Source of the DNA: Vermamoeba vermiformis
Taxonomy: Eukaryota
Reading direction: 5' to 3'
Length of the DNA stretch: 64,000 bases
NCBI GenBank assembly: GCA_045837725.1
Contig: JBEWZL010000013.1
Coordinates: 434,001-498,000 of the forward strand
The translations under genes were made by a program, and so were the position numbers. This document shows, in pieces, positions 1 to 64,000 of the stretch. The notes below the pieces were generated by a model. The model saw only the letters and a list, made by a program, of their open reading frames with translations, was not told the origin of the DNA and did no database searches. How positions within the stretch are numbered: the stretch's first letter is position 1; every line of letters begins with the position of its first letter.

Positions 1-2622
1 AAATTGCGCAAAAAGCTAATCCATCTTGAAAACTGAAAACATGGTTAGAAATATTAAAATAATAATATATAGTATGTTATATTACCTTGTAGTGAAATTG
101 GTGATATTGACATCCTGGTAGCCATGAGTATGTTCTTGGCACCAAGCCAACAGAGCGAATCTGTCGTTGAGACCGCAAAAGTTGATCGGTTTTATATACA
201 ATTGGTAGGCGATCTGCCATATAAGGTCCATGATAGTTTTAACATTGCCATTTACAATTTCTAAAAGAGAGAATATTAGTAAACAGATCGAGATCGACAC
301 CCGTACAAAAAAATTCTCTTCAGTTGAAAAAACAGGCTTATTATAGGTTACTTACGTGAAGTATTTACACAGGTTAAATCGATGTTGAGTCGATCTTTCA
401 GCATTTTAATTGCCAAATTGATGTTTTGAACTTTATCTACATTTGTTTTTGGATGCGGAATGAATCGAGGCATATCTTCATTTATTAGAGCCTATAAAGA
501 ATCATTAGTTAACTACATTCATTAAGCCTGATTTTCTAAGCGAAATTACCTCGGCTAAGTAAATTAGATTGACTCCATCCGTGAACTCGTCTTTGAGATC
601 TATAACTTTTTGTCGCTGCAGGTGACTGAGATGATTATTGATCCAACCAACACAAGTCTATAATAAAAGCAAACGCTCGTTAGTACATCTTTTCTCCGAA
701 GGATTTTTTGGTTCGAAATAAAGTTGATAAAATTTTTCCGAGCACGTGATCGCGTACTGGAACCGAAAAAAAAAGGCGTTTGGTACGTACCATAGTCTGC
801 ATATTTAACTGATGAAAGTCTCGCCAAACACGTGCATGAGGTGCGTCGCATTGATAGACTTGAGGCCACGCTTGTTCGCTGTTATTATTGATCGCGAGTT
901 CGTCTTCTAAATCCGGATCTTCAAACACTCCGCCACTGCTTAGACTTCTGTTTCTATGATGGCCAGTAGTAGGATGTCCATTGCCGTTATAATAGCCATT
1001 AGCACTGCCTATTGACCGCGAGCTATGCGATCCGGTTGTACTGCGATCTTCAAGACTTCCAAGGGACTCATCATCTTCCGAATTTTCGAATGTCGTATTA
1101 TCTTCTGACTGAGGGTTATTATTTCCATTAATACTATTGCTAGGATTATTTCCATTCGCTTCGTTGTTCTGGCTCAAATATTCAGGCGCTTGGTACCGAC
1201 TAACGTGCCATCCGTTTTCGACAAAAGTATTCAAGCCATAATAATGATCATCGTATTTGAATTGATCGACCATATAGTTATAATTAGGCTCGTATTCGTC
1301 TTCAGGGCTGTGGCCATTAGGTGGCGTCAGATCCGAAGTTTCGAAGGAAGTTGGTGTAAAGGAATGAATAATGTATTTGCTGAAATATAAATCGTCCTAA
1401 AATACGAGGAAATGTAAGTAACAATTTCGTAGCATTATTATTCTGTTAATCCAAACAAAAAGAAATTTCGAGTTAATCCTGATCCACAATTATCTCGCAT
1501 GAATCGTTTGCATATTATTAATCTTGATAACATTATATACTACACTTACTTTCAATAGACTCTTATCCTCAACTGTTCTAATGTTTCCTAGGGCCAAATA
1601 AGCAATGGCTTTCATCCACTCTCTTCGGGCATTTTCAGAAGGCGCAATTAATTGATAAACTGCGGAATAACGATTAATATTGTGTTATAATAGATATGGC
1701 AGTGGTATAATCTGAGAATATCTTTACACGGCACGATCAGATCCAAAAACGGCAAAAACAAAGGAATTTAAATTCAAAGCCTTAAATTAGATTTTGACAA
1801 ATTACGCTGCGTTACTATTGGTTACTAAGTGCTATATATTTACCTCGAGAGGGCGTTACAATTTCAAACTGAAAGCCTTCACCGTACTCATTCTTTTCAA
1901 TTTGTTGAATTTCTGATATTGAGTTGATATCGATCAAACCTTTGCAAATTCTGTCCTATAAACCATAACGAGTTTGTTAGTAAGCGTATATTACAAGTCT
2001 TAAAATAACACAAATTGGACGTAAGTCATTGAATTTTCGACGGTACGTTTAGCGGATTTGCATAAATAGCAATTTAAAGCCATAATAAAATCGTTTAATA
2101 CCGCTCTAGTATTGTGCTAATATAATGAGTGAGGTTTTAGACATACCCATTTCTTTCTGTAAAAATAGAGCTTGCAATCTGATTTTAGCGCGAACCATCT
2201 GTTTCTCCAGGACTTCGAAAGACTCGCTTTTTTATGCATCCATCCTATGAATAGTATATATAAGTGAGTTTAGTGTTCGGTTAGCGATAATTAAGGGAAA
2301 TAAAAGCAATTTATAAAGTACCCGAAAGGCAAAATAATTGGATCAGCCTTATTTAGTTCAAAATCGCATAAAATTGAATTATTTGCGTCACATAATAAGA
2401 ATACTAATATATATTATTGATAACGGCTTCATATATTCGGTTAGATTCTCGCTCGTATTTTCAAGCAGATTCCGTTATGAAATACATTTGCCAATTCAAT
2501 AATAATTGAGATTTTGTCAATAATTATAAATACACTGATATTAGCAGTGAATAATAATCGTTTTAAATAATTCGTGATTTGAATTTAAATATTTCATGAA
2601 GGATCACGATCGTACCTTCCAT
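1..2622 (-). CDS. PH domain + tandem calponin-homology (CH1-CH2 actin-binding) protein, multi-exon, 3' end outside window
   Basis: Spliced exons give GWMHKKASLSKSWRNRWFALK (PH), TCVGWINNHL...DLKDEFTDGVNLIYLAE (CH1) and LLAWCQEHTHGYQDVNITNFTT...FQDGLAFCA (CH2). The first exon is inferred as a micro-exon ATGGAAG|gtacg at 2622. Confidence 0.8.
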
Positions 2623-3441
2623 TACTACAAAGTAAGGGTCCGTTTGAGCGACAGGCTGCACGTCTTGTTCTTCGGCGTTGAGGGCCCATGAGAATTTAGT
2701 GCGCAGAGGGAATGGCTTTGACACTTGGACTCCTGATTGTTCCATCCCACAAAATATTTACAATTAACAAGACCTCTCGCTCTTCGGTGATAACGCGATG
2801 GATACGTCGCGCAATATATACAATAAAGATAGCTAGATCTGGTCTTTGTGTTTATTCTGTACAGCCAAGCAAGAAAATGCCCAGAAGGAATTTTTTTGTC
2901 CGTTTTATCATTTTTGTCGCAACGCACGTAGTGTGCTAGCACATTCACAACCACAAATGAGTAGGCCTGAGATTATGTTGAAAGAATAATAATGCATATC
3001 GAGAGCCAAATACGATTATGATCAGATTGAATTTTTGGCCATTCGCTCCGTAGCGGCTGATTATTTTTTTTCAGTTATAAAAATAATAATAATATTGAGA
3101 GTAATGGGAATCGTATGAATAGTGTTTTAGACCAGCATTACCACAGGTAAGAATTTTCCAGATTCACTGTTGCCCTAGGTAACGATAGGCCGGCAACAAT
3201 TTAACGAAGCTGTGAAGAATAACAAAATGCATCTTTTTTCAGGTGAAGAGAACCCCTCGTCACGGGTGACAGGTGTAGGTAAATCAATAATCAATCATTA
3301 TTTGAAACCAGACCGTGCTTAGGTTGCACCGTAGTAAAATAAGAAGGGACGTGCCGTCACTCCTAAAAATACGCGATGCAAACAATAAAAGCAATCAAGT
3401 TTTAAACACTGAAACAAAAACAACGTCACTTCAGCAACACA

Positions 3442-3930
3442 ATGGGCAACTCAGCGCCAGAACCACCAATCAAGCGAGAAATAATTAGGAAGCCAGAGCC
3501 TATTATCGCCGATGTTGACGAAAGCTTGCTGCCGCAAGCAGAATTTACTTTCGATCGCGAAACAATGGGTTCGGGAGAAGGCTTCTGGGCGACTTCAAAA
3601 GAGAAGGCAAATGAACACGACTTCCCTATTCGCAATGACGAACCGTGGCCAGGCAAACAACAATTTTTAGCGAAATTGAAAAGAGTTGAATCCCTGGCGA
3701 TAGGATCGTGTTATGATGGGCACGCTCCTTGTCGACTTCAAGGCTTTGATGGCTGCACTAGAGAGTATAACGGATGCGAAGAATATGCGCTGAATACTCC
3801 TCAAGGAAAGGTCAGCTGGCCCAGCGGTTATTACCATTACCTAGCGGATCATAACGTCAAACCAAGTAAGAACTTTTATTATTTGATTATTCGTGCCGAT
3901 CAGCAATTAAAAGAATCATGCCCGTACTAG
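3442..3930 (+). CDS. Intronless hypothetical protein with Cys/His motif (CR..C..NG..EY...WPSGYYHY...HNVKP)
   Basis: 162-aa ORF with A-rich start context and MGNS N-terminus. From memory, the motif resembles small bacterial/giant-virus hypothetical proteins. Confidence 0.7.
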   Translation: MGNSAPEPPIKREIIRKPEPIIADVDESLLPQAEFTFDRETMGSGEGFWATSKEKANEHDFPIRNDEPWPGKQQFLAKLKRVESLAIGSCYDGHAPCRLQGFDGCTREYNGCEEYALNTPQGKVSWPSGYYHYLADHNVKPSKNFYYLIIRADQQLKESCPY

Positions 3931-4209
3931 ATTATTAAAGATTGTTAATAAATTCATTTCACTTTCTACGGTAAAACCCAGATCTTCAGGTTTGCTTGGC
4001 TTTTGTTTGTGAGTTCTTACGAGGATTGGTAATGTCCATATTTGTCTTTATTGGCAAGATTAGATTCGCGGCGCGTATTGAAAATAATGAATTTTTCATG
4101 AACGGTGGTGATTTTTCTCGGGCGACACCAAAAACGCTTCGTGCAAGATTCAATTTCAAACAAATCTCCAACGAACACCCACACGAGGCCTCCAATAAAG
4201 TAAAACAAT

Positions 4210-5677
4210 ATGAGCGATTCAACGAGCCATCATCACCATCATAAAAAGGACAAAAGAAGGTCCTCCAATCCAAAACATTTTTAGAAGAGGTCACAGTATC
4301 GCGATTATTCAGTACTAGAGGTGCCCAAGCTGTTCATGACGTCGAGGATACTGAAAAGGTACGTGAGGAAATTGAAGATTAATTTTAAATTAATTATTTT
4401 GAATTTTAGGTGTCAGATGCCTTCGACTTGATGAAAAAATACAACATTTTGTCCGTTCCTGTTTGGGACTCGATGAAAAAACGATACAATGGCTTTATTG
4501 ATATTATCGATATTCTCTGCTTCGCCCTGCAAGTGAGTTCAGATTTGATCCGCTCCTTTTCAATTGTTAAATCTAACTTCGGAATTATTAGACCGCCGAC
4601 GATAGCTCCATTAAGCAAGGTGAAGCTGTCGGATTCTTAGAATTCACCGATATGAACTCCAAAATCAAACAACACACTTGCGGCGAGCTGATCAACAGAT
4701 CTCAACGCGACACCTACCTTCAAGTACGTTTTTTTAACAATTCTCCGCTCGAAAATAGTATATTAAGCATGTGATATTATAGGTCAGCGAAGACGCGAGT
4801 CTGGATACCGCTATTAGTGTAATGGCTCAATTCAAAGCTTATCGGTAAGTACATCCAAACCAAACTCCGCTTTTAAAATTACTCCGATACGGTATTTCCA
4901 ACGTATCAGCAAGTATTAATATTTTGGTATTAGAGTGCCTGTAGTTTCAGGAGAAGATAACGATCTGATGGGCGTTCTATCGCAATCGCTGATCGTCAAG
5001 TTCTTGGCCGAGCATATGGACAGATTTCCTGATTTAGACAAGAAGACCATTAAAGAGTTGAATATTGGCTTCAGATCTGTTATTTCCGTCAATAAGGAGA
5101 GCTCCATCAAGGACACCTTGCTGATGATCCGCAACAACAGAGTAAGTCGCGTCTAAAAGCCGTACTAATCTAGTTTATTTCATATACTAACTTTTTATTA
5201 GATTGGAGGCATTGCAGTCGTTGATAATAACAACAAATTGGTCGGTACAATTAGCGCGTCGGATCTGAAATCAATTGGTAAGCTTAAAATCCAGATTTAT
5301 TCGCATCAATTACTCTAAAATATTATTTTGCACGTTGAGTAGCTATTAAATAGCTGAAATTAGTCAATATACGCAATTTAAATCGGATCGGATCGTAGAA
5401 TTAATGTTTTTTTTGTTTAGGTTTTGGCGCAGATTTCTTAGGCGCCATGTATATGCCAATTTCATGGCTTTTAAGTCAAACACCACGTCAAAAGGACCGT
5501 CCTTACCCTATCGTGCTCAAACCAGATGCAACGATCGAGCAAGTCCTAAAAACCTTCGATGAAACAAAGGTTCATCGATTGTTCATTGTCGGCGATGATA
5601 TGCAGTCGCAAGGTGTTGTTACATTGACTGATATTTTGCAAATGTTTCATGATTACGGCCTCAAAAAGCAAAAATAG
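4210..5677 (+). CDS. CBS-domain protein (AMPK-gamma/SDS23-like, four CBS repeats), multi-exon; apparent 1-nt frameshift in exon 1
   Basis: Motifs NILSVPVWD..GFIDIIDI, RVPVV..GVLSQSLIV, IGGIAVVD..GTISASDL and VHRLFIV..GVVTLTDIL. The ATG frame and the downstream frame differ across the A5 run at 4243-4247. Confidence 0.85.
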
Positions 5678-5835
5678 AATTCTAAAAGTATAAGACTCTG
5701 TAAATAGTAAAGTAAATTGTTAAAGCAATTCGTACAATAGAACAACTCATTGTAAAGAGATTTTATTCGCAAGCTATTTACATATTGTACATCTGATTCA
5801 GTATTTCAGCAGATCCCATCCAAAATTTTTAGGTT

Positions 5836-8608
5836 TTACCTTTGCTTCAAGTGTTTCTTGATCACTGCCGACAGCTTATCCATAGGACAGGGCTTTACTA
5901 AGAAATCATTCATGCCAGCTTCGAGTGCTTGTTGATGTTGCTCCTCGATCGCGTGAGCGGTTAAAGCTATAATTGGAACATTGTTTCCGTCTTCTCTAAT
6001 GCGTCTAGCAGTCTCTATGCCGCCTATAGTATATCATCAATATTAAATTCATGATTCAAAAAACGTGAATTTAGGATTATTAATCCATATTCTTCTCGGA
6101 TCGCGCGCGCAAAAATCGATAATTTCCTATTTTTGGAATTTTGATAAATCAACTTGTATTTACCTAAAATTGGCATCTCAATGTCGAGTAGTATAAGCGG
6201 GTAGTTCTTTGACTTTAGCCGTTCAATCGCTTCCATCCCATTATTCGCAATATCAACCGTACAATTAATCTTCGACAATAGGCCCCTATTGAATATAGAC
6301 CATTAGAATCGATGTACGGCAATAATAACGTTCCTATGCTTACTTTAAAATGACTTGATTCACTTTGTTATCTTCGACTAGCAGTAAATGCGGCTGTTGC
6401 ACGACCGGTGTCAGATCCCCAAAATTCATCTCTTGTTTGCGTGGAGTCAAGTTCTCCGCGGGCAGATCCGCCGTGGATTCGCTAGTCAGTGGCAACCAGA
6501 ACGAGAAGGCGCAGCCTTGCTTCTCACCAGGACTAAAGAAAGTACGAGTCAGCTCACGCAATGACACGTGTCGCGGCAGTCCTGTCTTCAAAGGCTGGAC
6601 CGCCTCATAGTCCTACTTACCTCGTAACGTCAATAGCTCCATTCATCAATTTTACCAACAAGAGGCATATGTTGAGGCCCAAGCCCGTGCCCTGCTGCAC
6701 CGAATTGCACTTTCGGCTCTACATTGGTGATTCAAAAGATTAGCATCCGGATGCAAAGATACGTCGTATGTGGTATATTAACGTTTCATAGTAATAGTGC
6801 GGTAATTACCTGCTCGAATGCAGAGAATATCAAATCTTTTTCAGCCTTGTCCAATCCAATGCCAGTATCGCTTACTTCAAATTTAATAAATTTTTGTTGC
6901 AGATCCGTGTTGGTACTGATAAACGTCTTGTTCTTATCCAACTTATTATTGAACTGACAATATTCTTCTACGCAGACTTTCAACTTGATTGAGCCCTTCT
7001 CAGTAAATTTAACGGCGTTGGAGAGCAGGTTGAGCAGTATTTGCTTCGTACGGAAAAAATCTCCGGTGAACCTCTTGGGCACGCTCTCGCCAATCTCTAC
7101 GATATATTCTAACGGCTTTTGTCTTAGCAATGGCGAAATAACGCTCGTGGTAGCTTTGACAAGAGCGCTAGTGTCAATTGTTTGCTTCACGATTGTCATT
7201 TTCTCAGCCTCGATCTGCAGTTGTGGATGAACGGATGAGCACACGATATTATAATATGGATGGGTAGTACCTTTGTGAGATCCAAGATATCGTTTATGAT
7301 GCTCAACAGGTTCGACGAGCATGTTTTTGCGATCTCGATAAGACTTTTGTATTCTTCGCTCAATGGTGCGAACTGCAAGATATCTATAGCGCCAATAGTA
7401 CCGGAGAGCGGTGTCCTGATATTTCCAGGTTAATTAAATGTAAATGGCAAATATACCATTGCCTGATAAAAAGTATACAGATTTTTCCTCAATCCATCGT
7501 AATCTAATTATCGCAAATGCAATACTTTACGATATTATCGGCATAATCATATTTACCAAGATTAAATGAAAGTTAAAGTTATAAAAACTAACCTAAGCTC
7601 GTGGCTCATCCGACACAAAAATTCCGTTTTGTGCGCGCTAACTTTTTCCAGTTGTTCTATGGCTCTTGTAGTCTGCTTATAGTTTACATAGGACATTAAA
7701 GAAGTCAATGTAGTGGTGTGGATAGCAAGGCCCCTAAAATCCCAAATTAGAATCGGAGACAAGATTGGGCAATGGTATACAAAAGTATACAATGTGGATT
7801 TGTGCTTTGTTGCGTGCGGAGGTTATCCATCGCGCTATATAATAATCTCTAGTGTTACTATAGAGTATACTTACAGGTACATATTCATCAACTCGCTTTG
7901 GGAGAATGAGAAGTAGATGGGCGTAGAATCTTTTTCGTGCAGGGACATCAAGAATACGACGGATAAATTCATAAGCATTGATACTATAATACCCTCGCCC
8001 CCTAGAACAGGATTTGGTTAATTAAAGTCTTGCGGGAACGGTATACCAAATCTACGTGCGGAGAAAAGATCTCTTTGACTTACCCAATAGAAACGTGACT
8101 ATATGCAGAACCACTTGACTCCGCGGAATGTAAGCTATTAGTCCGAGGTGTTTGTTGGATAAATAGGCCATGAAATATAGTACAAATATAACGGGGTAGC
8201 CCGCTATCCGTTCTGATCCCGTCAAACAAAATGTAATTGCTGAGAGGAAGAATGTACCCGCGCATAGTGTTATTTGCCATATCATGCCTGACTCTTCTAA
8301 TATAGTACCTGCATAATATAATTAGAATTATTGATTTCATAGATCGCAGCTAAAATATACTTTTTAAATTTATAATTTACCCCATTTTATTACTTACTGA
8401 CTAATATTGCTACGAATGTTAATATTATGCTTGCTAAGCCTAGTCGACAATAACCGCCAACAATCAATTGATTCTTCTCTTTCGATCGTTTGCCCATAGA
8501 AGCTGGCTTGGCCATATTATGCATTAAATAGGCTGTAATTTTTTGTTCTAGATCTAAAAATGATTTCCACATTGTGATCAGGGGTGCTTTTAAAGCTGGA
8601 ACCACCAT
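5836..8608 (-). CDS. Membrane-bound hybrid sensor histidine kinase / response regulator
   Basis: N-terminal TM exons, H-box FLCRMSHELRTPL, N-box QILLNLLSNAVKFT, DTGIG, GTGLGL, and receiver domain LLVEDNKVN...LDIEMP...FLVKP. Confidence 0.93.
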
Positions 8609-8996
8609 TTCAATATTTATATGAAGCGACCCTTAATTGAGTCCTTTATCTTCGCGGACTTAATCCGACTATAGTTTAGTGTTGTTATATACAAAAATCT
8701 CGACAAACCATTGCAAAATTCCAAAAAGCGGTGACAAAAATTATTGCAAAGATTCTGAAGCATCTCGTCGCGCCACGTTGTGCACCACGTGTCTACTCTG
8801 TCATGAATCAATTTAATTACCGTTTCTATTGCGGTATACGACGGTTAGATAATGTGGCAGCGCTTCATGAAACTATCTGCGACAAATTTGAAGGCGGATG
8901 CAGTTTCCGATTTATTTAAAAAATGTGAAACGACAGGCTATGATGCTTGGTGCAAACTATTAATTGTTTTATTGTCTTTGGACCACAAAGGGTTAT

Positions 8997-11254
8997 TTAT
9001 ATATCGATAATTTCAACTTTGTCTTGATCCACAGCCATTCCTTCGTTGTTAGTCGTAGCAGTATTATCAGTGACTTCAATATCCATAGTATCTTCTTTCT
9101 TAGTCGTAGTGCTACTCGTAGCATTATTTGTCGGTTCTGCAGCCATATCGTTGGAGATCGTTCTTGTAAAGCTCATCTTGTTCATTTTGAAGTCGATCTC
9201 GTCCATGATCAACTTCAAGGCCTTAGTCTGCTTGTGGCAAATAACAGTAATCATCTCTTTGATGCCCTCTAAGAAGGTTCCATCGCCTTGCATGTAACTC
9301 AACGGCACCGCGCTGAACGGGCTCTTATTTTCTTCGCAATTTCGATGCAATTTATCGACGATGGCGAGGACGTCTTCAAATCTTCTGTCTTTTTCTTTCA
9401 AAAACTTGCCGACCAAGTATCGTTCTGAATTGACGATCCGACTGCGTAACGGCTTGACGATGTAACAGTCTTTGAATAATTGTGAAGTCAAGTAGATAAG
9501 ACTGATCGTCAAGTGCGAGAATGAATCAAATAACTTGCAGACGAAGTGACCTCCAGTATGAAGAGTTTTCAAAGCTGCTAAAAATTCTGAAAGCACGATC
9601 CGGCCTGAAAACAACTCCTGATAGTTCTCCATATGCTCGCCCTAAGGTCATTTATTAGTAATTTATCTATTATACCCTATTTTATTGCTCGAGCTTAAAG
9701 TAGTAAAAATAAAATTTTTGTCAAATTTCCGGATGCAGAGTAAATTCAAATACCAAAACATGATTCGATTTAATATATATACCTTCTCGTTCTTGCGTAT
9801 TCTAAATCCACCGTCAGAAACGAAAACATTGATTTCCTCCTTTTCCACGAGCTTTTGCAAAGCTTCAAGGTTAGCTGGTTTGTACACATCGCCCGTGCCG
9901 TCCTCGCCGTAGGTAATAGTGAAGTTTCGATCAGTCTCTAGTTGGCGATACCATACATCTGATGACGGGGTCATAGGCACTTTGAGTGTCATACCATAGC
10001 TGAAAAAGTATCATTAACTAGTGCCTTAAAAATATCAACAAAATTTCGATTGCAACGACCACACTTGCAAATAACGCTATTATAGTCATATACAATCATA
10101 TCTACTAGTATATGATGATAGTTATTATGCTTGACGGGGAGATCAAATGCGTAGAAAGCCGAGTTTGGTCAGTGAATTTGCAATGGCTGTAGACTTACCC
10201 AAAGGAAGGTGCAGGCGCGCGCTCGAGCATCATTTGCGAAAAAGCACCGGGACCACCACACAAATCAATAAAAGTGGTCTTTTCAATGCCTTCAAACAAG
10301 TCCACGGCTTCATGAACCTCCCACAACTTATCACCAGCTCTGTTTGAGAATCTAACGCCATCATATTAACTCACGTACATATAATAACATTTAATATGCT
10401 TACCTTGAGCTACCCTTCTTATCTTGAGGGAAAATCGAGTCGCGAACTTGATAATAAATTTTGTCTTGTCCTGAGTCGAATAAATCGTCCAATCTAGTTA
10501 AAAATAATACGATTAATATTTTATCGATAATATTTATAATTAAAAAGTTGTAGTGTCTCGTTTAAATATAATACCTGTTTTTTTGTCCCCACAAGGCTCT
10601 AATGTCTTCTTCAGGGCAATAACCAGCAAAACTCATTCTCGAAGGGTCATCAACATCAGAGTTAACGAGATCAGGGTGTGTTTCTTCATAATCAAAGCTT
10701 TCGCGTGGCATACTGGCGATCTTGAAAACTTCTCGTTTTTCCTCAACCTCGGTGCTAAAAATATTCAAAATAAATATTTTATAATATGAGATGATAAGGT
10801 ATAATTTTTTAAACGCTAAAGCAGCCGATTTAAATTATTTCCAATTTTTTTCAGATGGTGATATTTTTTGTAATTACCCCAACTTTCTTCGCTTTCCACG
10901 GTCATCATATCCACGATCGTATTCATCGTCTACGCTATCTCGTCCTCTTTTACGACTATTTTGATTATTGTTGCTGTAGCCTTCACTCTTGCGTCGATCT
11001 GCAGGTCTGCGATCTCGTCCAAACTGATCGCGGTCCTCATCACGATAATAATCAGATTTTCTTCTATTATTTCGCTGATTATTTCCTCGTCTGTCTCTAT
11101 AATCATCGTCTTCTTTTGGTCGATCAACTACTCCAAACTTTTTAGCCCGCAATTCCATGCGCTCCTTCTCGGAGAGGTTCTTAAGGTCGTTAGGCACTGC
11201 ATCAAGTGCTGCTAGTTTTTGTTCCGAGTCTTGATTCTGTTGTGGTTCACTCAT
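8997..11254 (-). CDS. FtsJ/RrmJ-type cap-specific mRNA 2'-O-methyltransferase (CMTR1-like)
   Basis: Motifs FIDLCGGPGAFSQ, GEDGTGD, VSDGGF, GGHFVCKLFD and KPLRSRIVNSERY; Arg/Asp-rich N-terminus. Confidence 0.88.
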
Positions 11255-11490
11255 GTTGCTCGAAGACAAACTGAAAATTGAACGAGAATTGCTTTGCAAC
11301 ATTTGTGGACTGATTTAGAAACTTCTAACCCTATTCTATACGTAATAACATATTTGATAGACTACAGGCATTTGGCCCGTTGTTACTCGTTCTTAACGGA
11401 TCTTTCAGCAGATTCGAATACAGATCGAAGAAACTGCATTGTTTGAACTACTTTGAAGCTGACATTTTATTAGTTACTACCAGCGTCAAT

Positions 11491-12665
11491 TCAAAGCTCG
11501 ACAAAGAAGTTCAAGAGGCTCAAATCGCTGCAGACCTTCAAGATCTGAAGTTGCATTTTGGCGTCGAAGAAGTTCGCTTGCCAACTCTCAGCATCTAATA
11601 GGGAAATCAATACTATGAATCACCCATAATATACCCTCGAGACTCACCAATAATGCCTGCAATCGAGCCGTCTACGAGACCGTAGAAGATCGGTGCGCAT
11701 ATTTCCGATTGTACCTTTGTGCTGCATTCTGTAACCGCAAAGTGTTAGCAAGGTCTCGGTACATATATAAAAGGCTTACCATAGTAAGGGCCGGAGTGTT
11801 TAGCGACGTCCTGAAGAGTTTAAGATTGCTCAGTTTACCAGATCTAATTTGTAAAGGCTTGGGATGGACTTACTTGGATGACAATAGCCTTGCCACTCAT
11901 TCCAACTGTTGAATTGTTGCTAATTTGCGCGAAGTCCTCGGTTAAAGGGAATACAGGCCTTAATATAGACCAAGTTAGATCTTGTTTGTCAAATCCGCTT
12001 GGGAAACTCTATTGGACAACAAAACGAGCGGCATAGATCATATTTGTTACCTGCTGATTTCGCCGCGATATGCTTCTTTATATAGAGCCATTTGGTCCCT
12101 AAACAAGCGGTCAGATCCCGCGACTTGAAATTGTACGTTATCGCTTACTCTTTGTACTCCATCTTTTTGTATAGGCCTACCCAATCTAATTTGTAGTCTT
12201 TATGCAGCCTCTCGACGATGGAGTTCAGAATCATTAGGCGGAATGTATGCTGGTGTCCAACTAATTTTTTCCACTTTAAGCCGTACACGACGGAGAGGTC
12301 GAATGGCTTTTCTTCTTTAAGGCCATGCTTACTATAATTAATTGAATGAATATCCGTCGATTTGGTTTACTACGGAACGGATTTGCCCGTGGAATTTAAC
12401 GAGCAAAATTCAAAATTAAATTTAAAATTATTTACCTGCATGTTCCGTCTTCGCTTAGTAATGGAATTTCATATTTATATAATTTGGTCAAAAATTCATC
12501 GTCCATATCGGCATTGAACTTATCAACCAATTCGCGTGCATCCCAAACGATAGTATTTAACTGATTAGATTTTGCAAGCTCGGTTGCCTCATGTGCGAGA
12601 TGACCTAAGCCTATCTTCTCTAAGTATGCGATAAACTTGCCCAAATCTTTTGTTGTTGCTTCCAT
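11491..12665 (-). CDS. GAF-domain protein (fRMsr/MsrC-related, bacterial-type), multi-exon
   Basis: Spliced translation DWVGLY...AYRGEISRPVFPLTEDFAQISNNSTVGMSGKAIVIQDV...YYECSTKVQSEICAPI...GIIDAESWQANFF. Confidence 0.78.
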
Positions 12666-12778
12666 TTTAGTGCTCGCTAAAATAATCATTTTTTTGCCGC
12701 CAAAATATTTATGCCGTTGTGTTGATCAATTTAAATATTTATTTCATTATTAGCCACGACAACTATTAATACCACATT

Positions 12779-14902
12779 ATGGAAGTAGAGGGACCTTTGT
12801 TCGGTGAACTTCAAAAGAAGTAAGTTTGGATTGGCGCGTTGAGATCTGCAAGATCTTTGTTGTAATCGCTCCAATATTAATTTAAATATTAGGTGGAACC
12901 ACTCTGAATTTTTATCTGAGCCTCGTATTGTCGATGCATTCGCTTATGAAGCTAGAGAAGATAAAAAAATAATTCGCGAATCTGCTGAAACTAATTTCGG
13001 CGAAGCTAGATTTCTAAGCAATACAGACGACCATGCCGATCAATATTTTAAATTATACACCAATAGATTGCGAGAGTTAAAGCCTGCCGTTCTGAAAAAA
13101 GCAAAAGCAGAATGGATCGATACTGGTAAGTGCTCAAACCGAGAAATATAACATTATTTAATTATGTTATAGAAAATACACCTAATAAGGCTAGATTGGC
13201 CGAACAAATTCTTGACGTCCGCGTGGGCGAAGAATGCATTATTATTGGCACGCTCTTCAAAGACATGCCTTTGAAGCCCAACGTATTGAAAGAATACTCC
13301 AAACAAGTACGAAAATATAATATATAAGCTCTATATAATAAGATCGTTTCATTCTTACTGAATCATTCCGCAGCGAGCACTTGCGCCATTACCTCAAAAA
13401 GAGTCGTTTGTCTCAGAGAAAGACGTCGCGTGGTTAGAAGACGATAGTGGTCGTATTAAACTCGCTGGAGTTAATTTAGACCTTGGCGGCACCACCGTAA
13501 CTCCTGCGTCTTTGTTGACCGGTCAAGTTGTTGCAGTACGCGGATGTGAAAACGAACAAGGAGACTTTGAAGTGCATGGAATTGTTCTTCCTGAATTCGC
13601 TCAACAACACACTGTTCCTATTGGTATGTCCTATTCATATTCACTTCGTACTGGAATTTTGACCTGTCAAATTATTTTGCTCGCAAATTTTAAGCCATTC
13701 AGTACGCGCAGTCTTTAAAACTGTTTTTATTATTGTAGAACCTAAAGAGGCACCTGTATATGTTGCTCTTGTCAGTGGATTGAAGACTGGATCCACAAAG
13801 GCAAATCCGTTGTACCTCCATCTTTTGACCGACTTCTTGACCGGCGATTTGGGCTCAAGTGACGTACGTATAGGAATATTCCATCGAAGTACGCTAAGCT
13901 TCCTTATAGGAACAAAAACAATTGGCTAGAATCGCACGCGTCATTGTTGCAGGCAACACAGTGTGCTCCGAGGACGATCTACAACTTGGTGCTAAACTCA
14001 AGGATCAAACTAACGTAAGTGATATATATTTACCGCATTAGTATGATACGTACTCTTATTCTAACATCTCTATAGAAATTTACGAAGAAAGAACAAAGTC
14101 AACTTTCCGAGGCAGTCAAGGAAGCCGACAATATTCTAGCTTCGATTGCTAGGTAAGATGTGATACTATACCCACGTGACTATCTAACACGTGTAATAGA
14201 TCCGTGCCCACAGATGTTATGCCTGGCCCTAATGACCCGAGCAACTACCACTTGCCACAACAACCGCTCAACAAGTGCCTCTTGCCTCGTTCATCCAAGC
14301 TCAAGGCACTTAATCGCACGACTAATCCTTATTCAGCTACCATTGACGGCGTCTCGTACGTTCATTATTATAAATACTGTCTTGTCTTATTAGATCTGAC
14401 TTTTTGGATGTAGGTTCTTGGGACACAGCGGTCAACCACTTGATAGTATGATGCGTTATATTTCTATTAATGACAACAACAAGATCGAATTGCTCGAGAA
14501 AACGCTTCACTGGCGACACATGGTGCCTACTGCTCCCGACAGCATTGCGTGCATGTCATTCGCTGCGTCGGATCCATTTGTGATCACTGAATCTCCGCAC
14601 ATTTATTTCAGCGGCAATGCCGATTCATATCAGACCAAGGTGGTGACAGGTACTAACGATTTATATATTAACTACAAGTATAATTTAATTTCTTTGACAC
14701 GCGTCACTCGTCCAACAATCACCATTCAAAAAGTTATTTTTTATGGGTGTCTAATCTTTTGAATTCATTTGCAGGTCCTGAAGGCCAAATAGTTCGTTTG
14801 ATTATGGTGCCTTCATTTGCAGATACTAGAACGATTGTGTTGGTCAATTTGAAGACACTCAGCTGCGAGCCAGTGACTTTCAGCGATTACATGGAAGAGT
14901 AG
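12779..14902 (+). CDS. POLD2: DNA polymerase delta small subunit
   Basis: Motifs IIGTLFKDMPLKPNVLKEY, LEDDSGRIKL, DVMPGPNDPSNYHLPQQPL, LGHSGQP and HMVPTAPD...DPFVI...PHIYFSGN. Confidence 0.96.
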
Positions 14903-15477
14903 ATCTCACTCACTTATTAAGTCTCAGATTTGAATTTAAGATTTTGCGTTGCTATGATAAGAGCTGTAATATATTATTTAATTCGTTAATTCCACCGTTA
15001 ATTCGGTCAATTAAAATTTAACTTTTTGACACTATCCGTATCTTTTTATCAGCATTCAATATGAAACCTATTATCAGTATTGTTTAACACAATAGTCATT
15101 AAGTAATCTTGTCGATCAATGTTGCTCTAACCCGGAAGTTTGATTAAAATTACAGTGGAAAAACATTTGGTTGATCTTGTAAGAAGTACAAACATCTAAC
15201 GGTGAATAGCGGAACGTACATAAGATAATGTCTAGAGATGAATAGGGTGATTATCGTATAATAGCATTTCAGTCGAACGACAAGAATGGGTGCGTGATCC
15301 AATACTTCATGAATCACACAACATTTGTGACATGACAAACACTGTTATCTTCTTAGCATGTTCAACACATTGCACAACAACTCAACATAATTTTATTGTA
15401 AATACGAATTATAGCTCGAATCATTGAAGAATACGCTCGAGCGACATCTGGTATCCGTGTCAAATCAATAGATCAGC

Positions 15478-17710
15478 ATGAAAAATACGCTTTTAACATG
15501 TATATTTATTTTTTGTTGTATAGCATGCAGTAAGTGTGAAGAATGACGTTAACCTAATCAAAATAATTAATCGCGGATGGATCTCGCAATTTTTTGTTAC
15601 AATAACCAACCCGATTTTAAATATTAAATATGTATCGTAGGTTTTGAGTTAATTATATTGGCACCAGAAGAGATTGCAGGAGAAGTAAGTCCGGTGTGGG
15701 CCATTTCTTGTCACATCTATTTATTGCCTTAAATTACTTGATACAAACATGATATTAATCAGCATTAATAGGTGTTCAATAGTCCTCGTCAATCTTTAGT
15801 AGGACCTCGAGATTGGTCCTTTAGCGTCACCGGTCAACTGGCTTTTGGAAATGACTCCGATCCCGCCAACAAGTACGTCAACTTAACCTCGACAATAGGG
15901 TCGTGTCAATACACTATAATCATATTATAATCATCGGCCAATATTGCATGATACCCTCGTGTTTGGCGCAGTAAATCGTTGATGGCGATCCATTAATGGA
16001 TCTGTCGCGAGACTAATCCGTTAAATTAGAAAACTGAAACATTTATCTCCGGATTATATGCGCCACGGTATTAATAATAGAATTATTAGGATAGTAATGA
16101 TACGCAGCACTTCCGGAGATCAACAAACTGCTCGCGACTTTAAGGATAAATCACCTGCTGCTATAATTAGCTTGCAAATGGCAGCGAATGGTACCAATCG
16201 CCATAGCCTTATATAGTTATTTAGGATTTATATTGATTGATTTAATGCATAGTCAACTACACGGGACTCGCCGCTTATAATTGGGACGGTACATCCACGA
16301 GGGACATTGAAATCCCGATGGTGATCATATCAAAGCCGAGTGCAGAGAGATTATTTGAATATATAGCCAAATATGGAAATGTTACTGTCTTAATTACATC
16401 AAACGGTATGTTCAAAAAAAATTCAAAAATTTTAATTGATCGTCGCGAATATACTAAGCAAATTAATTAATAATTTACATCTATATTTAGATACCAATCC
16501 TTGGACGGAGTTATTCACGTCACCAGCGATGATAGCCTTTTCAGTCATTCAACCAATTTTGATCGCAGGCAATATCGCGTACGCAATCTACAAACAGTTC
16601 AAATGGGTCTCAATTAAAGGCTGGGAGCGATCTATTCCACAGACTGTATTGTGGTTTGAACTCGTGGCTAACTTGCGTAAGTCTGGGACCAGATCCACTG
16701 ATTGACATTTTGACACTTTGACACTTATGAACCCTTTACGATCGTCCGTTCCAACTTTCATTTTACACTCAAGTTCCAGTTTGACACGTGTCATTTGTTG
16801 CAAGCATCTCATTGACACGTGTCAAGTTTGTTACTACAATTTTCTCCGTTTCTTCAAGCTTCTTAGAACAAACCTTATAATTGATAAGTGCATGTTGGAC
16901 TAATATTATATGACTCCTATAGTGCGATTCCTGGCCGTCGTTGTGGATCCGCTGCAATCGCGCGTCATTTTTCCAGTCACGTTGAACCTCATGTTGTACA
17001 CTCTCAGCTGGCCGTTCAGCATCATGAGCTTTTTGCTCATATCATTCTACTGGTACACAATGACACCTATATTATGTTAGTATAGTTAATTGACGTCCTA
17101 TTCTCCAGGCATGAGTTGATCCGCAAGCTCAAGATCCAACTAAACGTGTTTTTGGATAAATTAAGAATAGTCTTTTGGGTCGTATTTGGACTATTATTGG
17201 CACTAGAACTCGCGACGGCAGTAGCACGTGGCTTGGCATTTGCAGTCGGAACATTTGTGATGGTCAGCGGAATAATTTACATTGTTGTCGTGCTGGCGAC
17301 TGTCGCGTTCTTTTTCACGACGGGAATTCGTTTGATGATCATGCTGAATAAGACTAAAAAGGTCATGTCTTCGCCTGAACACCGCATGCAACGTGTCAAA
17401 CGCGTAAGTTAATCTCACTTCCAAATAAGGAAAAAAATCTAACCGATCCATTTGACAGGCGACGGATCTGATCTTTTTCAGCAGCTCAGCGCTGGTTTGT
17501 TGGGCAGCCATGGTGGCAGTTGGAGGCTTGTCTAATCTACTATGGGTACCCTATGGTTTCTATTCAATATGGTTCGTAGTCTTCACGCTCTTGTCACTCG
17601 TGAGCTGTGCGCAGATCTCAGCCTTCACGGTGCCCACACACGCCAAGTCTAGCGGCTCTTCATTGATGTCAACAACTCCGTCGAAGAAAGACAAATCATT
17701 CAATGTGTAG
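15478..17710 (+). CDS. Signal peptide + PA-like ectodomain + seven-TM (GPCR-like) membrane protein
   Basis: Hydrophobic N-terminus MKNTLLTCIFIFCCIAC; ectodomain KIVMIR...IPMVIISKPSAERL; about 7 hydrophobic segments from 16500 to 17630. Confidence 0.7.
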
Positions 17711-17841
17711 AATAAAATGTAAATAGTACAATAAAAAACAGTGTAAAATAGATATCATAAGCTAGTCGTGGTTTGAGTGCGTTAGCGATCCAGGGACTGA
17801 CTCGATCCAAGGCCAGGAGCAAGCCAAAAAAAAGTAAGAAT

Positions 17842-17912
17842 AGGCGCCACCAAGAATCGAACTTGGACGATCGACTCATGAGACCGAGGCTCTACCACTA
17901 AGCTATGGCGCC
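17842..17912 (-). tRNA. tRNA with CAT anticodon (nominal Met), atypical identity
   Basis: GGCGCCA TA GCTT AGTGGTA GAGC C TCGGT CTCATGA GTCGA TCGT CCAAG TTCGATT CTTGG TGGCGCC T. Full cloverleaf with A and B boxes and a downstream T8 terminator. Confidence 0.85.
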
Positions 17913-17940
17913 GTTGTTCAAAAGTTAAGGGGCGAATCGT

Positions 17941-17950
17941 ACGAGGTCGT
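17941..17950 (-). promoter_or_regulatory. Putative Pol III upstream element ACGACCTCGT
   Basis: Ends 28 nt upstream of tRNA(CAT); variants precede both other tRNAs. Confidence 0.6.
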
Positions 17951-18082
17951 TAAAAAGACAGACATAAACCAGACAAGACTCATTGCAATGAGTATGAAGC
18001 AAAAAAACTCAGCCTTTTTCGGGTGATCTCAGCCATGGTGGGACGAGGAAAAAGAGGAGAATGAGGACAGGACAAAAAAGAA

Positions 18083-18156
18083 TGGCCATTCCAGGGATTG
18101 AACCTGGGACCCCCGGCTTATTAGACCAGTGCTCTAACCAACTGAGCTAAACGGCC
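18083..18156 (-). tRNA. tRNA-Ile(AAT)
   Basis: GGCCGTTTAGCTCAGTTGGTTAGAGCACTGGTCTAATAAGCCGGGGGTCCCAGGTTCAATCCCTGGAATGGCCA, followed by a T-run. Confidence 0.95.
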
Positions 18157-18184
18157 CTTGTTGAGTGCTGACCGAGCCAACTGA

Positions 18185-18194
18185 ACCAAGTCGT
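18185..18194 (-). promoter_or_regulatory. Putative Pol III upstream element ACGACTTGGT
   Basis: Ends 28 nt upstream of tRNA-Ile, the same spacing as for tRNA(CAT). Confidence 0.6.
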
Positions 18195-18316
18195 CGAAAA
18201 GTCAAACCTGCTTAATGCGTCGTTTTGCTTTTGATCTTTATGACAGGATTAAGAACTACTTTGCAACTTTGAGACGATAAAAGTTAGGTGCCACCACGGC
18301 CGCAAAAGCCCGTTAA

Positions 18317-19764
18317 ATGGAGCAACAAAAAATAAAATCTTTTTTATTCGTCTTTGCGCAATATGCAGCCCAATACTTCTCTTTATTTGTGCTTCTACTT
18401 AGCGCGTCATTTTTTGCTGCTAATAGCTCACGAAGCCGGCCGCAGCTAACGTTCTTTTGCGAATTGGATCCGCCAGATTTGGTTTACGTTTCCGACAAAG
18501 ACACAATTAACGCTCTAAAGACACTCAATGCTACTGTTAGGTAATATTTATTCTAACTACGAGGCGTAAATTAACCCGAGTCTACTTGCAGCGTTGCCAT
18601 TAAAGATCTGTCTTTCGAACGCGCCAATTATATTCAATTATTGAATCAAAATAATATTACGACAACAGCATGGCTAGTAGTCAATTATACTCAAGGTTAT
18701 TGGGCTAATATGGACAACGCTCCCGATTTCGTTGTTTTATACAAACAAGTAAGCTCATTTATATCAGAGTAGTTCATGATTAATTTATCTGATTAGTTTA
18801 AAATGTGGTCACAATATTATAAGCTTCAATGGCGCAGCGTTGGCTTCGATCTCGAAATGGATATCAATCAGTTGAATGAACTCGTTATAGGCGACTACGT
18901 TGACTTCGCTGAGCAAGTCATTGACAGATTTTTCTACCAAAGCCAACTACTTAAAGCGCGTAGCATAGTAAGAGATCCACGCAATACCTAGAAAGCGAGA
19001 TCTAACCCCAATTTTTTCAGTACGAAACTCTGGCAGCACAGATCCAAGAAGACGGATATCTCATGGAAAGTTATATCATACCAGTAATATACGACGAGAT
19101 TATAACGAATAGCTCGCTTATAGAGCTCTTAACTTCAATTGTCAATGTGCCTTCGATACCACTGCAGATCCCGATGTTATACTCGAGTGGTCTGCCGTTA
19201 GGACTAGGCTTCTTAGCGTCATATGGTCCTGGTCTACAAGCAGTCGGTAATTACACGTTATTGGTATCATTAGTAGCATTGCAATCTAAATTTTTTTGGT
19301 TCGAAAAACAGGACTTGGATCTACCGGCGGTGGCGTTCTAAATGCCAGCATAGCGACTGATTATAAAGAATGGAGCGAATTTGAACGAGATTTACTTTAT
19401 TCATATCAATACCTCACGCCCAACATGTACATTTACAGTTTACAAGGTACATCCGGATCAAAACTTTTTTTCCCTTTAAGTCAATCCTAAAAAACTTATT
19501 TCCTTTTTAGGATGTGTTGGTCGCGGATTTTTGCAGCAGATGATTGATATGAACTGGAACAAACCGTTGTCTAACACCGACATGCTCAAATTTGATGTCC
19601 AAAAGAAACTCATCGACGAACAACGCGAGTCATTAAGAGGACTATTATATGCTGCGAACAGTCCCTCAAGTGCACTGCAATGGATCTACGAGCACAAATT
19701 CAGTGCCTTTGAACATGTGTTGGATTTGCTTCTGGCAATTTTGTACTGGCGCCAAGGCAACTAA
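18317..19764 (+). CDS. Signal-anchored hypothetical protein, bacterial-like, possible TIM-barrel/glycoside-hydrolase-like fold
   Basis: Spliced motifs LTFFCELDP, DLSFERA, AWLVV..GYWAN, GFDLE, AVGLGSTGGGV and YIYSLQGCV; canonical introns. Confidence 0.7.
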
Positions 19765-19916
19765 AAAAATCGCCAAAAAAAGCCCATAAATTTAAGCCTT
19801 AAAATATCTTTGTAATAACTGATTTTTTTATTACCGTGAAATTTTGTAATAATACAGGTGGTTTGTTATATTTTAAATAAAATATTTTAGGGCTCATACT
19901 TAAGTCTTTTAAGGGT

Positions 19917-21849
19917 TCAAAAGTCCATCGTCAACGAACTGCCTCTGAAGTGCTCGTCAATGTGCGTGAAAGTGACGCGCAAGTTTTTGAATCCAGCATT
20001 CTCCAATGTCTCTTTCTTAATAGTCGAAGCACAGTGCTCTAGATTCAATACTCGTAGCCACGTCATTGCTGCTAAATGTTTCACGCCTTCAGCGTTGAAT
20101 CTCGTGGAATATCCGAGGTTCAAAGTATGCAACTTGGTTAGCCGTGAAAGACTCAATAGGCCGTCATTGCCGATACTGCACTCGAGTTCTAATTCCGTCA
20201 AGTTGGTCAAATAACTCGATATTAGAGCTATGCCGTCGTTGCCAATATTCGTTGATTGAATGTGCAAAACTGACAGGCCTGTCAAGTACGAAATATTCTT
20301 CAAACCATCGTCACCCGCAGTTGTTGACACTTGGAGCGTCTTCAATTTTCGCAAGAAAAATGACTATATCACAATATTATTAGCATATGTATGATATTAA
20401 ATGAATTATTTTGTCGTTAGCTTCAATGCTTCATTAAAAAAATTGCCGTGAAAAAATTGTTTGAGGGTAACTTTTGATGCCAAAATTTCAGCAACAAAAA
20501 ATATATATTGCAATACTATAGTATATATTCGTAGTAGCCGGCAACGTGTCATTAAATCACTATCACTTACGAGAGTGTTAAGCACAGCAGCGGAGCCGAT
20601 GTTAGTCGAAGAAGTGATCACAGTGAGGTGCTGCAGTCCCTTCAAATGCACGAGTTCAGTCACGCTGTCTTTGTCGCTCTCAGTCATCAAGTTCAGACTC
20701 GTCAAATTCGTCATGCGGCCAATTTCTTTCATCTCCGCAGTAGTCAATATAGACCCCTGTTCCAAGGCCAGTTCGGTCAGATTGGTCAATCGAATGATGC
20801 TCGGCAAGTGTGCGTCGCTGCCAGGGGTGTCGGCTGCTACGTAATTAAACGACTTTAACTGCTTCAACTGCGACAGACGTTCAAAAGTTTTGGTCCGAAT
20901 ACTGGTGCCTTGAAGGGCCAAGTATCGCAGTGAAGTTAAGCACGATAAGTTCACTAGTGCCTCGTCACTGATGTAATTGCCACCGCTAGTATAATAAAAT
21001 TAATAAATTTGAATTTTGCAGCGAGGTTCTAATATAAACGCGGTACTATTTTTAGCTGATCAAAACGAACCACAAAATTAAATTAAGAAATAGCTTTATA
21101 TAATAATTAATCCGCTAATTAAGTTCAAAAGCAGCTGAGTTAATTTATAATAACGTTGATCAAACCTTTAATTAAATAATTTCGGATCGGATCCGCTCAT
21201 TTTAATTAGACGCCACCTGGCTTATTAGATTATAACTTTGGCTTACCTGTCATCTATAATCAACTTTTGTAATTTAATTCCATGCGTTACGACATTCCTA
21301 ACGCGTCGTCTGAAGCTGTGTTTGTTATCAAACGCTGTTACATTCAATTCTAGGGACTTTTGCAAGATCCAAACGCGTTTAAAGCAATTACGACTGCAAC
21401 ATAGTATACTACATATGAAAATGCAATTAGTATTCGAGAAATATACAGCCACACATATTTTAAATTTTTAAATTAATTTTGCTTGCTCGATCTGCTTTCT
21501 AATTTGCGGTAAATAGCAGAAGCAAATATTAATGTAAATATTATTCGTTAATAAATTTAATTATGCATGAGAAGGACCTACCTGTTGTGTATTTGATAAA
21601 ACGTAAGATGGCTCAAAATGTGATGAAATATTTCTGTCGGAAGCAAATCCCAATAATTCTGTATTATAATAAGTCATGTTAGCTCTTTCTCGATCGTTTT
21701 AACGCGCCGCATCTTGATCAAAAAATTTAAATTAAAAAAATCTTGCAATAAATTGCGTAAATCAGAACTGAGCATTTTGATCTTAGTAAATTTATTTTTT
21801 AATATTATTATATGAGCTGGGTCTATATTCTTACGGTTGTATTGTCCAT
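19917..21849 (-). CDS. F-box/leucine-rich-repeat protein
   Basis: Micro-exon MDNTT, then NYWDLLPTEIFHHILSHL (F-box); LTNLTEL.L-type LRRs. Confidence 0.85.
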
Positions 21850-22102
21850 TATTGGATTCGCAGCGGTTAATTGGTTACTTCAAATGAATTCTGCTACTAT
21901 TGCTTATAATATATCAACGACTATTAATCGACTAATACACTGTTGTTTCGTCAATAAATAAATTAAATTGAATTGAATGCCGCCAACATTTTGTAACCAA
22001 AACCCAATAAAACACGAAAATTCGGTTAGACGAGTTTGCAAGGACCTTTAATTACTTACAATAGGGCTAAAATAAAGTATTTCGTATTTACATCGGTTTA
22101 TT

Positions 22103-22904
22103 TTATTTTACATTTGCTGTTTTTGAGTCTTGATCTGCACTCGATCGACTATTTTTTAAGTCAGTTGATCCGCTTGTGTTCGATCGACTTCTCCTACCAT
22201 CTCTATTATCACTTCTATCAGTTCTATCATTATGGTGAGGAGTTGGGCCTTTTCTATCGTCATTGCGAGGATTTTTTTCGCGATCCCGAACTCGATCTGG
22301 ATTTGGTCGAGATTGTTGTTGATTTTTTTGGTCCTTATTATTCGTATTGTCACCTCCACTACTATTATCGCCTCTATTGTTGTTATGGAACCGCTGTTGA
22401 TTATTGTTAGGCCTTCGGTGTTGTTGTAAACTCGTGATCTGTTTTCTGAGCTCTTCAATCTCGCTATTTTTGCGCTGAATTTCTAGTTGCGCTGTTTTAA
22501 ATAAACATGATATGTTCTTAGTCAATATCTCTGATTTCCTCTTCAGCAGCTGGTTCTGTAAATAAAACTCGATCAGATCTCGAACTTAACAAACTAAATA
22601 AGGCAGTGAATACTATTATATTATCGACATAATATTGTTAATATTATTCTTGAATTTAATTTGATAAATAATGCGTGCAAGAAAATTTGAGATGAGACTT
22701 ACTTCTTTTTCCAACTGTTCTGTTTTTATTCGAAGTTCTTGTCGTTCCTTATCTGCCTCTGCATATTTTTCTTTCAGCTAAATATGAAAATTAATAATTT
22801 GATTATTTTAAATATTTCAGGCGGGATTGAGGTACCTCGTGAGCAACAGTAACGCTGACAGTTGTTTCTAAATCATCGTATAAATCTACTGCGTCTATAC
22901 TCAT
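22103..22904 (-). CDS. FLASH/CASP8AP2 N-terminal-like coiled-coil protein with Arg/Asp/Asn-rich tail
   Basis: Three exons: MSIDAVDLYDDL...LKEKYAEADKERQELRIKTEQLEKE|NQLLKRKSEILTKNISCLFKTAQLEIQRKNSEIEELR. Confidence 0.72.
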
Positions 22905-23084
22905 TGTTATGGCGTGCAGCTCCTAATTATTTACCCGGTTTGTAGGATTAAAGAAAAAAATTTGACCTGATCTGAACTAAAATTGATAAAAAAATTCCAC
23001 GTCTTGCTTACGAGGCCGAAAACTTTCGACTTAACATTCGTAGATATTATAATCTAACGTAGAACATACATTTCTATAACTACA

Positions 23085-24384
23085 ATGGCCAGATCAGCTA
23101 TTTTTGCTTTAGTCATTATTTCGTGCTTGTTTGTTGCTCGCGCGATCGAGTTGAAAACCATCTTCGAAGGGTAAGAATAATTAATTACATATTATTAATT
23201 CGTATTGTTTTATTTGCAAAGCCGTAAAGTAATTTTTTTGACGTATCTAGCAAGATCCGACACTAATAATTTTTTTTAGCGAATGGGAAATCCAATTCTC
23301 TGAGACTTCTCTTGCTGAAAACTTCAAGTTTGAAGGTACGATCATATTAAAATAATTATTAAAATACATCGTGCGGTTATTTACGATTTTCGAATCTCTT
23401 AGGCGAATCCAACAACATCAAGTTGAACATCACCAAGCAAGGCAATGCCCTCGTTACTAGTTACGTCGATAACGAAAAGGATCAAGAGTTGAACGTTAAA
23501 ATGTAAGTCACATCCGCTGAAAAAAATTTTCCGATCAGATCTGACGTAGTTATTTTTCTTATCTAGCGATTGGGATTCTTTGTACGCTGGTGAACTCCTT
23601 GTTGCAGATGAGGACTCTGACGAGTACAAGCAAGTTCTTGCCTTCGACTTCTTCAACAGGTATGAAGTGAATCCGTTTCTGTTGGGCTTTATCACTGTGC
23701 CCGATCATGTTATACATTTAGTTAAACACGTTACTAATATGCATTTGTTAATAGAACTGGTGGTCACCTCGTTTCTCAAGTGAGTTCCAAGATCCGTTAC
23801 ACGAAGATTGGATCTCGTTTAGCGATGGTCAAAGTATTAATCTGTAATTATGTAGGGTGTTTTCAATGGTATCTCCGGCAAGGCTACTGGCTTCTATCAA
23901 ATCGTGATGACCAGCAGCGCTTCTTTCATGTTCAACCACATCTCCGCCGACGGCAAGGTTATTACCACCGTTACCGGTGCTAAGACCGTCAAGCAAGTTA
24001 CTCCCGGATTCTTCCAAAAGTACGGCAGCATGATCATGATCGGCGCTATGTTGATCGGTAAGTCCACGTTCACGAATTTTGTTGCTCAAATCCGCATAAT
24101 GAATTTATATGCTTCGAAAATGTCAATAGCGATATAACAATTATATTGGTACCATGCTCGGGGCATAAAACTAAATTTTGTCATCTTTGGTCGGATGTGG
24201 ATTGCAACAAAATTTTTCTAACCTTACCGCTTTAGTTCCTCGTTTGATGAAGGGTTTCTTGCCTCAACCTGAAGCTCCTGCCGCCCCTGCCGCTGGTGTC
24301 CCCCCCGCTGGTGCTGCTAAGGGCCGTCGTAATGCTCCTTCTCGCATTGAAGAGATCAAGGAAGACGCCAAGAAGGAAAACTAA
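23085..24384 (+). CDS. Type I membrane protein (signal peptide, C-terminal TM; EMC10-like tail)
   Basis: Signal MARSAIFALVIISCLFVARA; PGFFQKYGSMIMIGAMLI TM; Pro/Ala-rich tail; strongly biased codon usage. Confidence 0.7.
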
Positions 24385-25470
24385 ATACGATCGCCTTACA
24401 ATAGCGTAGTATTATCGTCCGTTTATTGATTGTCGCGGTCAATGACAGAAAATAAATCTAGATTACGATTCAATTTCAAAAAAGAAATCTCGACGCATAT
24501 CTAAATTAAAGGATTCAACCCACACGGCGCTTAATGATACAATCGAGTATGTAGTATGATAGAAGATAACAAGCAGGCAAAAAAATTGTAACCTAAGCGG
24601 ATGTAAAAAAAGGATGGTGGTTTTTAGAACTTTTTTTTGTATTTTTTCGATTTCATATTATTTGTTCTAATTTATGAAGGGCCTAAGTAACTTTTTTAAT
24701 GCCTTTTTTTATCCTTTCTTATTATAGTGGCCTATTTATTGGTATTTGGGTAGTTTTTTTTTAAGTGATAGAGGTGTTTTTGTTTTTATCCACCATCCTC
24801 GAAAGTAGTACTATTCGCACTGGTTACTTGTAGCAAGCTCCGAAACTTGGTTTTAGACATTATGGGACAATGGAACCCTGGTATAAGAACTCCACGGTTT
24901 TATTCACGAAATTTGGGCATTCAGTAAATTTCGAAATTGAACTCAAACACGGGAAGTGCGGATATGATAGACGGAAGTGCGGAAAGGGTAGACGATGCTT
25001 ACTATAATGCGACAAGGGCCAAGGTTAGTTTTTTCGATGGCAGAGACCTCATTAAATCCATTAAAATCTTCGCGGAGATATTTTTGGTTTGGATCAAATT
25101 TACCAAATAAGCGGTAAATTCTAAAACGAATCTACGTATTCTGTGGATATTATATATATGAGAATACTAATATTTACCACAATTGTCGCCTTGGATTGCT
25201 CTTGAAGCCTCCACAAAAAAGTAAGAAAATTTAATCCACAAACCCGAGCTACCTCAACCTGACCTGTGCTTAAATCAGGCTTACATTATTGTTTATTTAC
25301 ATTATTTACACTTACTGGACTTCTGTGGTACCATTAATTTTTGTCTTCGCTACATCCGACGCGGAACAACCTTCTGCTTTACAAAGCGTAACGTCATAGC
25401 TCGGACAATAGTTCCCAAAGGGTGTTACCGAGCTCGGTAAGTCATTCTTAAATAGCTTTTGATTTCCCAA

Positions 25471-26576
25471 TTACCACTTGCTCGGATTTGCCCTCGGATC
25501 TTTCAATCTTAAAACCCTCTTGAAATCCTAATAACAACGATTATCAATACCGATTCCGCCCAATTAATTGAGCGGCATTATTCTATTAAATGGCCGCAAT
25601 GATTTGCTTGAAAGAAATTGACTTACTGGCCAATACAATTCCTCCGCACCAGATCCTTCAGTCAACTCAGCGTTCAGCACCATTGCCTTGCCAATGCTCT
25701 CTGATGTCGAGCCTTTGTATTTTTCAGGGAGAATAGGCGACAGTCCCTTCCACAAAGGCATGAAAACGGATTCGACTAACCAGCCGTATCTTGCTTGCGG
25801 TGTGTAGATCACCATTGGGCAGAAGTAACTAGTTCGTGCAAAGTTGAGCTCTTTAACATTATCATACATCTCTGCTTTCACCTAAATAACAAAGTCTTAG
25901 TCAGATCTGAGCCAGTACAAATAAGCAAATCCAACATGAGGCCCTTTATAGGATTGCTTATAGACATCCGGATGATTGGTATGTATTAACGTACTCTTAA
26001 TAAGGGCATCCATGAGGTATGGCTCACGCCAGGTCCAGACAAGAACGAGATGTGTCTCGTCCCGTCGTTCTTGCAGATCTTAGCAAAGGCAGTAGGATAG
26101 GTCGATTCTACCTTTCTCAAATATTCTTCCGTTGCTTTTGATGCTTGTCCAACTCCCATTGCCACAAAAGCTAATTCGTGGTCCTTTACAATTTCCTTCG
26201 CCTAATAAATAATTAATTAAAAAAAACCAAGTGACGCAAAAGAGGTCAGAGTACCAATACATGATATTAAAATAATCACTTCAATGCGTTAAAAATATTG
26301 TCCGCTATATTTACTCACTTCTTGGTCCAAATTGTCCAGATTGACAACGTGTTGCGTCAATTTTTCAAGTCCTTGTTGATTCTCAGGAAATTCTATTTTT
26401 CTTCGGCCTAGACTAGTTACTTGTGTACAGTTTGGTGAAGCTAATAGGGCTTTTAAGACGTGTCCACCGACCTCACCAGATCCGCCAATAATAACAGCTT
26501 TGTACGCCTTTCCCATCATCGTGCTGAACTGTAATGCTAGTATAAGTATAAATACAATCAGCACGCGTTGTTTCAT
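25471..26576 (-). CDS. NAD(P)-binding Rossmann protein, HTATIP2/TIP30-like
   Basis: IIGGSGEVGGHVLKALL...VTSLGRR and ESIGKAMV. The start may instead be the MMG near 26520. The last exon ends NPSKW*. Confidence 0.85.
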
Positions 26577-26989
26577 TGCTACTTCTTCGCTCTAACTGGC
26601 CTCAGTCGCTTTATAAATGTCACGCGGAAGAAAGGAGAAACGGATCTGTCCTTTTTTGCGCGGCAAATTGTTCATCAATATTAGCAGTGTAATACTATGA
26701 TGTACAACAATATATTTCAACTGAAATCATGTGTTAATAACAAGGCGGGCCGCAGCGGAAGAATGAACCAAACGGGCTTGATCTCTAAACATTCGTAAGT
26801 AGATAACATAGTCTGCAGTCACATGCACTTATATTATAATAATTATATTATTTAACTGGTATATCTATCAATTTACGTGTAGACCATTTACAGCATTCCT
26901 TTTGTCCGCAGTACCGGATCTGAATCCAATCCAGAAAAAATCTAAAATATCTCCGCTGATCAAAATACACATCATTCTTGGCCATTTAT

Positions 26990-27657
26990 CTACATTATAT
27001 TACATTTTTCGTATTCTTTCTGCGGCAAGCAAATATTTTTGACCGCATCTGTCAGTTTACTTAACCCATGGCTTTCATCCGCTGAAACCTCGACAAACTG
27101 TGCACCAATAGTTTGGGCTAACCTATATCTTTCATATCGAGGTATTATAGACGATGTTGTGCAAGCTTCTTTCGCGGTTTGGATTTGATCTGAAAAAGTT
27201 GCAACAAGAATCAAAGCCACATTATTCGGTGCGTATTTATCAACCATAGGCTTCCATTTTCGACGCACTCGCTTATATGAATCTTGATTTGAGACGGAGA
27301 AACAGATTATAACCACATCTGCCTTTGAAAATCGTTTCTGCAACTCACTAATAAACGAATTAGCCTTCGTCATATTAAAAATACATATTCAAACATACAC
27401 TTCGTCATTTTCTTTCTTTGAAGGCGCACAGAAGCGAGCATCAACAAATCTTTTTTTATCAGTGAGCCTGATCGCTTAATTTTTGAAATTAGTCAGCTAT
27501 TAAATAGGACAATTAAATCTATATTATTCTTACTATATTCCTTAGAGTTTTTGTCAAATGTTTCATCTGGAAATAATTCTTTTCTAAGCGCATTAAATAG
27601 CTTTGTTTTGCCAGATGCTTTGTCGCCAATTAGAACGCACTGCCATTCTTTCTCCAT
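26990..27657 (-). CDS. Divergent Rho/Rac-family small GTPase-like protein with CaaX
   Basis: P-loop VLIGDKASGKT, ADVVIICFSV, FVEVSA and C-terminal CNIM. G3 and G4 are degenerate. Confidence 0.82.
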
Positions 27658-28237
27658 TTCATTGCTGTGCTACTATTGTAGACAAAATTGAAACGTGTGC
27701 CTAACTGACTTAGGCGAACACAGTTTTTCCATGGGAAACCATTTGAGACAGATGTCAGTCGGAGAAGATCCGCGCTTGAAGACATACAGTGATTTCTCTT
27801 ATGAGAAGATTTTTGAAACGCGACCGTTCATGAATTATAGCAATTTAATGCGAAGAGAATAAGACAATGAACGCCAATTGAAATTTGATCCAAGATTTTG
27901 ACAGATCGAGGTGACAAGCCACATGGTCAGTACACTGCAATTAATATACAAGAAAGTATCTCTATAGAGCTCTAATTATTGTATGATAGGCCCTCGAACA
28001 TTAGAACAAACGAAATCAAGCGGAAGTTGAACTAACCGACAGATCTGAAACTTGGTTCAAATTGGCGTTTCAAAGGTTTCAGGCCAAAGAATCTTCCTAA
28101 ATATGTAGATATCATTGAAATTCAACGGATTTGCCCAATTTTCATTGTTTGGAGGCAAGATCCACGAGCACAAAAGATTCGCGCAAAATTAATGCCGTTG
28201 CTGTGAACAGGAGTAACCAGTAACCGAGCGACACTCA

Positions 28238-28939
28238 TTGGCTGCAACTTCTGTGGGATCATTAGCCATGTTCGGCGGCGGAATTAGCTCTGATAACATC
28301 AACACCAACGTCGTTGACGTGTTCAATATTGACTCGGACAGCTGGTCCGTGATGCACTTGTCTGCAAACAGATCCAAACTTGCAGCTGCATCAGCTGGTC
28401 ACTTCGCACTTTTTGCCGGTGGAGTAACTTATGAAGGCCAATCAGATATTGTCGACATATACAACGCGAATACGAACACTTGGTCCGCTGCTACTTTGTC
28501 TCAAGCCAGATCCAGCCTCGTCGCCACATCCGTCGGAAAATTCATTTTATTCGCTGGCGGAGAAACTGATACCGTGGAGTACTCTAATGTCGTTGATATC
28601 TTCGACTCGGAAACTGGTACTTGGACTCAAGCTACTCTCTCCCTTGGAAGAAATTACTTGGCTGCCACATCCGTCGGTGGAAGATTTGCCATTTTTGGCG
28701 GAGGTCAAGTCCGATTCTCCGATCCCAAACAAGTGTTCGTGTCAGTGACTGACCGCGTAGACATCTTCGACGCACAAACTCAACAATGGAGCACGTACAA
28801 TCTGATCTTTGGCCGCTCACACCTTGCCGCTACAACTGTTGGCAACAAAGTTTTCTTTGCAGGCGGTCAAGCCGAGTCAAACGGATTCAAATTCCCCTTC
28901 AACGCTGTTGACATCTTGGACTTCACTGAAGACCTTTAA
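28238..28939 (+). CDS. Kelch-repeat beta-propeller protein; 5' end not found (possibly truncated)
   Basis: About 5 repeats of LS.AR..LAATSVG..A.FAGG...VVDIFD...W. An in-frame TAA lies at 28214 and no ATG precedes the first repeat. Confidence 0.75.
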   Translation: MAATSVGSLAMFGGGISSDNINTNVVDVFNIDSDSWSVMHLSANRSKLAAASAGHFALFAGGVTYEGQSDIVDIYNANTNTWSAATLSQARSSLVATSVGKFILFAGGETDTVEYSNVVDIFDSETGTWTQATLSLGRNYLAATSVGGRFAIFGGGQVRFSDPKQVFVSVTDRVDIFDAQTQQWSTYNLIFGRSHLAATTVGNKVFFAGGQAESNGFKFPFNAVDILDFTEDL

Positions 28940-29061
28940 TACATATACACCGTACTTACTCCTATGTAGATAGATCGTTGTAGATAGATGTTTATAGATG
29001 TATATAAAAACGTCGTTTATTTAGAGTCAGACTTTGAACCTCCTAAACTTCATTCAGCGAG

Positions 29062-30614
29062 TTAATTATCGTTTAAAAATTCAACGATTGGATCAACAAC
29101 GACGTCGCTGAACAAGTGAGGTGCGTGGCCGTATTCAGACAACTCGAGGAACTTCGTCAAGCCTGGTCCCTTCTTTTTCATCTCTTCGACCGTGTCGCGA
29201 AGCAAAACCTCTGACGTGGCACCACTGATGCACAGAATCACCTTAGCTCTGTTACTTTGAAGTGCCTTAAAAGTACGTACCGCAGTAAGAATACAGGGCA
29301 CTTAATCTTCTCCCATAGAGCCCACATGGCAACGTCTTGCGAGGAGCCCTGTTCGAGGAAATGAGACACGCTACTATCGACTGAATAAGAAATAACAAGC
29401 TTACAGCTTGGAAGGGGGCGGCAATGGCAGGATCGTAGTGCACTCTGAAGCTGCTTTCCTCCTTGGCTCTCGTTGAGTGATGGACGAAATGTTCCCATTC
29501 GTGCTCGGCAACTCCGAAGCCCTATTCATTTGCCCGTTAGATTTCTATTACTTGTTACTCTTACTACGTACTGGGTGAATAGACTTGAAGTAAGCTTCAG
29601 CTTCTTTTCTGTCCTTGAAAGTCGGGTTACTTCCTGTCAAACAGGTTGACACGTGTCATTTTCAATTACAATGTAACAAAAGTTAACTTACCAACGTAAG
29701 ATGCAATCTTTCCCAAGGCATGAGCAGTAATGTGAGGTCCAATATCGTTCAAGAACTAAAATGACAGTAAGTACTGGACGTGCGGTGTTGGATCCAATGC
29801 ACGTACCATCTTTTTAATTGGTGAGTGCTCAGCAGAGGCCATCGTCATGCCAATGAGACCGCCCATTGAAGTGCCGACCCAATAACAGCTTTCAAAGCCC
29901 AGTGAAGCCAAGAGCGTCGTTAGATCCGCACAATATTGAAGGTAGTTGTACTCTACAAGCACAGGTTAGGACCAGATCTAGTATGCCAATTCTATATCTG
30001 CTACTTACCAGCAGGAGATTTCAACCAATCGCTGTAACCTCGTCCCGGCATATCAACGGAGACGACGCGGAAGTTGTGATTAGCGAGCACCAGCTTCTCC
30101 GCGACCTTGTCAAAGTCACGTGCGTTGCGTGTCAATCCGTGCACGCATATAACGAGCTTCTCCTTGGCGGGGTCAACTGATTTATGACGCCATTGAACAT
30201 ATGAAACGTAGTGGAATGACGTAGCTGCGTAACAAAGGACCCTGATCCAAAATGTCCATTAAAAAATTGGGACCAAAAATGGTACTGTAAAAGAAATTCC
30301 GATATTATATTAAAAATTATTTCCATCATGTAAGCTACAATAGTTAATAAAGGGTTGTAGGATAATTAAAAATTGTTTACTCGGCTGATCCAAATTTTGG
30401 TTAGTAAAGGGTTAATTGTGCACAATTCAAATGGCTAAATAAGTACTTATATATTACAAATGTACTCGCTGAATAAGTCACAAAAATTTTTCGCGTCAAT
30501 GAGATCCGATCTGAATTTAATCATGACTTACTTGTTGCGTGTTACATTAATTTGGTCGCTAATCTCACTGTAGAGAGGTGCTTCTAGCGGTGTCGAATGG
30601 TTGTGTGTTGTCAT
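29062..30614 (-). CDS. Alpha/beta hydrolase, proteobacterial-like
   Basis: CVHGLTRNARDFD, DMPGRGYSDW, nucleophile WVGTSMGG, NDIGP and GHAP. Confidence 0.9.
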
Positions 30615-30768
30615 TGTGCAATATTTTAAACAAAAAAAGATTTCAAATTTGACAGAAGACATTTGCTCAAAGTCGACGGCGTTCAGTTATTTTTGAAACA
30701 AAATATCGCAGATGTAAGACGGCTAAATTGCAACAGGAAAGGAAGATAAAGCAAAAAATAAAAAGAGA

Positions 30769-30840
30769 AGGTTCTGACCGGATTTGAACCGGTGACCTAA
30801 AGATTTGCAGTCTTCCGCTCTGCCGCTGAGCTACAGAACC
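30769..30840 (-). tRNA. tRNA-Cys(GCA)
   Basis: GGTTCTGTAGCTCAGCGGCAGAGCGGAAGACTGCAAATCTTTAGGTCACCGGTTCAAATCCGGTCAGAACCT; U73; downstream T-runs. Confidence 0.96.
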
Positions 30841-30875
30841 TTGAGTGGACGAGCCGGCAAGAAAAACAAAGTCAT

Positions 30876-30885
30876 ACCAGGTCGT
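30876..30885 (-). promoter_or_regulatory. Putative Pol III upstream element ACGACCTGGT
   Basis: Ends 35 nt upstream of tRNA-Cys; matches the element of the other two tRNAs. Confidence 0.55.
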
Positions 30886-30917
30886 GGAAGGAGTTTATTA
30901 AATGTACAGGTGGTTGC

Positions 30918-33079
30918 TTACCAAAATCTGAATTGGATGAGGTTGAGATTAGCTAATGCGTAGATACCAACAACTTGGCAAAGTACGACGAGCAAAAAGA
31001 GGATCTTCTCCCACATCTCAAACTTCATTTTCTTCGTGATGACGAGCAATGGGAAACACAAGCCCAAGAAGAGAATAAGGATCATCTTGATGAGCATGAA
31101 GATGTTGAAGGCGATGACTTGACCTGGCGTGCCGATATAGAACAAGATGTAATTACCGAACGCAAGTGCTTCGCTGACAATCGCACCAACGCACAAAGCA
31201 GCAGCCAAGAAGTAAATCACCATAAAGCCAATGTTGATCTTGAAGTGAGCAAGCTCTCTCTTCTTTGCAGCATCAAACTGCTCGCACTTCGTTGCACCAA
31301 GTCTGCCGATCTTGGCAATGCACACGATGACAAACAACAGTGATGAGAATCCATCGAAGCAGAACAGCACAATATTCGTGGTGCTGTCATCGCCAAAAGT
31401 TTCTTCATCAGCACTGCTGCCAGGCCAAGTCTCAATGTACTTGATGTTGTTTGTTGAATCGAATGTAAGGATCAAGAAGTTTGTGCGATTAGTCTCGTTA
31501 GGGTCTTCTTGAAGCACTAACTGATCGCTTTGAGTTTTCGCGTACCAGGGCAGCTTGATCGGATAGAACGCAGTGACTCGACCTCCACGAATGTAATTGA
31601 CACCTCCGTATTCATTAGCCTCGAAGCGATTGTTGCTAAGCACACTGAAGAACTTTGAAGCGCCTAATTGAATGCGAGGAGTGCCTGCGAACTGTTTGCC
31701 GTAGAGATTGTCCAATCGGGAGTCGTAGTCAGTCTCGGGGTAGAAAAATGGCACGTTCTTATCTCCATAGAATCTATCCAAGAAAAGGTGATACGCCGAA
31801 TAGACGTAACCTGCTGATAATGGGTATTGCGTCGTTTCAGCAAAGAACAAGCCTTCCATAGTGTCAGGGAAAAATCCGGCCCAGGTGTTGAATTCGAGCA
31901 ACGCTCCAGAGTGTGAAAGCACTCGCTGGTCCATGTAAGTCTCGCCATAGAACTGCAGTGCCAAGCCTCCAAAAATGTCGGGAATAAGACCTTCGTGGAA
32001 TGTCGGGGTGTGCATCAGAACTGCCGTCGAAGGTGACTGGAACAAGCCCGTGCCATTGTTCAAATGCGCATTTCTGAAAACAATATGAGTATCGCTATAT
32101 TTAATAATCATTATATGAAATAATATTATCGACTTACAAGAACTTGACCATGTCTTCCAAGCTGATTGAAAGATCTCCAGACGCCAAACCAGAAATTCCG
32201 TAAGGCTCGTAAGAATTGGCTTTCGCGTTAGCAGGGAAACAAACTGCGTCGTAATTGCCATTTCTTTCGTGGGTATACATTGCACTAGTCATTCCCAACG
32301 GCTCAAAGATATTCTGATGCATGTAGTCGACGTAATTGACACCAGAAACAGTTTGAATCAATAGGCCTTGTAAAATAAGTGCCATATTCGAGTAGGCTAC
32401 CACGGCGCCCGGATCTCTTACGAAAGGCTGCCAGTTGTTCCGCACAAATTTCTCGATGTCTGCTTCGGCTCCAACCTTATTATATAAATTAATATATTAG
32501 CAGAAATCGTATAATATAGACCTCTATGTATAATTTGGCAGGAGTAAAATTCAAAGATTTGATAATTGCAAATTTCAGGAACGATTTTTATACCTCGCTG
32601 AAACTGTTAATCACTCGATTGTCTACGCCCAAAGTATGCGTTAGCAAATGCATGACCGTGACCTTTTTAATACGGTCATCATTAGCAACGTCGACTAGCC
32701 AAGGGATGTGCTTCACAATCTGATCGTCGAGCGTAATCAATCCTTTTTCGTACAGCTGCATCGTTGCAGTTGCCGTAAATAATTTTGTAACGCTTGCCAA
32801 TCTGAATACTGTCGAGGCAGTTGGCGCTTGTGACCATTCGTTGCCATTAATGTCGTAACATTTACCGTTGATCTTCCAAAATACGGATGGTGTCGAACTA
32901 CCATTCGTTAATTGAAAGTAAATCATTGCTGTTGCTGATACGGATGCATCTTGGCTCGAGTAGGTTGCAGTAAACTCGTCGAACCAGCTCTCAACTTGGT
33001 CCATTTTAATTGACGAGTAGCCGCATCTGCCCGCAGCCAACAAGGACAATACAATAGATAATACAAATATATATTTCAT
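30918..33079 (-). CDS. Beta-lactamase-family (class C / PBP-like) serine hydrolase with signal peptide and C-terminal TM helices
   Basis: FRLASVTK (SxxK), LLTHT, YSN, IFEPLGM and HSG; about 4 C-terminal hydrophobic segments. Confidence 0.9.
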
Positions 33080-33338
33080 TACTAACATATAAACAATATC
33101 ATGCCTACTATGGTGGACAGTTTTGATGTCTTCAAAAAAATTGTTGTTGAAGAATCACTTTTTTACCCGTAACCCTCTCTCGGATTGGTCAGCTGTCACG
33201 TGCCCGGGAGGTGACAACTCCGACAGTTGGGACAACTATATTACGGTCAACGAGCCAATTTTAATATTATTAACCGCAGTTTGCGGGAAGAAAAGGGTTG
33301 GATGAGGTTATTTAAAATTAATTTGTTTATTATACTAC

Positions 33339-34620
33339 TTATTCGTCGTCCATATCTTCATCATCACCTTGGTCATCGCCACCGTTTGTTGAAGTAGCAC
33401 CGTCTAACAGCTCAAATTCACCCTTTTTGCTGTACACGCATTTCAAAGAGACTGAAAACTCGGCCATTTTAATCTCCAAAAGTTTCTAAACGCATTAATT
33501 AGCATAAAATTAATATATATAGCGCTACATTAAAGTATTCTCGGCATTATAAAGCGGTACTTACGAGAACTTTAGCTTGATCGGGAGTCAAAGTGTCTCC
33601 TTCTTTACAGACGACATAGTCGCTTCTGAGATTGATAACTCCGTTAACGAGGTGAGTAGGCATGCCCAAACTGCGCAAATAGGGCTCAATTGAGTGCGAG
33701 AATTGAGTCAGAGGACCAGCCTTCAATGTAACTACTCGAGTGGCTTCAAAGCCTGATCGAGCGTAGTCTGATTCAACGTATGATTCGAAAAACCTATGGT
33801 TATTATAGTTAGTAATCAATATAGTATTATCGGTACGAGCAAGCGTAGAGATGATTATAGATCCGCTCATTTTGTTTGACACTTACTTAATGACTTTTTC
33901 TTTGCTATCATTAGTAAATAATAAACCACATTGGCCTTCGATTTGCTATTAAGAAAATATTAGCAACGATCGTAGGAAAGAATAAGGTAAATCTGGATCG
34001 TACCTCTGTAACTTTATCTAAATTGACGTAGTCGCCATTTTCAGTGAGTTGATTCAATGCCATGGCCATAATTTTATTTTTGCCAAAGAAGAATCTGGAA
34101 AATAACGAGATTAGTTTCCTTTTCAGCGATGCGATCGAGATCGAAAAACCAGTAAGTTTGATTATCATCGATAATAATGCCTAAAATATTAAAATAATTA
34201 TTCAAATACAATAGCATACCTGCTGGGCTTCCATTGGTTGCGCAACTCCTTCAGTAAAACGTTTCGCATATTGTGCACGTCGAAAACGAAGAGATTTGTG
34301 TAGCTATCAACGCACTTCTTAATCTCGTCCATCAATTCTGACTTGCCTTCAATACCCTTCTTGCGGGTTTGTGCAAGAGTGACTGGGAAAGAAAAGGGAT
34401 TCGAATCAGTCAACGATCAGATGCAGAAATTAATTATTCTATAACGATGTAATAACAAAATAATATTATAATGTTTCTCAATATCGTAGTTGATGCGATT
34501 ATTAATTTTAACGAATTTAAAAAAGCTGCGATCGTGAGCCGATCACGATCTAAAATCAAAGTAATGTGTATTACGTTCTATGTATCACTTACCAACTTTA
34601 GCTCTCTTTGATTTAGGCAT
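33339..34620 (-). CDS. MRT4: mRNA turnover protein 4 / ribosome assembly factor
   Basis: MPKSKRAKVVTL, NMRNVLLKELR, FFFGKNKIM and HSIEPYLRSLGMPT. Confidence 0.95.
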
Positions 34621-34773
34621 TGTATATTATATATTTGGTGAGGTTTTGTTTGTTGCGATCTAGATCGAGAACAAAATAAATGGAAGGTACCGGGCGAAGT
34701 CAAAAATTTATCTGGCAGCAAAAATATTCTTTGTTGATAATTCAAACATATCACCAACAATAATATATTAATA

Positions 34774-35535
<762 letters not shown>

Positions 35536-35750
35536 GTGAAGAAACCCGATCGATAAAGCAAACAAAAAATATATCTTGTTAATAATTAAAAGCACCTATA
35601 AATATTTGCAACTTTGAAGTGTAAATGAAGTTAAAATTTTCTTTCGTTTTCGGCCAGATCAGATTTGATCCGGTACAATGCCAGCAAGAGTATTATAATT
35701 GTGTATCGAGAAATTAGTTAAAATTGCGTATAAGCAATACCATTTATTGT

Positions 35751-36329
35751 TCAGTGACAATGCAACAGTTGACCGCGATCGCAGACATTATCCTGGCCAA
35801 AAGTGCTCGTGGAAATCGGGGCACCAGAGCAATCCATAGTATTATAGATATTCTGCACTACAACACCGTTATCGCAGGTCATAGTTAAAGCTTGTGAGTC
35901 TGTTAATGCCATGCACTTGTCTCGCACATAAGCTCGAATACTGAAAGGATCTCCCTGGCATTGTTTTGATTCGGTATAAAAAGTCTCCATAATATAGGAA
36001 TTACCAAGGTACTTCTCAAAGGTAAAATTGCTGTTTGGATAGCACTGAGCAGTAGTTCCATATTGATCGCATACATTTAAGGGTTGACGGAGAGCCTCGT
36101 CGCAAGTGTGGCAGCCAGAAGCGCATTCATAATAAGTAGCGGTAGATCGATCGCAAACAACCTTTCCATAAACATCACCATGCTTAATGCAGTTCGTATT
36201 AAATGCTACAATTGCGTAAGGCTTGGTTGAAGCCGCGCAGTTAGCCGCCGATGAGCGCACAAGCCACTGGCCAAAGGCCAAAGACACTAATGCACAGAGA
36301 AGAATAATATAAAGTCCGGTGTGTTTCAT
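35751..36329 (-). CDS. Secreted cysteine-rich protein, intronless
   Basis: 192-aa ORF with signal peptide, many Cys and an internal two-fold repeat. Confidence 0.8.
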   Translation of the reverse strand: MKHTGLYIILLCALVSLAFGQWLVRSSAANCAASTKPYAIVAFNTNCIKHGDVYGKVVCDRSTATYYECASGCHTCDEALRQPLNVCDQYGTTAQCYPNSNFTFEKYLGNSYIMETFYTESKQCQGDPFSIRAYVRDKCMALTDSQALTMTCDNGVVVQNIYNTMDCSGAPISTSTFGQDNVCDRGQLLHCH

Positions 36330-36590
36330 TGTGTTGGGTACAAAATTAAAGAAGAAGCTAGCGAAAAATTTCTCGTTTCAACGAAGGCACGTGATCAACG
36401 AAAAGTACAGAAAAACAAAGAAATTTCTGGCCATATAGCGTCCTAAAAAGTGCAAGAATATTATACTTACGTAACGCATAGGTCTGAAAGTATTATTTAC
36501 ATCAAACTAACAAGCTGAATCTGATCTAGCGTAGCGGTTCGCGTGTTTCCTTCTAACCAAGCATTATATAACTCCTGGTCATGGCGCTCG

Positions 36591-37472
36591 TTACATATTG
36601 ATAGGTTTAGCAATGCCGATAACACCACAAGCCAAGCGAGGACCAGCGTGACCTAACGATTTGGATCAGATCTACTGCCTTTCTAAAATTATGATCTGTA
36701 TTAGCTTACCCGTAGTTGTAGAGTCCTCGTGACCGCCTATAATAAAAAGGTGAGTATGGCGGTACGACTTATTAGGGGAGCGTGAATAGAGGCTTGCCTT
36801 TGCCCAGATCGTCCTCGTCTTTGTGCACGACAAGCGAACGGCCAACAATGCTATTAGGACCATATAAAGTAATGTTTGCATCTAAGCGGAAATATCGAGC
36901 ATCGCCTTTGCTGTCTGCTTCAACATTGCCAAGATCTCCGTCGTGTCGTTCCTTGCAGTCATTAGTAAGCATGTGCTGCTCGAAATAATAATTACGTTAG
37001 ACTTACATCATCATCAGGACCTCCGTGCTTTCTATTAAATGGATTAAAATGCGCGCCAGCAGTAGTGCATCCGTCAGAATTGTCACCCCACTCGTGGATA
37101 TGGAAACCATGCTTGCCTAGTTAACAAAAAAATGCAATTTAATTTCTGAAAATTGGTTTTAGTACTATAAACTCGCTAGGCATTGTCCTATAATTTAAAT
37201 GAATTTTGGTAATTACCAGGAGTGAGTCCAGAGAACGTAGCACGTATTTCAACGGGGTTCTTAGAGCCAATTTGACCAAATTGTGCGACACCATATACAC
37301 CGTTGCCTCTCATGACACAGACAGCGCGTTTGGGCTTTTCTTGGTTCAGCAAATACTCATTACGAGCTTTGGCATCAGTTACGAAGAACAAAAGACCGGC
37401 GCCGGAGCCAGCTAAAATCATAAGCTTTTTACCAAAATTCTTTCCAAGCTTTTGGCTGAGATTACGAAACAT
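36591..37472 (-). CDS. Cu/Zn superoxide dismutase with N-terminal targeting extension
   Basis: [31 protein letters not shown] and [12 protein letters not shown]. Confidence 0.95.
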
Positions 37473-37602
37473 TGTGGATGTGTGTGCACGGTGACAGACA
37501 AAATAATCGTTCCCGCGCGGTGATTTAATTTTATTGTTTGAATTTATTGAGGAAAAACACTTGACTCGTAGTATTATTTATTTATCTCATTGCTTTAAAT
37601 AA

Positions 37603-40600
37603 ATGTCGACGAGGAAACGACCCCTTGATCCAGGGTCGGATGGCCAGTCAGATTTTGGAAACAAACGCCAAAAAGTGACACACAATGGCACAAATAATAA
37701 TACTAATAAAGAAGTAACATTGGAACTCAATAGTGACATTCAAAAAAAGGTAAATAGCGCAACCAATTTGGTCTAAGATTTTCAAGAATTATTATACGGT
37801 ATTATCAGTCAAAAATATTATTTGCTTGCTATAAATACGCGATATTAGACCTGAATTCGTCTAAATAAAAATATTTATTGAAACTTGTTGCACGATCCAG
37901 ATCGAGGAAAATCGTCTAGCGGCCCTGCGAAGAAAGGAAGCAAAACTTGCGCAACAACAAAACGGCGAAATCTCCCCGTCACAATCTTCTCAAGTCAAGC
38001 CTCAACAATTACAACAACTTCAGCAACATCTGCGTAGCCCTGCGAGAGGCGGATCTTCGCAACAAACTCAATCGAGCCCAAGCACTTCTCCGAGCGCTAC
38101 TTCGCCAGTCAAGGACTACTCGCCCATTCCTATGAATCGTCCGGATCTCACTTGGATCCCTAAATCACCACCGCCAGAAGAGAAGCCAAGTTCTGCCATG
38201 AAGAACTCGAAAATTACCAACTATTTTGTGTTCGAAAAAGACCCGCCAGTCAAGTCACCGCACTTTGCAAACGCTGATGTGCCGCCTAAACCTCAAGACC
38301 TCGGCAACGTTGCTCGTAAAATCAATTTTGATGCAAAGACTGCGACGAGTCCCGCAAAGGCACCCGCAATCAAGTTATCAAAGCACGACTCGAATTTATC
38401 GAATGGAAAGTACGATGCAAATACACAAACGGACGAGAGTCAAAATATGGAAGAAGATAATCCGTTTGATTTGTCGGTACTTTGTGAGCCGAGTCAACCC
38501 GCAACTCAGCCACTCAACAACAGCAACCCTCAAACACAGTCGACCACCAAATCGGCCCAAGCACAAACGCCTACTCGGGCTGCACCTCCTGTGGCAGCTC
38601 CGAAGAAAGCCTCACCTGCACCAAAGAAGGCACTGACCCCGTCAAAGCCCGTGTCAACGCCTGCCCCGACATCTACTGTTCGAAAAGACGCGAGCTCCTT
38701 GAACAAATTCTATCATAAAGAGAACGCGGATATGCAAACTGATGACTCGGCAATGCTTACTGATAGCACGGACGATCAGCCACGAATGTCAAACCTGCGT
38801 GGATCTACTGGTCTGAATAATAATAATACGAAGAGTTCAATGACTTCAGCCAGCTCTATGGAGGAAGAGGTTTGTCCAGCTGTTAAACAACAAAAGAGAA
38901 AAATATTGCAATACAGCAAGAGCATGGAAGATGAAGACGATCAAGACGAAGGAGTGACAAACTTGAAAAAGGCTGCTTTGCTAAAGGAAGACGAGGTATG
39001 CTAATGTTAATATTGGACAGTGAGGATTAATGCATCTATTGCTCCTAGGAACAAAAAGGTGATTGGTGGAGGAATCCGCGAGACAAGACAGGAAAAAAAG
39101 TCGGCGATCCGGGCTACGACCCATCAACGCTCTACATCCCACCAGACGAGTTCAATAAGCTCACTGATGCTAAGAAACAATATTGGACGATTAAGAAAGA
39201 CAGATTTGACGAGATTATTTTCTTCCAGCAAGGAGACTTTTACAACTTGTTCGGTCCTGACGCAGGTACGTAGAAACACTAATAATTTTTGCCGTACAAT
39301 TTTAACCGCGAAATAGAAATCGGTTGCGAGCAGCTTGGCTTGCTGTACAACCCTCGATTGATGAGCGTTGGTGTAAATAGACGAGACTACAGAGAATGGG
39401 CCAGAAAGTTTGCTGCTTTAGGGTACGCATCGCCAACTTGCTGTCAAACACGCTAATATAATATTATTTAGTTTTAAAGTGACACGTGTCGATCAAGAAT
39501 CAACTGCTACGACAGAAAAACAGAAAAATCTAAAACAAAGTCAAAAGGTACTCGCCGCTACTCTTATATATAAGCCAAATGATTATACTAATGTTGTTGT
39601 AGAAAAAAACGGAAGATAGAAAGGTCACAGAATTATTGACAGCCGGAACAATGCGAGATCTGGATCTGTTCAGCGACCATAACCCTTCATACTTGCTGAT
39701 TCTGAAAGAAGGCGATAACCCTCTGAAACCTCAATTCGGCGTTTGTTTCGTTGACACGAGCACGAATGAATTCGGTCTTTGCTCGTTCGAAGATGACGAG
39801 AGGTGCTCGCACTTTGAAACAATCTTGCTGCAACTCAAACCCAAGGAAATTTTGCACGACAAGGGTGTATTGAGTCCGCGAGTACGAAAGCTCATTTCGT
39901 TGATTGTCGGCAAAGTTACGATGACTGCACGCGTGTTCCCTTCTGCGCAACAAGCCGAAGACCTCATCAACTACGGCAACTACTTTGCGCAAAACGTTAA
40001 CGGAGACACTACAGGTACGTCATAACTGACATTTTGAACCGTTCTAATGGTGAGCAGAGAACTGGCCTGAAGCTATCAAACAAGTGAGAGGCGATGAGTT
40101 GTTGATGCAGTCACTCGGCGCAGCTGTCTCGTACTTTGAAGAATTGAATTTTGCCAAAGAGATCGTGCCAGTGGCTAACTATTTCCATTACGACCCGAAC
40201 AATCAGACCAAGTACTTGATCTTGGATTACGTCTCGTTATCGAACTTGGAAATTTTGCAAAACAACGACACTGGCTCTGTTGAAGGCTCATTACTGCACA
40301 CTTTGAACCACTGCGTCACTGCTTTTGGTAAGTTTTCTATCTCATATTAACCTACGATTGGAGCTCAAATTAATAATTTTAGGCAAACGTACGCTCCGCA
40401 AATGGTTGTGCCATCCGCTTCGCGACGTCAACATTTTGAACGACAGATTTGACTGCGTTGAATACTTCATGGAACAAGCAGACTTTAGAGGTACGAGAAC
40501 TGATGAACCAACTTTGAGTTCTAACCTTGCCATGACGTAGAAAACCTTCGTGCAAAGCTCCGCGGCTTGAATGACATTGAGCGATGCATGACACGTGTCC

Positions 40601-42525
40601 AAGCCTGCACTGTGGATCTAGCGACGCTCTTGACGTTCATTGACAACATGCAGATCGTCAAAGACATTATCGCTGAAGCTCAAGAGATCATGAACGAGCA
40701 ACAAACCAATGCACCGCTCTTGAACACGCTTGTCATCAACTTCCCTAACTTGGATCCGTTCTTTGAACTTTACAGCTTCGATAGAGTTGTTGCAAGAAAC
40801 CAAAACAAAATCACGCCGAAGCCTAATACAATGCCTGATTATGACGAAGCCGTTGAGAAAGTTAATCAAATCACCACCGAATTGGATAACTTCCTGAAAA
40901 CTCAAAAGAAAATTTTAGGGTAAGGCATACATCTATAGATTAAGACTCGTTTACTAACGTCATTGGTGAAGAATCCCGTCGCTCGAGTACCATTTTTCCA
41001 AGTCTGAAAACTACACGATTAAAGTCAAGCCACAATTCTTGACGAACAAGAAGGTGCCTTCAGATTGGACGGAAATTGCTAAGTTAAAGGCTGAAGTCCG
41101 ATACCAAGCCCCTGCTGTCGTCGCCTTGCACGCACAACTCGTTCAAGCCAAAGAAGAATTGGAAGGTAAGTCCCGGGACTACCTTGTACTGCCAAACTCA
41201 TCTCTGTTAGCTATATGCACGCGACTGCTGTTAGAGTACTTGGAGAAGTTCGAACAAGTCCAAAACATTTGCCGGCAAGCAATCGAACACTTGGCACAAC
41301 TCGACATTCTGATGTCATTCGCTGTCTACGCGTGGCAATCAGAATCGTCCATGTGCCGTCCTAGGTTCGTCACGGACGGAACTACCAAGGGCTCGTACCT
41401 AGAGTTTAAGAACATGCGACATCCTTACTTGAAACCGTCATCGTAAGTTTTAGACCGTAGCGCTTAGTAAGACGTGCACTTCTGACTATTATCTGACAGC
41501 GGTATCTTCGTCCCTAACGACATCAAGTTGGGTGATGACACGCCAAAGGTCCTTCTGATTACTGGCCCGAACATGGGTGGTAAATCAACTATCTTGCGTC
41601 AAGTAGCTATTCTCTCTGTCATGGCTCAAATCGGTTGCTTTGTCCCTGCAGAAAACGCTATGTTGACACCTGTCGACAGAATCTTCACGCGCATCGGTAA
41701 GTTTCACAGAGATGTACTTTTTGTGGCTGTATTAACTGCTACCAAAGGTGCACGTGACAATATCATGGGTGGCCTCTCTACGTTCATGGTCGAGTTAGAA
41801 GAGACGGCCAAGATGTTGAAGTACGCTACTGGTCGTTCACTCGTCATTCTCGATGAACTTGGCCGTGGTACGAGTACCTTTGATGGTTATTCAATTGCCT
41901 ACGCGGTACTGAAACACTTGGAGACACTCGACTGCCGCGTCTTGTTCTCAACTCACTACCACAAACTTACGGATGAATTTACGGACGGAACGAGCACCAA
42001 TACAGGCAACAATAGACATATCTTATCGAAGAGTATCGCATCCAGCCACATGGCGTGCTCGGAGGAAGAGTAAGTCTGGACTCCAATGAAACAATACTGC
42101 GTTTAAAGCTAAAGTTAATTTTATCCTATAGTGGTCACATGACGTTCTTGTACAAACTGCAGCCTGGAGCTTGCCCTAAGTCCTACGGCATGCACGTGGC
42201 CGCGATGGCGAACATCCAACAAGCTGTAAGTCGTGACCACCCTTTAACCAACGTGCTTATTAACTTACACTCTTATAGATTATTCAGCGCGCGGATGAAA
42301 TGTCAACTAAGTTTGAGGAGATCGTGGCTCAAAGGTAATTTAGGATCTCGTCTCCTATTTGTGTTGAAAAATAGGCGATTAATTTTCAATTATTGTAGGC
42401 GTAAAAAGCAACAACAAAAGAAAGAGCAAACGTTCGTGCAATTGCTTGAGGCTACACCAAACGCCGCATCAAACCACCAGCTGATCTTGTCTCTTTGGAG
42501 AGATTGTAGAAAGATAGTCGTTTAA
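37603..42525 (+). CDS. MSH6: MutS family mismatch-repair protein, MSH6-like
   Basis: [15 protein letters not shown]-like [44 protein letters not shown] and STHYH. Confidence 0.88.
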
Positions 42526-42778
42526 GGCCACATGTAAATATTAATAAATGCCTGCATTCATTGTAAACGAGCGTCCACAAAAAAAGGCGGGCATCTGTCA
42601 TAAATCTCGTTTTATCAATTTTATGCTTTTTTTTGGCGCGCAACCAGAGTTTTGTTGCTTCGGATTTTTTTGGGTCTTTTTTCATTCGCCCCGTTGCCTT
42701 AAACAACACACTTCTGTTTCTCATTAAAGGAAACAACTTATATTCTTTTTGTTTAACAACCTATTGAGTCTCAACAAA

Positions 42779-44281
42779 ATGAGAGAAATCATCTCCCTCC
42801 ACATTGGTCAAGCTGGTGTCCAAACCGGTCGTGAATGCTGGGAATTGTAAGTACTCAATTACTGCATATTACTCGAGCATTAGCTCAAGTGCCAGTAATT
42901 TTTCGGTTTTTTGATTCTGATTTTGACAATTTAATCTAGGTTCTGCATGGAACACGGTATTTCGCATGATGGCACCAAGCCCCAAGACGGCAAGACCAAG
43001 GATGACTCTTTCACCACCTTCTTCACTGAAACCCAAACCGGCAAGTAAGTTGAAAAATTTGTTTTGATTTGGCGCCCAAGATTCAATTTGCTAACTCCGG
43101 TCCCACTAAGGTACGTTCCTCGTGCTATCTTCGCCGATTTGGAGCCCAACGTTATCGACGACCTCCGCAGTGGACCTTACAAGGACTTGTTCCACCCTGA
43201 GTACTTGATCAAGGGCAAGGAAGATGCTGCCAACAACTACGCTCGTGGTCACTACACCGTTGGCAAGGAATACGTCGACGTTACTTTGGAACGTATCCGC
43301 AAGGTTGCTGAGCGTTGCGACGGTCTCCAAGGTTTCTTCATGATGCACTCCGTTGGTGGTGGTACCGGCTCCGGATTTGCTTCCTTGTTGTTGGAGAGAC
43401 TCTCCATCGACTTTGGCAAGAAGTCCAAGCTCGATTTCTGCGTCTACCCCTCACCTCAAGTGAGCACCTCCGTCGTCGAGCCCTACAACTCCGTCTTGTC
43501 CACTCACGCCTTGTTGGAGCACACCGACTGCGCCTTCATGCTTGACAACGAAGCCATCTACGACATCTGCAAGCGCTCTTTGGACATCCCCAGCCCCTCT
43601 TATGCCAACTTGAACAGATTGATTGCTCAAGTCATGTCCTCCTTGACTGCCTCTTTGCGCTTCCAAGGCTCGCTCAACATTGATATCAACGAGTTCCAAA
43701 CCAACTTGGTTCCTTATCCTCGTATCCACTTCTTGTTGTGCTCTATGGCCCCCATCATCTCCACCCAAAAGGCCTACATGGAATCCATGAGCGTTCCTGA
43801 GATCACCAGCGCTGTCTTCAACCCTCAAAACATGTTCTGCAAGTGCGATCCTCGATCTGGCAAGTACATGGCTTGCTGCTTGATGTACCGTGGTGACGTC
43901 GTCTCCCGTGACGTCAGCTCTGCCATCAACTCCATCAAGAGCAAGAACACTGTTCAATTCGTTGACTGGTCCCCCACTGGTTTCAAGTGCGGTATCAACT
44001 CTCAAGCCCCTGTTGTTGTTCCTGGTGGTGACCTCGCCAAGGTCTCCAGATCCGTTTGCATGTTGTCCAACACCACTGCTCTCGGCTCCGTCTTTGCCCG
44101 CATCGACGCCAAGTTCGACTTGATGTACGCCAAGCGCGCCTTCGTTCACTGGTACGTCGGTGAAGGTATGGAGGAGGGTGAGTTCTCTGAAGCCCGTGAA
44201 GATTTGGCTGCCTTGGAGAAGGACTACGAAGAAATCTCTGGTTCTGACCAACCCGAAGGTGAGGCCGCTGAAGACTTCTAA
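42779..44281 (+). CDS. Alpha-tubulin
   Basis: [30 protein letters not shown] and [16 protein letters not shown]; two introns. Confidence 0.98.
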
Positions 44282-44548
44282 ACAAGTCTTGAGTAATGGC
44301 CAAAGTTGCCCGATGCGGCATCTAGCATCCGTGTAACGCCACTTTGTACTATCTGTATCACTTTGAATTTTTTTGTGATGCATGTAATACATATAAAAAG
44401 CTCTTTGATAAATATTGGCCAGTTCGTGTGTTTGATAAATTTAATAAACGAGCGGGAATATCAGTGGTTCTAGTTTCGACATTCGATTTTGTTTATAGTC
44501 CGTAATAACACAAATTAATTTTTGTTTATTCTAATATTATATTAAATA

Positions 44549-46188
44549 ATGGCTGATCAACAACAAGCTACTGAAGCTGTATCTGCAGCAACTGAAGTTA
44601 AATCTACTGAACAGATCACCCCTGTTCCTCAACCCACTACAGTCGAGCCCAAGACTCCTGCCAAGGTTGAACAACAACACGAGGACAGCAGCGATGAAGA
44701 CGATGACGAGGACGGTGCATCTCCATCCACCCCTTCGCGATCGGGCAGTGCCAAGAAGAGAGTCGTTAAAAACAGAGGACGTATTAAGCGCGTTAAGAAG
44801 ACCCCTCAAAAGGAGTCCGCTACAGAGACCTCCCCTGCCAAGAGTACAAAGACAGGCCACCATCTCGAAAACACTTGGACATTCTGGTTCAGCAAAAAGC
44901 CTTCGAAGATGAACCCCGCCTTCAACTGGGTGGAGAGTTTGCGAAAGTTGGGCACTTTTAATACCGTTGAAGATTTTTGGAGGTAATTTTAACAGAGATC
45001 TGGTTCGCGATCGAAAAAATTTATTTATTTCCAATTATTTTTATTATTCTCTCCTTCTCATACGAAAAATATGAATAATATAATATTTTAATATCGTTTA
45101 TAATCACAATTAATGAAAAATAATGAGCTAACGAGCGACTTTTTAGATACTACACTTGGCTCAAGCGCCCTACTGAGATTATTAACAATTCAAACATCTA
45201 TATGTTCAAGGACGAAATTGAGCCTATGTGGGAGGTAAAATCCAGTTAAATATTTGCTTTACAAATGCACGAGGGCGATCTACAATCACAATTCAAAGAT
45301 CTACCCTCGAATACCTACTCTGCCGTTGATTATCTAATACAGCAATATTATTACCATTATACGGCATAATAGTATTATTTAAGCAATTTTATTGAAAGTT
45401 CTTTCGATTTACTGAGCATCCGTTTATAGAACTTCCCTAACGGTGGCTGCTGGACTATGAGAATCAAGAAAAAGTCACCAATCATTGGCAAGTGGTGGGA
45501 AGAGTTGGTGAGTAATATTGATAGTCATCTAATAACGAATGCAAAAGAAAATTCGTTAGTAGCAACACGTGCGGAGCTGACACTTTCAAACCTTTGATTG
45601 GCCAATGTATTAATGTGATCGTGTAGTTGTTCGCTGCTATCGGCGAGACCCTCCAAGAACCCGATATTGTTGGTGTATCAGTCAGCGTGAAGCCCAAGGA
45701 AGAGATCTTCTCTATCTGGAACCGCGACGCATCCGCTAAGCCTCGCATTGGGTAAGTCCCTCAATTAACACTTTTATGAGTCCAATAGCAATGAGCCGTA
45801 GTTCCGATATTAACTGGTGTTTATGCTTCTTTTGTTATTTTATTGGAGCGTCATGTAGATCGGATCGCGTACAAGATGAAATTCCTTGTGGGTCTTGTAA
45901 CGGAATTTTAATTGCCTTTGTTATAGTGAGAAGTTGAGACAATTGCTCGGATTGGACGCAGCTGTCCCTATGGAATACAAGAGCAACTCTTCCAGTGAAC
46001 GCAAGGCCGCTATGGCTCGCAGCTCTAGTCCTCTCCGTCGTGACGATGAAGGTGCGAACAGCCCTCGTGGCGAGACTAAGGTTGAGGCTACTGCTGCTGA
46101 ACACACTACTGCCGCTGCTACATCTAGTCCTGCTGCCTCCTCGCCTGTTGTTGAAGCTCAACAGCCGACTGAAGAAAAGAAAGAATAA
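44549..46188 (+). CDS. Translation initiation factor eIF4E family member with N- and C-terminal extensions
   Basis: HHLENTWTFW, FNTVEDFW, FKDEIEPMWE, NGGCW and FSIWNR. Confidence 0.93.
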
Positions 46189-46575
46189 GATCTTAATGAC
46201 GAAAATAATATGTAGCCAATGTGCATAATATGAAAATAAAAATATAAATAGCGAATCACTTAATCCATCGGATTCTTACTCAGTAGTGTATAAGTAAACA
46301 TTACAAACCAGACCAGATCTGTCCTCGCTCGATGGATTGCGGTTCCATATTTAGATCAGCGGCTCCAGACTGTTATTTTAAGGAAACAGGGCCTTGTTCG
46401 GTGTCTTAGTCAACTTGGTGCCTGATCGGTCGGTAGCCTTCTTAGTGACATTGGAAAACAGGCGGACAAATTGCGTCCAACAATTTTTTTCATCAAACCT
46501 ATCAAAATCAAGAAAATGGAAGCACACGAAAGGATATAGAAACCAATATCAATCGAACAAGATAAACAAACGTAG

Positions 46576-49500
46576 ATGTGGGCGAGTAAAGTACGAGAAT
46601 CAATACAGCGTGGCGACTACAATGAGCAGCTGTCTCTCGCCATTGAAAAAATAGCGCAAGCCAATTTTGAAAGTGGGCTAGGCATATTAGAGAATTTACA
46701 GCAAGAGAAACTCAAATTACAAAATGAATCCCAGATGCGAGCATTATTACTGTACATTTCGCAGTTTCTTAATATATTTGGATATGATAGAATACGGTGG
46801 TGGGAAAAATTAGTATTGCAGAATTTAGAAAGCAAAAATGTGAAGGTGATCGAAGGTATGAAAATTTCTACAACAACGAGCTTGATATTTTGCATAATAC
46901 AAGCGCTATAATAATCGATATATGCTATCATTAATATTAAATAATTTAATTAATTTATTTTTGGCACGTAGTATTGTAATTACGTTTTTACTGTTCTTTT
47001 AATTAGCGTGATTATTTGTCAATAGCTATATCTATGTTACTAATTGATATATTTAATAGTTCTTATTCCTCTCATATCGGATATGATGACAAGAGACGAT
47101 CAGTTCCGAGATTCAATCTTTGAAGATTTCTTCCTGGGCAAGATAAACCAAGAAACAACGCGCATGATATTGCTATCATACGCATCGCATAAAACTAGGG
47201 TAAGTCATATTTCATAGGCGAGTTAGCCTTCAAGTGTCAGCGGATCTCGTACCAGAAATTTTCTTTCGAAAAGTCGAGACGTGACACGAGCGTAAATTTC
47301 GAATTAACGAAGTATAAATGTTATAATGCGTACCTAACGGTATAATTTAATATAGGAGTTCTTTACTGTCGTTAATCAGCTATTACTTCGCAATGACGAT
47401 CAAATTCGATTATCGGTGCTCGAGTTGATGTGCTATTTGGCTCAAAAACAGGTAAATAATAGTATATTAAAGCGGTGTATTGTAGTCTTAATAATGTAAT
47501 TTGACTATAATAATGCTTCATTCGAAAATCAAAATTAGATCTTTTGTCGGCGTTTACGCGGCTTATGTTTGGCTTTTTAAATTGAATCGATATTGTATTA
47601 TTATATTATAGTGCATATTTGATACATATATTAATGAGTTTAATTGTTAGCCTGCCTATTTATCGTTCATCAGTCAAACGAATGCACTGCCGAATTTATT
47701 TGCGATATTATTGGGCGATAACAATGAGACAATATTAACAGCGGCATTAATGACATTTTTGATGTATTTACCGCATATATTGCCAGCTGTATCTTCGAAC
47801 TTGACAAAGTTGTTTAATATTTTCAAAAGACTGGTCAGATGGAGAATCCCGTACGTACAAATAGCATTAAAAATATTAAAAAACGATACTAATACATTTT
47901 TTATATTAGGGGAACTGATCTTAAGTCATCAACAGACGAAAGTAAAGGTAAAATTTTTATCATGTTTATTTCGGATCCAATTATTTTGTCTAAATCAACT
48001 TACTTATACATATGACATATATAATATTATAATATAGTACTAATAATAACATTTTTTCAGATCAACAACTGTTATTGGCCACACCAGTCACGATCACCTT
48101 ACAGAAGATTGTTGTAGTCTATTTTCATCATCTCTACGGCATTTTTCCGCGCAATTTTATCAAGTATCTCAAGAAAGAATGTATATATGATAAGCAGTTT
48201 GCTAATTTGATCGAGGTACGTGCTTTCTAAAAAAGATTTTTTTTGGATCCCGATCTGCGGCCGAAAATTATCATACAATTCAATCGCTAGATTTGAATGT
48301 TACTTGAAATACATTCACGGACAATATATGGATTATACTAACGATTATTTATAGCCTATGATCACTTCATTGAGAATGAACTTGAATTTTTTGGCGGGCA
48401 GCGCTGAAGAAGAAATATCCGCGAATAGATGGCGGCAAATAGCACAAATGCAACAAAAAGCTATCGAAGAGTCTCAATCAAATGCAGCACATGCCACAAG
48501 TAGTACTAATACTGGCGGAGTGGATCCGAATCTGCGAACTTATTCTAGCGACAATGCCCCGAATAAGACTAAGGGCCACCAACCGTCAAAGTCTAGCGAC
48601 TTCCACAAGAGCTCACCAGCACTTAATACTAATGATATTAAAGTTGCTAAAGAAAGTCATGAACCTTTGCGATCGAGTTTGGATTCGGATGTGGGAGCTG
48701 AAGGCCGAGCTAGAGCTTATTCTTTAAGCGATAGATTAATAACACCTTCTGGTTCGAAAGGATCGCTAGTTCCTCCAGCACCTACTGTCATGCCTAGCGT
48801 AATGCCTCCGCAACAACCGAACCATGAATTCAGTGCAGTAACGAAGAAAAAGAGCAACAAGACGAGCCATATTGATGCATTCTTAGAGAGTATTAATCAA
48901 GGTGTATTTCAGCCATTTTATTATGAACAGATGGTACGTAACAAAACGCCTAAAAATATTTCTAAAACTCCGAGCTATTTCATAAATACGAGAAATTTTG
49001 TTTATTATTATAAGTCTTATATCCAAATACTTTTTAGTATAAATATTATATGTTTAACATTGCCGCGAGTTACTTGAACCAATGGTTTGGGTTTTCGGAT
49101 CCGCGTCTAACGTCATATTGGACAGAATGTAATATATCAACGCACGATGTCAACGGTCGCAGAAATGCGTAAGAGCAAAGAAGAGGCCGCTCAGAACATC
49201 GAGATGGAATGGCAGCGAGTATGGCACGCGAGTGAAGATGAGCATTTGAGCCTGGATCCCGCACTTCACACCGTAGAGGGCAGAATTTTTGAGCTGCAAA
49301 ACGTTATCGAGCGACATTTGTCATTTGCGAGCAACGAGTCTTGGGTAAGTTTATATAAGAAACATTATCGTTCGAGGTAGTGCTTTCTATCTGATCTGGA
49401 TCGCAAAAATCCGATTTTTCTTGTCTCCTATTCATTATGATATTAGGGAGATAAGAAGCAACATGTTTGGGGCAAAACATGGAATTATTCGAGCTTCAAC

Positions 49501-50692
49501 AAGCTAACTAGTCAAGAGCTGCAGCGACTGGTTTTGCTGTTGCGAAATCAACTGATCTTCGAGCAATTCTTGCGACAAACTAAAACTAAGAGCATTATTG
49601 CCTCGAAGAATAGGAACGTAAGAGAGCTTGAAGAGTTGCACTCCGAGAACGCGTTACTTGTAAGTTAGATCTCGATCCAGATCTTGGTTTTTGTCGTGTT
49701 CTGATCATTGTTTCTCCGACCAGAGTTCAAAGCTCGACCAGCAAAAGAATATTGAAGCAGAGCTACGCGAGCTTACTGAGAGCCAACGAAAAGAAATCAA
49801 TGAACTGCGCGAGCAGAATAGCAAAATTATGGCCAAGTTCAAGACCAAGTTGATGTCGTTCGGTCAAACGAATCAAGCCCTGGAAGAGAAAGTTCATTCA
49901 CTGAAAACTCAGAACGATAGTCTCTCGGTAAGTCTCGCATATTACCATTTGTTTTTGCACTGCAGAAGTGTTTCTTATGGACCTCACTGACACGGTATTC
50001 AGGAAACAATTGCGAGTGTCAAAACTGAGCTGAACCAAAAAGACGATCAAATTTTCCAGTTGGAACTCAAAATCAAAGTGCTGACGTCTAAGCTCGATCA
50101 ACAAGAGACTACGAAACAAAAGAATATGTTAGTGCAAGATCAGTTCATCGCGTGGGAGCAACAAGGCAAGCAACTTGCGCGGTGCCACAAAACGATCAAT
50201 CAATTGAAGGATAAAGTCGAGTTTGGCGAAGCTACGATTGCTAGTTTAACCGAACAGATCGAAGAGCTGCACAATAAGAACAGGTAAAAAACTCGGATCT
50301 TTGGGCAATTGCACAAATGATTACAATACTAACGTTCAAATAACATAGCGTGCTAGAAAGTAAATTAGATGAAAGTCGTGATCGAGTAGCGCATATAGAA
50401 GAGTACAAAGAAGATCTACAAGGCAAAGTTTTGCAATTGAAACAGATCCTCGAACAACAGAAACAAATCTCCGTTACGAAGATCAAGTACATTGAAGACA
50501 AGTATCAGAATATTAAAGAGATTAACGTGGGACTGGAAGTAAGCTTACTATTTTATTATTTTGTTGATTAGATCGTGTAACTAACTTCGATTTTAGAAAT
50601 ATTTGCTGCAGATCCAGGCAGAGTTGGAGAAGTACAAAGCAGTAACCAAGTTATCGAGTAGTAGTGATAGTACTGTAGTTAATAGCAAATGA
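46576..50692 (+). CDS. TSC1: Hamartin (TSC1)-like protein
   Basis: FLMYLPHI, FHHLYGIFPRNFIKYL and LLRNQLIFEQFLRQ, followed by a long coiled coil. The start is uncertain. Confidence 0.78.
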
Positions 50693-50943
50693 AATAACAT
50701 CGATGCTTGGCTTCCAAAGAATGGCTTTGCTCTTGGAATCAAAGACAGAATTAACCCAGAAAGCTAAGTCTAACGGGCAAGCTAATTTTCTCCGCAGAAA
50801 TACTGAGAACATCTATGTGCAACTGGTACCAAAATTGGAAATGGAGGAAGAAATTTCGTTTTTTTCCTCCATGATATGTTCAAGGAAATAATGTACCATA
50901 AACAAATCGAGGAATCATTCCGTTAACTTTTAATATCTGCACC

Positions 50944-51291
50944 ATGCCTTCGTTCGCTTTCGACTTCATTCATATTGGCTACATCATCCTTTGGGCTGCG
51001 TACGTCGTTGGAACGACGATCTACTTCGCACTTAAGATGGTTGGCCGAAGACCTAATCCAGAAGCTGGAGAAAAAACGTCATTACTTGAAGGCAATAATT
51101 CATACACTGGTCGCGGAGCCGTCGTTTCTATTTCTTGCGGAGATCGTTGCTGTATTGGTCCAGTTTTTCTCACATCAAGGCCATATATTACAACGAATAC
51201 ACTCATTGCATGGTACATTACTGCCAACGTTTTGATGTCAGTAATATTTGGTCTTGGCTATTATTTTTTCATACGCCAGATCTACATTTAA
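50944..51291 (+). CDS. Small two-TM hypothetical membrane protein
   Basis: 115-aa intronless ORF with two hydrophobic segments. Confidence 0.6.
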   Translation: MPSFAFDFIHIGYIILWAAYVVGTTIYFALKMVGRRPNPEAGEKTSLLEGNNSYTGRGAVVSISCGDRCCIGPVFLTSRPYITTNTLIAWYITANVLMSVIFGLGYYFFIRQIYI

Positions 51292-51530
51292 TCTTTTTTT
51301 AAAATAAAAATATCGATGTAATGATTGTCACTATTTAAGTACAACTTTAGACCCAACCTATTAACCGACTTAACTATAAATTACGCCGGAAAACTTCTCC
51401 GCAGTTTTACGCGAGCAATTGGATCTAGATGCTATCGGACAACTAAAGTTAATCAGTTTAGTTTTATTTAGTGAAAGAACAATGTAAAAAAAAAGCCACC
51501 ACTTTTTAAATCTTCCTAACCGTAACCACA

Positions 51531-53422
51531 ATGGACATATCAAAGGTACCTTTATTTATTGAGCATATTCTGCCTATGAACATTTTAAACCGATATTTCA
51601 CGCGATTAGCCCACAAATTAAAACTTAAATACCCATTTAGTTACCAAAAATTCAAATAAATGCACAAGTATATCAAATGAACGTACCAAGGTCCCATTTT
51701 AATATTTTTACTATTCAGAGCGGTTTTGATTATCTTCCAAAAGAGATATTGAAACAGATCACCTCGTATTTGGACCAAAGCTCAATTACCTCTATAAGAA
51801 CCGCAAATAGATTATTTAGAACGTTATTACTTAGCACCAATTTCACGATTGATCCCATGAATGTTGACTTGTCAGATTTGGGTGAACGGCTCCTGAAGTA
51901 CTACAATACAACATTAGTTGGCCTCGAAATAGCCGGCGACGAAGAAATCAACAGTCTTAGCTTATTCGAGAGTATATCAAAGCTATCCAATTTATCAGCA
52001 TTGACTAAACATCTGCGTAGCGCAAGCGAGATCTTCTATGGCGAACACGAGTGGCTGAAACTGACTAATTTGACCAACTTGTACGAGTGCGATTATGCCA
52101 GTGATGCCCCATTGTCATTATTATCATATTGGTCAAACCTTACGCAGCTTTACTACTCGCAATCGGAAAAGTCTGCCACGCTGAAAGAAATTCTACAAAA
52201 ATTATCGAAGCTAGAGGCCCTGACAATACACGATATTAGAGACGAATATATCGAGGAGTATAACAGCATGTTCGATTGGGAAAATACACCGAGCACATTA
52301 ACAAGTCTGTCTTTATATCACTTTGAAAGCCTCAACGGAGGTGCCTTCAAAAACATCAGAAGCTATTCACAAGTCAAAGAACTGTCATTTAAAACAAAAG
52401 ACGAAAGTTTGAGAAATTTCCCGTTCAGTGAAATGAAACAGCTACGAGAATTAACGCTGGATGGGCAGGATGTGGATCTGAGCACAAACACCAAACTGTC
52501 CGCGCTCATGTTCGCGCAAGGAAATAGTTCTTTAGCGAAATTATGCAAGCTGAGCAGCGCTATAATTGAAGTACGGTCAACGGATTGCACGTTCTTAACT
52601 GGACTGACGGATCTGGAAGATCTGGACATCACAACTTCAGAGGATTATACTATTGATAGCCAGCTTCTATCGCTCATTAGTTCCACTAGATTATCAAGAT
52701 TATGCATCACAGCTCACCAACAGATTTATTATGGAGAGTTATCGAGATTAACGAGTTTGCAAGATCTGACGATTTACGAACAAGCGCAATTTAAATCGAG
52801 CGGAAAAATTAAGTTCAGCATGTTGAGCAAAATAGTCTCGTTAACTGTGCTAACGGAAAATATCGAAGATTATGAAGAGGTTTCGACACTGACGAATCTG
52901 AGGGAGCTACAATTGGAGACGTTGCTTGGACTTAATCTTGAAGGAAAGGCGTTTAATTTAACTCTATCTACGCTTTCCAAATTGCATTTGTTGCAAGTGG
53001 TCAATGTTCCAATCCCAAACATCGAGAGCGAGTTCAGAGCCTTGAAGAATTTGACCAATTTATGCTTCGATTTGAACGATAACAGCGACTACACATTCTT
53101 CGAAATAGTGCCGTTGAAATACTTTAACAATCAGAACGTGGTGCGGTCGCGTGACTTTTGGACATCAGTTACAAAGTGTACGACATTAGAGTCCTTAACG
53201 CATCATACTGGCTCGCCTGAAGAAGTCATCAGCAGTTTGACAGCATTATCGAGGTTGCTTTATTTGGATCTGTCCTATGAAGGACGAATCAACTCGGAGG
53301 ACTTGCTGTTATTGACTTCTCTTCGTGGACTTAAATTGGATCCAATAGGAGATGGGCAGTACATTCTTGAAGATGACTTGCAGGATCGCATGCCGTGGTT
53401 GGATAGTTTGTCTTACTACTAA
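51531..53422 (+). CDS. F-box/leucine-rich-repeat protein
   Basis: Micro-exon MDISK, then SGFDYLPKEILKQITSYL (F-box); many LRRs. Confidence 0.85.
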
Positions 53423-53598
53423 CCGTCTTTGTTGTAAGATCCGTAATTTTGACTCACGTGTCATTGTACAGTATCAAAATCTTACAATTTCAACTAACTA
53501 CACGATAATAATTTAAATTATCATTAAATTTTGTTTCTACGCGATAATGTTCCGTTTTTTTTGTCATCTGGCCTGAAATTGCAACACAACTCATAACA

Positions 53599-55149
53599 AT
53601 GTGCAAGAGGGTTGATGGATTTCAGATCGGCGTGTCGATATTGATCTTCTTATTGTATCTTGGTAAGCGAGCTTCTTAAGCAAGATCGAAAAACGGAAAA
53701 AATCGGATCTTAGCGCGGTTTAAGTCTAATAATTATTAATTAGGTACTATAACATCTGTTATATTCCAATTATTTGGCAGTGGTTTCTTTGGATGGATTC
53801 AAGCACTCCTTTTTACCGCTGAAGTTGGCATGATCTATTATACCTATTTTAAGACGGGATTTATGTCTGCTGGAAGGGTGCCTCATGATTGGGTGCGTAA
53901 TTGAATATTTTAAAATTATTTGAAATTATTTACCGAAATTTTCTAAAATTACTGGCCAACGTCGCCGATTTAATTTCAGCTTGCAAGGTCAAATCCACAT
54001 TTTATTAAATTTTATCGAGGTGATATTTGTTGACCGCGGCGTTCTCTGCATGACTTTAGATTTGACATAAAATTAATATTTAATAATATTATTTACAGCA
54101 ACCTGATAACAGAGTGTATTATCCACTACCCGAAAGGAAGAAGAAACTCACATATAACAATGGGCAAAATCCTGTAGATCCGTTGCAAGCTCCAGATCCA
54201 AGGGCACCCCGATTCTGCGACACGTGCAATCAATACAAGCCACCTAGAACTCATCACTGCAAATATTGCAACAAGTAAGCATCATAATATTAATGACCTT
54301 ATTTATATAGCACGATCAAAACATTTGAATTTGGTTATTTTAGGTGGGCTCCTTTACGTCCCAAAATCTCGTTATCTTTTTTGAATTCGTCATGATCTTG
54401 ATATATTATACGTCCTATTAACCGAGTACTATAGATGCACGGTGAAGATGGATCATCATTGCCCTTGGGTCAACAATTGCGTGGGTCACAACAACCACAA
54501 AATGTTCATTTTGTTTCTGTTCTACGCGTCCTCGGGATTGGCTTACGTCGTTATTATCAGCATTGTTCGTGCGTACCAGCTATTAATGCTCGTTAATAAG
54601 GTAAGATAACAGCCAAAACATTTCGCAAACAAATCGTATCGGGTCGATCTGGATGCCACTACTTACGAAGCGCGTACTAACCTATGAGTACAATAGGGTA
54701 ACAAACAACAGCCAGGCGACCTTGTGATTGTCATTTTGATCGCTGTGATGGCCTTCTCAGTCATGATGGGCATTCTCATGCTGCTCATCTTCCAGCTCGA
54801 AAACGTGTTGAAAAATGTCACGACTATTGAGCGGGATAGTGTTGAACCATTCAAACGCAAAGCTAGACGAGAGAAGAAGGTACGAATATTATAATATTAT
54901 AATTTCTCCTTCGTATCTATGAGCAACAGAATTTTGGAACGCGATCGCAAGCTTGGTTTTCTGACTTGTTTTCTTTTACAGAAGTTTTACTATCCTTATC
55001 AAATGAAGTCTGACTATACCAACTGGACAGCCGTATTCGGGGAGAATAAGGGCGACTGGTTGAAACCCACTGAAGGCACCAGCCATGACGGAACTTTCTG
55101 GGACATCCGCGAAGAATTTTTGGAACTTACTCGCTTCGAGTCTGTTTAA
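53599..55149 (+). CDS. DHHC palmitoyl acyltransferase
   Basis: [16 protein letters not shown]...[18 protein letters not shown] and TM segments. Confidence 0.96.
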
Positions 55150-55409
55150 TTGCACGCAGAAAATCAACACTGTATTACATGTACATAAATGTATAAATAT
55201 TTCAATCACATTTTGGATCTTCTGTCGGAGTTAAACTTGATAAAAATTCTGCGCCCTGGTTTAGGCTAATGCAAGAATTTCAGACGATTTTTTAGCAGTT
55301 TAATTAATTGAAGCAGCACGAAAGTAACACGTGTGATAAGTGCACATTTCGTCTTGCTGTCTGTGTATATTTTATTTTGTTTATTCTAAATTGAATCCGA
55401 TAAAAGAAA

Positions 55410-58400
55410 ATGGATTCAACTGCTGTTGCTACAGCCGTCAAACTTTGGGCTTCCATGCACAAAGATTATATCAATTTCGAGAATATCGATGAAGGAAGCT
55501 TTTGTATTGCCTTGTCGGTGACTCCCCAAAAGCATCAGTTCCAGATCTTCTGCCAACAAGACAGCTGGAAACCAATGGTAAGCAAATTTAATCTCATAAA
55601 TTAGTTAAAATCATTTGCATGCTTTGATCATCGTTTAAATAATTTAAGCACACTAAATTTTAATATTTTTCTCAAGACTCGTAATTATTTGAATTTTCTG
55701 CTTTTGGACAGAATTAAATAATTACTGATCGTAGCAACGTACCGTAGTATATAACGGTTTTACGATGATTAGACGGCTTATAGTGACGGAGAAAATTTTT
55801 TAATTAATTTTTCTTTTTGCAGTTTGTTGTTTCCGAAGATCCGGCTTTAAATGATTGGGTTACCACGATCAACAAGTATATTCAAATGTTCAGCAACGGC
55901 GTCAATATAGAACAATTTGTTGCCGAATTGGAAAAGACTCTTACTAAGATCTTCCCTGTAAGTCGCGCTATTAATTCTCAAAATTTAAAAATAATTCTTA
56001 CAATATTACTCCACTTGTGAATATCAATAATACGGTCTAATTTTATTATTTAAATAGAAAACAGCCGCTACTCCGACCGAACCGAAAGTAACCGTCTCAG
56101 GTAAGAATTTCAGAATCAATTCTTTTATTTGCTATAATCATAATTAACCGCTATATACTTATAGCACCTTCGTTCAAATTGCCTGATAATATTTTGCCGA
56201 ACGTCGAAGTTGTTTCACAAGACACGGCCGACAAAATCAAACCGAGCCTTACCGTTCCTGGATCCAACGTTGCGACTGCAGCGCTTGGTCAAACTGGCGA
56301 GACTAAGCCACAAGCAGAAGAGACTGGCGGCAAAGATATGGACACTGTTCGTAGCCAAATCATGAAGTGGATTGGCGAGAACACGTACGTCAACGTGACA
56401 CTTGAGTCGATTCAGCCTTCGTTCCAAGTCGAGCTTAGCATTGGATTTCCTAAAATCAAGTTCAACATTTTATTTACGAATGAATGGAAGCCTATGGTAA
56501 GAATACTTATTAATTCTTTTGCAACGAAAGTTCACGTTTTAATTTTGTTACCCTATTTAGATTATTATGTCCGATAGTCCATTCTTGAGCGAATATCTAA
56601 CACCTGCAAATATTATGATCGAAGGTAAGCAATTGTAATTTTTCTGTGCGCAGTATGTTAACTTTGTGGGATCAGATCGCATGCAGTCAGGCGAGCCCAT
56701 GCAATTATCGGAGTTAATGAACATGTTCGCGTTGGCGTACAATGAAGGCCAACAACAATTCCAAGAACAGCTCAATTTGGACAACAAGCCAATGGTCGAC
56801 ATTGAACCCAACCCCGCGACCAACACTGAACCCAATATTGGAGATCCTACTGAAGTCGCTCCTCCACAACCAGAGCCTGACGTTCCTCCAGAGATCCCAA
56901 CAGAGGAAGATTGGATCATGACCATCTTTCCTTCAATCAGACGTCATTTGGTAAGCTCAAATCGGTACCCGAGAATGCACGAGCTAGTGCTAATGCGATT
57001 GACAGGAAAATGACAACTTCCAGCCGTGGGAGGTTGAAGAGTGGGTGCGTCGAGTTGACAAGGCTCGTCACACTTCGAATGACGAAGGTGTGCGTTTGAT
57101 CCGCTCTGAAATTCTCGGAGGTGCCGCTGCTCCGCCAGAAATCAACAAATTTATTCCTAAGTGGCGATACTTGTTTGGTCCCAATGCCAATGCCAACGCG
57201 AACAACCCTACTGAGGCAGACCCAAACAACATTCGATACAAATATAACACGAAGGACGGCAGCGAAGAGGCCACGAAGAGATTGATCGAAGAAATTCAAC
57301 AGTTGACAGCGCTCGGTGACACAAAGGCTACGTTGGGATTTGTGGCTAAACCCATTGGCAAGAATTTGTTCCAATGGAGTGTCATTTTGACTGGCTTCAA
57401 AGCTGACTCCGTGCTCGGCCAAGATTTGATCGAGTACTCGTTGAAACATCGTTCGCAGAAGAGCTTGGACGAAGGCAAGGTTATTGAGCCCAGTGACATT
57501 GTCTTCGAAGTGAAGTTCCCTGCCGATTATCCTCATTCCCCACCACTCTTCAGGTACGCCAAAAATGCTCCATCTCGTGCGTATGTGCTAATTTGATTAC
57601 AGATTAATTCGACCCCGTTTGATTGTGCCCGACAACGTTGATTTCGGCTTTGCTCCTACTGCAAATGCCAGCAATAATAACAATAACGTGCCCAACACAA
57701 ACCAACCAGCCAGCAATTCAACTACTTTCAGCGAGTTTGAGCGTCAGAAGGCCGCGTTGAACAAGGGCAAACATCCTTTGTCCATGTCTATTCAAATCGA
57801 GCGTCACTCTTCGAATGCTTGGAACCCTCAGCTTCACATCGTCGACTTGGTGAAGAGAATCAGAAACGTGCTGGAGACTGGCAACATTCGTGTCGACAAC
57901 ATGATGAGCACAAAGGAAGGCTTGCCCACTGTTGGCTCGTTCTGGAAGACTTACAGATGCATTTCAAGCCGAAACATTGGTCGCGGTGACGCCGATCAAG
58001 GAGGAAAAATCTTCTTGCCTACATCATGCGTGGAGCTTTTGTACGGCGAGAACGATACCCCTTCTTGGCGTGGAGGATTCCGTCACATGGACGACGAAAG
58101 CGATGACGACGACTCAATGGATGTAGATAGTGTTCCCAATGGACCAATGGTCTTCGAGATTTCATCGCGTAGCGGCAAGCGCTCCTTCGTGGGTGTTTTG
58201 GAGTTCACAGCACCTGAAGGATATGTCGCACTGCCCACTTGGATGATGGAGAACTTGATGGTCAAAGAGAGCGATCCATTGCAGATCCGACGTGTCAAGT
58301 TACCTCGCGGACAGTTCTTGAAGTTGCAGCCACACAGCGACAAGTTCTACGAAGTCGGCAATGCCAAGGCCATGTTGGAGTGGGTACTTAGAGGCTTCAA

Positions 58401-59468
58401 CGCCCTTGCTGTTGGCGACACCATCCACGTGAACCACGACAACAAAGAATACAAATTCGATGTACTTCATGTCGAGCCTGGCCAAGCTATTGCTATCACT
58501 GATAGGTACGTGTTCTAAGTCAATTTGCTTCAGTGTACTAATATGCATGTAGTGATCTCAAGGTCGATTTTGCCGAGCCGTTGGAGGGTTCAAAAGACAC
58601 GGGCAAGAGCAGCTTCGCTACTGACAAGCCAAAGACCAACACCAAGCCTGGTGTGTCCATGAGCACTGAACTTCATCGTGATGGTCTGCTGTCATCTGTT
58701 GAAATGAACAGGTACGATGAAGAGGAAGACAAGGAGAACAAGAAAAAGGCGGCCGCTAAGGAGGCTGTTGGCGCTGCTTCTGGACGATTGGAAACAGCCG
58801 ATACAGACGTTGAAGGTGTCAACTACAAAGTGTGCGAGACCTGCCGACAGAAGATTCCTATGGCCTCGTACACCATGCACTCTATCTCGTGCCCGAGAAT
58901 CAACTGGTTCTGCGAGAAATGTCACACTGTCGTTAAGAAGACTGAGCGACAGTCCCACTTGGACACTGCCCACGCAGTTGTCACGTGCCCTGATTGCCAC
59001 GAGCGCGTGGAACAATTCCAGTTTGAAGAGCACAAGAAAGACAAGTGTCAAATGCGTCCAGTTCACTGCCAATACTGCGAGCTCAAGATCCGTTTCAAGG
59101 ACCGCTGGGACCACGAAAAGGCTTGCGGTGCCGTCACTGAACTCTGCGAAAAGTGCAAGCGACGCGTGCCTCGACGAGAATTGGCAGTACACGAGAGTGC
59201 CTGTGACGGTTCTGGCGTGCTGTCTTCAAGCCCGAGCATGAGTTCTGGCTTCACTTTTGGCAGTCCCAGCACGAACAAGTTCACGCCACCACCGTTCCAA
59301 CGCAAAAACTCGGTCTATTTGTGCGACAAGTGCCAACACCCGTGTGAAGGCTTCGATGAGCTCCAAGTGCACATGTTGACAGTCCATAGTGAAGATAATA
59401 TGGTCGATATTATTCCGGAGAGTTTCGAGGATAAAGAAGAGAAAGAGAAAGAAACAATGCAAATGTAA
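55410..59468 (+). CDS. Multidomain ubiquitin-system protein: 2x RWD-like repeat + UBE2Q-like UBC fold + UFD1 domain + TRAF-type zinc fingers
   Basis: NLFQWSV...FPADYPHSPP (UBC); GGKIFLP, GVLEFTAPEG and FLKLQPHS (UFD1); repeated CxxC...HxxxC fingers. Confidence 0.85.
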
Positions 59469-59645
59469 TTAATAAATCAACAATTACGAATTTATAAAAG
59501 CGGTACAGATTGGGAATTTTCCATAATTGACACGTGACGCACAAACAAAAAGATTAATTTTTTAACTTTTATATTTCTTTTTGTTTTTTTTTTCAGCTCT
59601 CTTCCAACGCACTGCCAACGGAAACTCGAGGCCTTCGAATGCTCG

Positions 59646-62600
59646 ATGCAAATTTCTCGGATCCTATTCAGTTTGGTGAGTTCTAACTGGATCTGTTTCA
59701 AGCACTAACGTCGCGTTTAGGCTATCGCTAGTATATATATTTTTGGTATAAATGCTGCAATAGGACCAGGTATACAAAGTCAATAACGATTTTATTCCAG
59801 ATTCGTCGGTTAATTATTTTTGAAAATTATTAAATCAATAATATTCCCTTATTTTAGAGTTATCAAGTATATTTCCGAGTGCAGGACCGAACGATGGAGG
59901 TTTTACAGTGACGGCGAATGGTTTATTCGTGGATGCACAGGGCCAAGTGCTCACAAATGGAATCGCTTGTCAATTTGGAGCATCACTCGTCAATGCAGTG
60001 ATTGTCAATGCAAGAACGATCACGTGCACAGCTCCGTCATTCTCTATTGGCAAGACAAGTTTCAAAGTTTTGGTGAACAACGAACAATGGTCGAACACGA
60101 CCCTCACTTTCACCTTTTACAGTAAGTACAAAGAAATTACTATTAAAATAGCATTAGGATCGAAATTGTTTCTTAAATAATGCTTTTTATGTTGAAGGTT
60201 GTTCCGCTTTATCCAGCGCAGCTCCGTGCACCGATTGTATTTCGTTGCCGTTGTGCGGTATTTGCATTCCAACAATGCAATGCGCATCACTGACATCGTG
60301 CCCAAGTGGATTTGTCTCAAAGTGTCCAACAATAACTTCTATATCGCCAAATACAGCTTCCATAAATGGTGGTAAGTCGATCAAGATGCAATCATTGATG
60401 CAAGAGCTAATCACAACACAAGGCACGAACTTGACAGTGACATTTGACACTTCCATTCCTCAAACGATGAGTTACGAATGCAGTTACGGCACATCAATCA
60501 CGAACAGTGCAACACTCGCAACAGTGATCTCATCTCACTCACTCACTTGCGCACCTCCAATGGTGACAAACAACGATTGGACCTCAACTCGTGGAACAAA
60601 CAGAGAAGTGGTGGCAGATCTCGTCATCACAGTGGACTCTTCTGTTCAGTTCGCTTCGAAATCATCATCGATTTCCTTATTTGGTAATAATGTCATTCAC
60701 TGAATGTAGGACTTTGAGCTGACATTGATAATGATGATTAGATTGCGATACGTATGGACAAGACTGCGAGTCATGCAATAGTGCTCGTACGAATGGTGCG
60801 TGTGCATTCTGTTTCGATTCTCAATCGTGTCGTTACAGCAATGTCAGCTGTGCCACAACAGGCACTTGCACATCGATCACATCAGTATCACCATCAACAG
60901 TGTTCATCTCAACAGTGCAATCAGGTCAAACCATGACTGGTACGTACTTTAAATGAGTGATTTGACGAGATCTTGCACTTATGACGCCTTCAGTCTCAGG
61001 AGTCAGTTTTGCACTGTTCAACGGTCAATCATTTGTTTGTGCCTTCGACTCAGTTGGTGACTCGATGAGCACGAGCTCAGAAGGCATCTATCAGAGCCCA
61101 TCATCACTCACATGTGACATTCCAAAGAGTTTGAGTGTTGGTGCACATTCAGTGTCTCTTTGGTTGTACAACTCAGTAGCGGGTAGTTTTGCACGAGTGG
61201 TGCCCAACTTCGATTTCAGCATCTACGGTGAGTGTTTCAACATCGTTGAATGCCGAGGACTAACGTAGTGTTCGTCAGACTGTGAGACCAAGTCATGCAC
61301 AACATGTCTCGATGGCACACGTCCTGAATGCATCTATTGCACCAACACAGCTTCATGTGACCACTCGTCATCATCGTGCTCATCAACAAAGCTCACATCG
61401 TTGTCATCTTGTCCAAGTAAGTGTTTGACTTGTCATCACACAAGAACTAACTTGAGTGCATTAGCGATAAGCTCAGCGATGCCAAACAGCTCACCATTGA
61501 CGGGTGGAATAACAATCGCGTTGAATGGGTCATTGAATGCAAGTGTGCTCGATGATCCAACCAATGTGAGTTGTGTTTGGACTCACGACAGAACCTCCTC
61601 TGATGTGATACTTGCATCACTTGTCACAGCGAACAGCGTACAATGTTTATCACCGGCTGTATCTCATCCAGTCATCGGTAGCGTGCACTTGACAGCACTT
61701 GGCAACACAGAGCCATGGACCAACTCACTTCCATTCTCTTGGTTTGGTAAGTGCTGCAGCAACAACCGTTGAATAGTTCGCTAATCTGTCAGATTGTGCG
61801 AACATCACTAGCTCATGTGGTGACTGTTTGAGTGCATCACAGAGCTGTCGATGGTGCATCACTCATTGTGCAACAAGCTGTGATGGTGCAAGTCACGAAC
61901 TGAATGTGTGTCCGATAATCACATCAATCACTCCATCATTCATTCGAGCAAATAGCGATGCACAACAAGTGATCAGAGTGACTGGAGGACCGTTCTATGA
62001 TGACGTTGAGCATGCTTGTATGTTTGGTGACTTGACAGGAACAGCGCTGTTCATCAATTCGAGCACCATTGACTGCGCTGCTCCACTGTATCTCAGTGAT
62101 GACACGACACTTTCGATCACTGCGTATGGTCAGCCTTACACGAATGCAATTGACATTCTTGTCTCCGGTATGTTTGATCGATCACTTGACAACACTCAAC
62201 TGATGGTGATGAGTTGTAGGCTGTCAGAACATCAATGGCTCATCGTCATGCTCATCACAATGTACTGAACAAGAGCACTGTGGCTGGTGTGTTGCATCGA
62301 GCACGTGCTCAACACAAGGGTTCTGTTCACCCTCACAAGTACTGTTGGATGAGTGCATAGATATTTCCGTCAGTCCGAGCATCTTTGGAGTGAATTTGGA
62401 CACGACGGCAACAATCACAGTGTCACCTCGAGTGCCACAAGTATGGTACTCGGCCAAAAGAACATCGATTGCAATAGCCGGTCTCTATTGCTTCCTATCG
62501 ACGGGCAGTTCGGTTCCTGTACTCATCACTAGCGCAACGACTCTTACTTGCGATCTGCCTAAATTGACCAATCCAAGCAGCGAGCCAGTCTCTCTGACAA

Positions 62601-64000
62601 TCAAGTTTCAGAATCAAACACTAGCTGGTCCAGTCGTGCTTGAAACGATCGACTGTTCTTCTTACGGAGTGTGTGAAGAATGCCCGTATGTACCAGGTCA
62701 TATTCGAATGTATCAGCGCTAACCAAAGTAATATTTGCAGGTCAGCTTGTGTTTGGTGCTGCAGTAGTGGATGTCAATGTGCGATACCTTATAGTTGCGA
62801 GTATTCTTATGATTGTGGCAGTCCATCAGCTCCTGCTTTGCATCCCGAAATAGTGTTCCCTGCCTCGATTATTCCACCAGTAGTTGTTGCAGTAGGAATA
62901 GCAGTTCTCGTTGTTTTACTGAAGCGTCGCAATCGAAGAAGAAAAGCAATGAAAAATCAAGAACTCACCAATTACACGTCAATTGACTCCGTGCAAGGCA
63001 AACACAAGAAAAAGACGACGAAAGTTCTGAGTAAGTCCAGCATTGTCTATAATTATCGGACCCTTCTCACGCTATCCAGACACGATCAATCAGAAGATGG
63101 AAATTCCATTTGCATCGCTCGAGATGAAGAAAGAAATAGGCTCAGGAAGCTACGGCAAGGTCTATTTAGGGTAAGTAATTCATCACAAGTCTCACGTCGT
63201 TCGAATTTAACTTTGGTAGACAATGGCAAGGAGCAAAAGTTGCAATCAAAGTGTGTGCATCGATTGCAAACATTGACGGATTCTTTGACGAAGCAACACT
63301 CACAATGTAAGTCAAATCGCACTGAATGAATGAATCATACTGACTTATCTCGCTTTAGTGCACTCCCTCCGCACCCGAATGTTGTGCAAACATTTGGCAT
63401 CAGTGTTGACGGAGCATTGCCGTGCATCGTGCTGGAATACTGTGGCGGTGGCAGTCTCGACAAGAAGATATTCAACAGAGATGCATCGTACTCGTCTGAA
63501 GATCAAGTTCGATTGATCAAAGGCATTGCTCGTGGACTGTTGCACCTTCACACAAACAACATTGTTCATCGTGATCTTGCTGCACGAAACATATTGGTAC
63601 GTACATATCATGATACTTTACATCAATCATGTTGTTAACGAATAATGTGTTTTTACAGCTGACACGTGGAGGCAAACCTAAAATCTCTGTAAGTGTCAAA
63701 GTGTCCACACATTTGATATGATTGGCTAACATGAGTTTCATTTAGGACTTTGGCATGTCTCGACTTCTCAAAGAAGAGTCACAAAAAGGTCAAACAAAGT
63801 CAACTGTTGGTCCGTTGAAGTGGATGGTAAAATTCATTTTGATCAGAGACACCTTTGAGTCAAGTGCAGTGAATGACAATACCATTATCTCATCATGTCT
63901 ATCATAGGCTCCAGAAAGTATTCGAGACAACAGCTACAGCACGAAGAGTGACGTGTGGACATTTGGCATATTGAGTAAGTGTCGACAATAGATACTTTCT
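59646..64000 (+). CDS. Receptor tyrosine kinase(-like) with alternating IPT/TIG and PSI-like Cys-rich modules; 3' end outside window
   Basis: Signal MQISRILFSLAIAS; repeated I.SISP...GG and CxxC...C.WC modules; TM followed by KRRNRRRK; kinase IGSGSYG, HRDLAARN, DFG, GPLKWMAPE and KSDVW. Confidence 0.92.

Follow-up and report, generated by a model that had tools for sequence, protein, structure and literature searches.

Elongator tRNA-Met reads AUG with a weak A1-U36 pair that is stabilised by t6A at A37, and A37 and the discriminator A73 are among the most constant features of tRNA-Met. The eukaryotic initiator tRNA-Met is characterised by A1-U72, by an anticodon stem that closes with three G-C pairs, and by A54/A60. 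A54 is likewise given as an initiator feature in PMC9023262. tRNAs reading ANN codons carry t6A37 'almost without exception' (PMC5372738). In Eukarya, methionine identity is determined by C34, A35, U36 and A73 along with tertiary interactions, and A73 is almost strictly conserved across the domains (PMC9976931, Tables 1 and 4). MetRS recognises the CAU anticodon; the E. coli enzyme charges a tRNA-Val carrying CAU as well as native tRNA-Met and mischarges tRNA-Thr(CGU) and tRNA-Arg(CCU) through their anticodon nucleotides (PMC9976931). The anticodon is also a major determinant for CysRS (GCA) and ThrRS (G35/U36). Cys identity depends on G34, C35 and A36 together with U73, the major Cys discriminator, which alone gives minihelices Cys identity, and the eukaryotic Thr set consists of U73, G1-C72, U3-A70, G5-C68, G35 and U36 (PMC9976931, Table 1 for Thr). 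A G at position 37 beside U36 has been reported for human mitochondrial tRNA-Ile, in which the A37-to-G change is deleterious and TRMT5 methylates the G to m1G37 (PMC7826259). The literature searched, which did not extend to subscription journals and supplements, contained no account of G37 or U73 in a cytosolic tRNA-Met of a eukaryote.

Here, we describe a CAU-anticodon tRNA gene that has both. The window, by which we mean the whole 64-kb stretch of DNA analysed, is eukaryotic (alpha-tubulin, UFD1, F-box/LRR and Kelch domains; about 40% G+C) and contains three tRNA genes, all on the minus strand, which ARAGORN names Met(cat), Ile(aat) and Cys(gca) and to each of which the Rfam tRNA model aligns at full length (Table 1). 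Homologue searches yielded 5 hits for the 581-aa F-box/LRR ORF, while UFD1 led to clusters of mixed Eukaryota or giant-virus membership and alpha-tubulin to generic clusters. The CAU gene and the tRNA-Ile gene lie antisense within a gap of ~600 nt between two plus-strand multi-exon genes, and a search allowing up to 3 mismatches to the first 37 nt of the CAU gene found no second copy in the window. We consider it probable, with some reservation, that this is a functional nuclear elongator-type tRNA gene, which is transcribed by Pol III and belongs to a small conserved family, and whose product is charged by MetRS, carries G37, probably as m1G37, and reads AUG.

Table 1. Positions of the CAU tRNA gene, its putative transcription signals and the neighbouring tRNA genes in the window
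Feature	Position	Strand	Basis
tRNA gene, 71 nt, class I	17842..17912	-	ARAGORN, Rfam RF00005 and direct reading
CAU anticodon	17878-17880	-	direct reading
G37	17877	-	direct reading
Discriminator U73	17842	-	direct reading
A box TAGCTTAGTGG (tRNA nt 8-18)	17895..17905	-	direct reading
B box GTTCGATTC (tRNA linear nt 51-59)	17854..17862	-	direct reading
T8 run, probable Pol III terminator, starting 8 nt past the tRNA 3' end	17826..17833	-	direct reading
Upstream element ACGACCTCGTA, -38..-28 of the CAU gene	17940..17950	-	motif match
Upstream element ACGACTTGGTT before tRNA-Ile, -38..-28	18184..18194	-	motif match
Upstream element ACGACCTGGTA before tRNA-Cys, about -45..-35	30875..30885	-	motif match
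Canonical tRNA-Ile(AAU), 170 nt upstream of the CAU gene, same strand	18083..18156	-	ARAGORN and Rfam
tRNA-Cys(GCA), A37 and U73, comparator for a Cys-like body	30769..30840 (ARAGORN: 30767-30841)	-	ARAGORN and Rfam

The CAU gene is an intact, well-formed eukaryotic tRNA gene and not an initiator. ARAGORN calls tRNA-Met (cat) at this position, and Rfam RF00005 matches it from model position 1 to 71, that is at full length, with a score of 61.2 bits (E 8.1e-11; gathering threshold 29). The acceptor stem consists of seven Watson-Crick pairs (GGCGCCA/UGGCGCC), the D stem GCUU/GAGC includes a U13-G22 wobble and encloses a 7-nt D loop (AGUGGUA), and the T arm reads CCAAG-UUCGAUU-CUUGG. The anticodon stem is formed by U27-A43, C28-G42, G29-C41, G30-U40 and U31-G39 and hence contains two G-U pairs, the anticodon loop CU-CAU-GA provides G37, and the variable loop UCGU has only 4 nt. 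With the canonical core (U8, A14, G18G19, U33, G53-U54-U55-C56 and A58) in a full cloverleaf that scores above the gathering threshold, the gene belongs to the tRNA family. It departs from the eukaryotic initiator in having G1-C72 and U54 and, at the loop end of the anticodon stem, the wobble pairs G30-U40 and U31-G39, so that the stem holds only two G-C/C-G pairs (C28-G42, G29-C41) as compared to the initiator's three consecutive pairs by the loop. An earlier note on this DNA had described the same stems, boxes, T8 run, anticodon loop, discriminator, wobble pairs and variable loop and the absence of initiator features, and each of these details is read in the sequence. Set against the eukaryotic elongator tRNA-Met, the gene has the CAU anticodon (C34, A35, U36), but U73 in place of A73 and G37 in place of A37, the substrate for t6A37. 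The earlier note regarded these two deviations as running against the norm, with which the published generalisations agree (PMC5372738, PMC9976931).

The cloverleaf of the CAU tRNA is calculated at -20.0 kcal/mol and its minimum-energy fold at -27.8 kcal/mol, a gap of 7.8 kcal/mol, whereas the cloverleaf of tRNA-Ile is its minimum-energy fold and that of tRNA-Cys lies within 1.1 kcal/mol of the minimum. In the predicted alternative, the segment G37-A43 (GAGUCGA) is paired to UCGAUUC of the T loop (window 17854-17877, minus strand). We also observed that the anticodon loop and its closing base, CUCAUGAG (window 17873-17880, minus strand; tRNA nt 32-39), form a perfect 8-nt palindrome with G37. 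Owing to G37, CAUG is self-complementary, and two such tRNAs could pair via CAUG unless G37 is N1-methylated. N1-methylation would block this self-pairing as well as the G37 pair of the alternative fold.

By sequence, the gene has the layout of a type 2 Pol III gene, with internal A and B boxes and a T run downstream. In the upstream regions, the 11-nt motif ACGACYTNGTW has three matches in the 64 kb as compared to 0.41 expected, and 0/100 shuffles had at least three matches, a count that overstates the significance because the motif was built post hoc from the same three upstream regions. All three matches in the window are located upstream of its three tRNA genes, on the tRNA strand, and nowhere else; this fixed register and the absence elsewhere in the window are informative all the same. 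In addition, about 50 nt upstream of the CAU gene and of tRNA-Ile can be aligned without a gap, and the loose end of a contig from another organism (X7, organism B), which contains the CAU tRNA, carries the same upstream element. The gap-free alignment and the register of the motif therefore indicate that the CAU gene has the upstream signals of two canonical tRNA genes, and they bear out the earlier note's observation of an element common to the CAU gene and tRNA-Ile, which is found at -38..-28 in both. Possibly, ACGACYTNGTW is an upstream promoter element for Pol III that is specific to this lineage; no description of it was found in the literature searched. A scan for bacterial promoters and terminators found nothing and is irrelevant to a Pol III gene.

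Two RNA runs with the same species label, a soil metagenome (X4) and the run from organism B (X7) were mapped to positions 17650-18249. The RNA runs contributed 10 and 8 reads, none of which was at least 99% alike and all of which lay only partly on the stretch; no read in either of them matched the window's own copy. At base 17869, A is present instead of G in 7/7 RNA reads and throughout the depth of X4 (5.5/5.5) and X7 (4.34/4.34). This base corresponds to position 45 in the variable loop of the tRNA, with U instead of the window's C; C45 did not occur in any of the four runs mapped. Flank differences are located at 17834, 17919, 17923 and 17924 in the RNA reads and the X7 contig, and also at 17835 and 17839 in X21. 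The seven RNA reads covering 17869 all join the variable-loop variant with six flank differences, and all mapped RNA reads continue into sequence unlike the window. Due to the fact that the reads over the tRNA carry the letters of a sibling copy, in both orientations and with the flanks included, they do not demonstrate Pol III expression. As a separate observation, reads of the RNA runs at 18083-18112 agree with tRNA-Ile(AAU) over no more than its 30 3'-terminal nt and diverge beyond them, which indicates that a further tRNA gene in another part of the genome has its T arm and acceptor 3' strand in common with tRNA-Ile.

The gene is conserved in other organisms and is present in more than one flanking context. 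Inside the tRNA, the X7 and X4 contigs differ from the window only at the variable-loop base, while their flanks diverge, and in X4 two different trailers (records 3 and 4) follow the same variant tRNA. A metagenome scan with a pattern made up of the D arm, six free letters and CTCATG gave 110 loci. One of these, L008, is 70/71 identical to the CAU gene and has the same U45; its flanks are unrelated to the window beyond its own T run, and homology ends just past that run. The same pattern had a single match (L111) in a scan of viral contigs. These alignments point to an essentially invariant 71-nt gene in at least two, probably three, flanking contexts, which may all be paralogues of one genome or in part orthologues in close relatives. 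Judged from these alignments, the CAU gene is not a one-off defect; it belongs to a small family whose members are nearly identical and are conserved among related organisms.

We give a small chance to the explanation that this copy of the gene is inactive or in decay, or that it is a repeat derived from a tRNA, and that it plays no part in translation. The gap between cloverleaf and minimum-energy fold, two departures from near-universal Met features and the missing reads for the window's copy would fit a gene in decay. However, its stems, boxes and terminator are all intact at a score of 61 bits, the promoter-like element is common to canonical tRNA genes, and the tRNA has been kept in L008, X7 and X4 while the flanks diverge. 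Furthermore, homology stops at the terminator without a SINE body, so the CAU gene is not a SINE. The earlier note had proposed looking for the gene in relatives and had named cases that would speak against its interpretation. One of these, an ordinary multi-copy tRNA of the lineage, gains partial support from the near-identical copies in several flanks and other organisms.

As CAU is present and both GCA and G35 are absent, MetRS is the expected enzyme. U73 may lower charging by MetRS, unless the MetRS of this lineage has adapted. The earlier note suggested that the tRNA might be mis-acylated at AUG codons. We consider it very improbable that CysRS or ThrRS partly charges the tRNA via U73, with Cys or Thr put at AUG, although U73 is sufficient for Cys identity on minihelices and is also listed for eukaryotic Thr (PMC9976931). 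The anticodon determinants of both enzymes are missing, the body is unlike that of the window's tRNA-Cys (see below), and the conservation of a tRNA in several copies would presumably be costly if it miscoded at every AUG. A dual-identity tRNA is scarcely more probable; in it, CAU would recruit MetRS, and a second synthetase would charge some of the molecules by way of G37 and of U73 with G1-C72, the discriminator context of Cys and Thr. If true, AUG would be decoded ambiguously in this eukaryote, as a form of regulated mistranslation. G37 in place of A37 makes t6A impossible on this tRNA, and since TRMT5 makes m1G37 in human mt-tRNA-Ile, we infer that the CAU tRNA would carry m1G37 as well. 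The harm done by the mitochondrial change and the distance of the predicted cloverleaf from the minimum-energy fold call for caution on this point.

The earlier note had also taken the body of the tRNA to be non-methionine and felt reminded of tRNA-Cys by G37. To assess the body, 25 class I reference tRNAs were used, namely the window's tRNA-Ile and tRNA-Cys, the copy in L008 and those class I tRNAs that belong to the eukaryote-type arrays on the metagenome contigs L001 and L034. Identity was scored over 48 columns outside the searched pattern and the anticodon, as a crude stand-in for isotype-specific covariance models. It amounted to 0.98 for L008, 0.60 for the L001 Met, 0.58 for the window Ile, 0.56 for the L034 Met and 0.44 for the window Cys, in a set without Thr, His, Pro and Gln tRNAs and with two CAU references (L001, L034) pre-selected by a pattern that fixes D arm and loop. 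The CAU tRNA of L001, which has G37, A73 and a 5-nt variable loop, shares most of the anticodon arm with the CAU gene, and the two T arms, which the search pattern left free, are identical in 17/17 nt. When the four eukaryote-type CAU/G37 tRNAs are compared, 96.4% of cells agree with the cloverleaf, and 9 pairs are changed on both sides. Within this small reference set, the body of the CAU gene is thus closest to eukaryote-type CAU tRNAs and tRNA-Ile and not to Cys, which lends no support to a non-methionine body. Nor does the likeness to tRNA-Cys in G37 hold for this genome, as the window's own tRNA-Cys has A37. The CAU gene also combines U73 with CAU and not with the GCA of tRNA-Cys. Since no tRNA-Thr was in the set, the comparison argues against a Cys-like body and is compatible with a Thr origin.

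Such an origin would mean an anticodon shift (alloacceptor remolding), in which a tRNA-Thr(CGU)-type gene or one of another isotype gained CAU and G37 and is now an extra Met isodecoder charged by MetRS. We regard this as unlikely, but with more in its favour than decay. The CAU gene has 3/6 of the eukaryotic Thr determinants (U73, G1-C72 and U36), a single change leads from CGU to CAU, and among 30 eukaryotic alloacceptor shifts Met/Thr is the sole pair besides Asn/Lys seen more than once (PMC3923123). However, the remaining three Thr determinants U3-A70, G5-C68 and G35 are replaced by C3-G70, C5-G68 and A35. As Thr tRNAs also read ANN codons, A37 is expected in them and G37 requires a second change. 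The identical T arm and similar anticodon arm of the L001 CAU tRNA likewise favour an elongator-type CAU tRNA over a shifted one, with the reservation that the reference set is without tRNA-Thr.

One might also speculate that the product of the gene decodes AUA through a modified C34, like the tRNA-Ile(CAU) of bacteria, archaea and organelles. In the window as in L034, a CAU tRNA gene follows immediately after tRNA-Ile(AAU), and some of the CAU/G37 tRNAs abundant in DPANN archaea could be tRNA-Ile2. Against this, L034 carries its own tRNA-Ile(UAU), the identity rules do not favour such a decoder, and the eukaryotic cytosol is not known to have a lysidine or agmatidine system; we therefore consider this the least probable of the explanations, and an elongator-type tRNA-Met remains our preferred reading.

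The scans led to several side observations on CAU/G37 tRNAs elsewhere. L034:90-1515 is a dense array of 9 eukaryote-type tRNA genes including Ile-AAU, with introns in Ile-UAU and Leu-CAA, in which the CAU/G37 tRNA directly follows Ile-AAU, as in the window; a tRNA with UUA anticodon in the same array would read the stop codon UAA. L001:516-2354 holds 19 eukaryote-type tRNA genes in about 1.8 kb of a 2.35-kb marine contig, a packing that points to either a giant virus or a nuclear array of an unusual kind. On high-G+C contigs (0.63-0.69; e.g. L019, L024, L041, L045-L047, L072, L083, L085, L088 and L106), the pattern opens a tRNA-like 5' half (GGCGGAGTAGCTCAGTGGTAGAGC...CTCATG). ARAGORN calls no tRNA in the sequence that follows, and these halves may belong to a tRNA split by an intron or to some other tRNA-like element. 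Low-G+C contigs account for most of the 110 metagenome loci. In the scan of species genomes, 20 of the 27 records (L112-L138) have archaeal titles (Woese-, Pace-, Nano- or Parvarchaeota, or archaeon alone), and the other 7 are bacterial. Many uncultivated DPANN archaea thus possess G37 in an elongator-type CAU tRNA, often with an intron (most of L002-L110; L112-L138). These tRNAs are either tRNA-Met or agmatidine-type tRNA-Ile2, and in both cases they would be an exception to the rule that archaeal tRNAs for A-starting codons have A37 (PMC7668247). Beyond general tRNA features, the DPANN CAU/G37 tRNAs are unrelated to the CAU gene.

Taken together, we propose the following model for the elongator-type CAU tRNA. 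Pol III would transcribe the gene from its internal A and B boxes, probably assisted by the lineage-specific upstream element in common with the neighbouring tRNA genes, and the T8 run would end transcription. Because CAU is the dominant Met determinant, the mature tRNA would most likely be aminoacylated by MetRS and would then read AUG in elongation, with G37, probably methylated to m1G37 by Trm5, in place of t6A37. The near-identical family in related organisms suggests that the gene either supplies the lineage with its elongator tRNA-Met or is a second isodecoder that has been stably kept. That the family provides the only elongator tRNA-Met of the lineage, in which case AUG would be decoded in the absence of t6A37 by a tRNA to whose U73 MetRS has adapted through co-evolution, is a tentative proposal, which we hold for more likely than dual identity.

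The interest of the gene lies in the fact that both A37 and A73 are replaced in an otherwise functional-looking gene, which is conserved in several copies and organisms, and it hinges on the presence or absence of a canonical tRNA-Met beside it in the genome. Should the CAU tRNA serve as elongator tRNA-Met in this lineage, it would be a natural test case for AUG decoding without t6A37, for m1G37 beside U36 in a cytosolic tRNA and for the co-evolution of the discriminator preference of MetRS. If it is only a minor isodecoder, it would be one more case of tRNA gene drift.

With regard to known systems, the CAU tRNA resembles the eukaryotic cytosolic elongator tRNA-Met(CAU) in its anticodon, class I cloverleaf, T loop with U54/A58, C32 and U33 and type 2 Pol III anatomy. 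In contrast to it, the CAU gene has G37 and not A37/t6A37, U73 and not A73, and a variable loop of 4 and not 5 nt (PMC5372738, PMC9976931). In the mismatch between its anticodon and the positions 73 and 37 expected for the isotype, it is similar to the eukaryotic alloacceptor shifts, including Met/Thr, of Rogers and Griffiths-Jones 2014 (PMC3923123), but here the family is conserved across organisms and has CAU throughout. The human mt-tRNA-Ile m.4295A>G also places G37 directly 3' of U36 in a tRNA reading ANN, where TRMT5 forms m1G37; whereas that is a pathogenic mitochondrial point mutation, G37 is fixed in a conserved nuclear family here (PMC7826259). The DPANN archaeal CAU/G37 tRNAs have the same loop, CUCAUGA, and the same U31-G39 closing pair, but differ from the CAU gene by A73, a 5-nt variable loop, their archaeal contexts and frequent introns. 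Lastly, the tRNA-Ser(CAG) of CUG-clade yeasts reportedly also has an unexpected G37 beside an anticodon for a codon of another amino acid, and is said to combine it with a Ser body and a SerRS that ignores the anticodon. Unlike in these yeasts, the synthetase expected for the CAU tRNA, MetRS, reads the CAU anticodon, and no codon reassignment is therefore implied.
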